Positions 1 through 64,000 of a DNA stretch of 64,000 nucleotides are shown here, one piece after another. The notes under the pieces are model-generated. The model had not been told where the DNA came from and searched no databases. It saw nothing but the letters and a program-made list of their open reading frames with translations. The stretch spans positions 124,537-188,536 of the forward strand of contig JAQGDQ010000366.1 of the NCBI GenBank assembly GCA_030141605.1, written 5' to 3'. The translations under genes and the position numbers were made by a program. The number at the start of each line of letters is the position of its first letter. Position 1 is the first letter of the stretch. The DNA comes from Tubiluchus corallicola (lineage: Eukaryota > Animalia > Priapulida).

Positions 1-1225
1 AACCTTGTAGCATAGGCAATGAAAATAGCTGTACAATCGTGTAGAATTAACCTTGTAGCATAGGTAAATGAACATAGCTGTACAATCATGAGAATTAACC
101 TTGTAGCATAGGTAAATGAACATAGCTGTACAATCCTGTAGAATTAACCTTGTAGCATAGGCAATGAAAATAGCTATACAATCGTGAGAGTTAACCTTGT
201 AACATAGGCAATGAAAATAGCTGTACAATCGTGTAGAATTAACCTTGTAGCATAGGTAAATGAACATAGCTGTACAATCATGAGAATTAACCTTGTAGCA
301 TAGGCAATGAAAATAGCTGTACAACCATGTAGAATTAACCTTGTAGCATAGGTAAATGAACATAGCTGTACAATCATGAGAATTAACCTTGTAGCATAGG
401 CAATGAAAATAGCTGTACAACCATGTAGAATTAACCTTGTAGCATAGGTAAATGAACATAGCTGTACAATCATGAGAATTAACCTTGTAGCATAGGTAAT
501 GAACATAGCTGTACAATCGTGAGAATTAACCTTGTAGCATAGGTAAATGAACATAGCTGTACAATCCTGTAGAATTAACCTTGTAGCATAGGCAATGAAT
601 ATAGCTGTACAATCGTGTAGAATTAACCTTGTAGCATAGGTAATGAAAATAGCTGTACAATCGTGTAGAATTAACCTTGTAGCATAGGTAATGAACATAG
701 CTGTACAATCGTGTAGAATTAACCTTGTAGCATAGTTAATGAAAATAGCTGTACAATCGTGTAGAATTAACCTTGTAGCATAGTTAATGAACATAGCTGT
801 ACAATCATGTAGAATTAACCTTGTAGCATAGGTAATGAAAATAGCTGTACAATCATGTAGAATTAACCTTGTAGCATAGGCAATGAAAATAGCTTTACAA
901 TTGTGTAGAATTAACCTTTTAGCATAGGTAATGAAAATAACTGTACAATCGTATAGAATTAACCTTGTAACATAGGTAATGAACATAGCTGTACAATCGT
1001 ATAGAATTAACCTTGTCGCATAGGCAATGAACATAGCTATACAATCGTATAGAATTAACCTTGTAACATAGGTAATGAAAATAGCTATATAATCGTGTAG
1101 AATTAACCTTGTAGCATAGTTAATGAACATAGCTGTACAATCGTATAGAATTAACCTTGTAGCATAATTAATGAACATAGCTGTACAATCGTATAGAATT
1201 AACCTTGTAGCATAGGTAATGAAAT
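1..1225. repeat. Minisatellite, ~48-bp unit (46-49), ~25 copies, in a DNAJC5 intron; runs off the window start
   Basis: Unit AACCTTGTAGCATAGGTAATGAACATAGCTGTACAATCGTGTAGAATT repeated head-to-tail; explains ORFs 174..1178 and 526..708. Confidence 0.95.
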
Positions 1226-2013
1226 ATCCAACTCGAATATGTTATTTTTGCAAATGCTAGACGTAAACTGTTTGTGCGCTAATGATAGTTGTAAAAAAAC
1301 TTGTGTAATATTTCACTCAGCAGGAAGCCAAAGCTTAGCTAGAACAATAGGTTGCCATGGTGCTTGTGACACGCAGCCGCTAGGTTCATTGTCCTGCTGT
1401 AGCTTCTAAAATCATACTGTCGGAATTGTTAAAGTTGGCGTTACTATGGCGACTGAGCCGTTTTTATCTGTCATCTAGGGGCTAATTTAAAAAACAGTGC
1501 AAGTGTGTAATTACGTACATTTTGCCATTTGTTTGTTAGTTTCGGCACTAGCGCCTGCATCTCAGAGCTGTGTTGCACGAAAAAAGCGTCACATCTCAGT
1601 TCAGTTGTGATGTAACACACATTTGTGGCAAAGTCGCATGATGATGCAGCACCAAGTTTCGAATTTAAATTTTCAATACTAATTTGTCCAATTTTTGAGT
1701 ATCTGTCAATGTTGTGCAGTAGCATTGTATTTCAAAAAAACTTTTTCACAAACACATACAACGCGCTCGTGGAATGAATGTTTTTGCCATTAAAAATCGT
1801 GTCCGATTCCGACGTCATCACTTACTGTGCTCGCTTGCCACTAATTAAGTTTTTAATTAAGCTATTACTTAATTATCAGACACACTTTAGCATTGTTGAG
1901 GGTGTTAAAATGTATGTTTTGTTACATTTTTCAAAATATTTTTCAAAATGGAGCAGGTTGTAAAAAACATACCGTTTTCCTTTAATCCGCGAGTAAATAT
2001 TTATTTGTTTTAG

Positions 2014-2166
2014 TTTAAAGAAATCAACCATGCACACAGTGTGTTGACCGACTCCACAAGAAAAGAGATCTACGATGAGTACGGCTCTCTAGGCTTATAC
2101 GTCGCCGAGCAATTTGGAGAAGAAAATGTCCACGCCTACTTTATGTTGAATAGTAAATGGGTGAAG
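2014..2166 (+). CDS. DNAJC5: DNAJC5 exon: J-domain C-terminal helices and linker
   Basis: tttag|TTTAAAGAA...GTGAAG|gtaatt; 153 nt = [51 protein letters not shown]. Confidence 0.95.
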
Positions 2167-5100
2167 GTAATTTGCATACTAATTTGCAATTTACGTAAGT
2201 GTTTTATCTTAAAAATTGTCTCGTGTTGGACTCAAATGGTCTATGGCTATGTATTTCTGATACTTTTTTTGTAAAATCTTGAATCAGGTGTGAATTTATG
2301 CTATGGAAAGATGAACTAATTCAATATTACAGATACGATTATTATTAATATATTTATATATAAAGTCTATCATAGATCTAGGCCCACTTAAAGCCGTATG
2401 GGTTGCATTTTTTCCCAAAAATATTGTGTGTTCAGAGTGCGAGTGTGGGTCTCATTGTGCTTGACGAGGAGTTTTCTCGCAATGAATTGCAGGGACGAAA
2501 GGTGCCGGGGTTTAGCGACTCAACGTGAAGAAATTCTCAATCTCTTTATAAAATGTGTGTTCTTTCATGTTTATATAAAGCATGAATTTTGTAACACACC
2601 ACAAGCAGTTAATGAGCCATTATTGGAAATATATGTAATCAACAATAATCACGTAGGCACCAGCGCAGATTATTGAAGTCGTGCTATGCTAACCCTTAAA
2701 CTAGGTAATAGTGTTACTAATACACTACAAGTAATTGTAGTTGTGTTTCGTATACAGTAGTCGCCACTTAATAGACTCACAGTTAATAGAGTCAATCTAT
2801 TAATTGATGAATAAATGCCTGGAACGAGTCGCTTCTATTCAAATATACATAAAAACTATCAGTAATTGACTCAAATAACTTCGCTTAATTGACTCAATAT
2901 TTTCACGTACTTTAAATAAGAGATTTGTATGTGTTCAAACAGCCTTTCCTACTTCTATGTCATCTTGACTTCCCTTTTGTGCATTATATATGTGGAAACA
3001 ATCATGTTAAGTACCGTTTTGTTTGTAAGTAGGTACGTTTATCATGCGCTAACACGTTAGCCTAGCGGTTTTGCTTTGAATCTGTTACCCGGTCACCCAC
3101 TGCAATTTACCTCGTTACCCAAAGAATTTCTGGAAGCTAAACATTTAATCACTTGCCTAGCGGTTTCCTTTTGATGCTCTAGTTTCAGATCACGCTTTCA
3201 AGCTTAATGAGTTAATAGTCAAAGATGCAGGTAGAGTAATTAGTGGGTATTCCTTGTGACTTACAAGAGTAAACATCATACAGCAAATAAGGGCATAGAG
3301 TTAAGAAGTTTAAAAAATGGAGCATAAGCGTAAGAGACTTGTGTGATTTAGAAAAGTATACTCTTTAATTTATTGTTAACTCACTTATATAAATTAACAT
3401 TTTAAAATATTTTTTTCGAATTTTTAACTGCACAAAGGCATTACTTCGTTTCTAAAATTGATTAAAAGCCTTTGCAGTGCATAGTAAGCTGATGACTCAC
3501 ACTTCTATAGCAGTAATACTACACCCATCAGCTAATAGGTTCAATTGCTTAATTGGGTCAAAGCACTTCGGTCCCAAAGTGAGTCTATTAAGCCGCGCCT
3601 ACTGTATAAGCAAACATTAATCCATAATAGAGATTGGCAAGATTGAGCAATAAACGTAGGGTAATACGGTTTGAAATGATGTTGAACAGCGTACTTGGAA
3701 CAATGTGCAACTGTTTGGAGTGATGTTGAGCAGCGTACTTGGAACAATGTGCAACTGTTTGGAGTGATGTTGAGCAGCGTACTTGGAACAATGTGCAACT
3801 GTTTGGAGTGATGTTGAGCAGTGTACTTGGAACAATGTGCAACTGTTTGGAGTGATGTTGAGCAGTGTACTTGGAACAATGTGCGATTGTTTGGAGTGAT
3901 GTTGAGCAGTGTACTTGGAACAATGTGCGATTGTTTGGAGTGATGTTGAGCAGCGTACTTGGAACAATGCACGATTGTTTGGAGTGATGTTGAGTAGTGT
4001 ACTTGGAACAATGTGCGATTGTTTGGAGTGATGTTGAGTAGTGTACTTGGAACAATGTGCGATTGTTTGGAGTGATGTTGAGCAGTGTACTTGGAACAAT
4101 GTGCGATTGTTTGGAGTGATGTTGAGTAGTGTACTTGGAACAATGTGCGATTGTTTGGAGTGATGTTGAGCAGTGTACTTGGAACAATGCACGATTGTTT
4201 GGAGTGATGTTGAGCAGTGTGCTTGGAACAATGCACGATTGTTTGGAGTGATGTTGAGCAGTGTACTTGGAACAATGTGCAACTGTTTGGAGTGATGTTG
4301 AGCAGCGTACTTGGAACAATGTGCAACTGTTTGGAGTGATGTTGAGCAGTGTACTTGGAACAATGCACGATTGTTTGGAGTGATGTTGAGCAGCGTACTT
4401 GGAACAATGTGCAACTGTTTGGAGCGATGTTGAGCAGCGTACTTGGAACAATGTGCGATTGTTTGGAGTGATGTTGAGCAGCGTACTTGGAACAATGCAC
4501 GATTCTTTGGAGTGATGTTGAGCAGTGTACTTGGAACAATGCGCGATTGTTTGGAGTGATGTTGAGCAGTGTACTTGGAACAATGCACGATTGTTTGGAG
4601 TGATGTTGAGCAGTGTGCTTGGAACAATGCACGATTGTTTGGAGTGATGTTGAGCAGTGTACTTGGAACAATGTGCAACTGTTTGGAGTGATGTTGAGCA
4701 GTGTACTTGGAACAATGTGCGATTGTTTGGAGTGATGTTGAGCAGTGTACTTGGAACAATGTGCGATTGTTTGGAGTGATGTTGAGCAGCGTACTTGGAA
4801 CAATGTGCAACTGTTTGGAGCGATGTTGAGCAGCGTACTTGGAACAATGTGCGATTGTTTGGAGTGATGTTGAGCAGTGTACTTGGAACAATGCGCGATT
4901 GTTTGGAGTGATGTTGAGCAGTGTACTTGGAACAATGCACGATTGTTTGGAGTGATGTTGAGCAGTGTACTTGGAACAATGCGCGATTGTTTGGAGTGAT
5001 GTTGAGCAGTGTACTTGGAACAATGCACGATTGTTTGGAGTGATGTTGAGCAGTGTGCTTGGAACAATGCACGATTGTTTGGAGTGATGTTGAGCAGTGT

Positions 5101-8100
5101 ACTTGGAACAATGTGCAACTGTTTGGAGCGATGTTGAGCAGTGTACTTGGAACAATGCACGATTGTTTGGAGTGATGTTGAGCAGTGTACTTGGAACAAT
5201 GTGCGATTGTTAGGAGTGATGTTGAGCAGTGTACTTGGAACATTGCACGATTGTTTGGAGTGATGTTGAGCAGCGTACTTGGAACAATGTGCGATTGTTT
5301 GGAGTGATGTTGAGCAGCGTACTTGGAACAATGCACGATTGTTTGGAGTGATGTTGAGCAGTGTACTTGGAACAATGCGCGATTGTTTGGAGTGATGTTG
5401 AGCAGTGTACTTGGAACAATGCACGATTGTTTGGAGTGATGTTGAGCAGTGTGCTTGGAACAATGCACGATTGTTTGGAGTGATGTTGAGCAGTGTACTT
5501 GGAACAATGTGCGATTGTTTGGAGTGATGTTGAGCAATGTACTTGGAACAATGCACGCTTGTTTGGAGTGATGTTGAGCAATGTACTTGGAACAATGCAC
5601 GATTGTTTGGAGTGATGTTGAGCAGCGTACTTGGAACAATGCACGATTGTTTGGAGTGATGTTGAGCAGTGTATTTGTAACAATGCACGCTTGTTTGGAG
5701 TGATGTTGAGCAGCGTACTTGGAACAATGCACGATTGTTTGGAGTGATGTTGAGCAGTGTATTTGTAACAATGCACGATTGTTTGAAATGATATTGAACA
5801 GCGTACTTGGAACAATGGACGATTGTTTGGAGTGATGTTGAGCAATGTACTTGGAACAATGCACGATTGTTTGGAGCGATGTTGAGCAGTGTGCTTGGAA
5901 CAATGCACGATTGTTTGGAGTGATGTTGAGCAGTGTACTTGGAACAATGCACGATTGTTTGGAGTGATGTTGAGCAGTGTACTTGGAACAATGCGTGATT
6001 GTTTGGAGTGATGTTGAGCAATGTACTTGGAACATTGCACGATTGTTTGGAGTGATGTTGAGCAGCGTACTTGGAACAATGCACGCTTGTTTGGAGTGAT
6101 GTTGAGCAGTGTACTTGGAACATTGCACGATTGTTTGGAGTGATGTTGAGCAGCGTACTTGGAACAATGCACGCTTGTTTGGAGTGATGTTGAGCAGCGT
6201 ACTTGGAACAATGTGCGATTGTTTGGCTCATGCATTTGCTTTTATCATTTTCAGGCATTGTTCGTATTCTGTGGAATAATAACGGGTTGTTACTGTTGCT
6301 GTTGCTGCTGCTGTTGTTGCAACTTCTGTTTCGGAAAATACAAGCCCAAACATCCGGAAGACACCGGGGATTATTGCAACCTAAACGTAAGTACATGATT
6401 TCTATTCAACTATGAACTTACATGTTCAGATTTACTTTTATTTATTCATCCATTTAGCACAATATAAAAATAAAAGTTATAAAAATACAAATTAACAATG
6501 CATTACAGTGCTATGAGCGCAGCAGAAGAAATTAACTTATGAGCTACACTCAACATGGATAAGACTTAATTAATGATATAAACAACAACAAAAGAAAAAT
6601 ACGTTAAGTGGAGCGGAGCAAAGAGATGCGAGAAAACGATAAAGAAGATGTTGATGATGATGATGATGACAACAATGGTGATTTAGATTTATTCATCCAT
6701 TTAGCACGATACAAAAATAAAAGTTATAAAATTAACAGTGCTATGAGCGCAGCAGAAGAAATTACCTTACGAGCTTTGCTCAACGTGGATAAGACTAAAT
6801 TACTGATATAAACAACAACAATAACAACAACAAAAAAATACGTTAAATGGAGCGAAGCAAACATGCGAGAAAATGATAATGATGACAACGATGGTAGATT
6901 AATGCTGATGACAATGGTGATGGTGATGACAATGATAATGAATTGATGCTAATGGTTATAATGCACCAGGTTCGATGATATAAACCAAGTTAGGTATTCT
7001 TGCAGTGTTACAAATATTGTGTTCAAATATTGAACTATATAGAAGTATAAAAATGTGTTATTTTCAAGACTAACGCATTTTTTCATCTGCAAATCACACC
7101 GTCAAGTTTTTGTGTTCTTAGTACAGCAGTGACTTGTACTTTGGAGTAATTTGAGCTAACCCGTGACACCATTGCAATAATCAATCGCGTTGGATTTGTG
7201 CAAAACAAATAGCGGCGCCACTATTCCGTTTCGTTCGTTTGCTGAATGAGTGTGTAGCATATTTCTACTCTGTTGTCTCGGAAGATAAGAAAGCGTGTCG
7301 AATAAACAACCTGGATTTCGAAGAGGAGCGTCCCTTACGACAGGGGTGTGCAAAATGTGGCCCGCGAAGAGATTTGTCAAGCTAATGAAAGTGCGGTCCG
7401 GGAGATTAATTGAGTGTATCCAGCTGAAGTCCGTGCCACGATCCCAAAGATAGTGCGGGTAGTTTTTTCTTACTAGATCTGATGCCATTAACCCTTACAA
7501 GACGGTTGTAGCTTAATGTCACTGTACTACACAGACTGTGTGATACACATTACTAATATGCATTGTAATGAAATTACCACTATCTGTCCTGAAAGTAGAA
7601 ATATATGGTTTGTAATATAAATTTTAATAAACTTCTAAAATAGTTTCTTGAGTATAGTAGCAATGATGTACGCAGGTCGGATGCAAAAAAATCGTTATTA
7701 GGCCTTTCTGTACTTGGCTCCTTGATCAAACTGCCTGTGGCCCGCAGGAATTGCGGGAAAGTTTAATGTGGCCCGGCTAGTCAGATAATTTGCACACCCC
7801 TGCCTTACGAGATCAGCAAATGCTACTTCGTATGGCCGTGGTCATATGCAGTATGTGGTGCTACTTTCGACTGTTTTGGTTTTCTTTTGGTAAATTTTTT
7901 TAGAGAAATTCAAATGTACCAAATTTAATTTCTCTGTCAAATTTTCCTCGCTTCCAAAGTATTATCCTCTTTGTTGCTTTGTTTATCGAATTTCCATCAA
8001 TGTAAAAATGAGCAAGGTATACAACTGTTTGGGCTTTCAAAACCAAATTTGAAGCTCGATTAAATTTTGCTCTTTCTTTGCTCTTTCATCAATGTAAAAA

Positions 8101-11100
8101 TGAGCAAGGTATACAACTGTTTGGGCTTTCAAAACCAAATGTGAAGCTCGATTAAATTTTGCTCTTTCTTTGCTCTTTGTTTGCCAAAACATATCATTCC
8201 ATCTAAACATAAGAAATTATTGACAAAAAGTAACAAATAAACAAATAACAAAAAAATAACAATAGCCAAAAGTCAATTTTACATAATTAAGAGTTCTGCA
8301 CTGTACTGTCGTATTAATCAATACCTAGCTGTTATTTTAAAGTAAATTTAAATTTTATAAAGTAATTAGAGGATATACATACATTATTAGCCCCAAATCA
8401 TGAGCAATTGTAACAGATAACGACAATATCTTATCAACGTATCATGACACGTCTTCACTTCACGGTAGGCCTCTGACCCAGATCAAATTGATCACGTGAT
8501 TAGGACAAAAAATCACCACAAGGTGGCCAAAGCCAACAACAAGCGAAGGCCGCAAAGCACGCCGATGCAAGATTTCCAGTACAACAACTGAGTGCTGTAC
8601 GTCGCTTATGAAGAAATTAGTCCAGAATGTGAAGCATCGGTTTGCTTGCACACGTTTGTGAAATGTGCAAACTTAAATAAGAAACTACGCTTACAACGAT
8701 ACCATTCCATTTGTTCCTTTAAGTCACTGAACAATTTTTCTGAAATAGTGCCCTATTGTGACGTCACAATATTAAACAACCGGCACACACCACCCACGCC
8801 AGATGAAATCAATCGGACCACAAGACATCACCCTCACCATGCCACAAAACAACAACAACATTTTTCACAGTGTTAAAACTGGGTGAAATGGCATACACTA
8901 ATAAAGCCATCCATTGGTGATCAATAATGCACGAACATTGTACATAGTCTTTTCTGACTGCTTCTCAAATGATGGCAATAGGCTTGTTCAGTCTAGCTGT
9001 CAACAGTACACATTAATGGTTGTCATACAATCCATATTTTTACGAAAATTAAGTATGCATTGTTTGCCTCTCAATGAGTAAAGTGAGGCAAAGAATGAAT
9101 GTAAGCAGAAGGTCCCTAGTTCAAATCCAGATCGCATCCCAAATTTTTCAAACTATTGTTGTTTAATTAATTTTGTTTTGCGACATCATTAATAGTAACC
9201 TTGACATTAAGATTATAAGAGTTAATTAATCTTGAAGAATACTTGTTGAAATGGAATAATTTTACTAAAGCACATATTGAATTATCCTGCATGGGATGTC
9301 TCTTCTAAAATGTCAGAAACATTTACTAAATAAACTAGGTTTCTCTAATAATCGTAATGATAATTAATGCACGAACAAAACACTTAGTCGCGTTAACCAT
9401 TTACATTGTTAACAATGAGAAAGCTAAAATGTCAGTGACTGACCTTCAGTTCTTACAAGTAACTATTATTCACTAACTGCAGTTCGTCAGAAATACAACA
9501 AACTGTTAGAATGCCATGTACAGTTGCTTTGTATTTTTAATGAACTCAAGTTAGTGAATAATAGTTATTTGTAAGAACTGAATGGCTGTTGTTGACATAT
9601 TAACGTTCTTTTCAACAAACCATTCTGGACCATTGTTAACCAAAATCTTGTCATTTTCTGCCGTTCGAAGTTTCGCCGTTAACCAGGCGGTGCGTTCAGA
9701 CTCACAGAGAGACTCGCTAAGTAATTTGCAAGCTTGTTCAGACTAGCAAAACTTGCAGAAGTTACTCTTTGACAGTAAGCGTGATATGACACTCACTTCT
9801 CTACTCACTGCAAGAAACTGGACAAATAACTCGCCAATGTGTTCACACTAGACAGTAACTCGCAGAAAACGAACTTGCAGCAGTTACTCTTTGACAATAA
9901 GCATGAGATGACACTCACTTCTCTACTCACTGCAAGAAACTGGACAAATAACTCGCCAACGTGTTCACACTAGACAGTAACTCGCAGGAAACGGACTTGC
10001 AGTAGTTACTCTTTGACAGTAAGCGTTCGATGACACTCACTTCTCTACTCACTGCAAGAAACTGGACAAATAACTCGCCAATGTGTTCACACTAGACAGT
10101 AACTCGCAGGAAACGGACTTGCAGTAGTTACTCTTTGACAGTAAGCGTTCGATGACACTCACTTCTCTACTCACTGCAAGAAACTGGACAAATAACTCGC
10201 CAATGTGTTCACACTAGACAGTAACTCGCAGGAAACGAACTTGCAGCAGTTACTCTTTGACAGTAAGCGTGCGATGACACTCACTTCTCTACTCACTGCA
10301 AGAAACTGGACAAATAACTCGCCAATGTGTTCACACTAGACAGTAACTCGCAGGAAACGAACTTGCAGCAGTTACTCTTTGACAGTAAGCGTGCGATGAC
10401 ACTCACTTCTCTACTCACTGCAAGAAACTGGACAAATAATTCGCCATTGTGTTCACACTAGACAGTAACTCGCAGAAAACGAACTTGCAGCAGTTACTCT
10501 TTGACAGTAAGCGTGCAACGACACTCACTTCTCTACTCACTGCAAGAAACTGGACAAATAACTCGCCAATGTGTTCACACTAGACAGTAACTCGCAGGAA
10601 ACGAACTTGCAGCAGTTACTCTTTGACAGTAAGCATGAGATGACACTCACTTCTCTACTCACTGCAAGAAACTGGACAAATAACTCGCCAATGTGTTCAC
10701 ACTAGACAGTAACTTGCAGGAAACGAACTTGCAGCAGTTACTCTTTGACAGTAAGCGTGCAATGACACTCACTTCTCTACTCACTGCGAGAAACTGGACA
10801 AATAACTCACCAATGTGTTCACACTAGACAGTAACTCGCAGGAAACAAACTTGCAGCAGTTACTGTTTGACAGTAAGCATGAGATGACACTCACTTTTCT
10901 ACTCACTGCAAGAAACTGGACAAATAACTCACCAGTGTGTTCACACTAGACAGTAACTTGCAGGAAACGAACTTGCAGCGGTTACTGTTTGACAGTAAGC
11001 GTGAGATGACACTCACTTCTCTACTCGCTGCAAGAAACTGGACAAATAACTCGCCAATGTGTTCACACTAGACATTAACTCGCAGAAAACGAACTTGCAG

Positions 11101-14100
11101 CAGTTACTCTTTGACAGTAAGCATGAGATGACACTCACTTCTCTACTCACTGCAAAAAACTGGACAAGTAACTCGCCAATGTGTTCACACTATACAGTAA
11201 CTCACAGGAAACGAACAAGCAGCAGTTGCCAGGTAACTCGCAATAACTCGCTGACAGTAACTCACAAAGCCGTTCACACTTGCAAGTTTGGTGTCAGACA
11301 GAAAACTCGCTAGTCTGAACACTACGTAAGTCTCTTTTGTTACTGTTTTAAAAGAAGTCTTGGAAGAAGTTTACAATTCCCCACACAAGTAGCATCTTAC
11401 CATTGCTTAGTTTACAATTACACAGTAAATTCTCGCCTAACGACGCTAGTACATTCCGGCAAAACATGACGCTAAACGAAATGTTATTAAATGAAGCCGA
11501 GACTTCCATAAAATATTTTGGAGTGTGCTCTTGTGTAAAAGAAGACCGGACGATTGTTTAGACTCAATCGCATTTTATTTTATTGTCCAAAATATACATT
11601 TTCTTGCCATATGAAAGTTAGCAATTGTTCCTTATATTTGAATAATTAGCTTAGAATGTTAATTAATGGCAACCGAACACAGCTATTGCTTACGTCAGAA
11701 ACTAACCACAGTTTGTGCAATGGCAGGCGTCTTCCCTTGCGCGTCAAGCATGTTTGCACAAGTGTTACAGTACTGTATAAATGCATGACATCACAGAAAA
11801 TGGGCTTTACATCATATGACGTCAGAAACTAACACTCCAGTTCATGATCATGCTTATCACGGTACCGCCTTCTGTTTGTCGGCCACGTGAATGTGACAAA
11901 AAGGCGCCGCTGCCAATCTTAGTAGATTCACTGAGCCGCGCGTAGCTTCGAAAGTTTAACGAAATTTGAACATCCGAGGTAATTATTATTTAATCTAAGT
12001 TTTGATTTAAAATAAACTATTGTAGTTTTCAATATTTTATAGCATTCTTTATTCTGAACTCGTGTTTACACAATCGTCCGGTTTTCTTTTAAACTCGGTC
12101 GTTTTGCATGTAATCACTTTTCCTAGACATTTATTTACAAACTCTCATTTTTAAAATATTTTAAAACTTTCGCTTTACGTTTTCACCAGACTTTCACCAA
12201 GAAAGCGCAATATCTTACGGGTTGATTCCATCTTATTATTTTTTTGCCTCTCTGTGCACAGAGCGTTTGTCGTAATTTATTTGTCGGGCGGATTACCGTA
12301 TTTTCCCGTGTATAAGAGACCCTTGTGTATAAGAGACCCCTTCAATTTTTAGGCAAAAATTCTGGAAAAAAGTTTTTTCAGACGGACATTTTTAGAGGGT
12401 AGAGTACAACTTTTTTCAACTCAGTGCGGTACTGAAAACAAAATAAAACCAGTTAATGTGTTGTAGAAAAAGAGTACTGGTATATATCAAAGTGCGTACC
12501 TGCAAACCTGTAACAGGAAAAGAGAAAACGAGGAGATAATGTCTGTGTCACGATGCTTGTATTGCTTACAACCGCTTCATAGTCGAACGCGACACACAAA
12601 ACAGTTGTAGAGCACTTATTTCTTTAAAATCATTAGTGTCACAATTTATGCATCTTATTGAAAAGACTTACTCCCATGTATAAGAGACCCCTGATTTTTA
12701 AAGTGAAAATTCTGAGCAAAAAAGGGTCTCTTATACACGGGAAAATACGGTAATTTGTTTACTTTGCTCACTTGCTGTTGTTTGTTGTGTTTTATTTTTA
12801 ATATTCATTGCATGTTTGTGTACTTTATTTTAGCCAGAGAAGTTAGGAGAAGGCAGCTCACAAGGGGGGGACACGGTAATCGTTATAGACCAACCCGCAT
12901 CTAGTAATAATTACCCGGCTGAGGAAAAGCCAGGCGGCAAATCTCGGGTACGTGTTTTAGCGAGTAAACAAGCAAACGAACGGACAAACAAACAAGCAAG
13001 CTGAAAACGAAAGACAAGCAAACAAGCAAGCTGAAAACGAAAGACAAGCAAGCGAACAGAAAAGCAAACAAGAAAGCTGAAAGACGAACAAACATGCAAA
13101 CAAACAGTAAACAAGGAAGCTGAAAAACGAACAGACAAACAAAGAAGCAAGCTGAAAACGAAAGACAAGCAGACGAACGGACAAACAAACAAGCAAGCTG
13201 AAAACGAAAGACAAGCAAGCGAACAGAAAAGCAAACAAGAAAGCTGAAAGACGAACAAACATGCAAACAAACAGTAAACAAGGAAGCTGAAAAACGAACA
13301 GACAAACAAAGAAGCAAGCTGAAAACGAAAGACAAGCAGACGAACGGACAAACAAACAAGCAAGCTGAAAACGAAAGACAAGCAAGCGAACAGAAAAGCA
13401 AACAAGAAAGCTGAAAGACGAACAAACATGCAAACAAACAGTAAACAAGGAAGCTGAAAAACGAACAGACAAACAAAGAAGCAAGCTGAAAACGAAAGAC
13501 AAGCAGACGAACGGACAAGCAAACAAGCAAGCTGAAAACGAAAGACAAGCAAGCGAACAGAAAAGCAAACAAGAAAGCTGAAAGACGAACAAACATGCAA
13601 ACAAACAGTAAACAAGGAAGCTGAAAAATGAACAGACAAACAAAGAAGCAAGCTGAAAACGAAAGACAAGCAGACGAACGGACAAACAAACAAGCAAGCT
13701 GAAAACGAAAGACAAGCAAGCGAACAGAAAAGCAAACAAGCAAGTGAACAGACTAGCAAACAAGCAAACAAACGATAAACAAGGAAGCTGAAAACAAAGA
13801 GACAAGCAAACAAGCAAGATAAAAAAATTATGGACATACAAACAAATAAACGAACAAGGAAATCGAAAAACAAACAAACAGACTAACAGGCAAATAAATT
13901 ATGAAGCTGAAATATGAACAAACAAGCAAACAAACAATGAAGCTGCAATATGAACGAAAAAAGAACAAAAAAGTCGAAGAACGAGCAGACAAACAAGCAA
14001 ATAAACAAAGAAACAAACCAAAAAGAAACGAGCAAACAAACAAAAACAGGCAAACATGCAAAAAAACAATTGTATATTTGGATGATTATGACACATGTTT

Positions 14101-16290
14101 GACTTTTGTCAGATCATTTACTACTAGACAATCAAATTTGATTAGCTTCCTTCGACAAGTTTGCAAAGTGTAATTGCCTGTCGTTCATTAGAAGCTGAAT
14201 TTACTCGGGTACAAAGATAAATACATTACACAATATACAAAGTAAAAGTTCCTTTAGCGTCTTCTGATGTAAAAATGAGAAAAACGCAAGAAAAGTTGTT
14301 CTCAATCTGTTAGCGATATTTTTTATCATTCGTGCATCGTAATCGTAGCTCTCTAGTTTTGTGCTTAGAACTAGAGAAAAATTAGGTTAAATATTTCACT
14401 TTTATAAGACTGCATTGATTAATGTTATCAAGTTTAAGCGAATTCGGTTTTGTAATTGTTGACAGTTATGAACAACAATTATAGCATTGGCGTTGATGCT
14501 TTGTTTTGGTAATGAAGTGAAAATTACTGATACATCGTTTTACCGCACGCACAATTCACCTGAAAATTGTTTAGCTGCGCACGAGATTCTCTTTAGCAGA
14601 TTCCTATTTTCATATAACTTCAATGTGACGCTTTTATTAATAGATGACGCATTTTCTGAGGGTGCATTCTGGCATGCCACTGTCTGTATACGGAAAACAA
14701 GAGTTCAGATACAATCGTGGCCAAAAGTTTAAGCCCACCTGTGATTACGATGTGAATTTTGAGCTTTTTTGGTATTTGATATCGTATATTTTCCCTCGTG
14801 GTGGACCGATTCGTACACTCGATGGTTCATTAGGAAGGTAATTGAAAATTGCAAATGAATGTTTGTGTTGCGCATGCGCAGGACTCACGAGATGATGACG
14901 TCATCGCATCAAGTCGGAGACAAATGCGCACTTGCAGTTGATCACTCATCCTCTTACCTTTCATTAGAATTACCATCCAACATAATCAGACGACTGGGGA
15001 GGAAGCTACTGCCGAGAGCGCGTCTAAGACAATTCCCGCAACCGTACCGATGACGTCATCAATGCGATGACCTCTTCATCTCGTAAGTCCTGCGATGCGC
15101 AACACAAACGTTGCAATTTTTAATTACCTTCCTAATGAACCATCGAGTGTACGAATCGGTCCACCATGAGGGAAAATGTATGGTATTGAATACCAAAAAA
15201 AGCTCAAAATTCACATCGTAATCACAGGTAGGCTTAAACTTTTGGCCACGACTGTATAATTGAAATGTTCACCGTCAATTAAGCAAATTTCCATCTGCAG
15301 TGTCTAAGAACAAATGTCAGCTCTGAATTTCTAGCTGAGAACCTTTCTCGTTTGTTAACGTCTTCTGCTTTTGTTCATCATACATCTACTAACAGTCTTC
15401 GTTCGTTTGTTACGCTAAGTTTTTCACTTGGTATGTTATCTTTAGCAGTTTTTGGCATTATTTATAGGCACTGATTTTAACTATATGCATGGGCTTATTA
15501 AGATTTGATGAAAGTTATCCAAGGCTAATTGATCTATGTCTTTTTTTGTTTATTTTAGTATAAAATCTTTTGTTTAAATCACCCTTACTAACCCTTGAAA
15601 AAAAGATGATCATTTTTTGCTTGATTTGCTACATGTTCTTTTGTTTCGCTTCTAACGATGGTGTAACATTGCTTCCGTTAACATGCTTGTATGTCTTACT
15701 AATCACTATGGCTGTGTACATCCCACTTTGCTGACACTAACCCGGTCTTTAGAAAGATGCATAATAGAGGGGTTCTAAGCGAAATTACTCGGTTCAGTAA
15801 ATACACAATAACTGTGCGCCGCCGGACTAAATGAGTCCGTAAAATGTACACAATTTCAAAATCACATTATACATTATGTAGTTTTATAACATCTGCTTCC
15901 ACATGTAAAAAAATTCACAGAGTTAATATTTTATAAAGAACTTTTTTGTTCAGCTATCGTTCGAACGTAGGAACTGATGTGATGTAGTCCATTCGTGTAA
16001 AGATCTTGCAGGCTACAGTCTGTTTGCTGTGGTATCATTGATTATTCACGTTACCTCAGGCATGTTAAGCATTTACTGCATTGTTTAATATTGTACTCGT
16101 AAATCATGCTCGTGCTCTCATTTTGCAGGAAGACTTGAGTGACGAAGAAGAAGACGAAGTCGTAACGTCACAGCCGGCAGCACAGTCGCAAGCGGGCGAG
16201 TCGGCGGCAACCGAGGCGACGTTACTAAATCAGGACGGAGACAAAGTGCCGAGTTACACTGAAACCGCCGGGGAGCCAAGGGTGTCATGA
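2014..16290 (+). CDS. DNAJC5: Cysteine string protein (DnaJ homolog subfamily C member 5), 3' part of a spliced gene; N-terminal J-domain exon(s) lie upstream of the window
   Basis: Phase-0 GT-AG exons 2014-2166, 6255-6386, (12834-12947) and 16129-16290 encode the J-domain C-terminal half [34 protein letters not shown], the cysteine string [18 protein letters not shown] and a CSP-like C-terminal tail. Confidence 0.93.
2755..3604. mobile_element. Non-autonomous Tc1/mariner-pogo type DNA transposon (MITE)
   Basis: TA|CAGTAGTCGCCACTTAATAGACTCAC ... GTGAGTCTATTAAGCCGCGCCTACTG|TA: imperfect TIRs with TA TSD. Confidence 0.75.
3669..6226. repeat. Minisatellite, 44-bp unit, ~58 copies
   Basis: Unit GTTTGGAGTGATGTTGAGCAGTGTACTTGGAACAATGCACGATT; source of the long spurious minus-strand ORFs 3541..6396, 3588..6167, 3617..5155 and 5210..6235. 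Confidence 0.97.
6255..6386 (+). CDS. DNAJC5: DNAJC5 exon: cysteine string domain
   Basis: tttcag|GCATTG...CTAAAC|gtaagt; 132 nt = [44 protein letters not shown]. Confidence 0.95.
6441..6890. repeat. Diverged tandem duplication of ~245 bp (possibly the 3' end of a minus-strand retroposon)
   Basis: TTTATTCATCCATTTAGCAC..ACAGTGCTATGAGCGCAGCAGAAGAAATT..GATATAAACAACAAC occurs at ~6441 and ~6688. Confidence 0.7.
7341..7802. mobile_element. hAT-family MITE
   Basis: TIRs CAGGGGTGTGCAAA / TTTGCACACCCCTG flanked by a perfect 8-bp TSD CCTTACGA (7333-7340, 7803-7810). Confidence 0.9.
7995..8178. repeat. Near-perfect 92-bp tandem duplication
   Basis: CATCAATGTAAAAATGAGCAAGG...GCTCTTTCTTTGCTCTTT occurs twice head-to-tail. 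Confidence 0.85.
9408..9640. repeat. Fold-back inverted repeat (palindromic MITE-like)
   Basis: TTCAGTTCTTACAAGTAACTATTATTCACTAACT pairs with AGTTAGTGAATAATAGTTATTTGTAAGAACTGAA; outer GTTAACAATG/CATTGTTAAC. Confidence 0.7.
9688..11326. mobile_element. PIF/Harbinger-like MITE whose interior is amplified into a 122-bp tandem array (~12 copies)
   Basis: Ends GCGTTCAGACT... and ...AGAAAACTCGCTAGTCTGAAC match the TIRs of the 23377-23692 element; GTTACTCTTTGACAGTAAGC recurs every 122 bp from ~9762 to ~11104. Confidence 0.85.
12296..12750. mobile_element. pogo-like MITE
   Basis: TA|CCGTATTTTCCCGTGTATAAGAGACCC ... GGGTCTCTTATACACGGGAAAATACGG|TA: perfect TIRs with TA TSD. Confidence 0.9.
12834..12947 (+). 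CDS. DNAJC5: Candidate DNAJC5 internal/cassette exon (not in the ORF track)
   Basis: ctttattttag|CCAGAG...TCTCGG|gtacgt; 114 nt, phase 0-0, [38 protein letters not shown]; [11 protein letters not shown] resembles the vertebrate CSP tail DTPIVIQPAS (recalled from memory). Confidence 0.65.
12965..14065. repeat. A-rich (AAAC/AAGC-derived) repeat with a 167-bp higher-order unit (~4.5 copies) decaying into simple AAAC-rich sequence
   Basis: AAACATGCAAAC recurs at ~13090, 13257, 13424 and 13591; explains the hydrophobic spurious ORFs 12901..13877. Confidence 0.9.
14712..15254. mobile_element. Tc1-like fold-back MITE with ~200-bp inverted arms
   Basis: TA|CAATCGTGGCCAAAAGTTTAAGCC ... GGCTTAAACTTTTGGCCACGACTG|TA; arms ~14712-14910 and ~15050-15254 are reverse complements. 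Confidence 0.9.
16129..16290 (+). CDS. DNAJC5: DNAJC5 C-terminal coding exon
   Basis: ttttgcag|GAAGAC...TCATGA; [53 protein letters not shown], resembling the CSP tail (EDL..QP..ATE.T.L..PSY). Confidence 0.85.
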   Translation, partial: EDLSDEEEDEVVTSQPAAQSQAGESAATEATLLNQDGDKVPSYTETAGEPRVS

Positions 16291-16344
16291 GTTGCGCATC
16301 GTTTACTAGCAGAGTTAGTATTGTTCTGTAGTCGTTTCATTGTA

Positions 16345-16520
16345 CAGTAAGTCCTCGTTTAACGACGCTAATGCCTTCCAGCAAAACGCGACGTTAAGCG
16401 AAACGTCGTTAAACGAAACCAATACTTTCTTAGAAAGTAATGTAAAAGAATTGAGATACGTTCCAGAAGCAGAAATCAATGCTGTTTAAATCATATACGT
16501 CAAACGTTTTATGAGTTTTA
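16345..16520. mobile_element. Tigger/pogo-like MITE left end (a related fragment lies at ~11422-11500)
   Basis: TA|CAGTAAGTCCTCGTTTAACGACGCTAATG; similar CAGTAAATTCTCGCCTAACGACGCTAGT at 11422. Confidence 0.55.
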
Positions 16521-16596
16521 TTCATATTTCTACTGATTAATTTCTTTCTGTTTGCTTGAAACCACCTATCTTTCTTATCAATATCTAGCTAGACTT

Positions 16597-17725
16597 GCTA
16601 GTGGTCACTTGAAGTATGAACACAGACAGTTCACGGTTAAACACTGGCTAGTGGTCTCTTGAAGTATGAACATAGACAGTTCACAGTTAAACACAGGCTA
16701 GTGGTCTCTTGAAGTATGAACATGGACAGTTCACGGTTAAACACTGGCTAGTGGTCTCTTGAAGTATGAACATAGACAGTTCACAGTTAAACACTGGCTA
16801 GTGGTCTCTTGAAGTATGTAGTAGACAGTTCACAGTTAAACACTGGCTAGTGCTAGTGGTCTCTTGAAGTATGAACGTAGACAGTTTACAGTTAAACACT
16901 GGCTAGTGGTCTCTTGAAGTATGAACATAGACAGTTCACAGTTAAACACTGGCTAGTGGTCTCTTGAAGTATGAACATAGACAGTTCACAGTTAAACACA
17001 GGCTAGTGGTCTCTTGAAGTATGAACATAGACAGTTCACAGTTAAACACTGGCTAGTGCTAGTGGTCTCTTGAAGTATGAACATAGACAGTTCACAGTTA
17101 AACACTGGCTAGTGGTCTCTTGAAGTATGAACGCAGACAGTTCACAGTTAAACACTGGCTAGTGGTCTTTTGAAGTATGAACATAGACAGTTCACAGTTA
17201 AACACTGGCTAGTGCTAGTGGTCTCTTGAAGTATGAACGCAGACAGTTCACAGTTAAACACTGGCTAGTGGTCTCTTGAAGTATGAACGCAGACAGTTCA
17301 CAGTTAAACACTGGCTAGTGGTCTCTTGAAGTATGAACATAGACAGTTCACAGTTAAACACAGGCTAGTGGTCTCTTGAAGTATGAACATAGACAGTTCA
17401 CAGTTAAACACTGGCTAGTGCTAGTGGTCTCTTGAAGTATGAACATAGACAGTTCACAGTTAAACACTGGCTAGTGGTCTCTTGAAGTATGAACATAGAC
17501 AGTTCACAGTTAAACACTGGCTAGTGGTCTCTTGAAGTATGAACATGGACAGTTCACGGTTAAACACTTGCTAGTGGTCTCTTGAAGTATGTAGTAGACA
17601 GTTCACAGTTAAACACTGGCTAGTGGTCTTTTGAAGTATGAACATAGACAGTTCACAGTTAAACACTGGCTAGTGGTCTTTTGAAGTATGAACATAGACA
17701 GTTCACAGTTAAACACTGGCTAGTG
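16597..17725. repeat. Minisatellite, 50-bp unit, ~22 copies
   Basis: Unit GGCTAGTGGTCTCTTGAAGTATGAACATAGACAGTTCACAGTTAAACACT; some copies carry a GCTAGT duplication. Confidence 0.95.
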
Positions 17726-17800
17726 AAAGCCAGGCCCTGCAGGAAGCGACCTTGAGACAATTTCAGGTAGTAGTAATCTGGTTTCCCTATTTTCTTTTAA

Positions 17801-18405
17801 AGGAAGACACGATGATTTTTCATACACTGCCTCATTTTCAAGTCAAGATGAAAGTATACATTTTAACCCAATTAATACTGCAAAAACATTTCTGATAATC
17901 AAATAATAGATTAATTAACTGCAGGCGAGCCCAACTATTGATGACATCACAAACTCGCTTAATTTTCAGCAGCATAAATATTCCACGAACCTGTTGCTCG
18001 TGTTTGTGAAAGTGAAAATTGGAGTACAGTGCTACTTTAAGATATTCAGTGTGTTGTACTAAAACTAGGCAAGTTTTAAGATAAAAATTCAAATTCATCG
18101 CTGTGCTCATGCATGAGTTGTCGAACGTGTGTAGTTCATCACAAACTAACACATCTGAGCTGAGAAGTGCTGCACCTGTTTTCTTGCGCAGCGCATTTCC
18201 AAAATGCAGGCCGTGGTGCCTGTCTAACCAGCGAATGGCGAAATGCATGTAACAGCGAAGAACTAGTGGTGCGAACGTGAAATTGTGTTTGTGTGGTAAT
18301 AATTCTTTCACGTAAGTCATTTTTGAAAAAATAGCATGTTTCCTTTAAATATTTTAAAGAGTAGATTGTTTTGACCTGCAGTTTAAGATCGGGTCCAGTA
18401 TTGCT
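17801..18405. mobile_element. TTAA-flanked AGG...CCT-ended non-autonomous DNA transposon (Kolobok-like); relatives at ~1500-1983, ~37180-37663 and 48818-49427
   Basis: TTAA|AGGAAGACACG left end; the interior is a reverse complement of 48818-49427 (both ORF tracks read NFYLKTCLVLVQHTEYL). Confidence 0.75.
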
Positions 18406-18530
18406 TTAATTTCGGTCGCTAAGTATAAAGTGTTACCAGTCGGCTAACAATTATTTTTAAGGTAATTATGATGAATTTATATCGAAAAAATAATACGTCA
18501 TTTCATCTCACCTTTTTACTTATTTTGCAG

Positions 18531-18560
18531 TCCAAAGACGTATCAGAAGTTACACCGTAA
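18531..18560 (+). CDS. Possible alternative last coding exon of DNAJC5 (SKDVSEVTP*) followed by a long 3' UTR-like region
   Basis: Strong acceptor cctttttacttattttgcag at 18511-18530; in-frame if joined to a weak GT donor at 16282 (..GEPR|gtgtca). Confidence 0.35.
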   Translation, partial: SKDVSEVTP

Positions 18561-19097
18561 ACTCACACAGACCGCACAGCAGAGTAAAAGAAAAACTACG
18601 TCACTTTTGGTCGCCCACGAATCGAAAGTCATCCTTTTCAATGTTGCCAAATTCTCCGTTACTGTTACCGTTGTTCACATATGCACACGTCTTGCCAAAC
18701 TGACGGCCATGTTTAGAATAAGAGTAGGTTACATGCTGTACTTACTTAATGAAGATTTTTCTTCATTTTGGACACGAGTCTATCACTTGATGCATGTGCG
18801 AAATCAAAAGGACCCCGTGTATGCTCATTAATTGTCGTATTTATAATTAATAGGCCTAATCTCATTGTTTCAATTATTTCAAATATAAAGGGAGGATTCT
18901 TTTCTAGTGTAGTTATTAGGCTTTTTTACTGTATTCTTCTTCTTCTTTTCTTACTTTTACCGTAATTGTACTTTTTTGAATATCGTAGGACTGCAAATGC
19001 ACTCATATCTTGGTTTCCCGGACAAAAGTGGGTCCGAATTTGCTGATTGTCTGTATTTTCCGATACTAAGCTGATACATTAGGCACCGTGTATTAGG

Positions 19098-19300
19098 CTC
19101 ACGGTAATGTAGAATCAATCGTTTAATTGTCTCAAAAACGTCTAGTACGGGCCACTCCTGACTTATGAGACTCACAGTAATGTAGAATCAATCGTCTAAT
19201 TGTCTCAAAAACGTCTAGTACAGGCCACTCCTGACATATTAGACTCACAGTAATATAGAATCAATCGTCTAATTGTCTCAAAAACGTCTAGTACGGGCCG
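19098..19300. repeat. 73-bp tandem repeat, ~2.8 copies
   Basis: CTCAC(A/G)GTAATGTAGAATCAATCG..TGTCTCAAAAACGTCTAGTAC at 19098, 19171 and 19244. Confidence 0.85.
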
Positions 19301-22224
19301 CTCCTATGCAAAAGTGAATAAAAACTGTCGGCAATTGACTCAAATAATTCTGCATAATTGATTCTATAGTTTTCTGCACATGCTTAAATAAGATACTTTT
19401 CTGTACTAATAAGCTCTTGCTATTTTTATGTCGTCTTACTTCGCTTTTGTGCACTAGAATATACGTAGAAACATTCATATTAAGTACAGTTTGTTTGTAA
19501 GCAAGGTTTATCGTGTGCTAATAATTGTGCTGGCCTAGCTGTTTTGCCTAGAATCTGTGTGATCTGCTTGTACACTGCACTTAACCTCATTACCTAAGAA
19601 TTTCTGGAAGCTAAACATTTACAGTGATACGAGTGCGTACTATGCTGTTTTGTCCGTTAATCTGCCGTTAGAACAGTTGTAATCACTTGTGCAGTGGTTT
19701 GCTTTTTTAACTCTTGCTGCTTTTCACAGAATGTTTAATCAGTAAACTGTTGCTGCTATGCTAAGGGTGTGGGTACTGTACATTTATCTGCCAGTATTCC
19801 TTACATGCGTATAAAAATCATAGCGCAATGGTCAGCTCGCAAAACGACGGACGGCATCCTTAATATGCGGGACTTTAACGGACCAGATTTCTCCGATTCT
19901 TCCGATATCCGTAAAAGCGTGCTTCGGCAAGCCGAGATATGAGTGTAGTGCAATTATATACCTGCAACGTTTTTTTAACTTGCCCACAGATGGCAGACAA
20001 AAGAAAGTCACTCGGTCGCCATAGCAACGCCAACTTTACTAATGCCCAGTCCACACCATGTAGCTAGAAGCTAAAGCTGAACAATGCACACAGTGGGCTA
20101 CCTCTCACTAACGCCATGACAACCTATTGTTCCAACTAAACTGGCTTCCTGCTGTTGGCTGTTTGTGTCCAAATATGTAGAACCAACCCGTAAGAAAAGG
20201 GCTTCGCTTAATGTGCAAAACAGCTTAAAACCTTTGTTAAATTTACTCAAAATGCACAAAACTCAGAAAAAATCTTGATATAAAAATGTGACCATCACAA
20301 AGCTTAACTGTCGCTCTTAAGAGATGCATTGGCTGTTTTTATCTGTAACATGCTTATTCTAAGGAGATTACCACTATTGCTTAAAAACTGAAATTTCTGA
20401 ATGGTCTGCAAATTAATCGGGCACAGCAATGACTTGTAATTTGTACTATTTACATGTCGCATGTTAAAGGACCTCGTCAGCAAATAGTTTAATTACTATT
20501 TATGTTTTTATACTTGCTGTAGTTAGCATGGGTGAGTGTATAACAGGTTTTGTCTCTACAATGTTAACAATTTAGTAATCAGCAGTCATATTCCTTATAA
20601 AGGTGCATCTCTTCTGGCCTAGACACCTGTAAGTTGATAGACTATAGTTAATCATTTACGGATCGTAACTCTAAGATTTCCGGTTAACTCTCGGCCTCCG
20701 CAAATGGGGTTCAAAAACACCCGAAGCGCGTTCATTTAGCTATGGATATGATTTTGCCCCAAAACCGCCGGTACCTCTCCTTTTCTGTGTTTAAATGATT
20801 ATCCGTCATTATTACCCTTCATACATAAATGACGAGATTTGATGACAATTACATGAAGAATGACAAATTATGTAGAGAAACTCTAAACCCCTCCTCCAGA
20901 TGGCGAGCTAAATAGAAGGCAGAAAGTCAACCCTTCTATACATAAACGACAAGATTTGATGACAATTACATAAAGAATAACACATTATATAGTGAAATAC
21001 GATTTTTTATGTTACAAAAGGACATGTTCACAGCACTGTTAAACAATATGACAGTGACGCTACCAATGTCTTATGTACTGCAGTTCAGTTTGTGCGAAGC
21101 TCAATTATTTATTTACAAATTGCCCAGTATATATATTGCATTTTGAGTTAGACGAAGTAAATTGCATGTATTTTGATTAAATGGACCATCATTTTTTAGT
21201 TGAGTTAGGCGAAATTTTGAGTTAAGCGATGTTTTCTGTGAGAAAAAGTGATTTTCCCCAGTCGGCTGAAATTCTTTGAGTTATGCGATTTTTAGCTACG
21301 TGGAGTTTACTGTAGCATAAAATTTCATTTCTGGAAATTTTTTGTTCTCAACACTAACACACCCAGTTTAACTTCAGAAGTCATTTAACTTCTTGCGCAC
21401 CGTCCATGTAATTGTTTCACCCCAGTGCCAGTATTGCCATCATTATCGTCGTCATGATCATCATCATTATTGACTGTTTTCATTATCTATAAGTAAGAAT
21501 CAGAAAGTGAACAAATGTTTAATGTTTAATGTGTCAGCTGGCATTGAAATTCGCCATGTTTGTCGAAAATGGCCTATTAGGCTTTGGTGTGGCATAATTA
21601 AGTAAAGTAACACCTTTCACTAAGAGAAAATATGACTTGTGAAGATCATCGTATGTTTCTTATGTGTAAACTTAATACAGCAATACAAAAATAGAGCAAA
21701 ATAGTCAAAGATGTGGCGTAGGTTTAGTCGCCAACGGAAGCGTTTTTTCTGTATTTTATGCACGTGATGCGATTACAAATCCATTGCTGGTATTAGCGCG
21801 ACCACGAAATATTTCCGGCGGCCGAGGGTTAACAATTGAATGACCCGTTGCGGTGTGAACGTTGGCACTGGACTTGACCGACATGCATGAAACGTGAAAG
21901 AATGTTGGCTTGGTCACTTTTCTTTCAGTTGAGATTAGTTCTACTAATTCTTTTCTTTCGAGTGAGTTTCATTCTGAAGATTCTGTAATTGTTGGTCTTT
22001 AGAGTAGTATGTGATTGTGACTGCATAGTCGTGCCCCCCCCCCCGGTTCGAAACATGACAATCATTTCATCTTGCAAAGTATTATGTTTTACACGCTTGT
22101 GGCAAAATTTTTATTGTAATTTCTTTATACACTTACTCTTCTTCTGTTGTTTTTGAACGGTTTACTTATTGAAATGGCATTTAACCCTGACGACTTGTGA
22201 CTACCATGACATGTTGTAAGTTAA

Positions 22225-22772
22225 AGGAAAAGTCAAGCCTTTGGGAGGTTAGGCTTATTTCATTGTTCGGAAAATAGTAAGTAATAAAATGTAATAAAAG
22301 TAATAATAGTAAGAAAATTAGTAATAGAAGGGCGGTAAGCGCCTCGCATAACTAGTAAAATCAGTTTAAAATCACGATCACTTCATGCTTGTGTGCTCCC
22401 ATTTTGAGCACCCTTTTCCACCAGTGACATCAGAACGGCAACTCACTGTCAATTTCCATCAAAAAGTACGTTTTTAGAAAAAAATAGGAAGCAGTGTTTT
22501 TGCACGAGCGTTCGGTAAGCTGCAGAAGTTTGAATTAGTTTAAGCATCAAGTGCTTGCAATGCGCTTACAATGTGCAACAAAGTCCACCAGTTATGTCAC
22601 AATTTTCACTGAATGGCGGTTACCACCGCGCCTTAAAATTCCTACATAGCGGTAATACAAATTAACTTTGTACTTTAAAGACAGCTTTTTGAAAATTTCT
22701 TTGCTATGTTTTTCCACGTTGAAGTGATAGCAGTGTAATAAACCCAACGTGCAAAACGACTTGTCCTTTCCT
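22225..22772. mobile_element. TTAA-flanked MITE (Kolobok-like)
   Basis: TTAA|AGGAAAAGTCAAG ... CTTGTCCTTTCCT|TTAA. Confidence 0.7.
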
Positions 22773-23376
22773 TTAATATTCTCTTTGTATGATATGCGGT
22801 TACTAAAACATGCGTAGACGACATGTATGATATCTCTACATACGATGTATTTATCGTTTACTACTTCAATTACCCGTGCACACTGATGTCAGTCGTGTCG
22901 AAATCTTTTTGCAGTTAATGCATTGCGTACGAATCTATGTTGCGCGTTCAGCTGGCGTTTGAACCGTACCACCGTTCATCTGTTCTTCTGCTTGTAAGTG
23001 TGCATTTTTAATTAGAGCATGCAAGTTTGAAATATCCCTTGAATTACTGTGTAATACGAGACACATGCTCTCATTTTATTAGTATTTAAGCTTCCTTCTT
23101 GTGTTTCCATAATTATTATTTTTGTCCCTGTGAGATGAACGCAGAAAAGATATACTGATTGTAGATAAGATATTCGTTGGTTTTACTAAGTTGAGCGACT
23201 ACTTCCGTTGTGTATAGTTTTATTATGTCATGCGGATCTGTCATTTGTAACTAATAGCTTGCTACCTTAGTGTAACTCTGCAAGTTTTAAGCATTCTGGG
23301 AAGGTCACGTGATGTGCATAGCAAAATTGCTTTCTAGTCTACGCGAGCCGCGGCTCTGCGCCTGGTTGATGACTTA

Positions 23377-23692
23377 TGGCGTGTTTAGACTAGCGAGTTT
23401 TCTCTCTGACAGCAAACTTGAAAATGTGAACTGCTTTGCGAGTTACTGTCGGCAGGTTATCACAAACTGTCCGACAGTTGCTGTGAGTTAATTTGCCGTT
23501 TAGTGTGAACGTTTTGGCGAGTTTATTTACTGTCCAGTGTGAACACCTTGTTGAGTTACTCTCGACACTTCTCAAGAATTAAGTGTCATCTCACAGTTAC
23601 TGCCAGAGAGTAACTCACAGTAAGTTTTGCTGTCTAGTGTGAACACGCTTGCAAGTTACTTGGTGAGAAAACTCGCTAGTCTGAACTCGCCA
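23377..23692. mobile_element. PIF/Harbinger-like MITE, 316 bp
   Basis: TTA|TGGCGTGTTTAGACTAGCGAGTTTTCT ... AGAAAACTCGCTAGTCTGAACTCGCCA|TTA: TIRs with a 3-bp TTA TSD. Confidence 0.88.
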
Positions 23693-25450
23693 TTAGTGTA
23701 ACATTATGATGTCATACATTTATTCGATTGCATAGGTCTGTATTAATATTAATGGTTATTTTACGAATAATAATAATTATTTATAAACTAAATGAGTATT
23801 TGCAAGATGGGCGAATACGTAACGATTGTTTTTTGTCACATTCTGTGTGTAATAGAGATTGTACATTAGCACATGTGATGTATAATGTTTGAAATCTTAG
23901 TAGGAAGTGAACTTCCAAGCAAGTAGGTGATTTTATCTTGTTAAGATTTGTGTGTGAAGAATGCCAGAATGAAAAATTTGTCGTTCGTCTTTAGGCACAC
24001 TTCCAACTTTTTAACTCAACAAAAATCGTGCGTCATGCGCACCTTCTTTTGTCGGCCAATTTTTTGGATGCGCGAAGAAAGAGTATTTCGGATGCCTTTT
24101 GTTGTGAAACTGTTTTGATTTTTTTTCCGGTCTGGCAAAAAATTTTGATAAAATGCAAAGAAAACAGACTTTTTTAGGCTTGGCAGTTGACACTGTATGA
24201 AAACAAATTTGTAGAGCGTGAATCCGAATCTTGGCTGTGTGCCAAAAAGAAAGAGAAACCAGCTAGATGACTTAAGTGAACTAGCGATGCTTGATATTAT
24301 TCCAAAAGAACAAAATGTTAGGTAAGATTGTCCTGAGATTCAAAAGACAACATTGTGGCACCACCTGTGGCCAAAAATTAAAGATTCGACATTAGAACAG
24401 TATTCCTTATGAAACGAGTTGCAGCATTCGTTATGAAGCATCGTAGGAAACGAAAGGAATTTTCCATTTTGGCATTCTTATCTGTTCACTAGACATTCCG
24501 TTGTTGTTACTATGTGATGTGTAATGGTTACTCCAAAGTATCTTAATGGTAGTATAGATTTAAATGGACCAGTGTCTCAATCATTATCTAGTATTAATTA
24601 AATAAATTATTACCTTGAACAAAGTGTATGATCTTGAACATTGACATGGTTTACTTTAAAGCTCATTAATACATGTTATATATGTGTGCTTGCTGACCAA
24701 AACCGTCCACAAGTCGGCATAGTTAAAATCACGTTATACTTCATAGTAGACTGCACCAAAAATTTGGTCAAATGTCAATTTTTTGTTTTTATAAAAACAA
24801 ACGTTAAACATATTGAACTTTATATTCTAGTAAGAATATATCAAGAAAATATTAAAAAATACTAAAAATTTAATTTTGTAACCCCCTGCCCACTTTTCTA
24901 GATAGAAACTAAAATTGCAATTGTGAAACTCGTATTTTCAAACTCTGACAGTAACTCGTGGAAGCAGTAATTTTGCTTCTGGTTTTTTCTGTTGCCAAGC
25001 CTAGATCTTCGTCAGGAAGAGCCATCTACCGGATTTAAACGTAACTTCAACTTGTTCTTGCAAAGTCCGTAGCAACCAACATTTGTACGGTTGTTAAGTG
25101 TTTTGTAGAAACGCCACAAAAAACAATGGCTGACTTTAACAGTGATTTTCTCAAGATTATGTTTTTCAGGTCGCAGCCTGCACCTCAACTTCATCTCAGC
25201 TTAGCAATAACACAGAGCAATGAGCTTCATATCAAAATGATCCTTATGAAATGGAGATTAAGGATATGTGAATAACTAGAAAAACTTAATTACCGACTTA
25301 TGGACAATAAAACGCATTTTTCATGTGGCAACATGTCTTAAAATCGGTACATACTAGTGTTTTATATGTGTCAACTAAAAATCACAAAGTCTGTAGCATA
25401 GTGGCATGTGCCAGAAAGAAAAGAACTTCAACTATTTCGAATAATACAAA

Positions 25451-25456
25451 TTTAAT
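25451..25456 (-). terminator. Candidate polyadenylation signal (ATTAAA) of the ZC3H4-like gene
   Basis: ATTAAA on the minus strand ~640 nt after the stop codon, followed by a U-rich tract (GTTCTTTTCTTTCT). Confidence 0.35.
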
Positions 25457-26090
25457 TCAGTATTTACAAGAGTTCAAAATTAAGTTGCTGTAAATAATGT
25501 CATCTAACATCGTACATAACGCAAGCACAAAATCAAAAGCATGATAATTACGTACAAACTACATTACAATGGAAGCCAGGGTCAAAGTGAGCTAAAGCCC
25601 AACAAGGAAAACTATATTGTGTGCATTTGAATACTGTCAACTTGGGACGTACTAGGATTAAACAAGAAATAATACCAATTTACAATAACCACTTCACAGT
25701 AAAAACTGGCCAAGCTGTTCAGCATATTAAATAGTGTTAAGCTTCTAAAGCTAACATTTGGGGCTAACAAACATAAATTATTATCAATCTATAAAGACGT
25801 TCATAAGCAATATGACAAACCTTCAACTTTACCAAAATTATGTTTACATCAAGTGAAATTCATGACTAACTTATGAATTGCTACCTAGGCTCTCAATAAT
25901 AACAATACCGTCAAATGAGCACAAATAAACGTGTGGCATTCAGTATTAACGTGTACAAAACGTTGCAAAAAGCAAAAGAAAAACGCTGTCGGTTCATTAT
26001 TTACACAAAGTTACATCTAATTATCTCAAATGTACATTAATCAACGGCGTATGCAACAATGGGGACAATATAAGCAAAAATCATCAACTA

Positions 26091-27440
26091 TTACAAGAAC
26101 GGCGACGCTGTGGGGTCCACGCTTTTAAACACGTCACTAAGCGGCAATTCTGGCAACGGAACGTCAATAACTTGTTTGCTGTCTTTGGAGGCGACCACCT
26201 CAGGCGCCGCCGATGTCTGTTGCGCTTCGGGTTGAGACTGAGTTGTGTCACCGCCTGCTGAGCTCGGTTTCCTTGAAATGGGCGACTGGTTACCCGGGCT
26301 ACTACTGGAATGTTTCTCGGCTAGTCTGCGAGGCAAAGCACCGTACGTTTCCGTTTCCGTCTCTGTATCGAACATTGCGAGCGGAGACGAGTATCTCATT
26401 GACCTGGACTTGTTTTCGTCTTTAGACGCGTCCATTTCTTTTGAAGATTTCCTCTTGCGTGAGGAGACTGGTTTGCTCTCTTCTGAGTTTGCGTTTGCGT
26501 CTTGACTAGGCGACTTAACGGAACTACTTTCCCCGCCTGGAACACTTGTCTGCTTCACGTCAGTTGGCTGAAGTGAATTTGTTGATTGTACTTCATGCTC
26601 TGTGGAATTCTCATGCGACACATTTGCATCGAGTGTTTTCGCGACAAGCACGGTTGTTGTTATCGCTTCGTGGATTTCCATTTCCGAAAAGTTCCGAGCG
26701 AATGGCACTCGGCTTTCGGTAGTGAGACTCGTGGCTACAGGTGGCGACACCTCACCATGCATCGATCGGTGCTCGGATTTGTGCTGACTAGAACTCTTAG
26801 TTTTTTGGTCGTGTCTGCTGCTACCACCTGAAAGTCGTCTTTGTTCTGATCGTCCAGACCTTGATTTGCTGTCATTGAGGATGGGCAGCTTAATATCCGG
26901 CAGAGTCGGCATACCGCTTAGAGAGGTGCCGATGGGAATATTTGCAGCAAGTGAGTTTGACGGTAGAGGCGACTCCTTCAAAAGTTTTTCAACTCGTGGG
27001 TCGTTTACTAACGCGGGATCTGCATCTTTTTTCAAGACCATTTTCCTACGGAAAGCGTCACGGTCGTTGATAACATCGACCAATCTTAAATTGAGCTTGC
27101 CTTCGCCGCTAGGTCTGCGTTCTGTGCCGGAAGAGCGATGAACGCCCGAAGAACTGCTAGAGCTTCGCTTGTCTCTTCTCGAGGGAGACGGTTGAGCAAA
27201 CGCTAGCTCACGCAGGTCGACGTCTTCTGACTTTTTAGCCCGCGGATCCGCCCTCATATCGACGTCCCCCGCGGTGCCGACGCTGTTTGGAAGTACCGTC
27301 TGGAGGACAGGCATGGCATTCTGTGCTTGGTTGAGTTGTTTGCGGAGTGCGCTTAACATGCTGGCGACGTTAACGGCAGGTTGTGCGGGTGGGGTGGATG
27401 CCTGTTCTTGTCCAGGATCGTCACGGCTCCCTTCAGATGG
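26091..27440 (-). CDS. ZC3H4: ZC3H4-like last exon (DPR motifs, DPTASPF terminus)
   Basis: ctttag|CCATCT acceptor, in frame with ORF 26091..27359; ends LSDVFKSVDPTASPFL*. Confidence 0.92.
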   Translation of the reverse strand, partial: PSEGSRDDPGQEQASTPPAQPAVNVASMLSALRKQLNQAQNAMPVLQTVLPNSVGTAGDVDMRADPRAKKSEDVDLRELAFAQPSPSRRDKRSSSSSSGVHRSSGTERRPSGEGKLNLRLVDVINDRDAFRRKMVLKKDADPALVNDPRVEKLLKESPLPSNSLAANIPIGTSLSGMPTLPDIKLPILNDSKSRSGRSEQRRLSGGSSRHDQKTKSSSQHKSEHRSMHGEVSPPVATSLTTESRVPFARNFSEMEIHEAITTTVLVAKTLDANVSHENSTEHEVQSTNSLQPTDVKQTSVPGGESSSVKSPSQDANANSEESKPVSSRKRKSSKEMDASKDENKSRSMRYSSPLAMFDTETETETYGALPRRLAEKHSSSSPGNQSPISRKPSSAGGDTTQSQPEAQQTSAAPEVVASKDSKQVIDVPLPELPLSDVFKSVDPTASPFL

Positions 27441-30400
27441 CTAAAGTAAACAAATTGCCCTTTTTACACAAAGTTAAATCTAAGCAGAATTACATCTTTT
27501 CGAAGCAGACAAATGCAAGTTTAACTGTTGACACTGCATTTTTCCGCACTGTGCGGACGACTGTGCGGACACACATTATTACTGGCATGTAATAGTTCTT
27601 TTTCAAACTTCAAAATTTTAATTTATTGATTTAACACACATCATAATCACATTAATTGGCACACAATTTTGAATTACGTGAAAACGATCACTGTTATTAA
27701 AGAAATAATGAAGGGAGCCCTAAGAAGCCGTGCCTTATGACACACCACCCATAACTGTTTTTATAATAATTTTATGAAACAGTATATTTTAGTTGTTAGC
27801 AATTTTGTACACTACTATCCTAAGATAAAAAAACTACCGTTTGTTCCAAGGAAACATTACACTGTTGTGACCAAAGTTCTTATTTTAGAGTTACGTAGTT
27901 ATAAAAACAGATTTAAAAGAAACTTTATATTTTCGTTTAAAGATTGACAAGTGTTTTTCGATAATCTAACGTCTCGCGGAATATTATTCCACAAGGGGGC
28001 AATAAAACTTAATCAAATATTTCCTTATATCTGTGCAGTTGAATGAAATGATAATTTTTGTTTTGTCTAGCGCTATGAGAGTGAAGATCAGAATTTCGAA
28101 TGAAGTAGTCAGAAAGTAATTCTAGTTCAGAAAAGTTGCCAGACATTTTGCAATAAATACAGCCACCGTAATTTTCTGTTTCTAAAATTACACAAGAAAA
28201 AGTGCTCTACATTGCCTGTTATTTGAGCTGTGCTTATTGCTTGGTCATAGACGTATGAACGTATCAAGTAAAAAGAACAATATAGATATACAGTCGACCC
28301 TCGTTAAACCGGACCCCGTTAGCCCGGATATCGGATAAGACGGACGTCAACCGTGGTAAAGGAAACTGACCGATTTCCGACCGAGCCGGAGCGCTAAACA
28401 CAACACGGCTTACCAACTCACCACGAGCCATTGACGGGCCGAAGCCATTTTGTATTTAAACTGTTCAATAATTTCTTTATCCTCACAGGCTAACTATTTT
28501 AAAGTAATATACAGTATATAGTGCAATGTATATAGGCCTTATTAAGGTGATTATTCCTGTATAATATAGACCATATATAGGCATATCGAATAAATCGGAC
28601 AATCGGCTAAACCAGACCACCCCCCACCCACCAATTAGTCCGGTTTAACGAGGGTTTACTGTATATTTATTATCTGGGCAACAGTGGGATAGCTTACGTT
28701 TTCTTTGCGCACCTGTTGAAGAGTTGATGTTAGAGGTTTATCATCTCCATCTTCGTCACTCTCAGAGTACCACTCTGCAGCAGCATCTTTCGTCATTCTT
28801 TCTACATCTGCAATTAACACAAAATACTTTTTTTATTAATCTGTGAATAAAAAATTCTTATGTTACCACAGTCTTTTAGTAAAATTTGATTCATCAAGCT
28901 GTAAATCATTGACAAATTTATGCTCACCTGTTGCATCGGGGAAGTCTGGTGCTCCAGGTGGAGTTTCTCCTGCTGGTTCCTCATGCTCCTCTTTCAATTG
29001 TTGTTGCTGTTTAATTCTCAGAAACAGCTGGCGTTGTGTCACTGGCATATTGGCGAGTACCTCGTCATGTGTATCTGGCTTCTGCCTGTCCGAAGGTCCG
29101 CCCTCCAAGTGGTCAGTGCGACTGCGAGGCGATGCAAAACGCCCGGCCGTCTCGTCGCCTTCCCGTTGCTTCGAGTCGTGCGTGGTTTTGCCGCGGGGCA
29201 CACGAGGGTCGTTTCCGCCTCGCTGTCGGGGATCGTTGAGCTGACGAGAATCTCCGCTCTTGCCATCTTCTGCATCATTTTGCTGCACCAAACTCTGATC
29301 TGATGTGGTCTGATTAAGCCCTGCATTTCCCTTGGTCAGAACCTGAAGCAAATTCAGCCGTAGCTCTTCATTTATCGGCCCACCTTGTAATAACCCAGCT
29401 GCAGCTTGACTTAACAATGCCTGATTGTTCAAAAGGTTGGCATTCGGCAAGCCAAGACCTTGATTTGGCATTCTAGGGCCTTGATTTATAATTCGTGGAA
29501 CTTGGTTCATCAGACCAGGGGTTTGGTTCATTAAACTTGGCAACTGATTCATTATGCCAGGTCCTAGATTCAACATGTTGCCGGGGCCCTGATTCATAAT
29601 ACCGGGTCCCTGATTCATCAAGCCCGGACCCTGGTTCATCATTCTAGTTCCTTGATTCATCAGACCAGGGTTTTGATTCATTTGTCCAGGCCCTTGGTTC
29701 AGTGACCCCATTACTCGATTCATTGGACCGGGACCTTGATTCATTGGACCGGGACCTTGATTCAATGGACCTGGTCCTTGATTCATGAGTCCAAGACCTT
29801 GATTCATGTGCCCGGGGCCCTGGTTCAGACCAGAGCCTTGATTCATGCCGGGACCTTGATTCCTTATTTCCGGACTCGGAAAACCTAAAAAACGGAAATA
29901 ATATTTTACAATAACATAATAAATCAATCGATCAATTAATAAATCTCAATCTTTAATTATTATCAATAATCACATTAATCGGTGTCTGCTTACCACCGCC
30001 AGTGTGATTTCCAAAATCACCATCGGACTGGTCATTCCATCCTCTATCTTGATGCCTAAAGAAACCGTCTTGATGTCCTCTGCTGCCTCTACCTCTTCCA
30101 CGACCACTTCTGCCTCTTCCCCTAGCATCGTGGCCATCATCTCCACGCTTATCTCTTAAATTACTGTCGTTTTCTTTGTAAAATGACGGCCTACGTAAAC
30201 AACAAACATTTTTTCGTACTACGTCATTCATTTCATTTTTTTACAGTAAGCCTCTGGTGGCACTAAAATCAATATAATGAACAGAATTAAAACTTCAAAG
30301 ATGCTCAATTATTTTAGTGACAATGTCGGAATACAATGTTCTTGAAAGCTATCAGTATCCAGCAAAGTGTTTAATAAAACGTTAGAATAACAACGTAATC

Positions 30401-33400
30401 TGTAACTTACGGTTTCATTGTCGTAGGTTTCACGTCTAAATCCAAAAGGGAAGGCAACTGTTTTTCCTTTTCTTTCATCTCTTCCAAGACATGACTGGGA
30501 GGCGTGGGGAGAAGACTAGGTTTCTTAGATCGGTCTCTGTGTCTGTCTCTTTCTGAACCGTGCTCTTCACTCTCTAACAGCTAGAATACACAAGAAGAAA
30601 TGCAGTGAGGAAAACGTTCTAAAATTACAATCGAGTAAAATTGCCATTGTTTTCCAAACATGCAGTTCCAGCATTGTGTGAAACAATGGAACAAACAAAA
30701 CAAAAAGTACTAATTAAAAGAGTGCTTTATTATCTGACTCTATGACCAGACATCCTAAGTTGAGCAATGCTTGGTAAATCACCTGGATGAGGGACCATGT
30801 AAAACTTGCAGTTACTGAACACCAACTAAACTCAACAAGAAACTATTCAGTTATTTTTAAGATAAATAGTCCAACAGTCCCAAGACCCTTAAAACGAGAG
30901 ACACCATTTTTATGCAAGCAAATGCTAGGAAATCTCTCCAGGCGATCAAAGCAAACAGCTACAGCCCTACCTTGCCGAGAACGAGTTTTCCTTCCGCCGT
31001 GAGAGGTTCATGAGAGAATCGACAATTCTTCTGAAAACATTCGCCATTCGTGTGAAAGTAACGACACGGATAGTCGTCTAGTAAATAATGTCAAGGAGAA
31101 TGTACTAGCTGAGATAAGTCTCGTTTACGAAAGTACAGTAATAGCAGTTGCAAAATGACAATTAGTCACGTCACACAGTCATTCTGTATCATTATTTCTG
31201 GAATTGCCAAGTAATCACAGTGTGTGCTCATCAACTAAAGTTATGCAACAATAAGCCCATCGGTAAGAGAATGGGCGACTCCCTGGGAAAACACTTTTAG
31301 GAGAATATTACAAAGCAGCTAAGAGACATCTACCAGACAGTGTCTCATCTAAAAATATCGTCCTTGATAGTGAGATACATTCTAGTCTTGTCCCAGTTAG
31401 CTAAGCAGGCCCTTTTATTCAATGCTGATCCTGACTTGCAGAATGACACACTATCATAAGGTGCCTTAATGAAAAGTCTTGCTTGAACGTTGCAGCACAC
31501 AGCTGTCGCCTGAATTAGCAGTCACTTAGTTCTACATACAGCAGTACCTCTGTTTTCGACCATAATTCGTTCCTAAAAAGTGTTTGAAAACCGATTTGGT
31601 TGAGTACCGAATCATTTATTCCATACGAAATAATGTAAAAGCACATAATCCGTTCTCAAGCACCAAATGAACTGTAAAGTATTACTAAAACGAAATATAA
31701 TAACGCAAAAATGTTTATTCAAACAGTAGATATGATATAATTGATAAGAAAAACATAATTGTTCCTGCATGAAAAAAGCGGAGAAAAATGAGCGTAGAAA
31801 GCACTTAGTGATGTTAGGTGATTCAAATGTTGTGCGTGACTACTCTCGGGCGCGGTCGGTTACTCTCGGTTACGCTCGGCTCGCCGCACGTGTTCATCAC
31901 GTGTTTGGAGGTTGGTCGAGTACCGAAATTCTGGTCGAAAACGGAGACAATTTCAGCTCGAATTTTCCGGTCGAAAACCGATTTGTACGAGTACGGAGAC
32001 GTTTGACAAAGGAGGTATGACTGAATTCAAATTGTTTTCTAGAAACTTTTCCTCGGGGCAAAATTTAGCCCAACTACCCCCCTAAAATATGAAAATGAAA
32101 ATACTAAAAGTATGTAAGTGTACTATCTTAAAGAGAGAAAAGGCAATTTTAAAATATATCCCCAAAACTTTCCATGCAAATTTTGCATTACTTAGCAGTA
32201 CATTTACTTGTTTGAAAGGCTTATATAACTAGAAAAACTTAATAATTTAAAATGATCGGCCATGTGGTAAAAGGGCACTGCATTGCAATCCCAGCGTGCA
32301 CTCCTGGCTCACCAAAAAACACTATTGATCGTATTGCCAACATAAAGATATTTTAAATTTTGCTTAGTTAGCGAAGAGGCTACAAATGCTCTGATTATTT
32401 TTTCAAATTTTACGTAATGTTATCTAAATTTGTATCAAATGACTTACTATTAAAATGGATGCACCTAACTGTCATAGCAGGAGTTTAAGCTTACAAGTTT
32501 TATAAAGCGTTACTGTTAAGGCAAGCTCTGTATACAATAAAGCAGCAAGTAAATAATACAAAATTTCAACACGAGGTTTTTAAAGCGTTATTTATGAAGA
32601 GAGTTTCCTTATATTTCAAATTGTATGCTTTGTGAAGTTGTACTCAAAATACAAAATTTCAACACGGGTTTTTAAACTTTATTTATGAAGAGTGTTTCCT
32701 TATGTTTCATATTATGAAGTTGTACTCAAAAGGATACCATGCATGTATATACAATGCTTCCCCTTCATGCATTGGTCCGACAGGAAAAACTTGCAGAGCT
32801 CCAACTTTCGTGGCGGAATGACATCATGACTGAATGGACAATCTCTGCCCTAAAATAAACATCACAAGTGCTGTGCAATGGCTTCATCTACTAACACAGA
32901 AAAGCTAAGAAATGGTGACCTCCCCAATTATATCTCCAGTACATGCAGTGGTTTTCTACTACTGTCACAATTTGATGGCAGATGGCAGCACAACTGTTAC
33001 ACGATTATACTTTACAGAATCAAACCAAATCTCTGAAATCTAGTCAATCAGTTAAATAGTTTACCTTATTACACTTGCCCTCCATGAAATACTTGCACAC
33101 AGACTTCTTCTCTTGGCTCCTGTCTTTTCTTTCCCGTCTCTCCCTCGGCCTTGGAGGCTTCCTGTCACCACGCCGCTTCTTCTTGGCATCGCTTGGTGCC
33201 GGACCGCGTCCTCGCAAGAACATCTACGACAAAAATACTAGTGAAAACACAAAAACCTGACTGCTGAATGAACTGTTGTGCACTTTTGTTTTGTGGCTCA
33301 CTAGTGTGAACGTAAAAATAGTGAAGTAAAAATATAGTGGAACAACCATTACTGAACTATTAACCAACTATTACTGAAGCAAAATGCTAGTGTGAACCAG

Positions 33401-36400
33401 CCATTGGTGAAGTAAAAGGGCTAGTGTGAAGCAACCATTAATGAAGTAAAAATGCTAGTGTGAAAAATCTACTAGCCAAGTAAAAATGCTAATGTGAACT
33501 AGCCATTCGTGAAGTAAAAATACTAATGTGAACCAGCCATTAGAGAAGGAAAAATGCCAGTGTGAAGCAGCCATTAGTGAAGCAAAAATGTTAGTGTGAA
33601 CTAGTCATTAGTGAAGTAAAAATGCTAGTGTGAGCCAGCCCTTAGTGAAATAAAAATGCTATCTCAAGCTAAATCTCATACTTCTCTTTTTAGCAAGTGA
33701 GTATAATCATCCTCTTCATCTTCTTCGTCTTCCTCTTCTCCTGCTGCATCCTCGCTCTCGCCGCTCACTTCCTGTTTGTCAGCTTTTCGTTTCGACCTCG
33801 GTGGGCGCTCCTCCTCATCAGAATGTCTGTGATGCCTGTAAATGAAAGATTGAGCTCCAAACAAATCATCTGGCATTCAAGCGGAACGGAGAATCTTGTG
33901 CAAGAAACAAGTTTTGGCCAAAACTGGAAAGCGTCTTTTCAAAAAGGCTTAAAACAGTTAGTGAACTATTTGCAAATAATAGCAACCAACAGATGGAAGC
34001 ACTTGCTCTAACTGTCATGGAGAACTGGATTATTACAAGACGTCTACGTCAAGTGGCAAAGTTTACCTGTGATGCCTTCTCCGTCTCCGTTGAGGAGAGT
34101 CTTCGTCTAAACTGTCTTGATGAGGCGAACGCTGCAGCGCCGACGGCGGCGACGGCAACCAACCTTTCTCGGAATGCTGGTTCCTGTAGGAATCGTCCTC
34201 GTCTTTCTTAATGTAGTCGGCATACGGATCCATCCCCTCAATCTCTTCTTCTTCCTCCTCCGGCTCTTCTTCGACAACTTTCTTCTTTTTCTTTTTCTTC
34301 TAAAAATAGTTCACGCTTAGCAGTTCAAATCACAATCAGTTTTTTCGATTTTCATGTTGACTGAAAGAATTAATTAAATGGAATTCTACACCGTGCTGCA
34401 GTTTATGTATATTGATTATTGTTTTATAATGTACGTACAGTCTAATCTCGTTATCTCGCCCCTCGTTATGCCACCAAACTCGTCTCTCGCCATAGAAAGT
34501 ACCAGGACAGATTTCCTGCTTTGATATTTACCTCGTTAAGTCGCCATCCTCGCTTCTCGCCCTTGCCACGTCATGCTAGGACGAGTGCTTATGTAAACTA
34601 TATTCGTTATGTCGCCAAACAGACAAACTCAGAGGTGAATCGATCAATACATATACCGCGTGTCGATCAATATAACCGCAGTATGTAGACAATGCTGCTG
34701 CACTCGATAGACAGACATAATTAATCTAGTGTGTGTCTCACCAGGATTAGATTAGGAGTGCTGTGGTTGGTTAATGCGCAGAGAAACTAAAGCATCACCG
34801 ATATCCTTACTTAGGAAACTAAAGCGTCACCTAAGATTATTTTTATGACATTTTTTCATTTCTGATTTAATGTTGATTGGTATCATAATGCGAAATATAT
34901 TTTATATGTACATACAGGAACACTATGTTAATCAACTATTATATACAGTATGCATATACATATAGACTAACTTCGTTATATTCCCGTTATCTCGCCATAC
35001 TCGCCTCTCGCCAAAAATTTGCCCTAGACGGACAGTGGCGAGATAACGAGGTCAGACTGTAGGTATTTACTTAGGTACAGTTTTCGCAACGTGCGGGATT
35101 TGCCTTCAACAAAAAATGTCAATAAAATGTCCCACCTTGGGCTTTGATTTCACATCTTGCATTCCGTTTTCGTCCGGGTCAATGCTCTCCAGCAGCTCAT
35201 CAAGGTCGGACGTTGGCTCTCCTCTGTACATGCGAACATCCCTCTCTTTGAGAATAAAGTCCCTCTAAAGTAGAAGAGGAAAACAATAAAACAATAAACG
35301 AAAACAATAATTCATTAGCGATTGCTTTCTAGCCATGATAACACGGTATCAGCTACATAAGTTTCTCTGGTATCTTTTGACTGCATTATCCGCTGCAGCC
35401 CAATATTGCTTTTGTGTCCTTTCTTGACAGCAAGAATTGTCCTGTTCTATTAGACGTGACCCTACTGTTCTTCCCCCATCCCATACTATTTAATCTTGCA
35501 CACACATGTACATAACAGTATCGGAAAACGGTATTAGCGATAGTTGTCTTCTCTACCCTGTCTGAAGAACTGTTTTGTCCACTCTTTTGGTTCGCTTATG
35601 CTCACTTCACTCCTGCCTTGCTTGCACTTTGTAATTCTGTTCTATCATACTTCATTCTATCATGATTTAACCTCTGAATCCTTTTCTCCTTTCATTTTAT
35701 TCAGTTTTGCAGATCTGGACTTAACAATGTATTATTTGAAGCACCATCTTTAACAAACACCAGCTGCATTTGTAAGAAGGTGACTGTGACAGGCAATAAA
35801 CAACACTGCAACTGCAAAAAATCACTTGCCCGCATTGGCGAACGGGGCGGGGGACAGGGGACAGGGGGGAGGCAGACTGTCCCCCCAAATTTTCGGGTTT
35901 CAAAAAATTCGAACAAAATTTACGCCCAAATTCAGGCAGAACTGCCCTTTATATTTTCAGAAAATAGTTTTTTCAACTTCGAAATTGACATTTTTTCAAA
36001 TTTCAATCGTCATCGCCTTATTTTTTCCTGGAATTCAAATATGGCCCGAATCTTGAGAGAGTGATATTTATGCCATTCACCTGGATGCCCGAATCTTGAT
36101 TTCATAGGAGGCATTGTCTGTGCCGACTCCCGGTCCCAGACAGGCAGTCAGAGTGGTCTGGAAACAATTAGCATTCGCAAAATTGAAAATATACTAGTCG
36201 CTGTGTTGTCTGCAGGTCTCCGATAGCTTATAAAACTCGCTTCCTGTCTTCGGTGCGCACACATTGATTGTTCGCCAGCGATCAGCAAATACAAATTCCC
36301 CATTATTTCATATTATTTACAAAATCCCGACTGTGTCATCTCGGTCATTCTATGTTCACTGGGAGTAAACTGTACTGTTCTGGAAGTTATCGCCGCACTT

Positions 36401-39259
36401 CTGGTACTTAGGACACTGTTTATACAATAATCAATGACAATCTTTGAAACCTAATGATCCAGGTGCTTGTGCATAATCAAACAAGCACAGCTTATCAAAA
36501 CGTCTGGTCATATAGATCATATTATGTGTTGTGCATCACATTTCAATATGGCTAATAAATAATATTGATCAGCTTCATGAGTTCAGTCTTATGTCATCAG
36601 AAATGACGCCTTTTTGTATTCGCTACCTGGAACTTAATAAGGTTGTACTTGTTGAAACGGGGGCCTAAAAAATCGGGTGAAATTCTAAGAATTCGGGCGA
36701 GGAATCCTCTGCCCACCCCCCAAATTCAGCAGCCCCGTACTCCTATGCCTGCCCGGTTTTAACATACCTGAGCGCTTAAAGCACTTTCCCGAATTTCCTT
36801 CTTCTTTGCTTGGAGGCGATTTCTTCTCTGCCTTCTCTTGTCCCGTTGACTGTGGTTCTTCTCCTGTTCTCGTTCACCTGCCATGCGCATGAGCACGTCG
36901 TCAATGCGTCCGTCTCTGTGCTTTGTGTCTGATCCAGAGGACCTACCTAAAAGTGTAGAAACAGACATACGGTTACCGGTGGCATCAAAGTCATTCAAAA
37001 TTGTTCGTTAATCTTTGCGGTTATGCAGCACTAACAGTTTGTTCCAAATGTCCACAAAACCGGTTTCCAGACATTCATACGTCATAGTTTCGACTGATAG
37101 CCACAAAGCAAAATGACAACAGTGGTAGGTCAAAACAATCTTCTCATCAAAACAATCTTCTCATTAAAATATTGAATGGAAACGCACTATTCTTTCAAAA
37201 ATGACTTACGTGAAAGAATTATTACCGCATAAACACAATTTCAAGTTCGTGGGACTAGTTCTTCACTGTTACATGAATTTCGCCATTCGTTAGCGCCTGC
37301 ACTTCGGAAATGTATTGCACAAAAAACAGGTGCTGTACCTCTCAGTCCAGATGTGTTAGTTTGTTACTAACTAAACACGTTCGACAGCTCATGCGTGAAT
37401 TCGACAGCGGTAAATTAGAAATTTGAATTTTCATCTTAAAACTTGCCTAGTTTTAGTACAACACACTGAATATCTTACAGCAGCGCTGCACTTCAATTTT
37501 TGCTGTTGAAAATTATGTTAGTTTGTGATGCTGTTAATTAAGATTTTAATCTATTATTTAACTATCAGAAATGCTTTTGCAGTATTTTTGTTGTTAAAAC
37601 GTTTGCTTTTTATCGGACTTGAAAATGGGGTGGTAGTGTATGAAAAATCATCCTGTTTTCCTTTAAAGAATCTGTCGCAAACACGACAAAGACATAAAAA
37701 TCAAAACACGTTTTGCTAAAACCAGTTATGCACTTAGCCGTTACCTGCAGTCTTCTCTGGAGATTCGTCCACCACTGTTTGTTGATCGGACGTACCAGAG
37801 GGTTGTGAGGAAGTTCCAACATCGCCTTCGTCGTCTTCAATTTCACCGTCTTCAAGCATCTCACCTTCTTCTAATTCGCTGATCCTGCAAGCAGAATTGA
37901 AAAGAAACTTGCTTGAGTAAAATTCACAGACCTGTGCCATATTTCTGACTTCTTTCCAACAAATAGCCTTCCCTTTTCCATTACTGGAAACAATTAATGA
38001 ATGTCAATGATAAGAAAATCACACTGCCATTCCACAATAGTAGGCTCCAATCAGTGACATCAAATTCAGTCATGTTCAACCACGTACTTACTAGCTAATC
38101 AATATACCACTTACATTTATTATTCCATTATTCCTCCTGACAGGGATTTAACATTTTCATTACAACAAAGTCACTTCAGCTGGAAAGAAATTTAACCCAA
38201 AGTATGCATAGCAGAGGTTCCCAACACGGGGGGGGGGGGGATTCCCCCCTGGAGGGGGGAATGAGCCACCTCCAGGGGCAAATCGATGGGTGGAAAAATA
38301 AAAAAAAATGCATTTTTCATTTTGTTTGTGGGCTGGGCGAACGAGAATCAGCAGCCTTCAAAAGGGGGGAACGGGCCAAAAAAGGTTGGGACCCACTGAT
38401 GTATAGCCTCAGTTTGGTGCCTAAATGGATACGCGCGCATCGTGCATCTCAGGTGCTTGCTAAGGGCAGTTTCAATCTCCATAGTGATCCTGCTTGTAAA
38501 CCTCATAGACAGAGGATGTATAGTTAAACAAACCTCTAGCAGGCCAGTTCAGTGGCTTATCTTTGAAGATTGCACTTACTAATCACCTAGGTTCCAGTCT
38601 CGTCACAAACATTGTGTTGAGTAGGCCTGCCACGGAATGATGTGAGGTACAGTGGCTTTTTTTATCTTACCACAGTCCATGTGTATTACTTCTTACTATA
38701 ATGTATTAGTTTGCTAAAACAATTAATTGTAAACAGCAACTCTGAATCCATTTTTTATTAACTAAATTAGTCTTTAACTTTGAGGTCACGAGTATCTTAA
38801 TTAATGCAAATTGTTCAATAATGTTCAATCTGCACTCGATACAGATTTTGTGAACATTTGAAGGTTCTACGTGAAACAAGTACTAATGTTCAGATAAGTG
38901 GTGCAGAAGTCCCCTCTTCTATAAGGATAGGGGCCAAGAACAACTTAAAATTACAACAATTATTATAACTCGTGTCAAATAGCTACATTTAACAAAGATA
39001 GGGTATTTAGAAAGTAACCTTATAAGGCAGAATAAAATCTCTTTTTATTTGTAATTTAAATTAAATTCTTATTTATATTCACGTTGGGAAGCAGAATATT
39101 ATTACGTAGTGTAACAACTTTATGTTCAAAATGAATGGTGTGATTTCAAAATGATAAAAATTGGTGATCATAATTATTATCAAATTTGTTCATATAAATA
39201 AATAAAACTGATTATAGCTAGTTGACGCGGTAGTCTGCAAATTTGATCGCTTACGTCAT
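26091..39259 (-). CDS. ZC3H4: Zinc finger CCCH domain-containing protein 4/6 ortholog (Su(sable)-like, restrictor complex subunit), 14 coding exons, ~1333 aa
   Basis: Phase-compatible exons (5' to 3'): 39255-39259, 37745-37884, 36768-36946, 35136-35264, 34067-34299, 33682-33835, 33065-33223, 32738-32849, 30971-31077, 30411-30580, 29994-30190, 28928-29884, 28698-28807, 26091-27440 (sum 4002 nt). Family motifs: ELEEGE.LEDGEIEDD, three CCCH fingers, LLPTPP, LPSLLDLDVKPT, WYSESDE, DPR motifs, terminal VFKSVDPTASPFL*. Confidence 0.9.
27600..28280 (-). mobile_element. Degraded 3' end of a CR1/L2-group LINE in the last intron
   Basis: Minus strand shows frameshifted ..IKF.PLWNNIPRDVRLSK.. typical of the post-RT C-terminus, then an AATAAA/TTTGAA-type tail at ~27600-27630. 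Confidence 0.5.
28291..28661. mobile_element. Tigger/pogo-like MITE
   Basis: TA|CAGTCGACCCTCGTTAAACCGGAC ... GTCCGGTTTAACGAGGGTTTACTG|TA. Confidence 0.88.
28698..28807 (-). CDS. ZC3H4: ZC3H4-like exon 13
   Basis: DVERMTKDAAAEWYSESDEDGDDKPLTSTLQQVRKEN, AG/GT bounded, phase 1-0. Confidence 0.85.
28928..29884 (-). CDS. ZC3H4: ZC3H4-like exon 12 (NQGPG repeats, DPR motifs, QRQLFLRIKQQQ)
   Basis: 957 nt inside ORF 28863..29927; ttttag acceptor and gtgagc donor, phase 1-1. Confidence 0.9.
29994..30190 (-). CDS. ZC3H4: ZC3H4-like exon 11 (RG/RGR-rich)
   Basis: PSFYKENDS..ARGRGRSGRGRGRGSRG..; phase 2-1, gtaagc donor. Confidence 0.85.
30411..30580 (-). CDS. ZC3H4: ZC3H4-like exon 10
   Basis: LLESEE..KKPSLLPTPP..QLPSLLDLDVKPTTMKP; phase 0-2, gtaagt donor. 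Confidence 0.87.
30971..31077 (-). CDS. ZC3H4: ZC3H4-like exon 9 (third CCCH finger)
   Basis: DYPCRYFHTNGECFQKNCRFSHEPLTAEGKLVLGK; phase 1-0. Confidence 0.92.
31078..32737 (-). other. U12-type (minor spliceosome) GT-AG intron
   Basis: 5' splice site GTATCCTTT; branch site TTCTCCTTGAC (31090-31100) 12 nt before the end of the intron; no long polypyrimidine tract. Confidence 0.88.
31539..32023. mobile_element. Tigger/pogo-derived MITE (deletion derivative of the 55098-55680 family)
   Basis: TA|CAGCAGTACCTCTGTTTTCGACCATAATTCGTTCC ... GGAGGTATGACTG; colinear with 55098-55680. Confidence 0.8.
32738..32849 (-). CDS. ZC3H4: ZC3H4-like exon 8 (end of finger 1 and finger 2)
   Basis: GRDCPFSHDVIPPRKLELCKFFLSDQCMKGKHCIYMH; phase 0-1. 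Confidence 0.93.
33065..33223 (-). CDS. ZC3H4: ZC3H4-like exon 7 (start of finger 1)
   Basis: MFLRGRGP..QEKKSVCKYFMEGKCNK; phase 0-0. Confidence 0.92.
33300..33662. repeat. Degenerate ~36-bp tandem repeat filling most of intron 6
   Basis: AAAATGCTAGTGTGAACCAGCCATTAGTGAAGTAA-like units, ~9-10 copies. Confidence 0.8.
33682..33835 (-). CDS. ZC3H4: ZC3H4-like exon 6 (acidic)
   Basis: HHRHSDEEERPPRSKRK..EEDDYTHLLKRE; phase 2-0. Confidence 0.85.
34067..34299 (-). CDS. ZC3H4: ZC3H4-like exon 5
   Basis: KKKKKKKVVEEEPEEEEEE..DPYADYIKK..SPQRRRRRHH; phase 0-2. Confidence 0.85.
34438..35059. mobile_element. Tigger/pogo-like MITE, intact 622-bp copy
   Basis: TA|CAGTCTAATCTCGTTATCTCGCC ... GGCGAGATAACGAGGTCAGACTG|TA; a second, inverted and split copy lies at 61394-62669. 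Confidence 0.9.
35136..35264 (-). CDS. ZC3H4: ZC3H4-like exon 4
   Basis: RDFILKERDVRMYRGEPTSDLDELLESIDPDENGMQDVKSKPK; phase 0-0, AG/GT bounded. Confidence 0.75.
35833..36747. mobile_element. hAT-type non-autonomous element
   Basis: Imperfect TIRs CATTGGCGAACGGGG / CCCCGTACTCCTATG with an 8-bp TSD CTTGCCCG / CCTGCCCG. Confidence 0.75.
36768..36946 (-). CDS. ZC3H4: ZC3H4-like exon 3
   Basis: GRSSGSDTKHRDGRIDDVLMRMAGEREQEK..ESALSAQ; phase 1-0. Confidence 0.82.
37745..37884 (-). CDS. ZC3H4: ZC3H4-like exon 2
   Basis: ISELEEGEMLEDGEIEDDEGDVG..EKTA; phase 2-1; the ELEEGE/EDGE motif is typical of the family N-terminus. Confidence 0.87.
38212..38398. mobile_element. hAT (Charlie-like) MITE
   Basis: CAGAGGTTCCCAAC ... 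GTTGGGACCCACTG with an 8-bp TSD ATGCATAG / ATGTATAG. Confidence 0.82.
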
Positions 39260-39420
39260 TCACAAGACGCTGCCATTATGACGCTGGAGGGTAAACTGGC
39301 AGCCAGGAACAGTTTAATGGAAAAATACAATCTCAAAGCCGTTGCACTTGTTCGCGGAGGTACCACTGTGTGATGCGGCTGCGCGCAGCATGACGTTCTT
39401 GGACAATCAGAATCGAAATT
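39255..39420 (-). promoter_or_regulatory. Probable first exon and core promoter of the ZC3H4-like gene (coding ATGAC|gtaagc at 39259-39255)
   Basis: Locally CpG-rich; YY1-like AATGGCAGC near the start; TGACG and CAAT-like motifs upstream; the GTAAGC donor gives phase 2, matching exon 2. Confidence 0.55.
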
Positions 39421-42400
39421 TACGGGGGTGGGTACCAATACTTATGTACGAGTACTGCAGAATTACCAATGCTAATCGTGTGAATGGATTATTGCTTTGA
39501 TGAACTTGGTAACCATCAATTTAGTGCAACGGATTTCATTTCGTGTAATATAGCTCACATTTACAAGCGATTAAAATTCTTAAAGTTACTGGTAGTACAG
39601 ACAGCCGGCCCCCACGACCAAAGAATGTCCTACATTCCTAATTTTATACAATTTCAAATCAGCAAGGCTGATAAGCAAGTAAAAACTACCTTGTTGTAAG
39701 CTTGTAAATGGGCCGTTGTGCTCCAGTGGCCATATTTTACAGAAATCCATGTAATTATGTTTTCACTGATTTGCTGTAATTTTGTTAAACTAGGGTTATT
39801 ATGCACTAACTAGTACTAAAAAGACAATAACTTATTATGAAAAATTAAATATTACGTGGCCGTTTTGAACACTTTTACATAATTTTTATAAAAATTATAG
39901 AATAAACCAAATCATAACAATTAATCTTTACCATAAAATGGTAGTAAACAGGGGAAGAATTTATTTAACAGCCCCTCAAAAATAACAGGTCGCATTAAAT
40001 TTGCTTATCGTATTATGCTTATTTTAACATATCATTACCCCTCCCTGCACGGTCTCCTATCCAGATACAACAATAGATTTTTACTGCTTCTATTACTTTA
40101 TTATTATTATTTCAGTATATATAAACTGCTTTCAGCAACCTTCAGCACCAGACCAATTAAAATTGGAATTTGGAAAAGGAGAAGCAATGTAAACAAATAG
40201 GGAAATAAAGCATTTCATTCAACTAGAAGAAAAATTGCACATTTCGAATAAAGTCGACAGCTGTAATTTATTAAAAAAGCGTTAGTTTGTGTTCATTGAA
40301 GCTTAATGAATGGTGGCTTTCCCAAAAGGCAACATCAGTGCATTAATGTGCCTAGCGACACACATTGATAAAAAGAGGAAACATTATAACTGGGTACGCC
40401 TTTAACACGTTAAAAACGCCACAAGAAAACTTGCACCAACGAAAAGGAGGCCAATCAACTTACGTACAACAATGAGCAACTTAAACGGATTGGTGCAAAA
40501 TGATGGAAATGCACTCGATTAACTTTTAATGGTTAATATTTAGGAAAAGTCTGATATATATATATATATATATCATCGCTCAGACAGACAACGCCAATGC
40601 TCAAGGGTTAAGTAAGGTTGAAAGTGGTGAGGACGCCAAGAGAAACTGAGTTCATATAACAAATTTGCCAGTGACAAAAACAATGATGTTGCTATTCTTC
40701 TCGAATCGAGTGACGTTCTAGTTTTCAAGGAAATAATAGAGAATTCCACAAATAAGAAGCTCGAGGGGGAAAATGGGCTTGCAAACTGCTGTGTACATCT
40801 AGGAATGTCGTGGGTAAACCTATGAAAAGCAAGATAGAGTACTACGAAACAAACAGTGACGAGAGGTCCTGACACGGAATATATATGTAGCCAGATTCTA
40901 AACACTTGCCCGGCATTGTTTACGCTGAGTAATCGATGTTGAAAGCAGGTGGGAAGGTATGAAATGAAAGTTTTCGGTTGTTGGAAGGACATATCTAATG
41001 ACACATTTGATTTCATTTTAAAATGCAGGCAGTGATTGTTCATCGGGTCGCCCAAACATTAACTATATGCATAATATTGATCGACTTAAAACAACCTCTC
41101 GAGTCCAAGCATTATCTCGTAGCTTTATGAAGCCCTCTGGCAATAACTGCTGCGCGAATTGTTGCTACGATCGAAGCCGAAACTAGGAGCGTTATCATTA
41201 TTATGAACAGCAGGTACAACGAAATTCAATACAGCATCGTTTTGCACTGCTGAAACTCAAGCTACACATTTACGATTACGGGAAACATTTGCATGAAATA
41301 AAGGACAATATTATTACCTGTATCTATAGTACATCACGTATGTGACAGCACAACCAATATAATATAATATAGATTAAGAAATTGGCATAATCAGGTCGAT
41401 AAACTTTTCCATACCGAGCATTATAGCGTGTTTCTAAAGAACGGTTTCTTTTTTGGCGCGTCAAAAAAATTATAGGGACTGGCGCCTACAGATACAATTT
41501 ACGATTTTTGACATTCAAAACTGCTTACAAGACTTACCTCAACGGTATCGCCATGTACTAAAATCAATATTGATCTAATAAACGTTGCGCTAATTTTAAA
41601 TTTTTAAAAAGCCAGTGAAATTTAGACGTGAATGGGGCACTGGTTGAAACTACGTCAAAGCTAGGAATCCAATAAACCTTAGAAAGTCACAAAATAGTGT
41701 GCAAAGGATTTAGGCAAGCTAGAAGAAATTCGAAGCTAAACAACTTGAATTCCGCTAATCATAAGACTGTCAAATAGGCCCTTTAGATGCTGCGTAATGC
41801 AGGCCACATACTCTGAAGGCCTTATTTTATGCATCACGTAAAACACAAAAACTCAGTCGTTCACCCAAATATAATGGCAATCCACAAAAAAGAAAATCGT
41901 TAATATTTCTGTATGGGGTGCAAAATTCCAAAACTCGTACAATAGGATTACCTAAATTCGAGATACCACAGGCGCTATTTTTCCAAAGACCGAACTCTCA
42001 ACCCTCCCATGTGCGTACAGCGATACACAGATGCTATTTTCAGCATAACAAACAAGTGAATCATTAATATCCAGTTCGTACTGCATTCGAGTTTGTTGCC
42101 TAGCTTCTACACTAAGTAAAGCTATCGTGTTCGTCTCGATACTGAGTGTTTGTTAGAACCATGCAATGAAGGGCGAAAAAGTAGTTCCGTAAAACATCAG
42201 TGAGCTCGCCATTCGTTATTCCAGCAAGGTTACAAGCTTACCCTGCAACTTACATTGCAAAATCGATTCCAGCTGTCACATATAAATTCAGCTATAGCTA
42301 CGTAATGAATTATGAACTACGTCAACAAGAATGCAGCTAGACAAACCTGTTTCACGTACTAGATTGCAGCAGTCGAAAATCTGCAGAATTTAGAAAGTCA

Positions 42401-45400
42401 TTTCCATAACCTTAACTAGCTTCTTACCTTAGACAAGCAAATCGATTAACAATTTACCCTAACGTTAGTGCAAACAAATTTCTAAACTCTTTTACACCTG
42501 AATATATAACCAGAAATGTTTTCGATTAAAATAAGAAAAACTGTCGTGACATTTACATGCAAATTACTCTCTCCGTTTTCTTTTCCAAACAGCACCTTGA
42601 ACAGGTCTAAACCAAGGCTTATAGTGATTTGGAAGTTGACAGGAAAGAAACTTGGTATTTTGGATACATGGTTCATGGGAAAAAAATCGATAACAAGCGG
42701 TCACGTTGATTCCCTCATTCACAATAAGATGCAATTCCGTCAACGATAACAGTTGGTATGATAGCTAAAACTGGCATATTATTGGATTGGAAAAGTATTA
42801 TGTAGGTACTACCGTCAAAAAAACACAGATCTCTCCGGCATAAAGATTCAGTGAGCGATGATCTTTGTTTGCAAGCAGTAGATAAACACAAGTTTTTTGT
42901 TATTTGGAAGTTCAGTGTCGCTTAATATTACTTATAATTCAGGACAATGGCTTTTTGGAAATTTAGGTAAAGTTAATACGTAACACTCAATTGAGCTTAC
43001 ATGTTAAAATTTTATAGATCCTCCGCTTATGTCATTACAAAATTGCACTACTAAACCATCTTGGTCTGCACAAGTAAAAGCTCTAGACTGTTACAGGCGC
43101 GGTCGATCGCAAGTTCATCGTACTAGTCTACTGTAGATATTAGTGCGCAATGTAAACCAGTTAAGACCGGTTCAGCGATCAATACAATCATGCGTAGAGC
43201 AAACGTGCTCTGTATAGATAGCAAATGCCCCGTAAAACTTACCTCCCCTTGAGAAAATGACAAAGTCCAACATACGCGTAAAATACACAAACTAGCTGTA
43301 TCATCATGACTTTTGTACAATTTTGATTTTCATATTTTGGAGCGTTAGCTTAGCCAAGTTAATTAACGAAAACGTAGTAATGACAAGATAAAAAAAGGCA
43401 AGTTTTAGTCCACAGAAGAATAGCTAAAAATGGAGAGTCACCATTTAAATAGCAAAAAGAAAAACATTTGCATGATGCTTCCCCATTTTTTTGGAAATTG
43501 TCGCATTTAAACGTTACAAAATTTATAAAATCGGACAATGTATCAATTTGTTAACGCAGAGCCGTACTGTTAGTTCAAACAGACCTTCTATGATTATCGA
43601 AATCGTCTTTGTTTGATTCACTCCCACCAAGTAGTGGAGGGGGAATTGATAACACACTTTCAAGGGACATTTCACAGTTTTAAGGGCTTTACTTAGTACT
43701 AAGAGAAAATTTAAAGGTTCTTCACACTGTAGAGATGTAATTTCAAGTAAGAATTAGGCACTAAACACCGCCATTCGGCCCTTTATATCGGATTATTATT
43801 CTAACAAAATTCTGCCTCGAACGTTTCTCACGTCAGTGAAAAGGCTGATTGTGACGTCATCACAAAGGAATGTACCATTCCTTGATTATTAATTTTTATG
43901 ATTTTATATAAATTTAGAGAACAAAAAATAATGCTCTCATTGTGGTTTTTAATCTTTCTATTTGATTAAACAATTTAATAAAAAGTATCAATTTAGCAAT
44001 ATAAATAAAACCACAAAATTTGATGAGATTTTGATCGGAATCAATAAATTTAATCTAGCTTTTTATTGAACAGCTATCAATTAGTTAAAACGAAAAATTA
44101 ATTATTAGACATCTGATTATCAGTTTTGCATCCTTTAGTGGTTTGACAACCTTGTGTGTCCAAAAATTTTTGTATTTTTTTTAAATTTAATTCTCTGTTT
44201 TGCTTTTGACAAAACTTTGATTACATCTCGAATGGAAACTTTACTTTTCCTAACTTTTGCTAATGGCGTCACGCAGTCAGTTATACACAAAAAGGTTTGT
44301 GGCACGAATTGACTTTCTGTGTGAGTTGAAGTAATAAAATTAAATAATCACATTGAAATGGGAATAATCTCTGACCGTGAAGTTTTTTACCAATATTTGT
44401 GAGTCTGTACGAAGTGGGGAAAGAATGTATGGTAAATACTGGAGGCAGGCTGCAACTCTCTGTTGATTAGTGATTATGGGTTGACATGAAATTTTGCAAT
44501 AATTTTCAAATCGTGTTCTCAATGATTCGTGAAATTCTGCCAATTTGAACAACGTGGAAATTCTATGATGCCAGCCTTTTGTGTTGCTTATATTTATAAA
44601 TGCTCAAATCGGGCAAAAAAGGTTCAAAAATATCTTTTTATAGGTAATTACTACTAAGTAATAGCATTATTAATTATATCTTCATTTACACAAGACAGCA
44701 CTGTCGCATTATTAACTCCTTCATGACAATGGATATGTGGGTGGTTTTCAGAGATGGCTGATTATAAAAACGCCTGATCCGATTCCGATTATTGCTCTCC
44801 ACCAGATCCAGATATCTGATCATATCCGATTATTTCAGATTTATATCTTTTTAATTTGACAGTCGTTTTCAGATTCAGATATAGTTTACTTCCAAATTAG
44901 TACAATAATAAGTTGCTTAAATGTGGAAAAAGGATAGTGAAAGACTGAAAGAGGTCCTCACGTCAAACCATCCGTTTGTTTGTGCGTTTGTCTTCAGCTT
45001 AATTTGTCGTAAGAATTTCTTCTGCAAACTTCAAGTTAATTTAAGTGGAAAAGCAGCGAAAAGTGGTTGATTCGTTAACCTATATGCTTTTTCCCACCCC
45101 TTCTCTTTTTGTCTTATATTTGATATTTGTTGTGTATAATGGCATGAGCTTATATGCACATATTCTGTGAAATATACTGCACTTTTTTTCTTTCTAAAAA
45201 TATATGTAAGTTAGGCAGTTTTTTTGGAAAAAATAAAAGTGTTAGAGCAAGAATTTATATGTGAATTACAAACTAAACCATGCTGCGTACAAATCGGCAA
45301 CAACGTGGTATCTACTAACTACTAGTTTCAATAGAGCACGTGAATCAGTTCAAGAAGCTGCTTTACTGTGTCCAGCGCAAAACGAAGTGCGGGGAAAAAA

Positions 45401-46175
45401 CATGTATTACTACTGCATAGGCATTCTTTTTTCAAATTTACTGTTAACTAAATTAGCAAATCGCAAAAAGGCCAGTTATCTTAATTCACCTTTAAATACT
45501 TTGTCGAAAGTCTTTTACATCTGATTTGAGTAAATATGGTCTGTAAATGTTATAATTATAGGCATTGTTATGATGATCAAAATGTATGCCGTAGTTAATT
45601 TTTATGACACAGCCAATCACTGTGGCCTGTGAGATTGCTCAGATGCTTAGGTAATCATAACTACACGCCAGTGTTCATCTGTTCAGTGTTGGGTTCATTA
45701 CTTTTGAAAAGTATGTTGTCATGATTGCTCATTACTTTGGTAAAATTGTAATCAGATTACTCCTTACTGATTACTTTTATCAAGGGTAATCCCTTACTGA
45801 TTATACATTACTTTTGTGTGGTAGTTTGGCTTATGATGTAGCGAAAGTGTGCATCTGTTTGGCTTTTGTGAAGTCAGATCATTGCTAAGAACTACTGTAA
45901 TTTGTCTAAATCTATCATCTTTTTATTTTACTCTGCAATTTATTTAGCAAAAATTCACTGCCGTATATATAGAGTTTAGTTTTAGATGTTGAATAAATCG
46001 ATGTGAAATTTGTTATTTAAGCCTATCTAGCAAACCTACACAACATTTTTTGGTTCTAAATTTCATTCATATTTTTATATTTCCATATTCAGGTATATCT
46101 AAGTCGCCATCTATTCAAGTTGCTTGTTTGCATGCATATTATTATTATTATTATCGTATATATTAATTTTGCTGG

Positions 46176-46206
<31 letters not shown>

Positions 46207-46944
46207 ATATATTATAACCGACAAGGCTACAGCTCCAAAAACGGCACCATTCTCGATGATCAGTACATCAAACAAAAGTGCCAGACCCACAGATTTGCCA
46301 CAGGGAGTTTATTTTTCGAATCGGGCCCACCGAAAGGCATGGGAGGCAAAAAACCTCCAAAAATGGTCCTTTTTTGACCATTTTTTGCAAGAAATTGCAA
46401 AACTTATACCTCTTATTCCTAGAGAATGGGAACATGTCGGCAGCAGTGTCAGTAATGGTTAGATAGCCCATTTAACTTCAACGGTGGGTGTTATAGTCAT
46501 ATTTAGATTTTGCAGGGGGACCAAGTCGCCCTGCAACAGGCGCTTTCCCGGATCCAACTCTCAATTTTCTCAAAACTTTGGTCAAACAGCCTGCAGGAAA
46601 AATGTTCTAGCGTCCTCTGATGGAACTATCGAAAGTTTATATATAGATCTTTTGAAAGAGGCGGAACAGGGCTACACAATGATAGCTACGTTTTAGGACA
46701 CCTCCACTGTGAGGAGCTGCGATGAGTTGATTGGAGGTTCCATTTTCGGCAATTCTCACTTGGAAAACTACTGTCGCGAAGCCATTGTTCTGACGTCATC
46801 CATTATTCTCTGCTTATAACCTTATAACTTTAATTCAGCAAAAGCTGCTGCTGGCTTTGCATTATAAATGAGGACTATGTAGGATGTTCGCGTATTATTG
46901 ATTATAAGTGTATTTATTCGCAAAAGTTTTTGTGGGGCCTTTGC

Positions 46945-47004
46945 TAGTTATTATAATTAATGTTATTATTATTATTATATTATTATTATTATTATTATTA
47001 TTAT

Positions 47005-47037
<33 letters not shown>

Positions 47038-47120
47038 CACTACCACCACTACTACTACTACTACTACTATTATTAGTAGTAGTAGTTGTTGTAGTATTAT
47101 TATTATCATTATTATTATCA
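46945..47120. repeat. Compound trinucleotide microsatellite (TAT)n(TAC)n(CAC)n(TAC)n(TAG)n(TAT)n
   Basis: Direct reading; explains ORFs 46895..47137 and 46908..47150. Confidence 0.9.
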
Positions 47121-47179
47121 GCCAATACACTGTTCATAAATATTGCATGATGGATGAAAAGACTTAAACATTTTTTCAG

Positions 47180-47400
47180 GTTTCCTCACGGTGATCCTAC
47201 AAAGCTAAGCAGTGGGATACAGGCAGTTCGCTGGAAGAGCTGGAAGCTGGAGAAGGGCAAACATCTCCTCTGCAGTGCACATTTTGTAGAAAGTGACTTT
47301 GAGATCATTCAGGATCCTCGGTCTTGTCCTCGTCTCAAAAGCTCAGCTGTACCATCACCATCACTTTTTCACTTTCCTGTTCATTTACAGAAATGTGAAA
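47180..47400 (+). pseudogene. THAP zinc-finger domain exon (C-terminal half), probably a decayed THAP gene or transposon gene
   Basis: ttttcag|G TTT CCT acceptor at the typical R|FP junction; FP..AVRWKSW..LLCSAHFVESDF..PRLKSSAVPSPSLF matches the THAP CSxHF and AVP motifs; the conserved W is replaced and no clean donor or intact first exon was found. Confidence 0.6.
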
Positions 47401-48817
47401 CCATAAATTGCAAATCCATCACATATTTATAAAATCAGGCACTAAATTTCCTTTGCTTTGTATATAAATGCACTTCAGTTCTCGATTTTTAATGCACGTA
47501 AACTATGACATAATGATCGAAAAGCACATTTTAACTTGTTCATTTGATTAGAATAAATTAGTTTTGTTGCAGGCCATTCTCTGAGACCATGGGCTCTCAC
47601 ATCAGAAGGTAAAGGACTGAATAGGTAGGTGTAATTTGTGTACGAATTCCTCCCGTGTTTAGCTTGTATTCTGCATGTTGAAATGTTTAGCTCATCTCAA
47701 TTTGACGTGTTGAAACATGTTTACATTCACTTGCGTTTACGGCAGTGGCACAATGAGACCTTGTTACTGTTACTTAAAGGACAAGAAAAGGGGTACCCGA
47801 AGTAGGTTTCAGAAAAATCGCCTTAAAAAATTATATTACTTTACAGCAATTTTATGCGTATATCGTACTCGCGTTGAAAGGAATTTTCGTTTGTTTTCAT
47901 TTTAAATCTCCCGCAATACTGTTCCAAAGGCGCCATTACATGACGTCACTAAAACACGTAAATCAGGGGAAGAAAAGGCAATGTTAAATTATGACCCAAA
48001 AGACTTTCTGTGCAAATCTATATGTAACTAGACTAATAATTTAGAATGTTTGTGCCAATTGGTAAAATGTCGCTGACTCACCCTCCAGGGTGCGCCACTC
48101 ACTAACCAAAAACGTATTTTTAATCTTATTGACAAGATACAGTAATTTAAAATTTTACTTAGTTAGTGACATGTGTGCTACGAATGCTCTGATTATTTTT
48201 TCAAACTTTACAAAATGTTATCAAAACTTGTTTCAAACGACCTACCATTAAAATGGCTGCGTCTAACGGTCATCGCGGGAGTTTAAATTTACACGTTTTA
48301 TACAGCGTTACTGCCGATGCAAGCCCTGCATGCAAAAAGGTAGTATGTAAGTGGTATAAAATTTCAAGACAAATTTTTTAAGCTTTATGTAAGTGGAAGG
48401 TTTTTTTTTGTGCTTCAAGTCTTGCTGAGTATTTTTACAATGAAATCAAAACTTGCAATTTAAGACTTACTGTACCAGTATTTATGCGGCCAACTTCTAG
48501 AGAAAATTCTTTGCATAATTACACTCTTTAAGAATTTAAAGTCACGTGTAAGAAACATATAATGAAACTGTTTTCTTTACCTTGTCATTGCAGTGCAAGG
48601 GAAACAACAGTAAATCTTCCTATCCCCTATTTTGATGTGTTGCTAAGGAAATGTTCATTTTCCTTAAAATCGCTCCTTGAAATGAGTGATGACACCTGTT
48701 TGAGATGCTTCAGGTTGTCCGATGTATGTCGAACCTCTAAACTTTACAGCAGGTGGAGGGACATATTATTTGCATAATTCGTGTATATCACAATTCTCTG
48801 AGACATACCAGACGTAA

Positions 48818-49427
48818 AGGAAAACCAGACCCAATATTAAACTGTAGGTCAAAACTATCTACTCTTTAAAATATTGAAAGTAAACACACTATTTTTTCAA
48901 AAATGACCTTGTGAAAGAATTATTACCACGTAATTTCGCATTTGCGCCACTAGTTCTTCTCTGCTACATGCATTTCTTTATTCGTTAGTTAGATGGGCAC
49001 TAAGCGCCTGCATCGGAAATGCGTTACATAAAGAACAGATGCTGTACCGCTCAAATCAGATGTGTTAGTTTGTGACGAACTACACATGTTTGACAGTTCA
49101 TGCGTGAGCACAACGGTAAATTTGAAATTTGAATTTTTATCTTAAAACTTGCCTTGTTTTAGTACAACACACTGAATATCTTACAGTAGCACTGTACATA
49201 AATTTTCTCTTTTGCAAACACGTGCAACACACTTGTGGAATAATTTTGCTGTTGAAAATTATGTTAGTTTGTGATGTCATCATTATTTGGGCTCGTCTGC
49301 CATTAATTTAGTTTTTAATTTATTATTTAATTATCAGAAATGCTTTGCAGTATTAATTGTGTTAAAATGTATACTTTTTAACAGACTTAAAAATGGGGTA
49401 GTATATGAAAAATCGTTCTGTCTTCCT
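48818..49427. mobile_element. TTAA-type (Kolobok-like) MITE, inverted copy of 17801-18405
   Basis: AGGAAAACCAG ... TGTCTTCCT|TTAA; long reverse-complement similarity to 17801-18405. Confidence 0.75.
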
Positions 49428-49758
49428 TTAAACGTACAGGCATATGCGTTATGCTTCATCTATGTACATAATTTTAAGTTAATTAATTTATTAATTAGTT
49501 CTATCTACTAATTCTTATTTACTGTGTGCAACTAATCTTATGGATGCTTTTACGGCTGAAATAAAATTGAAATTGAAAAGAAAGTAAGAAAGTTGAAAAC
49601 AATCATGATTTGTTTTTCACAGCATGCACCATTGGAGCTAACTTGTGAATCTACCTGTGATCGCTGAAGCTTGACTGGTATTGGTAATCGTGCTGCCGGT
49701 CTGAGGTAATCTTTTTGTGGATCTGTTAAATCCTAAAAATTTGGAGACTCTAGCCACT

Positions 49759-50234
49759 TCTTCTTCCCAGCTTTTCCCTATGCGGGGTCGCCGTTGTGAA
49801 TGAGTCCTTTCCACGCATTCCTGTTGTTGACCATCTCTTCATTTTATGTCTTCCCTTCCCACGTGAACTTCACCGACTCTTCTTTTCAGGTGTCCATACT
49901 ATCGCAATCTTGCGAGGCTTCCACTACTTTTACTGTTCCTCTGATATTATTATTTCTAATTTTATCTCTTCTTGTTATTCCCACCATCCATCTCAACATC
50001 CTCATCTCCACCACACCCATTTTCTTCTCTTCGGTCTTCTTTAGAGAAGCTGCTTCCAGCCCATAGATTAGAGCGGGTCTGACCACTTCTTTGTGGAGAC
50101 TCATTCATAGAAGGTTTTGGCACAGTTTTTACAGGCAGATGCCTGTAAAAACTGACCCTAACCCTCCCTATTTATCCGGGCTTGGGACCGGCACTGAGTT
50201 GGGCTGGCTTGCCCCCCCCCCCAGTGGCTAGGTT
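49759..50234 (-). mobile_element. Short internally deleted RTE-clade non-LTR retroposon
   Basis: 18-bp TSD TTGGAGAC(T/A)CTAGCCACT (49741-49758, 50235-50252); (GAA)n 3' tail; RTE C-terminal peptide VVRPALIYGLEA..EMRMLRWMVGITRRDKIRN..IRGTVKV; retains the 5' UTR. Confidence 0.9.
50156..50234 (-). ncRNA. Twister self-cleaving ribozyme (P1-type architecture with extended P3; 5' P1 strand absent)
   Basis: Minus strand AA-CCUA-GC-CACUG..CAGUG-CCGG-UCCCAAGC-CCGG-AUAAA-UAGG-GAGGG-UUAGG: P2 CCUA/UAGG, T2 GC/GC, P3 CACUG/CAGUG, P4 CCGG/CCGG, T1 CCC/GGG, catalytic G at 50166. Confidence 0.9.
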
Positions 50235-51559
50235 TTGGAGACACTAGCCACTATTTTATTGATTATTTTGCCCTTGTGCAAAGCTATAGTTGTCGATAGC
50301 AGCTTTATTTTCCTTATTAACTGTCACATTTCTGTGGTCTGATTCGTAACCTGCATTATGCAGATATAATGCAGTCAGTGCGTAACACTTTACTACAGAA
50401 TACAGAATAAGTTCATTGTCTCAATAACATAATCAACATAGCATTAACAAATGATGTGACTACTAAGAGAGACAGGGTGACGAAACGACCGAAAGGTCAT
50501 CGAGTCTACCACCCTTCTACTAATTTAATAACAAAACTCTACTTAGATTAGTACTGTGAGCTATGTAAATTAAACTATAATGTAAATGTAAATTATATTT
50601 TATTTTATCTAAAGCATTATTCTTGTATAGCAGCAGTTGTTAGTTAGTAGCGTGTGCATATGTCATAATTGCATAGCTGGATTAGTCAGTAATATGTGAA
50701 AATAATTTTAAGTTACAAATTAAAATTAATCAATACTTTGTCATATAGCATAACTGTTAACTGATACAGACCACGTGCAGCCATAAGCATACTAGACAAT
50801 AGAATTAACGATAAACTTTTGTTAGCAGGTTTGGCAAGTTGCCTGAATCTTGCAGTGAAAGCCAGTTGACATTGTGCAAGATGTACGTGCAGGAGTGACG
50901 GTTTAGAAGGTCGAACATTTTGCTCAAAAGTCAGCGTGCAGCACAATTGTGCCATCGTTGTATCACAGACATGGTACCATGTGCTGGATTGTGTCGGTGT
51001 CCGGAACTGTTTCCACTGACAGTGACCGGGGCTGCAGCTTTCAGGTAATCCGAGAGAACTGAAATTGACAGCAGGTTTCGACACTTTGCCGCCAGCACTG
51101 GACCTTAATTTATCCGACAGAAGTGAAGCGACATCTGTTAGTTTACTGACTGTGAGAATCACTAAAGTTGTTTATTTGATTTAAACTTTAAGCTGAAATT
51201 GTTTCATAAAACTACAAAATAATAAACATGCAAGGAGGTCAGACAACTCAATCAGAGACTCTGCTAATGAAAGTTTTGCTTAACTGTGATCGTAGCTATA
51301 AACTTTTCCCAACGTGCAACGTACCTTGTGGCATAAATACGCTCCAATAACCACGAAGGTTTTTCACAATGAGTTCCGTTAGTGGAAACTACAGCACGCA
51401 GAGGTACATTCTTTCTATGGTCCTTAGGAAGACCACACAAAGTTCAGGGCATCTTGAGTGGAGATTCACTCACGATGCCCTGAACTTTATGGTCTTCCTT
51501 AGGACTATAAGAAGAACGTACTTGTGGCATAAATTATACTTGTCCTCATCACTAGTTAT

Positions 51560-51865
51560 CAGGGCCGGAACTAGATGTGGCAAGCAGGGGGGCGCAAAAA
51601 TTTTCTGGGGGGGGGGCGAGGTATCCGAAGTGGTTAAATAATGGTTAAGCCGATTTTCAACCCCTTTTATTCTGCATGCAGGCCTATAATTAACATGTGT
51701 GTAGGACGGCGTAGCAAACATTTTTTACCTAATTCTAATTCATATTGAAAATGATTACATGCGGACTGCAATTTTCACTGCAAAAAAAATTATTCGTCTG
51801 ATTTTGCGGGGGGGGCGCAAATTTTGACAGTTTGACCCCCCCGCTCCCTCCTAGTTCCGCCCCTG
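51560..51865. mobile_element. hAT-family MITE
   Basis: CAGGGCCGGAACTAG ... CTAGTTCCGCCCCTG with a perfect 8-bp TSD CTAGTTAT. Confidence 0.88.
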
Positions 51866-51884
51866 CTAGTTATGTAGTTCATCC

Positions 51885-53260
51885 TTAGCAGGTGCAAGGA
51901 AAAGGAATCATCGCATTCTGATTCCTTATCTTGCTCTTCGACAAACTTGACAGATTATCACTAGTTGTCTGGTCGTCTCTGCTAATACTTCGACGACTCG
52001 GTTTTTGCCCTTTTGACTGGAATGATTTTGTACTACACCTGTTAGCTATATGTCCGGTTTTCTTGTATTTGTGGCATGTAGCGTCTTTCATGTTACACTT
52101 AGGTGCAATGTGATTTCCACCACACCTGCAACATACAACTAATGATGCTTTGGCTTATCAATACCATTATACTGGCAGTTTTTCACCAATTTTATTTTAT
52201 TCGCTGCCCCAGAACATCTTATTTCCTTGCTTTGCTGTTGCGTCATCTCCATGGCCATTGCAACTTGGCATGCCTTTTCAAAAGTCACGTTATCAGTATG
52301 TAAAAGCTTATTCTGGATTCTACTATGCATTGATCCACGTACAAATCGGTTCCGTAAGACTTAACTCTCGACAAAAACTCCCCGTAATTGACGTACAGTG
52401 ATTCCTCGAGATACGAAATTAATTAGTTCCGGAGGGGCTTTCGTACTTAGAATTTTCGTATTATGAGACAAGATTTATTACGATTTATTATTTATAAATG
52501 GCGTAATTCATTACAGAGATCCCCCCCCCCCCCCCGAAAACAGTCATATAAAGTGTGAATATTGTACCCACCCAAAAGAAAATGTATCATAACAACATTT
52601 ATTATTTTTGATTGATTTTATTATTTTCTCATTGTTTTTAACATTTATGCAAATGATTATGTTGTCATTAACGAACATATGACACTTTACCTTTCGAAGC
52701 GTTCACATGTTGCACACAACAAAGCATTCACGTGATGCTACGAAATGCATTCTGGGAGGACTGCTGTCGGGCGGCACTTGCGATTTTCGTTTTCGTATCT
52801 TGAATATCTTCGTTAAATGGGACGGAAATTTCTTTGAAGCCCGATTCGTATTCTGAACTTTTCGTATAATGGGGTTTTCATTAGTCGAGGTTCCACTGTA
52901 AAAATAGTTTTTCAGTGCTGCAATAAACCTTGCACGCTTTCTCCTTTTTGGCTGAGTATGTCAAAATGAAATGATGCCAGATACCATAAATGGTGCAAAT
53001 TGTGCATCTAGCGAAAGTGTGTACACTAAGTTTTGACGCCAATTTTCAAAGGATGTAATAGTCTCTGTTTTAGACAAACTGCACGATGTGTAGTTGCCAT
53101 AATTTGACTTTACAATAACTCAATTTATCAAATAAACTACACGAAGCCAGGAGCTTAAATTCCTGGATTGCTGGTCACTATTGTGCAGGTATCTGCTCCA
53201 ACACGCTTACCACTCCTTGAACTCGTCTACAGTAGGCTGGGTGACGTAAACATGCTGCCG
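51885..53260 (-). mobile_element. Degraded Gypsy LTR-retrotransposon gag (interrupted by a MITE)
   Basis: QKGES..FIAALKK / RFVRG..SRIQNKLL..VTFEKACQVAMAME / CGGNH..CNMKDATCHKYKKTGHIANRC zinc knuckles, with frameshifts. Confidence 0.75.
52396..52898. mobile_element. Tigger/pogo-like MITE nested in the Gypsy gag
   Basis: TA|CAGTGATTCCTCGAG ... TCGAGGTTCCACTG|TA. Confidence 0.8.
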
Positions 53261-55097
53261 CCACGGAGACAAGAAAAGGGAAACAGCAAATTCCAACAGT
53301 TAAAATGTAGTTTATTTTAAATGAACTCGACAACAAAATACTAGGTTATAGTAAAAGGTCTAGTTAATCAGACCGCCATCGTCGAGATGATCTCCTCGAC
53401 CAAGACGCACTACCTAACTCTCATTCATCATCATCATCTCCTTACATTCTGCACTGTTAACGCAAACACAACAAATAGCATTGGCGATAGGTTAAATATA
53501 GAGGTTAAATACAGCCCATTTTTCTATGGCAGTTAACATACGCTACCTAAGTACCTTGACCATGAATACCTTAAGTACTCAAGCTCTATAAAAATTTTAA
53601 AATTTGTTTACTGGGCATTACCGCCTACCTTTCTTACTATTTATTTTCAACACATAAGCAGTGATTTCTTTTAAGATTACTTACCCACACCTCTTAATTT
53701 CGAGGTATAAAACTGCATGATGGATAACGAAAAAACACAAAAACTGCTGATGCAAGAACACGGCGTTGCTTAAATTGTTGCTAGACGCAAAATCACGTGA
53801 ATTCACTGCATTCTTCCTGCCATCTAGCGGACCTTTAATAAATAAAGTGTGCAGCGCTGTGTACCGATTTGCAGTCGCATGTGACGTCATATCATTGTCT
53901 CTTCGGGCGAGCTTTCACCTTTTGCTGCTTTCCTAAAAAGAATTTTTTATAACTTAACTTTTGTCAAAAATGACTCATTAAGTGTGTATTCCAGTTTGAA
54001 CCAGCCTTCTGGTGAACAACTTAACTTAAATGCTTTCCTGATGACGTTTTCTAGAAAATGTCTCTTGCATCTGGCAGCAGCATTTTTCTTCCAGGTCATT
54101 TGGAAGGAATTTTCCGAAATTTCCACTGCAGCCCAATCTGAATGTAGGCTCTCACCAAGTGTGTCTGAATGTGAGGTCAAAAGGAGTGATCCTTGTCAAA
54201 TATTTTGTGGACGAAAAATGAAAGTTAACGTAAGTCGTCTTCAGGACATAGAGAATGCTGTTCCTGATGTTCTCGACAGATTATCTGTTTATCAGTTTTA
54301 TGAAAAGACTTTACCTAAAAGCGTTCTAGAGGGAAAGACCATCAAGCACAAAACTTGATGAAAATCGCAAGAGAAAAGTGTGTAACTTTATTTGTGCAAA
54401 ATTTCGACATTTTAGCACATTTTTCGTCAGTTTCTATAAGACGCACTTTAAATTCAGCAAGGAAAATCCTCCGTTTTTATTATTATTATAAGCCTTTTAT
54501 TTACCTCTCTTTGCAGATACAATTACAGATATATATATATATATATATATACATATACAGTCAACATACAAAATATAATAAGTAATACAAATAACAGTGG
54601 GCCTTTGTATCTGCTACACAAGTTTACAAAACTGTTTTGCAATCTGTAAATTTATACAAAACTTTCCTACACTAAATGCAAGACATTATTATTTATACGC
54701 TAACATTATTACTACATTATTTCGTATACTAACTTATTAATACATTAGCTAAAAAATCAATTTTTTTAATAATTATGCTTATTTAGCACAGTTTTCATTA
54801 TAAAAGAATCTCAAACTGTATTTATAAAATCAAGTACAAAATCTCCTTTTCTTTGTATATAAATGCAATGCAGGAAGGTGGCGTCGCTGCAAAAATTAAG
54901 AAGTTCCGGTTAATAGAGCTGTACTATAGTGGCTCTTTAAGATCTTTTTAGTTTTAACCTGCATTTTCTCACTAGATTTTTCTGGAACAAGTTGGTCACT
55001 TAGATTGTGTAAACTTCGGCCCCGTTTCGATCCTTGTGGGATGCCCTTGATGGCTTATACCCGGTCGTTTCTGTGTGGTAGCTGATCTTAACATGCT

Positions 55098-55680
55098 ACA
55101 GTATTGCCTCTGTTTTCGCCCATAATTCGTTCCTAAAAAGTGTTTGAAAACCCATTTGGTTGAGTACCAAATCATTTATTCCCATGAGAAACAATGTAAA
55201 AGTAAATAATCCATTTTCGAGCGGCAAATGAACTGTAAAGTATTACTAAAACGAAATATAATAATGCAAAAAAACATTGATATCATCAATTTCGCTATGC
55301 CATACATCGATGCAAAATTGGAAACACGAACTCCATTCTCATATTTTGTTACGATTTCTTTCTTTAGTTCTATATTCGCTCTCGCAGTTTTTCGTTTTCC
55401 TTTGTCACCGCCACTTCCACTCTTCTTAGGAAACATGATTAGGTTAAGTATAACACAAAAATAAAAGTAATCCAGGAAAAATAAGCGTAGAAAGCACTTA
55501 GCGATGTTAGGCAATTCAAATGTTGTGTGTGTGTGACTCTCTCGGGTGAGGTCGATTACGCTCGGCTCTACTCGGCTTGCCGCGAATGCGTTCATCACGT
55601 GTTTGGCGGTTGGTCGAGTACCGAAATTCTGGTCAAGAGCGCAAATAATTTCAGTTCGAATTTGCTGGTCGAAAACCATA
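55098..55680 (-). mobile_element. Truncated pogo/Tigger transposon retaining the N-terminal HTH of the transposase
   Basis: TA|CAGTATTGCCTC end; MFPKKSGSGGDKGKRKTARANIELKKEIVTKYENGVRVSNFASMYGIAKLMIS resembles the CENP-B/HTH_psq domain; colinear with MITE 31539-32023. Confidence 0.8.
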
Positions 55681-55699
55681 TGCATTAAGTTTACAGAGT

Positions 55700-57200
55700 A
55701 ATAATTTAAACCCCTAGCTTCCACTTCACTAGCAAATTTATCTTAAAATCTGCTGTAAGTCTAAGGTGCAGATTCATCAATCACTTTTCAACAGCAAACT
55801 GAATCACCACTACACTTGCTCAGCTTTCCTTTACAAGGCCATGCAAAAGCCACCCAAATATGGAATCAATAGCTGTGGAGGCTGCAGAGTAATGAAATGC
55901 TTTGAGTCCATTATGTCCATCAGTTGGTGATAAATGTTACTACTAGCAGATGAATCTCTCGTGGATTGCCACTGAAAATCTCGGAGTTGCCGAGGGTTAT
56001 GCCCTTTAAGTCTCCTAACTACTCACCTGCGGTACTTGTCGGAAAACGTTTCACTAGTTTATCTTGGGTGGTGGGGTTAAAGGTCACAATTTTTCCTGTA
56101 TTTGTTCGAAGTTTAACATGAACAGTGTGGCATTTCTGCTGTTGTGTGCTAAGTCCACCCATAATAGCTAACGAAAGATTATGCTCACCTAAAATTTGGC
56201 AGCCTGCTCCTGCAGCATCACACAAAATAAGACAGATTGTGGCACCAGGATCTATAAAAACACAAATAGGAACCAATGATTTGGCACCTTCCAAACAACA
56301 GTGGCAGTCATTAAGAACACAACGTTTGTGCCAAAAGACTGTAAATGAACTGATGGAACATCAACACTTGCACCAGAAGTATTTGAACCTCTTTTAACAT
56401 AAGGACTCACATGGGAGCTGCCAGCAATTGAATTGCACAATAAATAATGATGCCATTTACTACATCGCTTGCATGGAGCTTTACGGCAAGTATCAGATCT
56501 ATGGTTTAAACCAAGACACAAAAAACAACAACCTACTGTTTTCGCTCTTGCAAAGTCATAATAGGAAGAGTAGCACAATCACGCAACATATGTTGAGCTC
56601 CACCACAAAATAAATAATGGAAATTCTTTGAAGTTGAAGGTGCATTTTTAGTGTTACTACGAGAATCACTAGACTGAAGAACAGAAACTGAATTTAGGGT
56701 GCTCCTCACACCTAAATTCTTATACCCAGCATGACGACTGTAGTCATCGAACTCCCTATGGCGAGTATATGAAGCAGCCTTTCATCTAATATTAACTTTG
56801 CTTTTCATGAACTGTCAAAATTTTTCAAAGCCATCTTCTTGCCTTCTCATTTGTTCCCATTCAACATGCCAAGCATATGGAATTTTTGCTAAAAAGACAG
56901 CTAATTCTTCTATTCTAAGTCCCATTGCAGTGAGGCCCCTTATAACAACTTCAAGCTCGTCTACAAAATTTCACTGTGCTTCAATATTTTTGAATCAGCA
57001 ATATTTTCGATTGTCACAGTTTATTAATAATGACATCTTGCTTCTGTCTTTATCACCAAATCTCTCCTTCAGTAAGGAAACAACTTCCAGATACAGGCCA
57101 TCTCTTACCTGAGCAGCCTCACCTTTAAGTAAATTCTTCAAGTAAACAAGTTTATGAACATCTGCAGATTTATTAACATTTAGCATTGAAGGCAATAAAC
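55700..57200 (-). mobile_element. Degraded BEL/Pao LTR-retrotransposon gag-protease
   Basis: KLVYLKNLLKGEAA..LLKERFG, CFLCLGLNHRSDTC..CKRCSKWHHYLLC knuckles, VFLMTATV..IDPGAT protease-like, AIDSIFGWLLHG; broken by frameshifts. Confidence 0.8.
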
Positions 57201-57460
57201 ATGTCCCGAAATTCATATATGCATATGAAGTTATATATCTTTTAAGAGGTTCCATAAATGAAAAACAAATAACAAACTACATATATGATTAACATAAATT
57301 TTACAAAGTCATGACAGTTTATATATTTACATTCTATGTACAGGACATTGTGTTTATAGTTAGCTTCGTTTTTCTTTTTCTTCACAAGTTTCTCCAATAC
57401 TTCCACTCTGTCCTTTCTCTTCTTTTGGTGAAATAGGACTTCTCCTGATGTTGATGTATG

Positions 57461-58300
57461 CTAGCTTGGTTCCGGAGTTGCATATGTACATGGAGCATTC
57501 TTTTCCAATCTGGGTAAATGAGATTTCCGGCTTTTCTTCAGTTTCAATGCAAGACCTTTTGTGTGCTTCTTCCTAGCTTTCCTTTCTTCTCTTGCCACAT
57601 TTCTCTTCACTTCAGCTTTACTAGCTAATGACTTCTTTAATTTGAGTTTACTGGCTCTCAATTCTTTTGCACTTCTCTTTCGCAGGAGCACTGTTTTGTA
57701 TACAGAGGCTGCCTGTGTCATATTGTAGCACAGTTTTGGATCAACAGGGTCATGGTTTACATCCTTCCTTTTGAAATATTCAACTGCACTTGCCCTTTTA
57801 GTGTTCAAGTGCTGCTTTACAGTTTGGATAGCACTATAGGTGTTAAGATTCATCTGACAGGCTCTAATGTTTATAACATCTCCCATTGTGTTAAATGTTG
57901 ACTCCACCTGTGGGCCTTGAATTATACTCAATACAGCAAACACAACCTTGCACACTTTGTTGCACTTCTTAGAATCTAACTTTGACCCACCAACTATCTA
58001 CCCTCTGATGTTCCTCACTTATGGCTGGTAAATTTGCATCAACTTGCAGTTTGCAAACTACCAAATCAAAGGTTTCCTCCTCTTCCTCACTGAGCACACA
58101 GGCCTTATCTTTTAATGACTTCAATGTGGCCATCGTCAAGTTGTGACCTATTGCAGCTGAATCAATTGCTGAAGCAGCTTGTAGGATCTTATTTTCCAGT
58201 GGAAGTGTCACCTGCATGTATTTCCCAGACACCTTGAATGCTATTACAACATTTGTCAGGAAACTTCTGCAAACAGGATCATCTTTCCTCGATTCACTAC
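57461..58300 (-). mobile_element. C-terminal fragment of a hAT-like transposase (pseudogene)
   Basis: LPLENKILQAASAID..RVDSWW..KVVFAVLSIIQGPQVESTFNTMGDVI..MNLNTYSAIQTVK resembles the hAT dimerisation region; frameshift near 57960. Confidence 0.6.
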
Positions 58301-58439
58301 CTTTTATAAAATAGGCGAGGTTATGGTGATGTTGTCAGAATTACATTATTGCGAAATTATCTCTTTTTATTGCTCTTTTTAAAAGTCTCTTGGAGCTAGA
58401 CTTTTTCCCCTTTTTTCCAGTTTTGTTTTCTTCAAAACT

Positions 58440-61400
58440 ATAACTAGTGTGAGTTTACCCAATCTGAAGACTATACACTTTTTTAATTACTCCTAGTGTT
58501 TCCATTCGTGTCAGTTCTTCCTCCAATTATCCATGTAGTGCAATGGGCCGTTGCGACATGGATGTACCACTCCAGGCGGCTTCACATTTTTATCAACTGC
58601 TACGCTATGTAGAGCTGGCAAGCATCCTAAACTGATAAAAACATATGCAAACTCCTCCTTGAGCTCTACATACTCCTGGTATCTTTCACCACTATCTGTG
58701 GTGTGGCTGGTTTCTTCTAGCAGATAAACTTGTTTCAGTATTCCTCGCTGTTCATCTGCATCACTGCCAAGTATAGGTATCAAATGGCATTAATGCACCA
58801 TTCAATTGATTAAATACGAATAAGAAAAAGTAAGCCAACGAATTAAACAATACATCAGTAGTGAAATTAATGCACTATTCAATTGATTACATACGAATAA
58901 GAAAAAGTAAGCCAACGAATTAAACAATACATCAGTAGTGAAATTAATGCACTATTCAATTGATTAAATACGAATAAGAAAAAGTAAGCCAACGAATTAA
59001 ACAATACATCAGTGGAATATCTTAACTCTAATAATAAACAAATTATACGTAATATAGTGAAAAAATAACAAACACCAAATTTATCTGAAAAATGGGCCAA
59101 AAAATTGTTAAAATACTTAATAAAAGTGACTTTTATTAAATATTTCAACAACTAATTTGAAAAAAACAAGCTTATAGGTGAGGTAATATGATAACGTAAA
59201 ATGTACATTATACAAAAAATCATGTGATTACATATATAACTGATTTTAGAAAAATGTGCGAGGTTGTAGATGAGACAAGTAATATGATAACGAAATTACA
59301 TGATATCATTACAGATGTAATATATTGACAATATAATGCAATGTAAAAATATGAATTGAAAGCATGGCTCGGTATACTGGACAACAGTGAGATGGAGGAA
59401 CTGAGGGCAGCCCGGCTTATCCAATAGGAACGAATGATTCGCCATCGCCGGGCTGAGGGCATCGATTGGGTTTCTTACGAGTCTCTGCTGTTTTTACGAG
59501 TTTGTAAATGAAATCTGAATGAAATGTCACTAGACAAAACCATATGACGATAACGAAATATTAAAAATGTTTTAAATGACGATGATGGTAATGAGGTAGT
59601 TCTAGATGAAGGATGTTAATAAGTTGCAAATGACGAAGATAGTAATGAGGCGGTTCTAGCTAGAGGGTGTTAATAAATTGTACAGGACTCATCGGAGTCC
59701 TGTAGAGGGGAGGGGAACGCTAATCCCAAATACAGACGCAGTGGCGGCTCGTGGATAAGTACTACGGAACTGCAGCACCCCCTATTTTCACTCGATAGTA
59801 TAGACGTACTCTGTTTCCGCACATATACAAAGAAAGAACTAGAGAATAAGAGGGTAGTGCTGTTTGTTTCACAGCCCAACAGAGTACGCTTCTGTACACA
59901 TGTCTGAGCCCAGGTAGAGAAAGTACTGTCGCTCACACAGAGCACGTGAGGGTAGTGCTGTTTGTTTCACAGCCCAACAGAGTACGCTCCAGCAACACTG
60001 TGAACTAGAGAACAAGAGGGTAGTGCTGTTTGTTTCACAACCCAACAGAGTACGCTTCTGTACATATGTCTGAGCCCAGGTAGAGAAAGTACTGAAATTT
60101 TTATCAGCTGCTACGCTATGTAGAGCTGGCAAGCATCCTAAACTGATAAAAACATATGCAAACTCCTCCTTGAGCTCTACATACTCCTGGTATCTTTCAC
60201 CACTATCTGTGATGCGGCTGGTTTCTTCTAGCAGATAAACTTGTTTCAGTATTCCTCGCTGTTCATCTGCATCACCGCCAAGTATAGGCACCAATTCCGT
60301 TTGGCTACTAAAAACTATATTTTCTCTGCCTCTGTGATTGATATGCAATATAGGTATGTGACCTCCTATATGCGACGTAATTCTATGAGCAGAATGCAAT
60401 TTTGATCATTTCTTCAACCTTTAGAAATCATCTTCTGGTAAATATTTAAGTGTGATCCAATGTCTTATTTCATTTGCACCTCCACTCCATGAAAGTCCAT
60501 TCGTATCATTTATTTTGACTGTGACGCTGAGCTACGGATCTCATTAACGAACAAATGATTTACTTCCTCATCTCTACTCTGATTGCCGTCACTAGAGCAA
60601 GTAAAATCCTGATCAGTAGTATGTACAACTGCTCTGCACACACTAGCAAAATGTTTTGTTTTCCATACTAGAAGCAACTTTTGCAATAAACCGGACATTT
60701 AAATTCGGCATGAGTCGATCCACAAAACTTGTATTTGTTCTGATTTCATTCCATAAAGTTAGTTCTCTTTTTAACTCTACAGGCAATTGTTGTTGCTGTT
60801 TGAAGGTTTTATATGCTGGTTTTTAGTTTTATCCAGAGCCAGTTCTTGCACCGATATTGGCATAATTTCCCTTGCTTGGGCTTTAGTGGCTTGTGCAGCA
60901 TGACACGTATCTAGGCATTTTGACAATGTTAAGTCATCCTCTCGTAAAAGTCTTTCTTTCAGTGCAGGAGGTGCTGTACACATGATCCATTCGCTTATTA
61001 ACGAGTCATGCATATCTCCAAAGGCACAGTCTTTTAGCCTTAGGTGGTTTAAGTACTGTTCGATGGTCTCCCCTTCCTTGCTGTCACTTGTGAAAAATTT
61101 ATGGCTGTCATAGATTTCATTAGTTATATATGTTTATTGACTGATTAAGAGATAGTGGAACATGATATTTTGGTTCAGTCCATAGTTCACTACAAAAAAG
61201 GACTTTTGATCATATAACATGATCCAAGAATAGCTAAAGAATTATTTACAAATTATCACTACACACTCACAAAAATCGCTAAAAAGTTATTTACAAATTC
61301 ACAATATGACTTTGGATTTCCATTGAAAAGTTCATACAGCTCATTGAAGTTCAGTTCAGTGTTATTTTCACGAAGTGATTTAAAGTGAAGATACAGTCTA

Positions 61401-62200
61401 ACCTCGTTATCTCGCCACTGTCCATCTAGGGCAAATTTTTGGCGAGAGGCGAGTATGGCGAGATAATGGGAATATAACGAAGTTAGTCTATATGTATATA
61501 CATACTGTACATAATAGTTGATTAACATAGTGTTCCTCTATGTACATATAAAATATATTTCGCATTATGATACCAATCAACATTAAATCAAAAATGAAAA
61601 AATGTCATTTTGGCTCACAGTGTTTCCGAAATCTGTGTAAAATTATGTCTGGATTCACCCTATCATCATCGTCCAGACCCTATGAGTTGAAGATTTTTAG
61701 GCCGTCTTGGCCTATCCAGTCCATACAAGGTGTATTTATTCCTGATAAATCTCCCATTATTTCTTGGCACTGAGTTTCATTGAAGCAATTATACGTAGCG
61801 TTTAAAATTATTGTACAGACAACATAGTTCGTAGTAAGCTATTGCGTCGCACACTGTAGAAGTGTACATAAAAGTTTGCTGTTTTACTCACTGACGTGCC
61901 CTCACTTGCTATGTCAAGACTTCAAGTTCACTGTCTCGGAAAACCAGTTGTTTTTTTTTTGCGCACAGATCTGACCGTCGGGGCTTTCGCACTACTTTCG
62001 CGGGAACGTGCCAACGTAGTCTCCTGCTGAGAGTCCGTGCGTTTACAGCTATGCCTTTCTGATATTAAACTTCCTTGAAAACTGGTATTTCTCTCAGCTT
62101 CCCGGTGTTTGGCAGTGTAAGTCCGTTTCCACTGGCTGCCACCATGTAATATTATGTACTAGAACACAGTATTTATATGTAAATTTCCTTTTTTTGTTCA
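58440..62200 (-). mobile_element. Fragmented, rearranged Gypsy LTR retrotransposon (LTR end, PBS, gag, protease, start of RT)
   Basis: ..TTACA|TGGTGGCAGC PBS-like at 62144-62135; gag WIGQDGLKIFNS..FRKHCEPK|TNEIYDSHKFF..GETIEQYL..LKERLLREDDLTLSKC; knuckles; PILG..EEFAYVF..LGCLP..PGVVHPCR. Confidence 0.8.
58791..59012. repeat. 77-bp tandem repeat, ~2.9 copies
   Basis: TAATGCAC(T/C)ATTCAATTGATT..GCCAACGAATTAAACAATACATCAGT at 58791, 58868 and 58945. Confidence 0.85.
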
Positions 62201-62669
62201 GGATTAAGACAAAACAGTTTTCGCTTCAGAGACATCATGTAAAGTTGCTCACACTTTGTGGAAACTCAAACTTAAACGCAGCTTTGGTGTTATAGAGTAA
62301 GGATATCGGTGACGCTTTAGTTTCTCTGCGCATTAACCAACCACAGCACTCCTAATCTAATCCTGGTGAGACACACACTAGATTAATTATGTCTGTCTAT
62401 CGAGTACAGCAGCATTGTCTACATACCGCGGTTATATTGATCGACACACGGTATATGTATTGATCGATTCACCTCTGAATTTGTCTGTTTGGCAACATAA
62501 CGAATATAGTTTACATAAGCACTCATCCTAGCATGACATGGTGAGGGCGAGAAGCGAGGGTGGCGACTTAACGAGGTAAATATCAAAGCAGGAAATCCAT
62601 CCTGGTTCTTTCTATGGTGAGAGACGAGTTTGGCGGCATAACGAGGGGCGAGATAACGAGGTTAGACTG
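61394..62669. mobile_element. Inverted copy of the 34438-35059 MITE, split into 61394-61608 and 62298-62669
   Basis: TA|CAGTCTAACCTCGTTATCTCGCC ... GGCGAGATAACGAGGTTAGACTG|TA; both halves are near-identical to the reverse complement of 34438-35059. Confidence 0.88.
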
Positions 62670-63164
62670 TACATACAGTACTGTTTGAAAGTGTGGTAAA
62701 GAGTTTTCCCTCAGTTCTCAAATTTAAGCCTTTTGAAATTCTCTTCTTCTTCTGCAAAATTTCCTTTTAACTGCAATGGCGATGGAGGTTTGAACTTCAA
62801 GTTGGTTGCTATAGTATTGTGGCGTTTCGTTTTGTCCTCCAGCAGCTACTGTTTGTGTGAACTTCTTACAGTTTATTTCTGTCACCTCGTGTTGATGTCA
62901 GAATTACAGTATTGCAAAAGCAAGCTAGTCCGCTGAAAGTTGAAACTAGGCATTATTATTTATGAAATCACTATTTATTTAAACACTAAATACTTTCATG
63001 TCGATGTCCAGCTCCACACACAAAGCAAGGCTGCATGTCTTCGGTTGCTATAAAACTAAGTGTGGATGACTGCACAGCACCACCTATAATTAAGCTACAT
63101 AATTAACATCACAGTTATATTGCCATACGCTTTACAGTTGCACGCTGTATATATATATATCTCA

Positions 63165-63184
63165 GTAACTCAGAAATTCAGGCA

Positions 63185-63218
<34 letters not shown>

Positions 63219-63238
63219 TGCCTGAATTTCTGAGTTAC
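63165..63238. repeat. Perfect 74-bp palindrome centred on (AT)15
   Basis: GTAACTCAGAAATTCAGGCATG-(AT)15-CATGCCTGAATTTCTGAGTTAC. Confidence 0.9.
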
Positions 63239-63503
63239 ATGTACATGTATCATAAAAGCTTAAAAAATTTTGTTAAGATGTTCTTAAAAGATGCTCCACT
63301 TATTACTTCTCACTTTAATCATGCACTTTAATATTAATGCATGATGTATAGTCCCCTTCTGGCACTACACGCCGTCATCTCCTTGGAATTTATTAAACAG
63401 TAAGGCTTTGGCAGGTTGTGTTCATGGACTTTCCTCCTGACAAGATTTTTAAAAATGAAAGTGTAGGGTTAAATTCCTGTATCATTCTCGGGTTTGATAT
63501 TAA

Positions 63504-64000
63504 CCCTTTCATACCCATTGTATCCCGTGGGATACAACAATATTTTCTGTCTTTAAAATGAATAAAGTTTTAAAACTGACAGTTATTTGATCTGTTAATA
63601 GTTATTTTGATTTAAGCCAATAACAATAGACTAAAAATGGTGATAAAATGTCAAACAAGAAAATCTACATAGCATTAAAACCTGCTATTCCGTCAGCACT
63701 TACTAAGTGCTCAAATACAATGTTTTGCCAATTTTTTTAGATTTTTTACTTTCTTTACTGGCTTTTTATGATTTAGACAAACTTATGTGTAATTTTCTTG
63801 CATTTTTATGCACTTTTGAAGTCAAATTCTCGAATGCCGACTCTATACTGTGATGCTTTAGTACGAATTTAAGAATTTCTTGCAATGTTTTTTTTGATTT
63901 GTTCATGTTGCAATTGTTATTCATTTTGGCATTGCAAAGGTGTTGCTATATTTACAATATTTTGATACTGCTTTGTTATTAGTATGCACAATTTTACACA
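63504..64000. mobile_element. Possible left end of a piggyBac-like non-autonomous element
   Basis: TTAA|CCCTTTCATACCC start; the other end is not in the window. Confidence 0.35.

Follow-up and report, generated by a model that had tools for sequence, protein, structure and literature searches.

The 476-bp insertion described here, on the minus strand of the window (the whole stretch of 64,000 nucleotides that was analysed), is very probably a mutated copy of a multi-copy, internally deleted family of RTE-type retroposons whose members have their 5' ends at the site where cleavage by a twister ribozyme is predicted. Because its copies begin at that site, the family likely frees itself from read-through host transcripts, and a full-length RTE likely supplies the enzyme for its re-insertion.

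Boundaries and genomic context of the element

Sequence comparison delimits an insert at 50234-49759 (minus strand) flanked by a target site duplication (TSD), in agreement with the 476-bp minus-strand element of a preliminary description made from the sequence. The flanking direct repeats, given there as 18 bp with 17/18 identical bases, are real but count one base more and agree at 18/19 positions. As this repeat ends in an A that can be assigned either to the element or to the TSD, the 5' boundary is 50234 or 50233. Between 44 and 56 kb, 34 pairs of 19-mers with at most one mismatch and a spacing of 100-1000 bp were counted, among which the TSD pair is the only one that is not of low complexity. 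The proposal that the boundary falls within 1 nt of the twister A7-equivalent was likewise borne out, 50234 being the A that follows the predicted scissile bond. Neither a second copy of the element nor another twister core (up to 6 mismatches allowed) was found elsewhere in the 64-kb window. A contig over the 5' junction (50211-50330), recovered in the public sequencing runs X1 and X3, departs from the window at four flank positions, one of them in the TSD (50250), and these differences reflect either a second allele or a paralogous locus.

Some 17 kb downstream of the element, on the same strand, are the exons of a host gene at 26091-32795 (minus strand), which include a CCCH zinc finger at 32795 and RG-rich and NQGPG-repeat regions. 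A database search with these exons gave no match, and we take the gene to resemble ZC3H4/6. The window also contains large tandem arrays at 1-1224, 3666-6226, 9749-11227 and 16593-17725, with units of about 48, 44, 122 and 50 bp, respectively, and dispersed repeats, e.g. 17796-18408/48815-49432/37147-37667 and 34427-35061/61392-62680. Table 1 gives the features of the element.

Table 1. Features of the element and of its target site duplication (window positions).
Feature	Position	Strand	Basis
5' TSD, 19 bp; final A doubles as the twister A7 position; initial 9 nt reverse-complementary to element nt 50231-50223	50234..50252	-	sequence
3' TSD	49740..49758	-	sequence
Twister-P1 head as left by predicted cleavage	50155..50234	-	covariance-model match and pairing
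AA of head	50234-50233	-	pairing inspection
P2	50232-50229/50170-50167	-	pairing inspection
T2 GC	50228-50227	-	pairing inspection
P3	50226-50220/50198-50192	-	pairing inspection
P4	50191-50188/50179-50176	-	pairing inspection
L4	50187-50180	-	pairing inspection
Catalytic G	50166	-	pairing inspection
P1 3' strand	50161-50155	-	pairing inspection
Perfect 15-bp inverted repeat with 2-nt loop (50154-50140/50137-50123), private to this copy	50123..50154	-	self-comparison and contigs
Remaining RTE 5' UTR	50105..50154	-	resembles 5' UTR of RTE-bearing locus L043
Start codon and 4 nt, then main internal deletion (about residues 3-840 of the 985-aa RTE ORF)	50097..50104	-	P0040 begins MSL
RTE ORF C-terminal piece 1, from P0040 residue 847	49913..50097	-	61-aa stretch 77-79% identical to best relatives
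Piece 2, P0040 residues 912-932, after a small frame-shifting family-wide deletion	49851..49913	-	protein alignment and contigs
Piece 3, running to the stop codon and preceded by a deletion (about 28 codons) common to a large part of the family	49778..49850	-	protein alignment and contigs
19-nt 3' UTR ending in 2-3 GAA units; tail and TSD overlap by 2 nt	49759..49777	-	sequence

The twister head

The twister-P1 covariance model (RF03160) aligns over its whole length (positions 1-68 of 68) to 50157-50239 on the minus strand, with 52.6 bits and an E value of 7.2e-11 for 701 bases searched. The match proposed as a check in the preliminary description was thus obtained, though below the gathering cut-off of 67.2 bits, and an Rfam scan of the whole 64-kb window at the gathering score gave no match. 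This shortfall counts little against a twister fold, since the other twister heads scanned from RTE-type loci (9/9, at 41.3-65.9 bits) are below the cut-off as well. The element's score is typical of them, and routine annotation would therefore miss these heads.

In the element head P2, P3, P4, the T1/T2 strands, the AA at L1 and the catalytic G are all present. The parts downstream of the scissile bond are intact, as had been claimed, with P2, T2, P3, P4, L4 and the G at 50166 as originally placed. The base that precedes the AA is an A (50235) and not a U, and P1 is incomplete. The element indeed lacks the 5' strand of P1, as had been described, but part of this strand is provided by the end of the TSD, which offers 3/4 P1 pairs in the Rfam alignment. 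With these predicted parts, the head fits the T-variant class as the available text of Liu et al. (PMC8501958) presents it, and in their terms would be a 4-A T-variant. Among the contigs of X1 no alternative letter is listed at 10% or more over 50152-50234. The variable sites in X1 number five in the ORF part and none in the twister, a contrast too small for demonstrating selection.

A deleted RTE body

The element consists of the 5' and 3' ends of a single-ORF LINE with an APE endonuclease and a reverse transcriptase (RT), joined by deletion, which is the make-up of a bipartite non-autonomous RTE; an intact APE+RT ORF is absent, about residues 3-840 being lost. At 50104-50098 the element reads ATG AGT C, which matches the MSL start of P0040, so the 5' part comprises the whole 130-nt UTR followed by 7 nt of ORF, with about 840 codons lost in the main deletion. 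What was first described as only a small fragment of the ORF C-terminus is in fact about 340 bp in three pieces, the third of them corresponding to roughly the final 25 residues of P0040 with its stop codon. When the 61-residue stretch at 50095-49913 was compared with 45 candidate proteins, 32 were matched; the full-length relatives P0010, P0025 and P0040 carry an APE endonuclease and an RT domain in a single ORF. The best named RTE relatives come from decapod crustaceans, and RTEs move between hosts. The RTE clade label of the element and its relatives is our presumption from C-terminal motifs and anatomy, and not from a named RTE reference or a tree.

The (GAA)n tail of the preliminary description is present but amounts to merely 2-3 GAA units; in RTE retroposons the tail is linked to the first base of the TSD (PMC6007223, available text). 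A SINE with a tRNA, 5S or 7SL head is not supported: no tRNA gene was detected in the 64-kb window, Rfam gave no such head, and the element has no match to the A/B-box patterns used.

Family evidence in public runs

Nine public runs were listed, none of them recorded as RNA, and contigs from four were compared (X2, X4, X6, X7 and X9 were left out). X1 may be the source sample and is for that reason not independent evidence. It yielded 3,604 contigs on 49735-50265, of which 1,388 are at least 99% identical, 1,273 are at 95-99%, 777 at 90-95% and 166 below. Summed depth is 1.7e5-1.3e6 inside the element vs 63-228 in the flanks, a step of three to four orders of magnitude that does not translate into a copy number. 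Fifty-four contigs exit the element exactly at 50234 and 40 exit at 49757, with consensus agreements of 0.43 and 0.46, both places being among the best 6 of 94 with loose ends; the low agreement there reflects unrelated flanks. X5, from another organism and study, covers essentially the head alone, and in it 135 contigs end at 50234 (agreement 0.42) and 20 more at 50236.

The deletion junctions are shared. Counted away from contig ends, depth in X1 stands at 703,468 for the second junction and at 328,665 for the third, and the element copy's two private changes, which serve as an internal control, reach 4,444 (50095-50096) and 8,294 (50144-50151). At the main junction, 15 and 13 contigs of X1 carry an extra 20-nt piece (codons read by hand as V-R-L-K-G-K) and continue across it, and in X3 record 12 spans 50003-50142 with 20 gaps. 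The third junction varies: one X1 contig has 13 extra bases there, and 11 contigs of X3 continue at 49844 into undeleted ORF, evidence of a longer form but not of an autonomous partner. The three larger deletions are features of the family, the third varying in this way, and the family form is about 490 nt long. The element thus belongs to an abundant multi-copy family with varied flanks and is not a one-off, on contig evidence that does not include whole copies. The check suggested in the preliminary description came out in favour of a family, the X1 contigs showing many copies with the same deletion junctions and, next to different flanks, the same 5' end at 50234.

No autonomous partner was seen among the X1 contigs. 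X8 has the same species label as X1 yet covers almost nothing of the element, and was set aside. In X3 (49744-50247), in contrast to X1, the 3' end of the element is covered about 25-fold more deeply than the twister; this excess could stem from a shared tail, from library bias or from relatives truncated at the 5' end.

Private changes and predicted flank-dependent folding of this copy

The element copy departs from the majority at six positions (49807, 49809, 49863, 49867, 49900 and 50137). Two rearrangements are also its own. A 20-nt loss at 50098/50097 is private to it, as loose ends there and record 12 of X3 indicate. At 50143-50151 other copies carry a different short stretch, with loose ends at 50143/50152, and the perfect hairpin of Table 1, absent from the preliminary description, probably arose from a weak quasi-palindrome via template-switch correction. 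Through the 20-nt loss the C-terminal fragment comes into the reading frame of the start codon, and the resulting 72-codon ORF at 50104-49887 (minus strand) is probably accidental.

The first 9 nt of the TSD (50252-50244) are the reverse complement of 50231-50223, as good a match as is reached by 4 of 5,000 random 19-mers. The second half of the TSD matches 9 nt across the private junction (50103-50095), and both kinds of match together occur in 11/5,000 random 19-mers. With the native flank, the helix between TSD and head dominates the predicted nested fold (pair probabilities 0.78-1.0). Forcing P2, P3 and P4 would cost 9.7 kcal/mol with the native flank vs a median of 5.2 for 200 random flanks, and 7.9 vs 1.5 kcal/mol when the downstream hairpin is included; in each case 3/200 random flanks are as bad, and these values are relative predictions only. 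In nested folding, which excludes pseudoknots, P2 is near 0 with the native flank, and random flanks are also low (median 0.0-0.12). Base pairing of its TSD to the 5' strand of the ribozyme itself is predicted to prevent folding, so this copy would probably be a poor source, or a dead end.

Twister heads on other RTE-type loci

A relaxed twister core pattern retrieved 93 loci from metagenome contigs, many of the non-RTE ones being cut by contig ends or bacterial-looking. An RTE-type ORF lies downstream in 18/93 loci and is full length in 10 (tblastn with P0010). L064, 166 nt in length, carries a GTT tail and has its TSD at the AA; it matches the 5' end of the full-length L084 at 92.6% and the 3' end at 96.6%, and is a predicted twister-headed miniature of independent origin. 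In L082 the head is joined to ORF residue 751. Three further loci were set aside as miniatures or as insertions: L016 (160 nt, 15-bp TSD) was not counted as bipartite since it matches the 5' part of a LINE alone, L091 looks 3'-cut rather than whole, and a 9-bp repeat at L067 was taken as chance and not as a TSD. L064, L084, L016 and L082 illustrate that short twister-headed and full-length RTE-type elements, some of them with GTT tails, are present in metagenome contigs. GTT tails are typical of plant RTEs. The 6 full-length loci examined for a TSD yielded no exact one, the exact pattern of the present family had 0 matches in metagenome contigs, and viral contigs held no RTE relatives, their 4 twister loci being without an RTE ORF.

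In a metagenome family of 27 copies, conservation rises at the AA: the first A scores 0.89, position -1 scores 0.67, and columns further upstream score 0.33-0.59. Nine P2 variants among families keep pairing, P2 having been chosen by best fit. A MAFFT alignment of 13 heads misaligned P2 and P3 and was not drawn on for covariation; it is uninformative on the core, which the construction of the search pattern makes invariant. The P3-loop motif (50210-50204) is common to the heads of L009, L030, L043, L069 and L081, as is a motif in the downstream 5' UTR, and the ORFs of L030, L069 and L081 are just 36-39% identical to the element's fragment. A conserved head module would thus sit on divergent RTE bodies, possibly through swapping of heads. 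We regard it as an even call whether twister heads serve RTE-clade LINEs generally as a module for 5' release, with miniatures arising repeatedly in unrelated hosts (the element family, L064 from the lineage of L084, and probably L082). Such heads score under the Rfam cut-off, which would explain why twister-headed miniatures have gone unseen so far.

Proposed mechanism and alternative explanations

In the mechanism that we favour, a copy would be transcribed from host sequence upstream of it, and the flank, through the TSD, would provide the 5' strand of P1, so that the twister could cut before the AA at 50234; the fold, the shared boundary and the activity of Perere-3 T-variants with 2-7 As point to this step. 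From what is known of the clade, the RTE protein would then bind the retained 3' end and prime on the GAA tail, and insertion would leave a TSD that abuts the AA, as is seen in the element. Whether a new copy acts as a source would depend on its flank: each insertion site writes its own P1 strand, and the flank would thereby decide which copies become sources.

Rather improbably, the twister could be a passenger: the 5' end would have been fixed once in the parent LINE, and the 130-nt 5' UTR would contain an internal Pol II promoter that drives transcription of the miniatures, so that cleavage would not be required. Such a promoter would likewise yield a fixed 5' end, and in the available text of Kojima (PMC5786205) bipartite LINEs are considered likely to be Pol II transcribed, and the 5' extremes of LINEs to drive transcription. 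The boundary coincides, however, with A7 in three unrelated sets (X1, X5 and the 27-copy metagenome family), and all twister core positions are retained while P2 and P3 vary among families. A bacterial promoter scan was disregarded as irrelevant to a eukaryote. Far less probable still is a role for the free 5' end of the element RNA in pairing with the target strand and helping to choose or open the insertion site. The antisense match between TSD and head, which begins at the very edge of the TSD, would fit such a role, but it was noticed post hoc and in a single copy; the consensus of the 40 X1 flanks at the 3' end has no such motif, and in the 27-copy family of another organism the longest antisense match averages 4.26 nt vs 4.23 in 270 control windows. 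Least probable of all is that a full-length RTE copy underwent a single deletion event after insertion and never was a mobile unit in this form. The two rearrangements private to this copy are events of that kind, but depth over the three larger junctions is 70 to 160 times that over the private 20-nt change, and other contigs, from two studies, span them; these main junctions refute a one-off deletion, which is excluded for practical purposes.

Relation to known systems

The closest parallel is Perere-3, an RTE-clade element of Schistosoma mansoni, at whose 5' end T-variants of the twister were reported by Liu et al. (2021; PMC8501958); according to the available text, T-variants with 2-7 As cleave, those with 3A, 4A and 7A less efficiently. 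Like Perere-3, the element has a twister-P1 core at an RTE 5' end and several As at L1. In Perere-3 T-variants the TSD adjoins the cleavage-site AA and forms the 5' strand of P1, and in the element it forms part of P1. Unlike Perere-3, which is full length and autonomous, the element is without APE and RT; its P2/P3 sequence is different, its tail is GAA vs GTAA, and its ribozyme is a predicted one (compared with the available text of PMC8501958).

ORF-less bipartite derivatives of RTEs (RTE-N families, RTESINE1/2, WALLSI3 and Bov-A) are described by Kojima (2018; PMC5786205). The element shares with them 5' and 3' ends joined by internal deletion, the lack of a tRNA head and amplification as a family, and differs in that its family keeps a coding C-terminus in three pieces, whereas theirs are mainly UTR. 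The available text of that paper reports predicted HDV-like ribozymes on some RTEs, contains no mention of a twister, and raises 5' ribozymes as a possible reason for bipartite derivatives. Ribozyme-headed relatives of R2 are also known, namely R2 SIDE and R2/R1 SIDE in Drosophila (Eickbush and Eickbush 2012; PMC3414825) and the SIDEs of R2 in PMC6765202. As far as the available text of PMC3414825 goes, these likewise combine a 5' ribozyme with a LINE 3' end, and are released from a co-transcript and mobilised in trans; their ribozyme is HDV-like and they insert site-specifically in rDNA with a fixed upstream context, whereas the element family has a twister, is dispersed and would have a site-dependent P1.

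No publication on twister-headed non-autonomous RTEs was found, and in the available text of a preprint on tobacco RTEs the words 'ribozyme' and 'twister' do not occur. The search lay outside Repbase, Dfam, subscription journals and the supplements of PMC8501958 (2,060 T-variant sequences) and PMC5786205, which may hold the family or its relatives. Each ingredient (a twister on an RTE, bipartite RTE miniatures, ribozyme-headed R2 SIDEs) is published; the combination was not found in print, and it involves no new principle.

Biological significance

The family would extend the one published function of eukaryotic twisters, the 5' processing of Perere-3, to non-autonomous elements and to other hosts. 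It bears on a question left open by Kojima, namely why bipartite miniatures arise from RTE, Ingi/Vingi and R2 alone; for their formation a 5' ribozyme together with a 3' recognition signal may suffice. Since the activity of the ribozyme should depend on the flank, the source copies of a dispersed family become testable, and if twister heads are a general release module, a young family of such size would be a natural library on how flanks decide which copies become sources.
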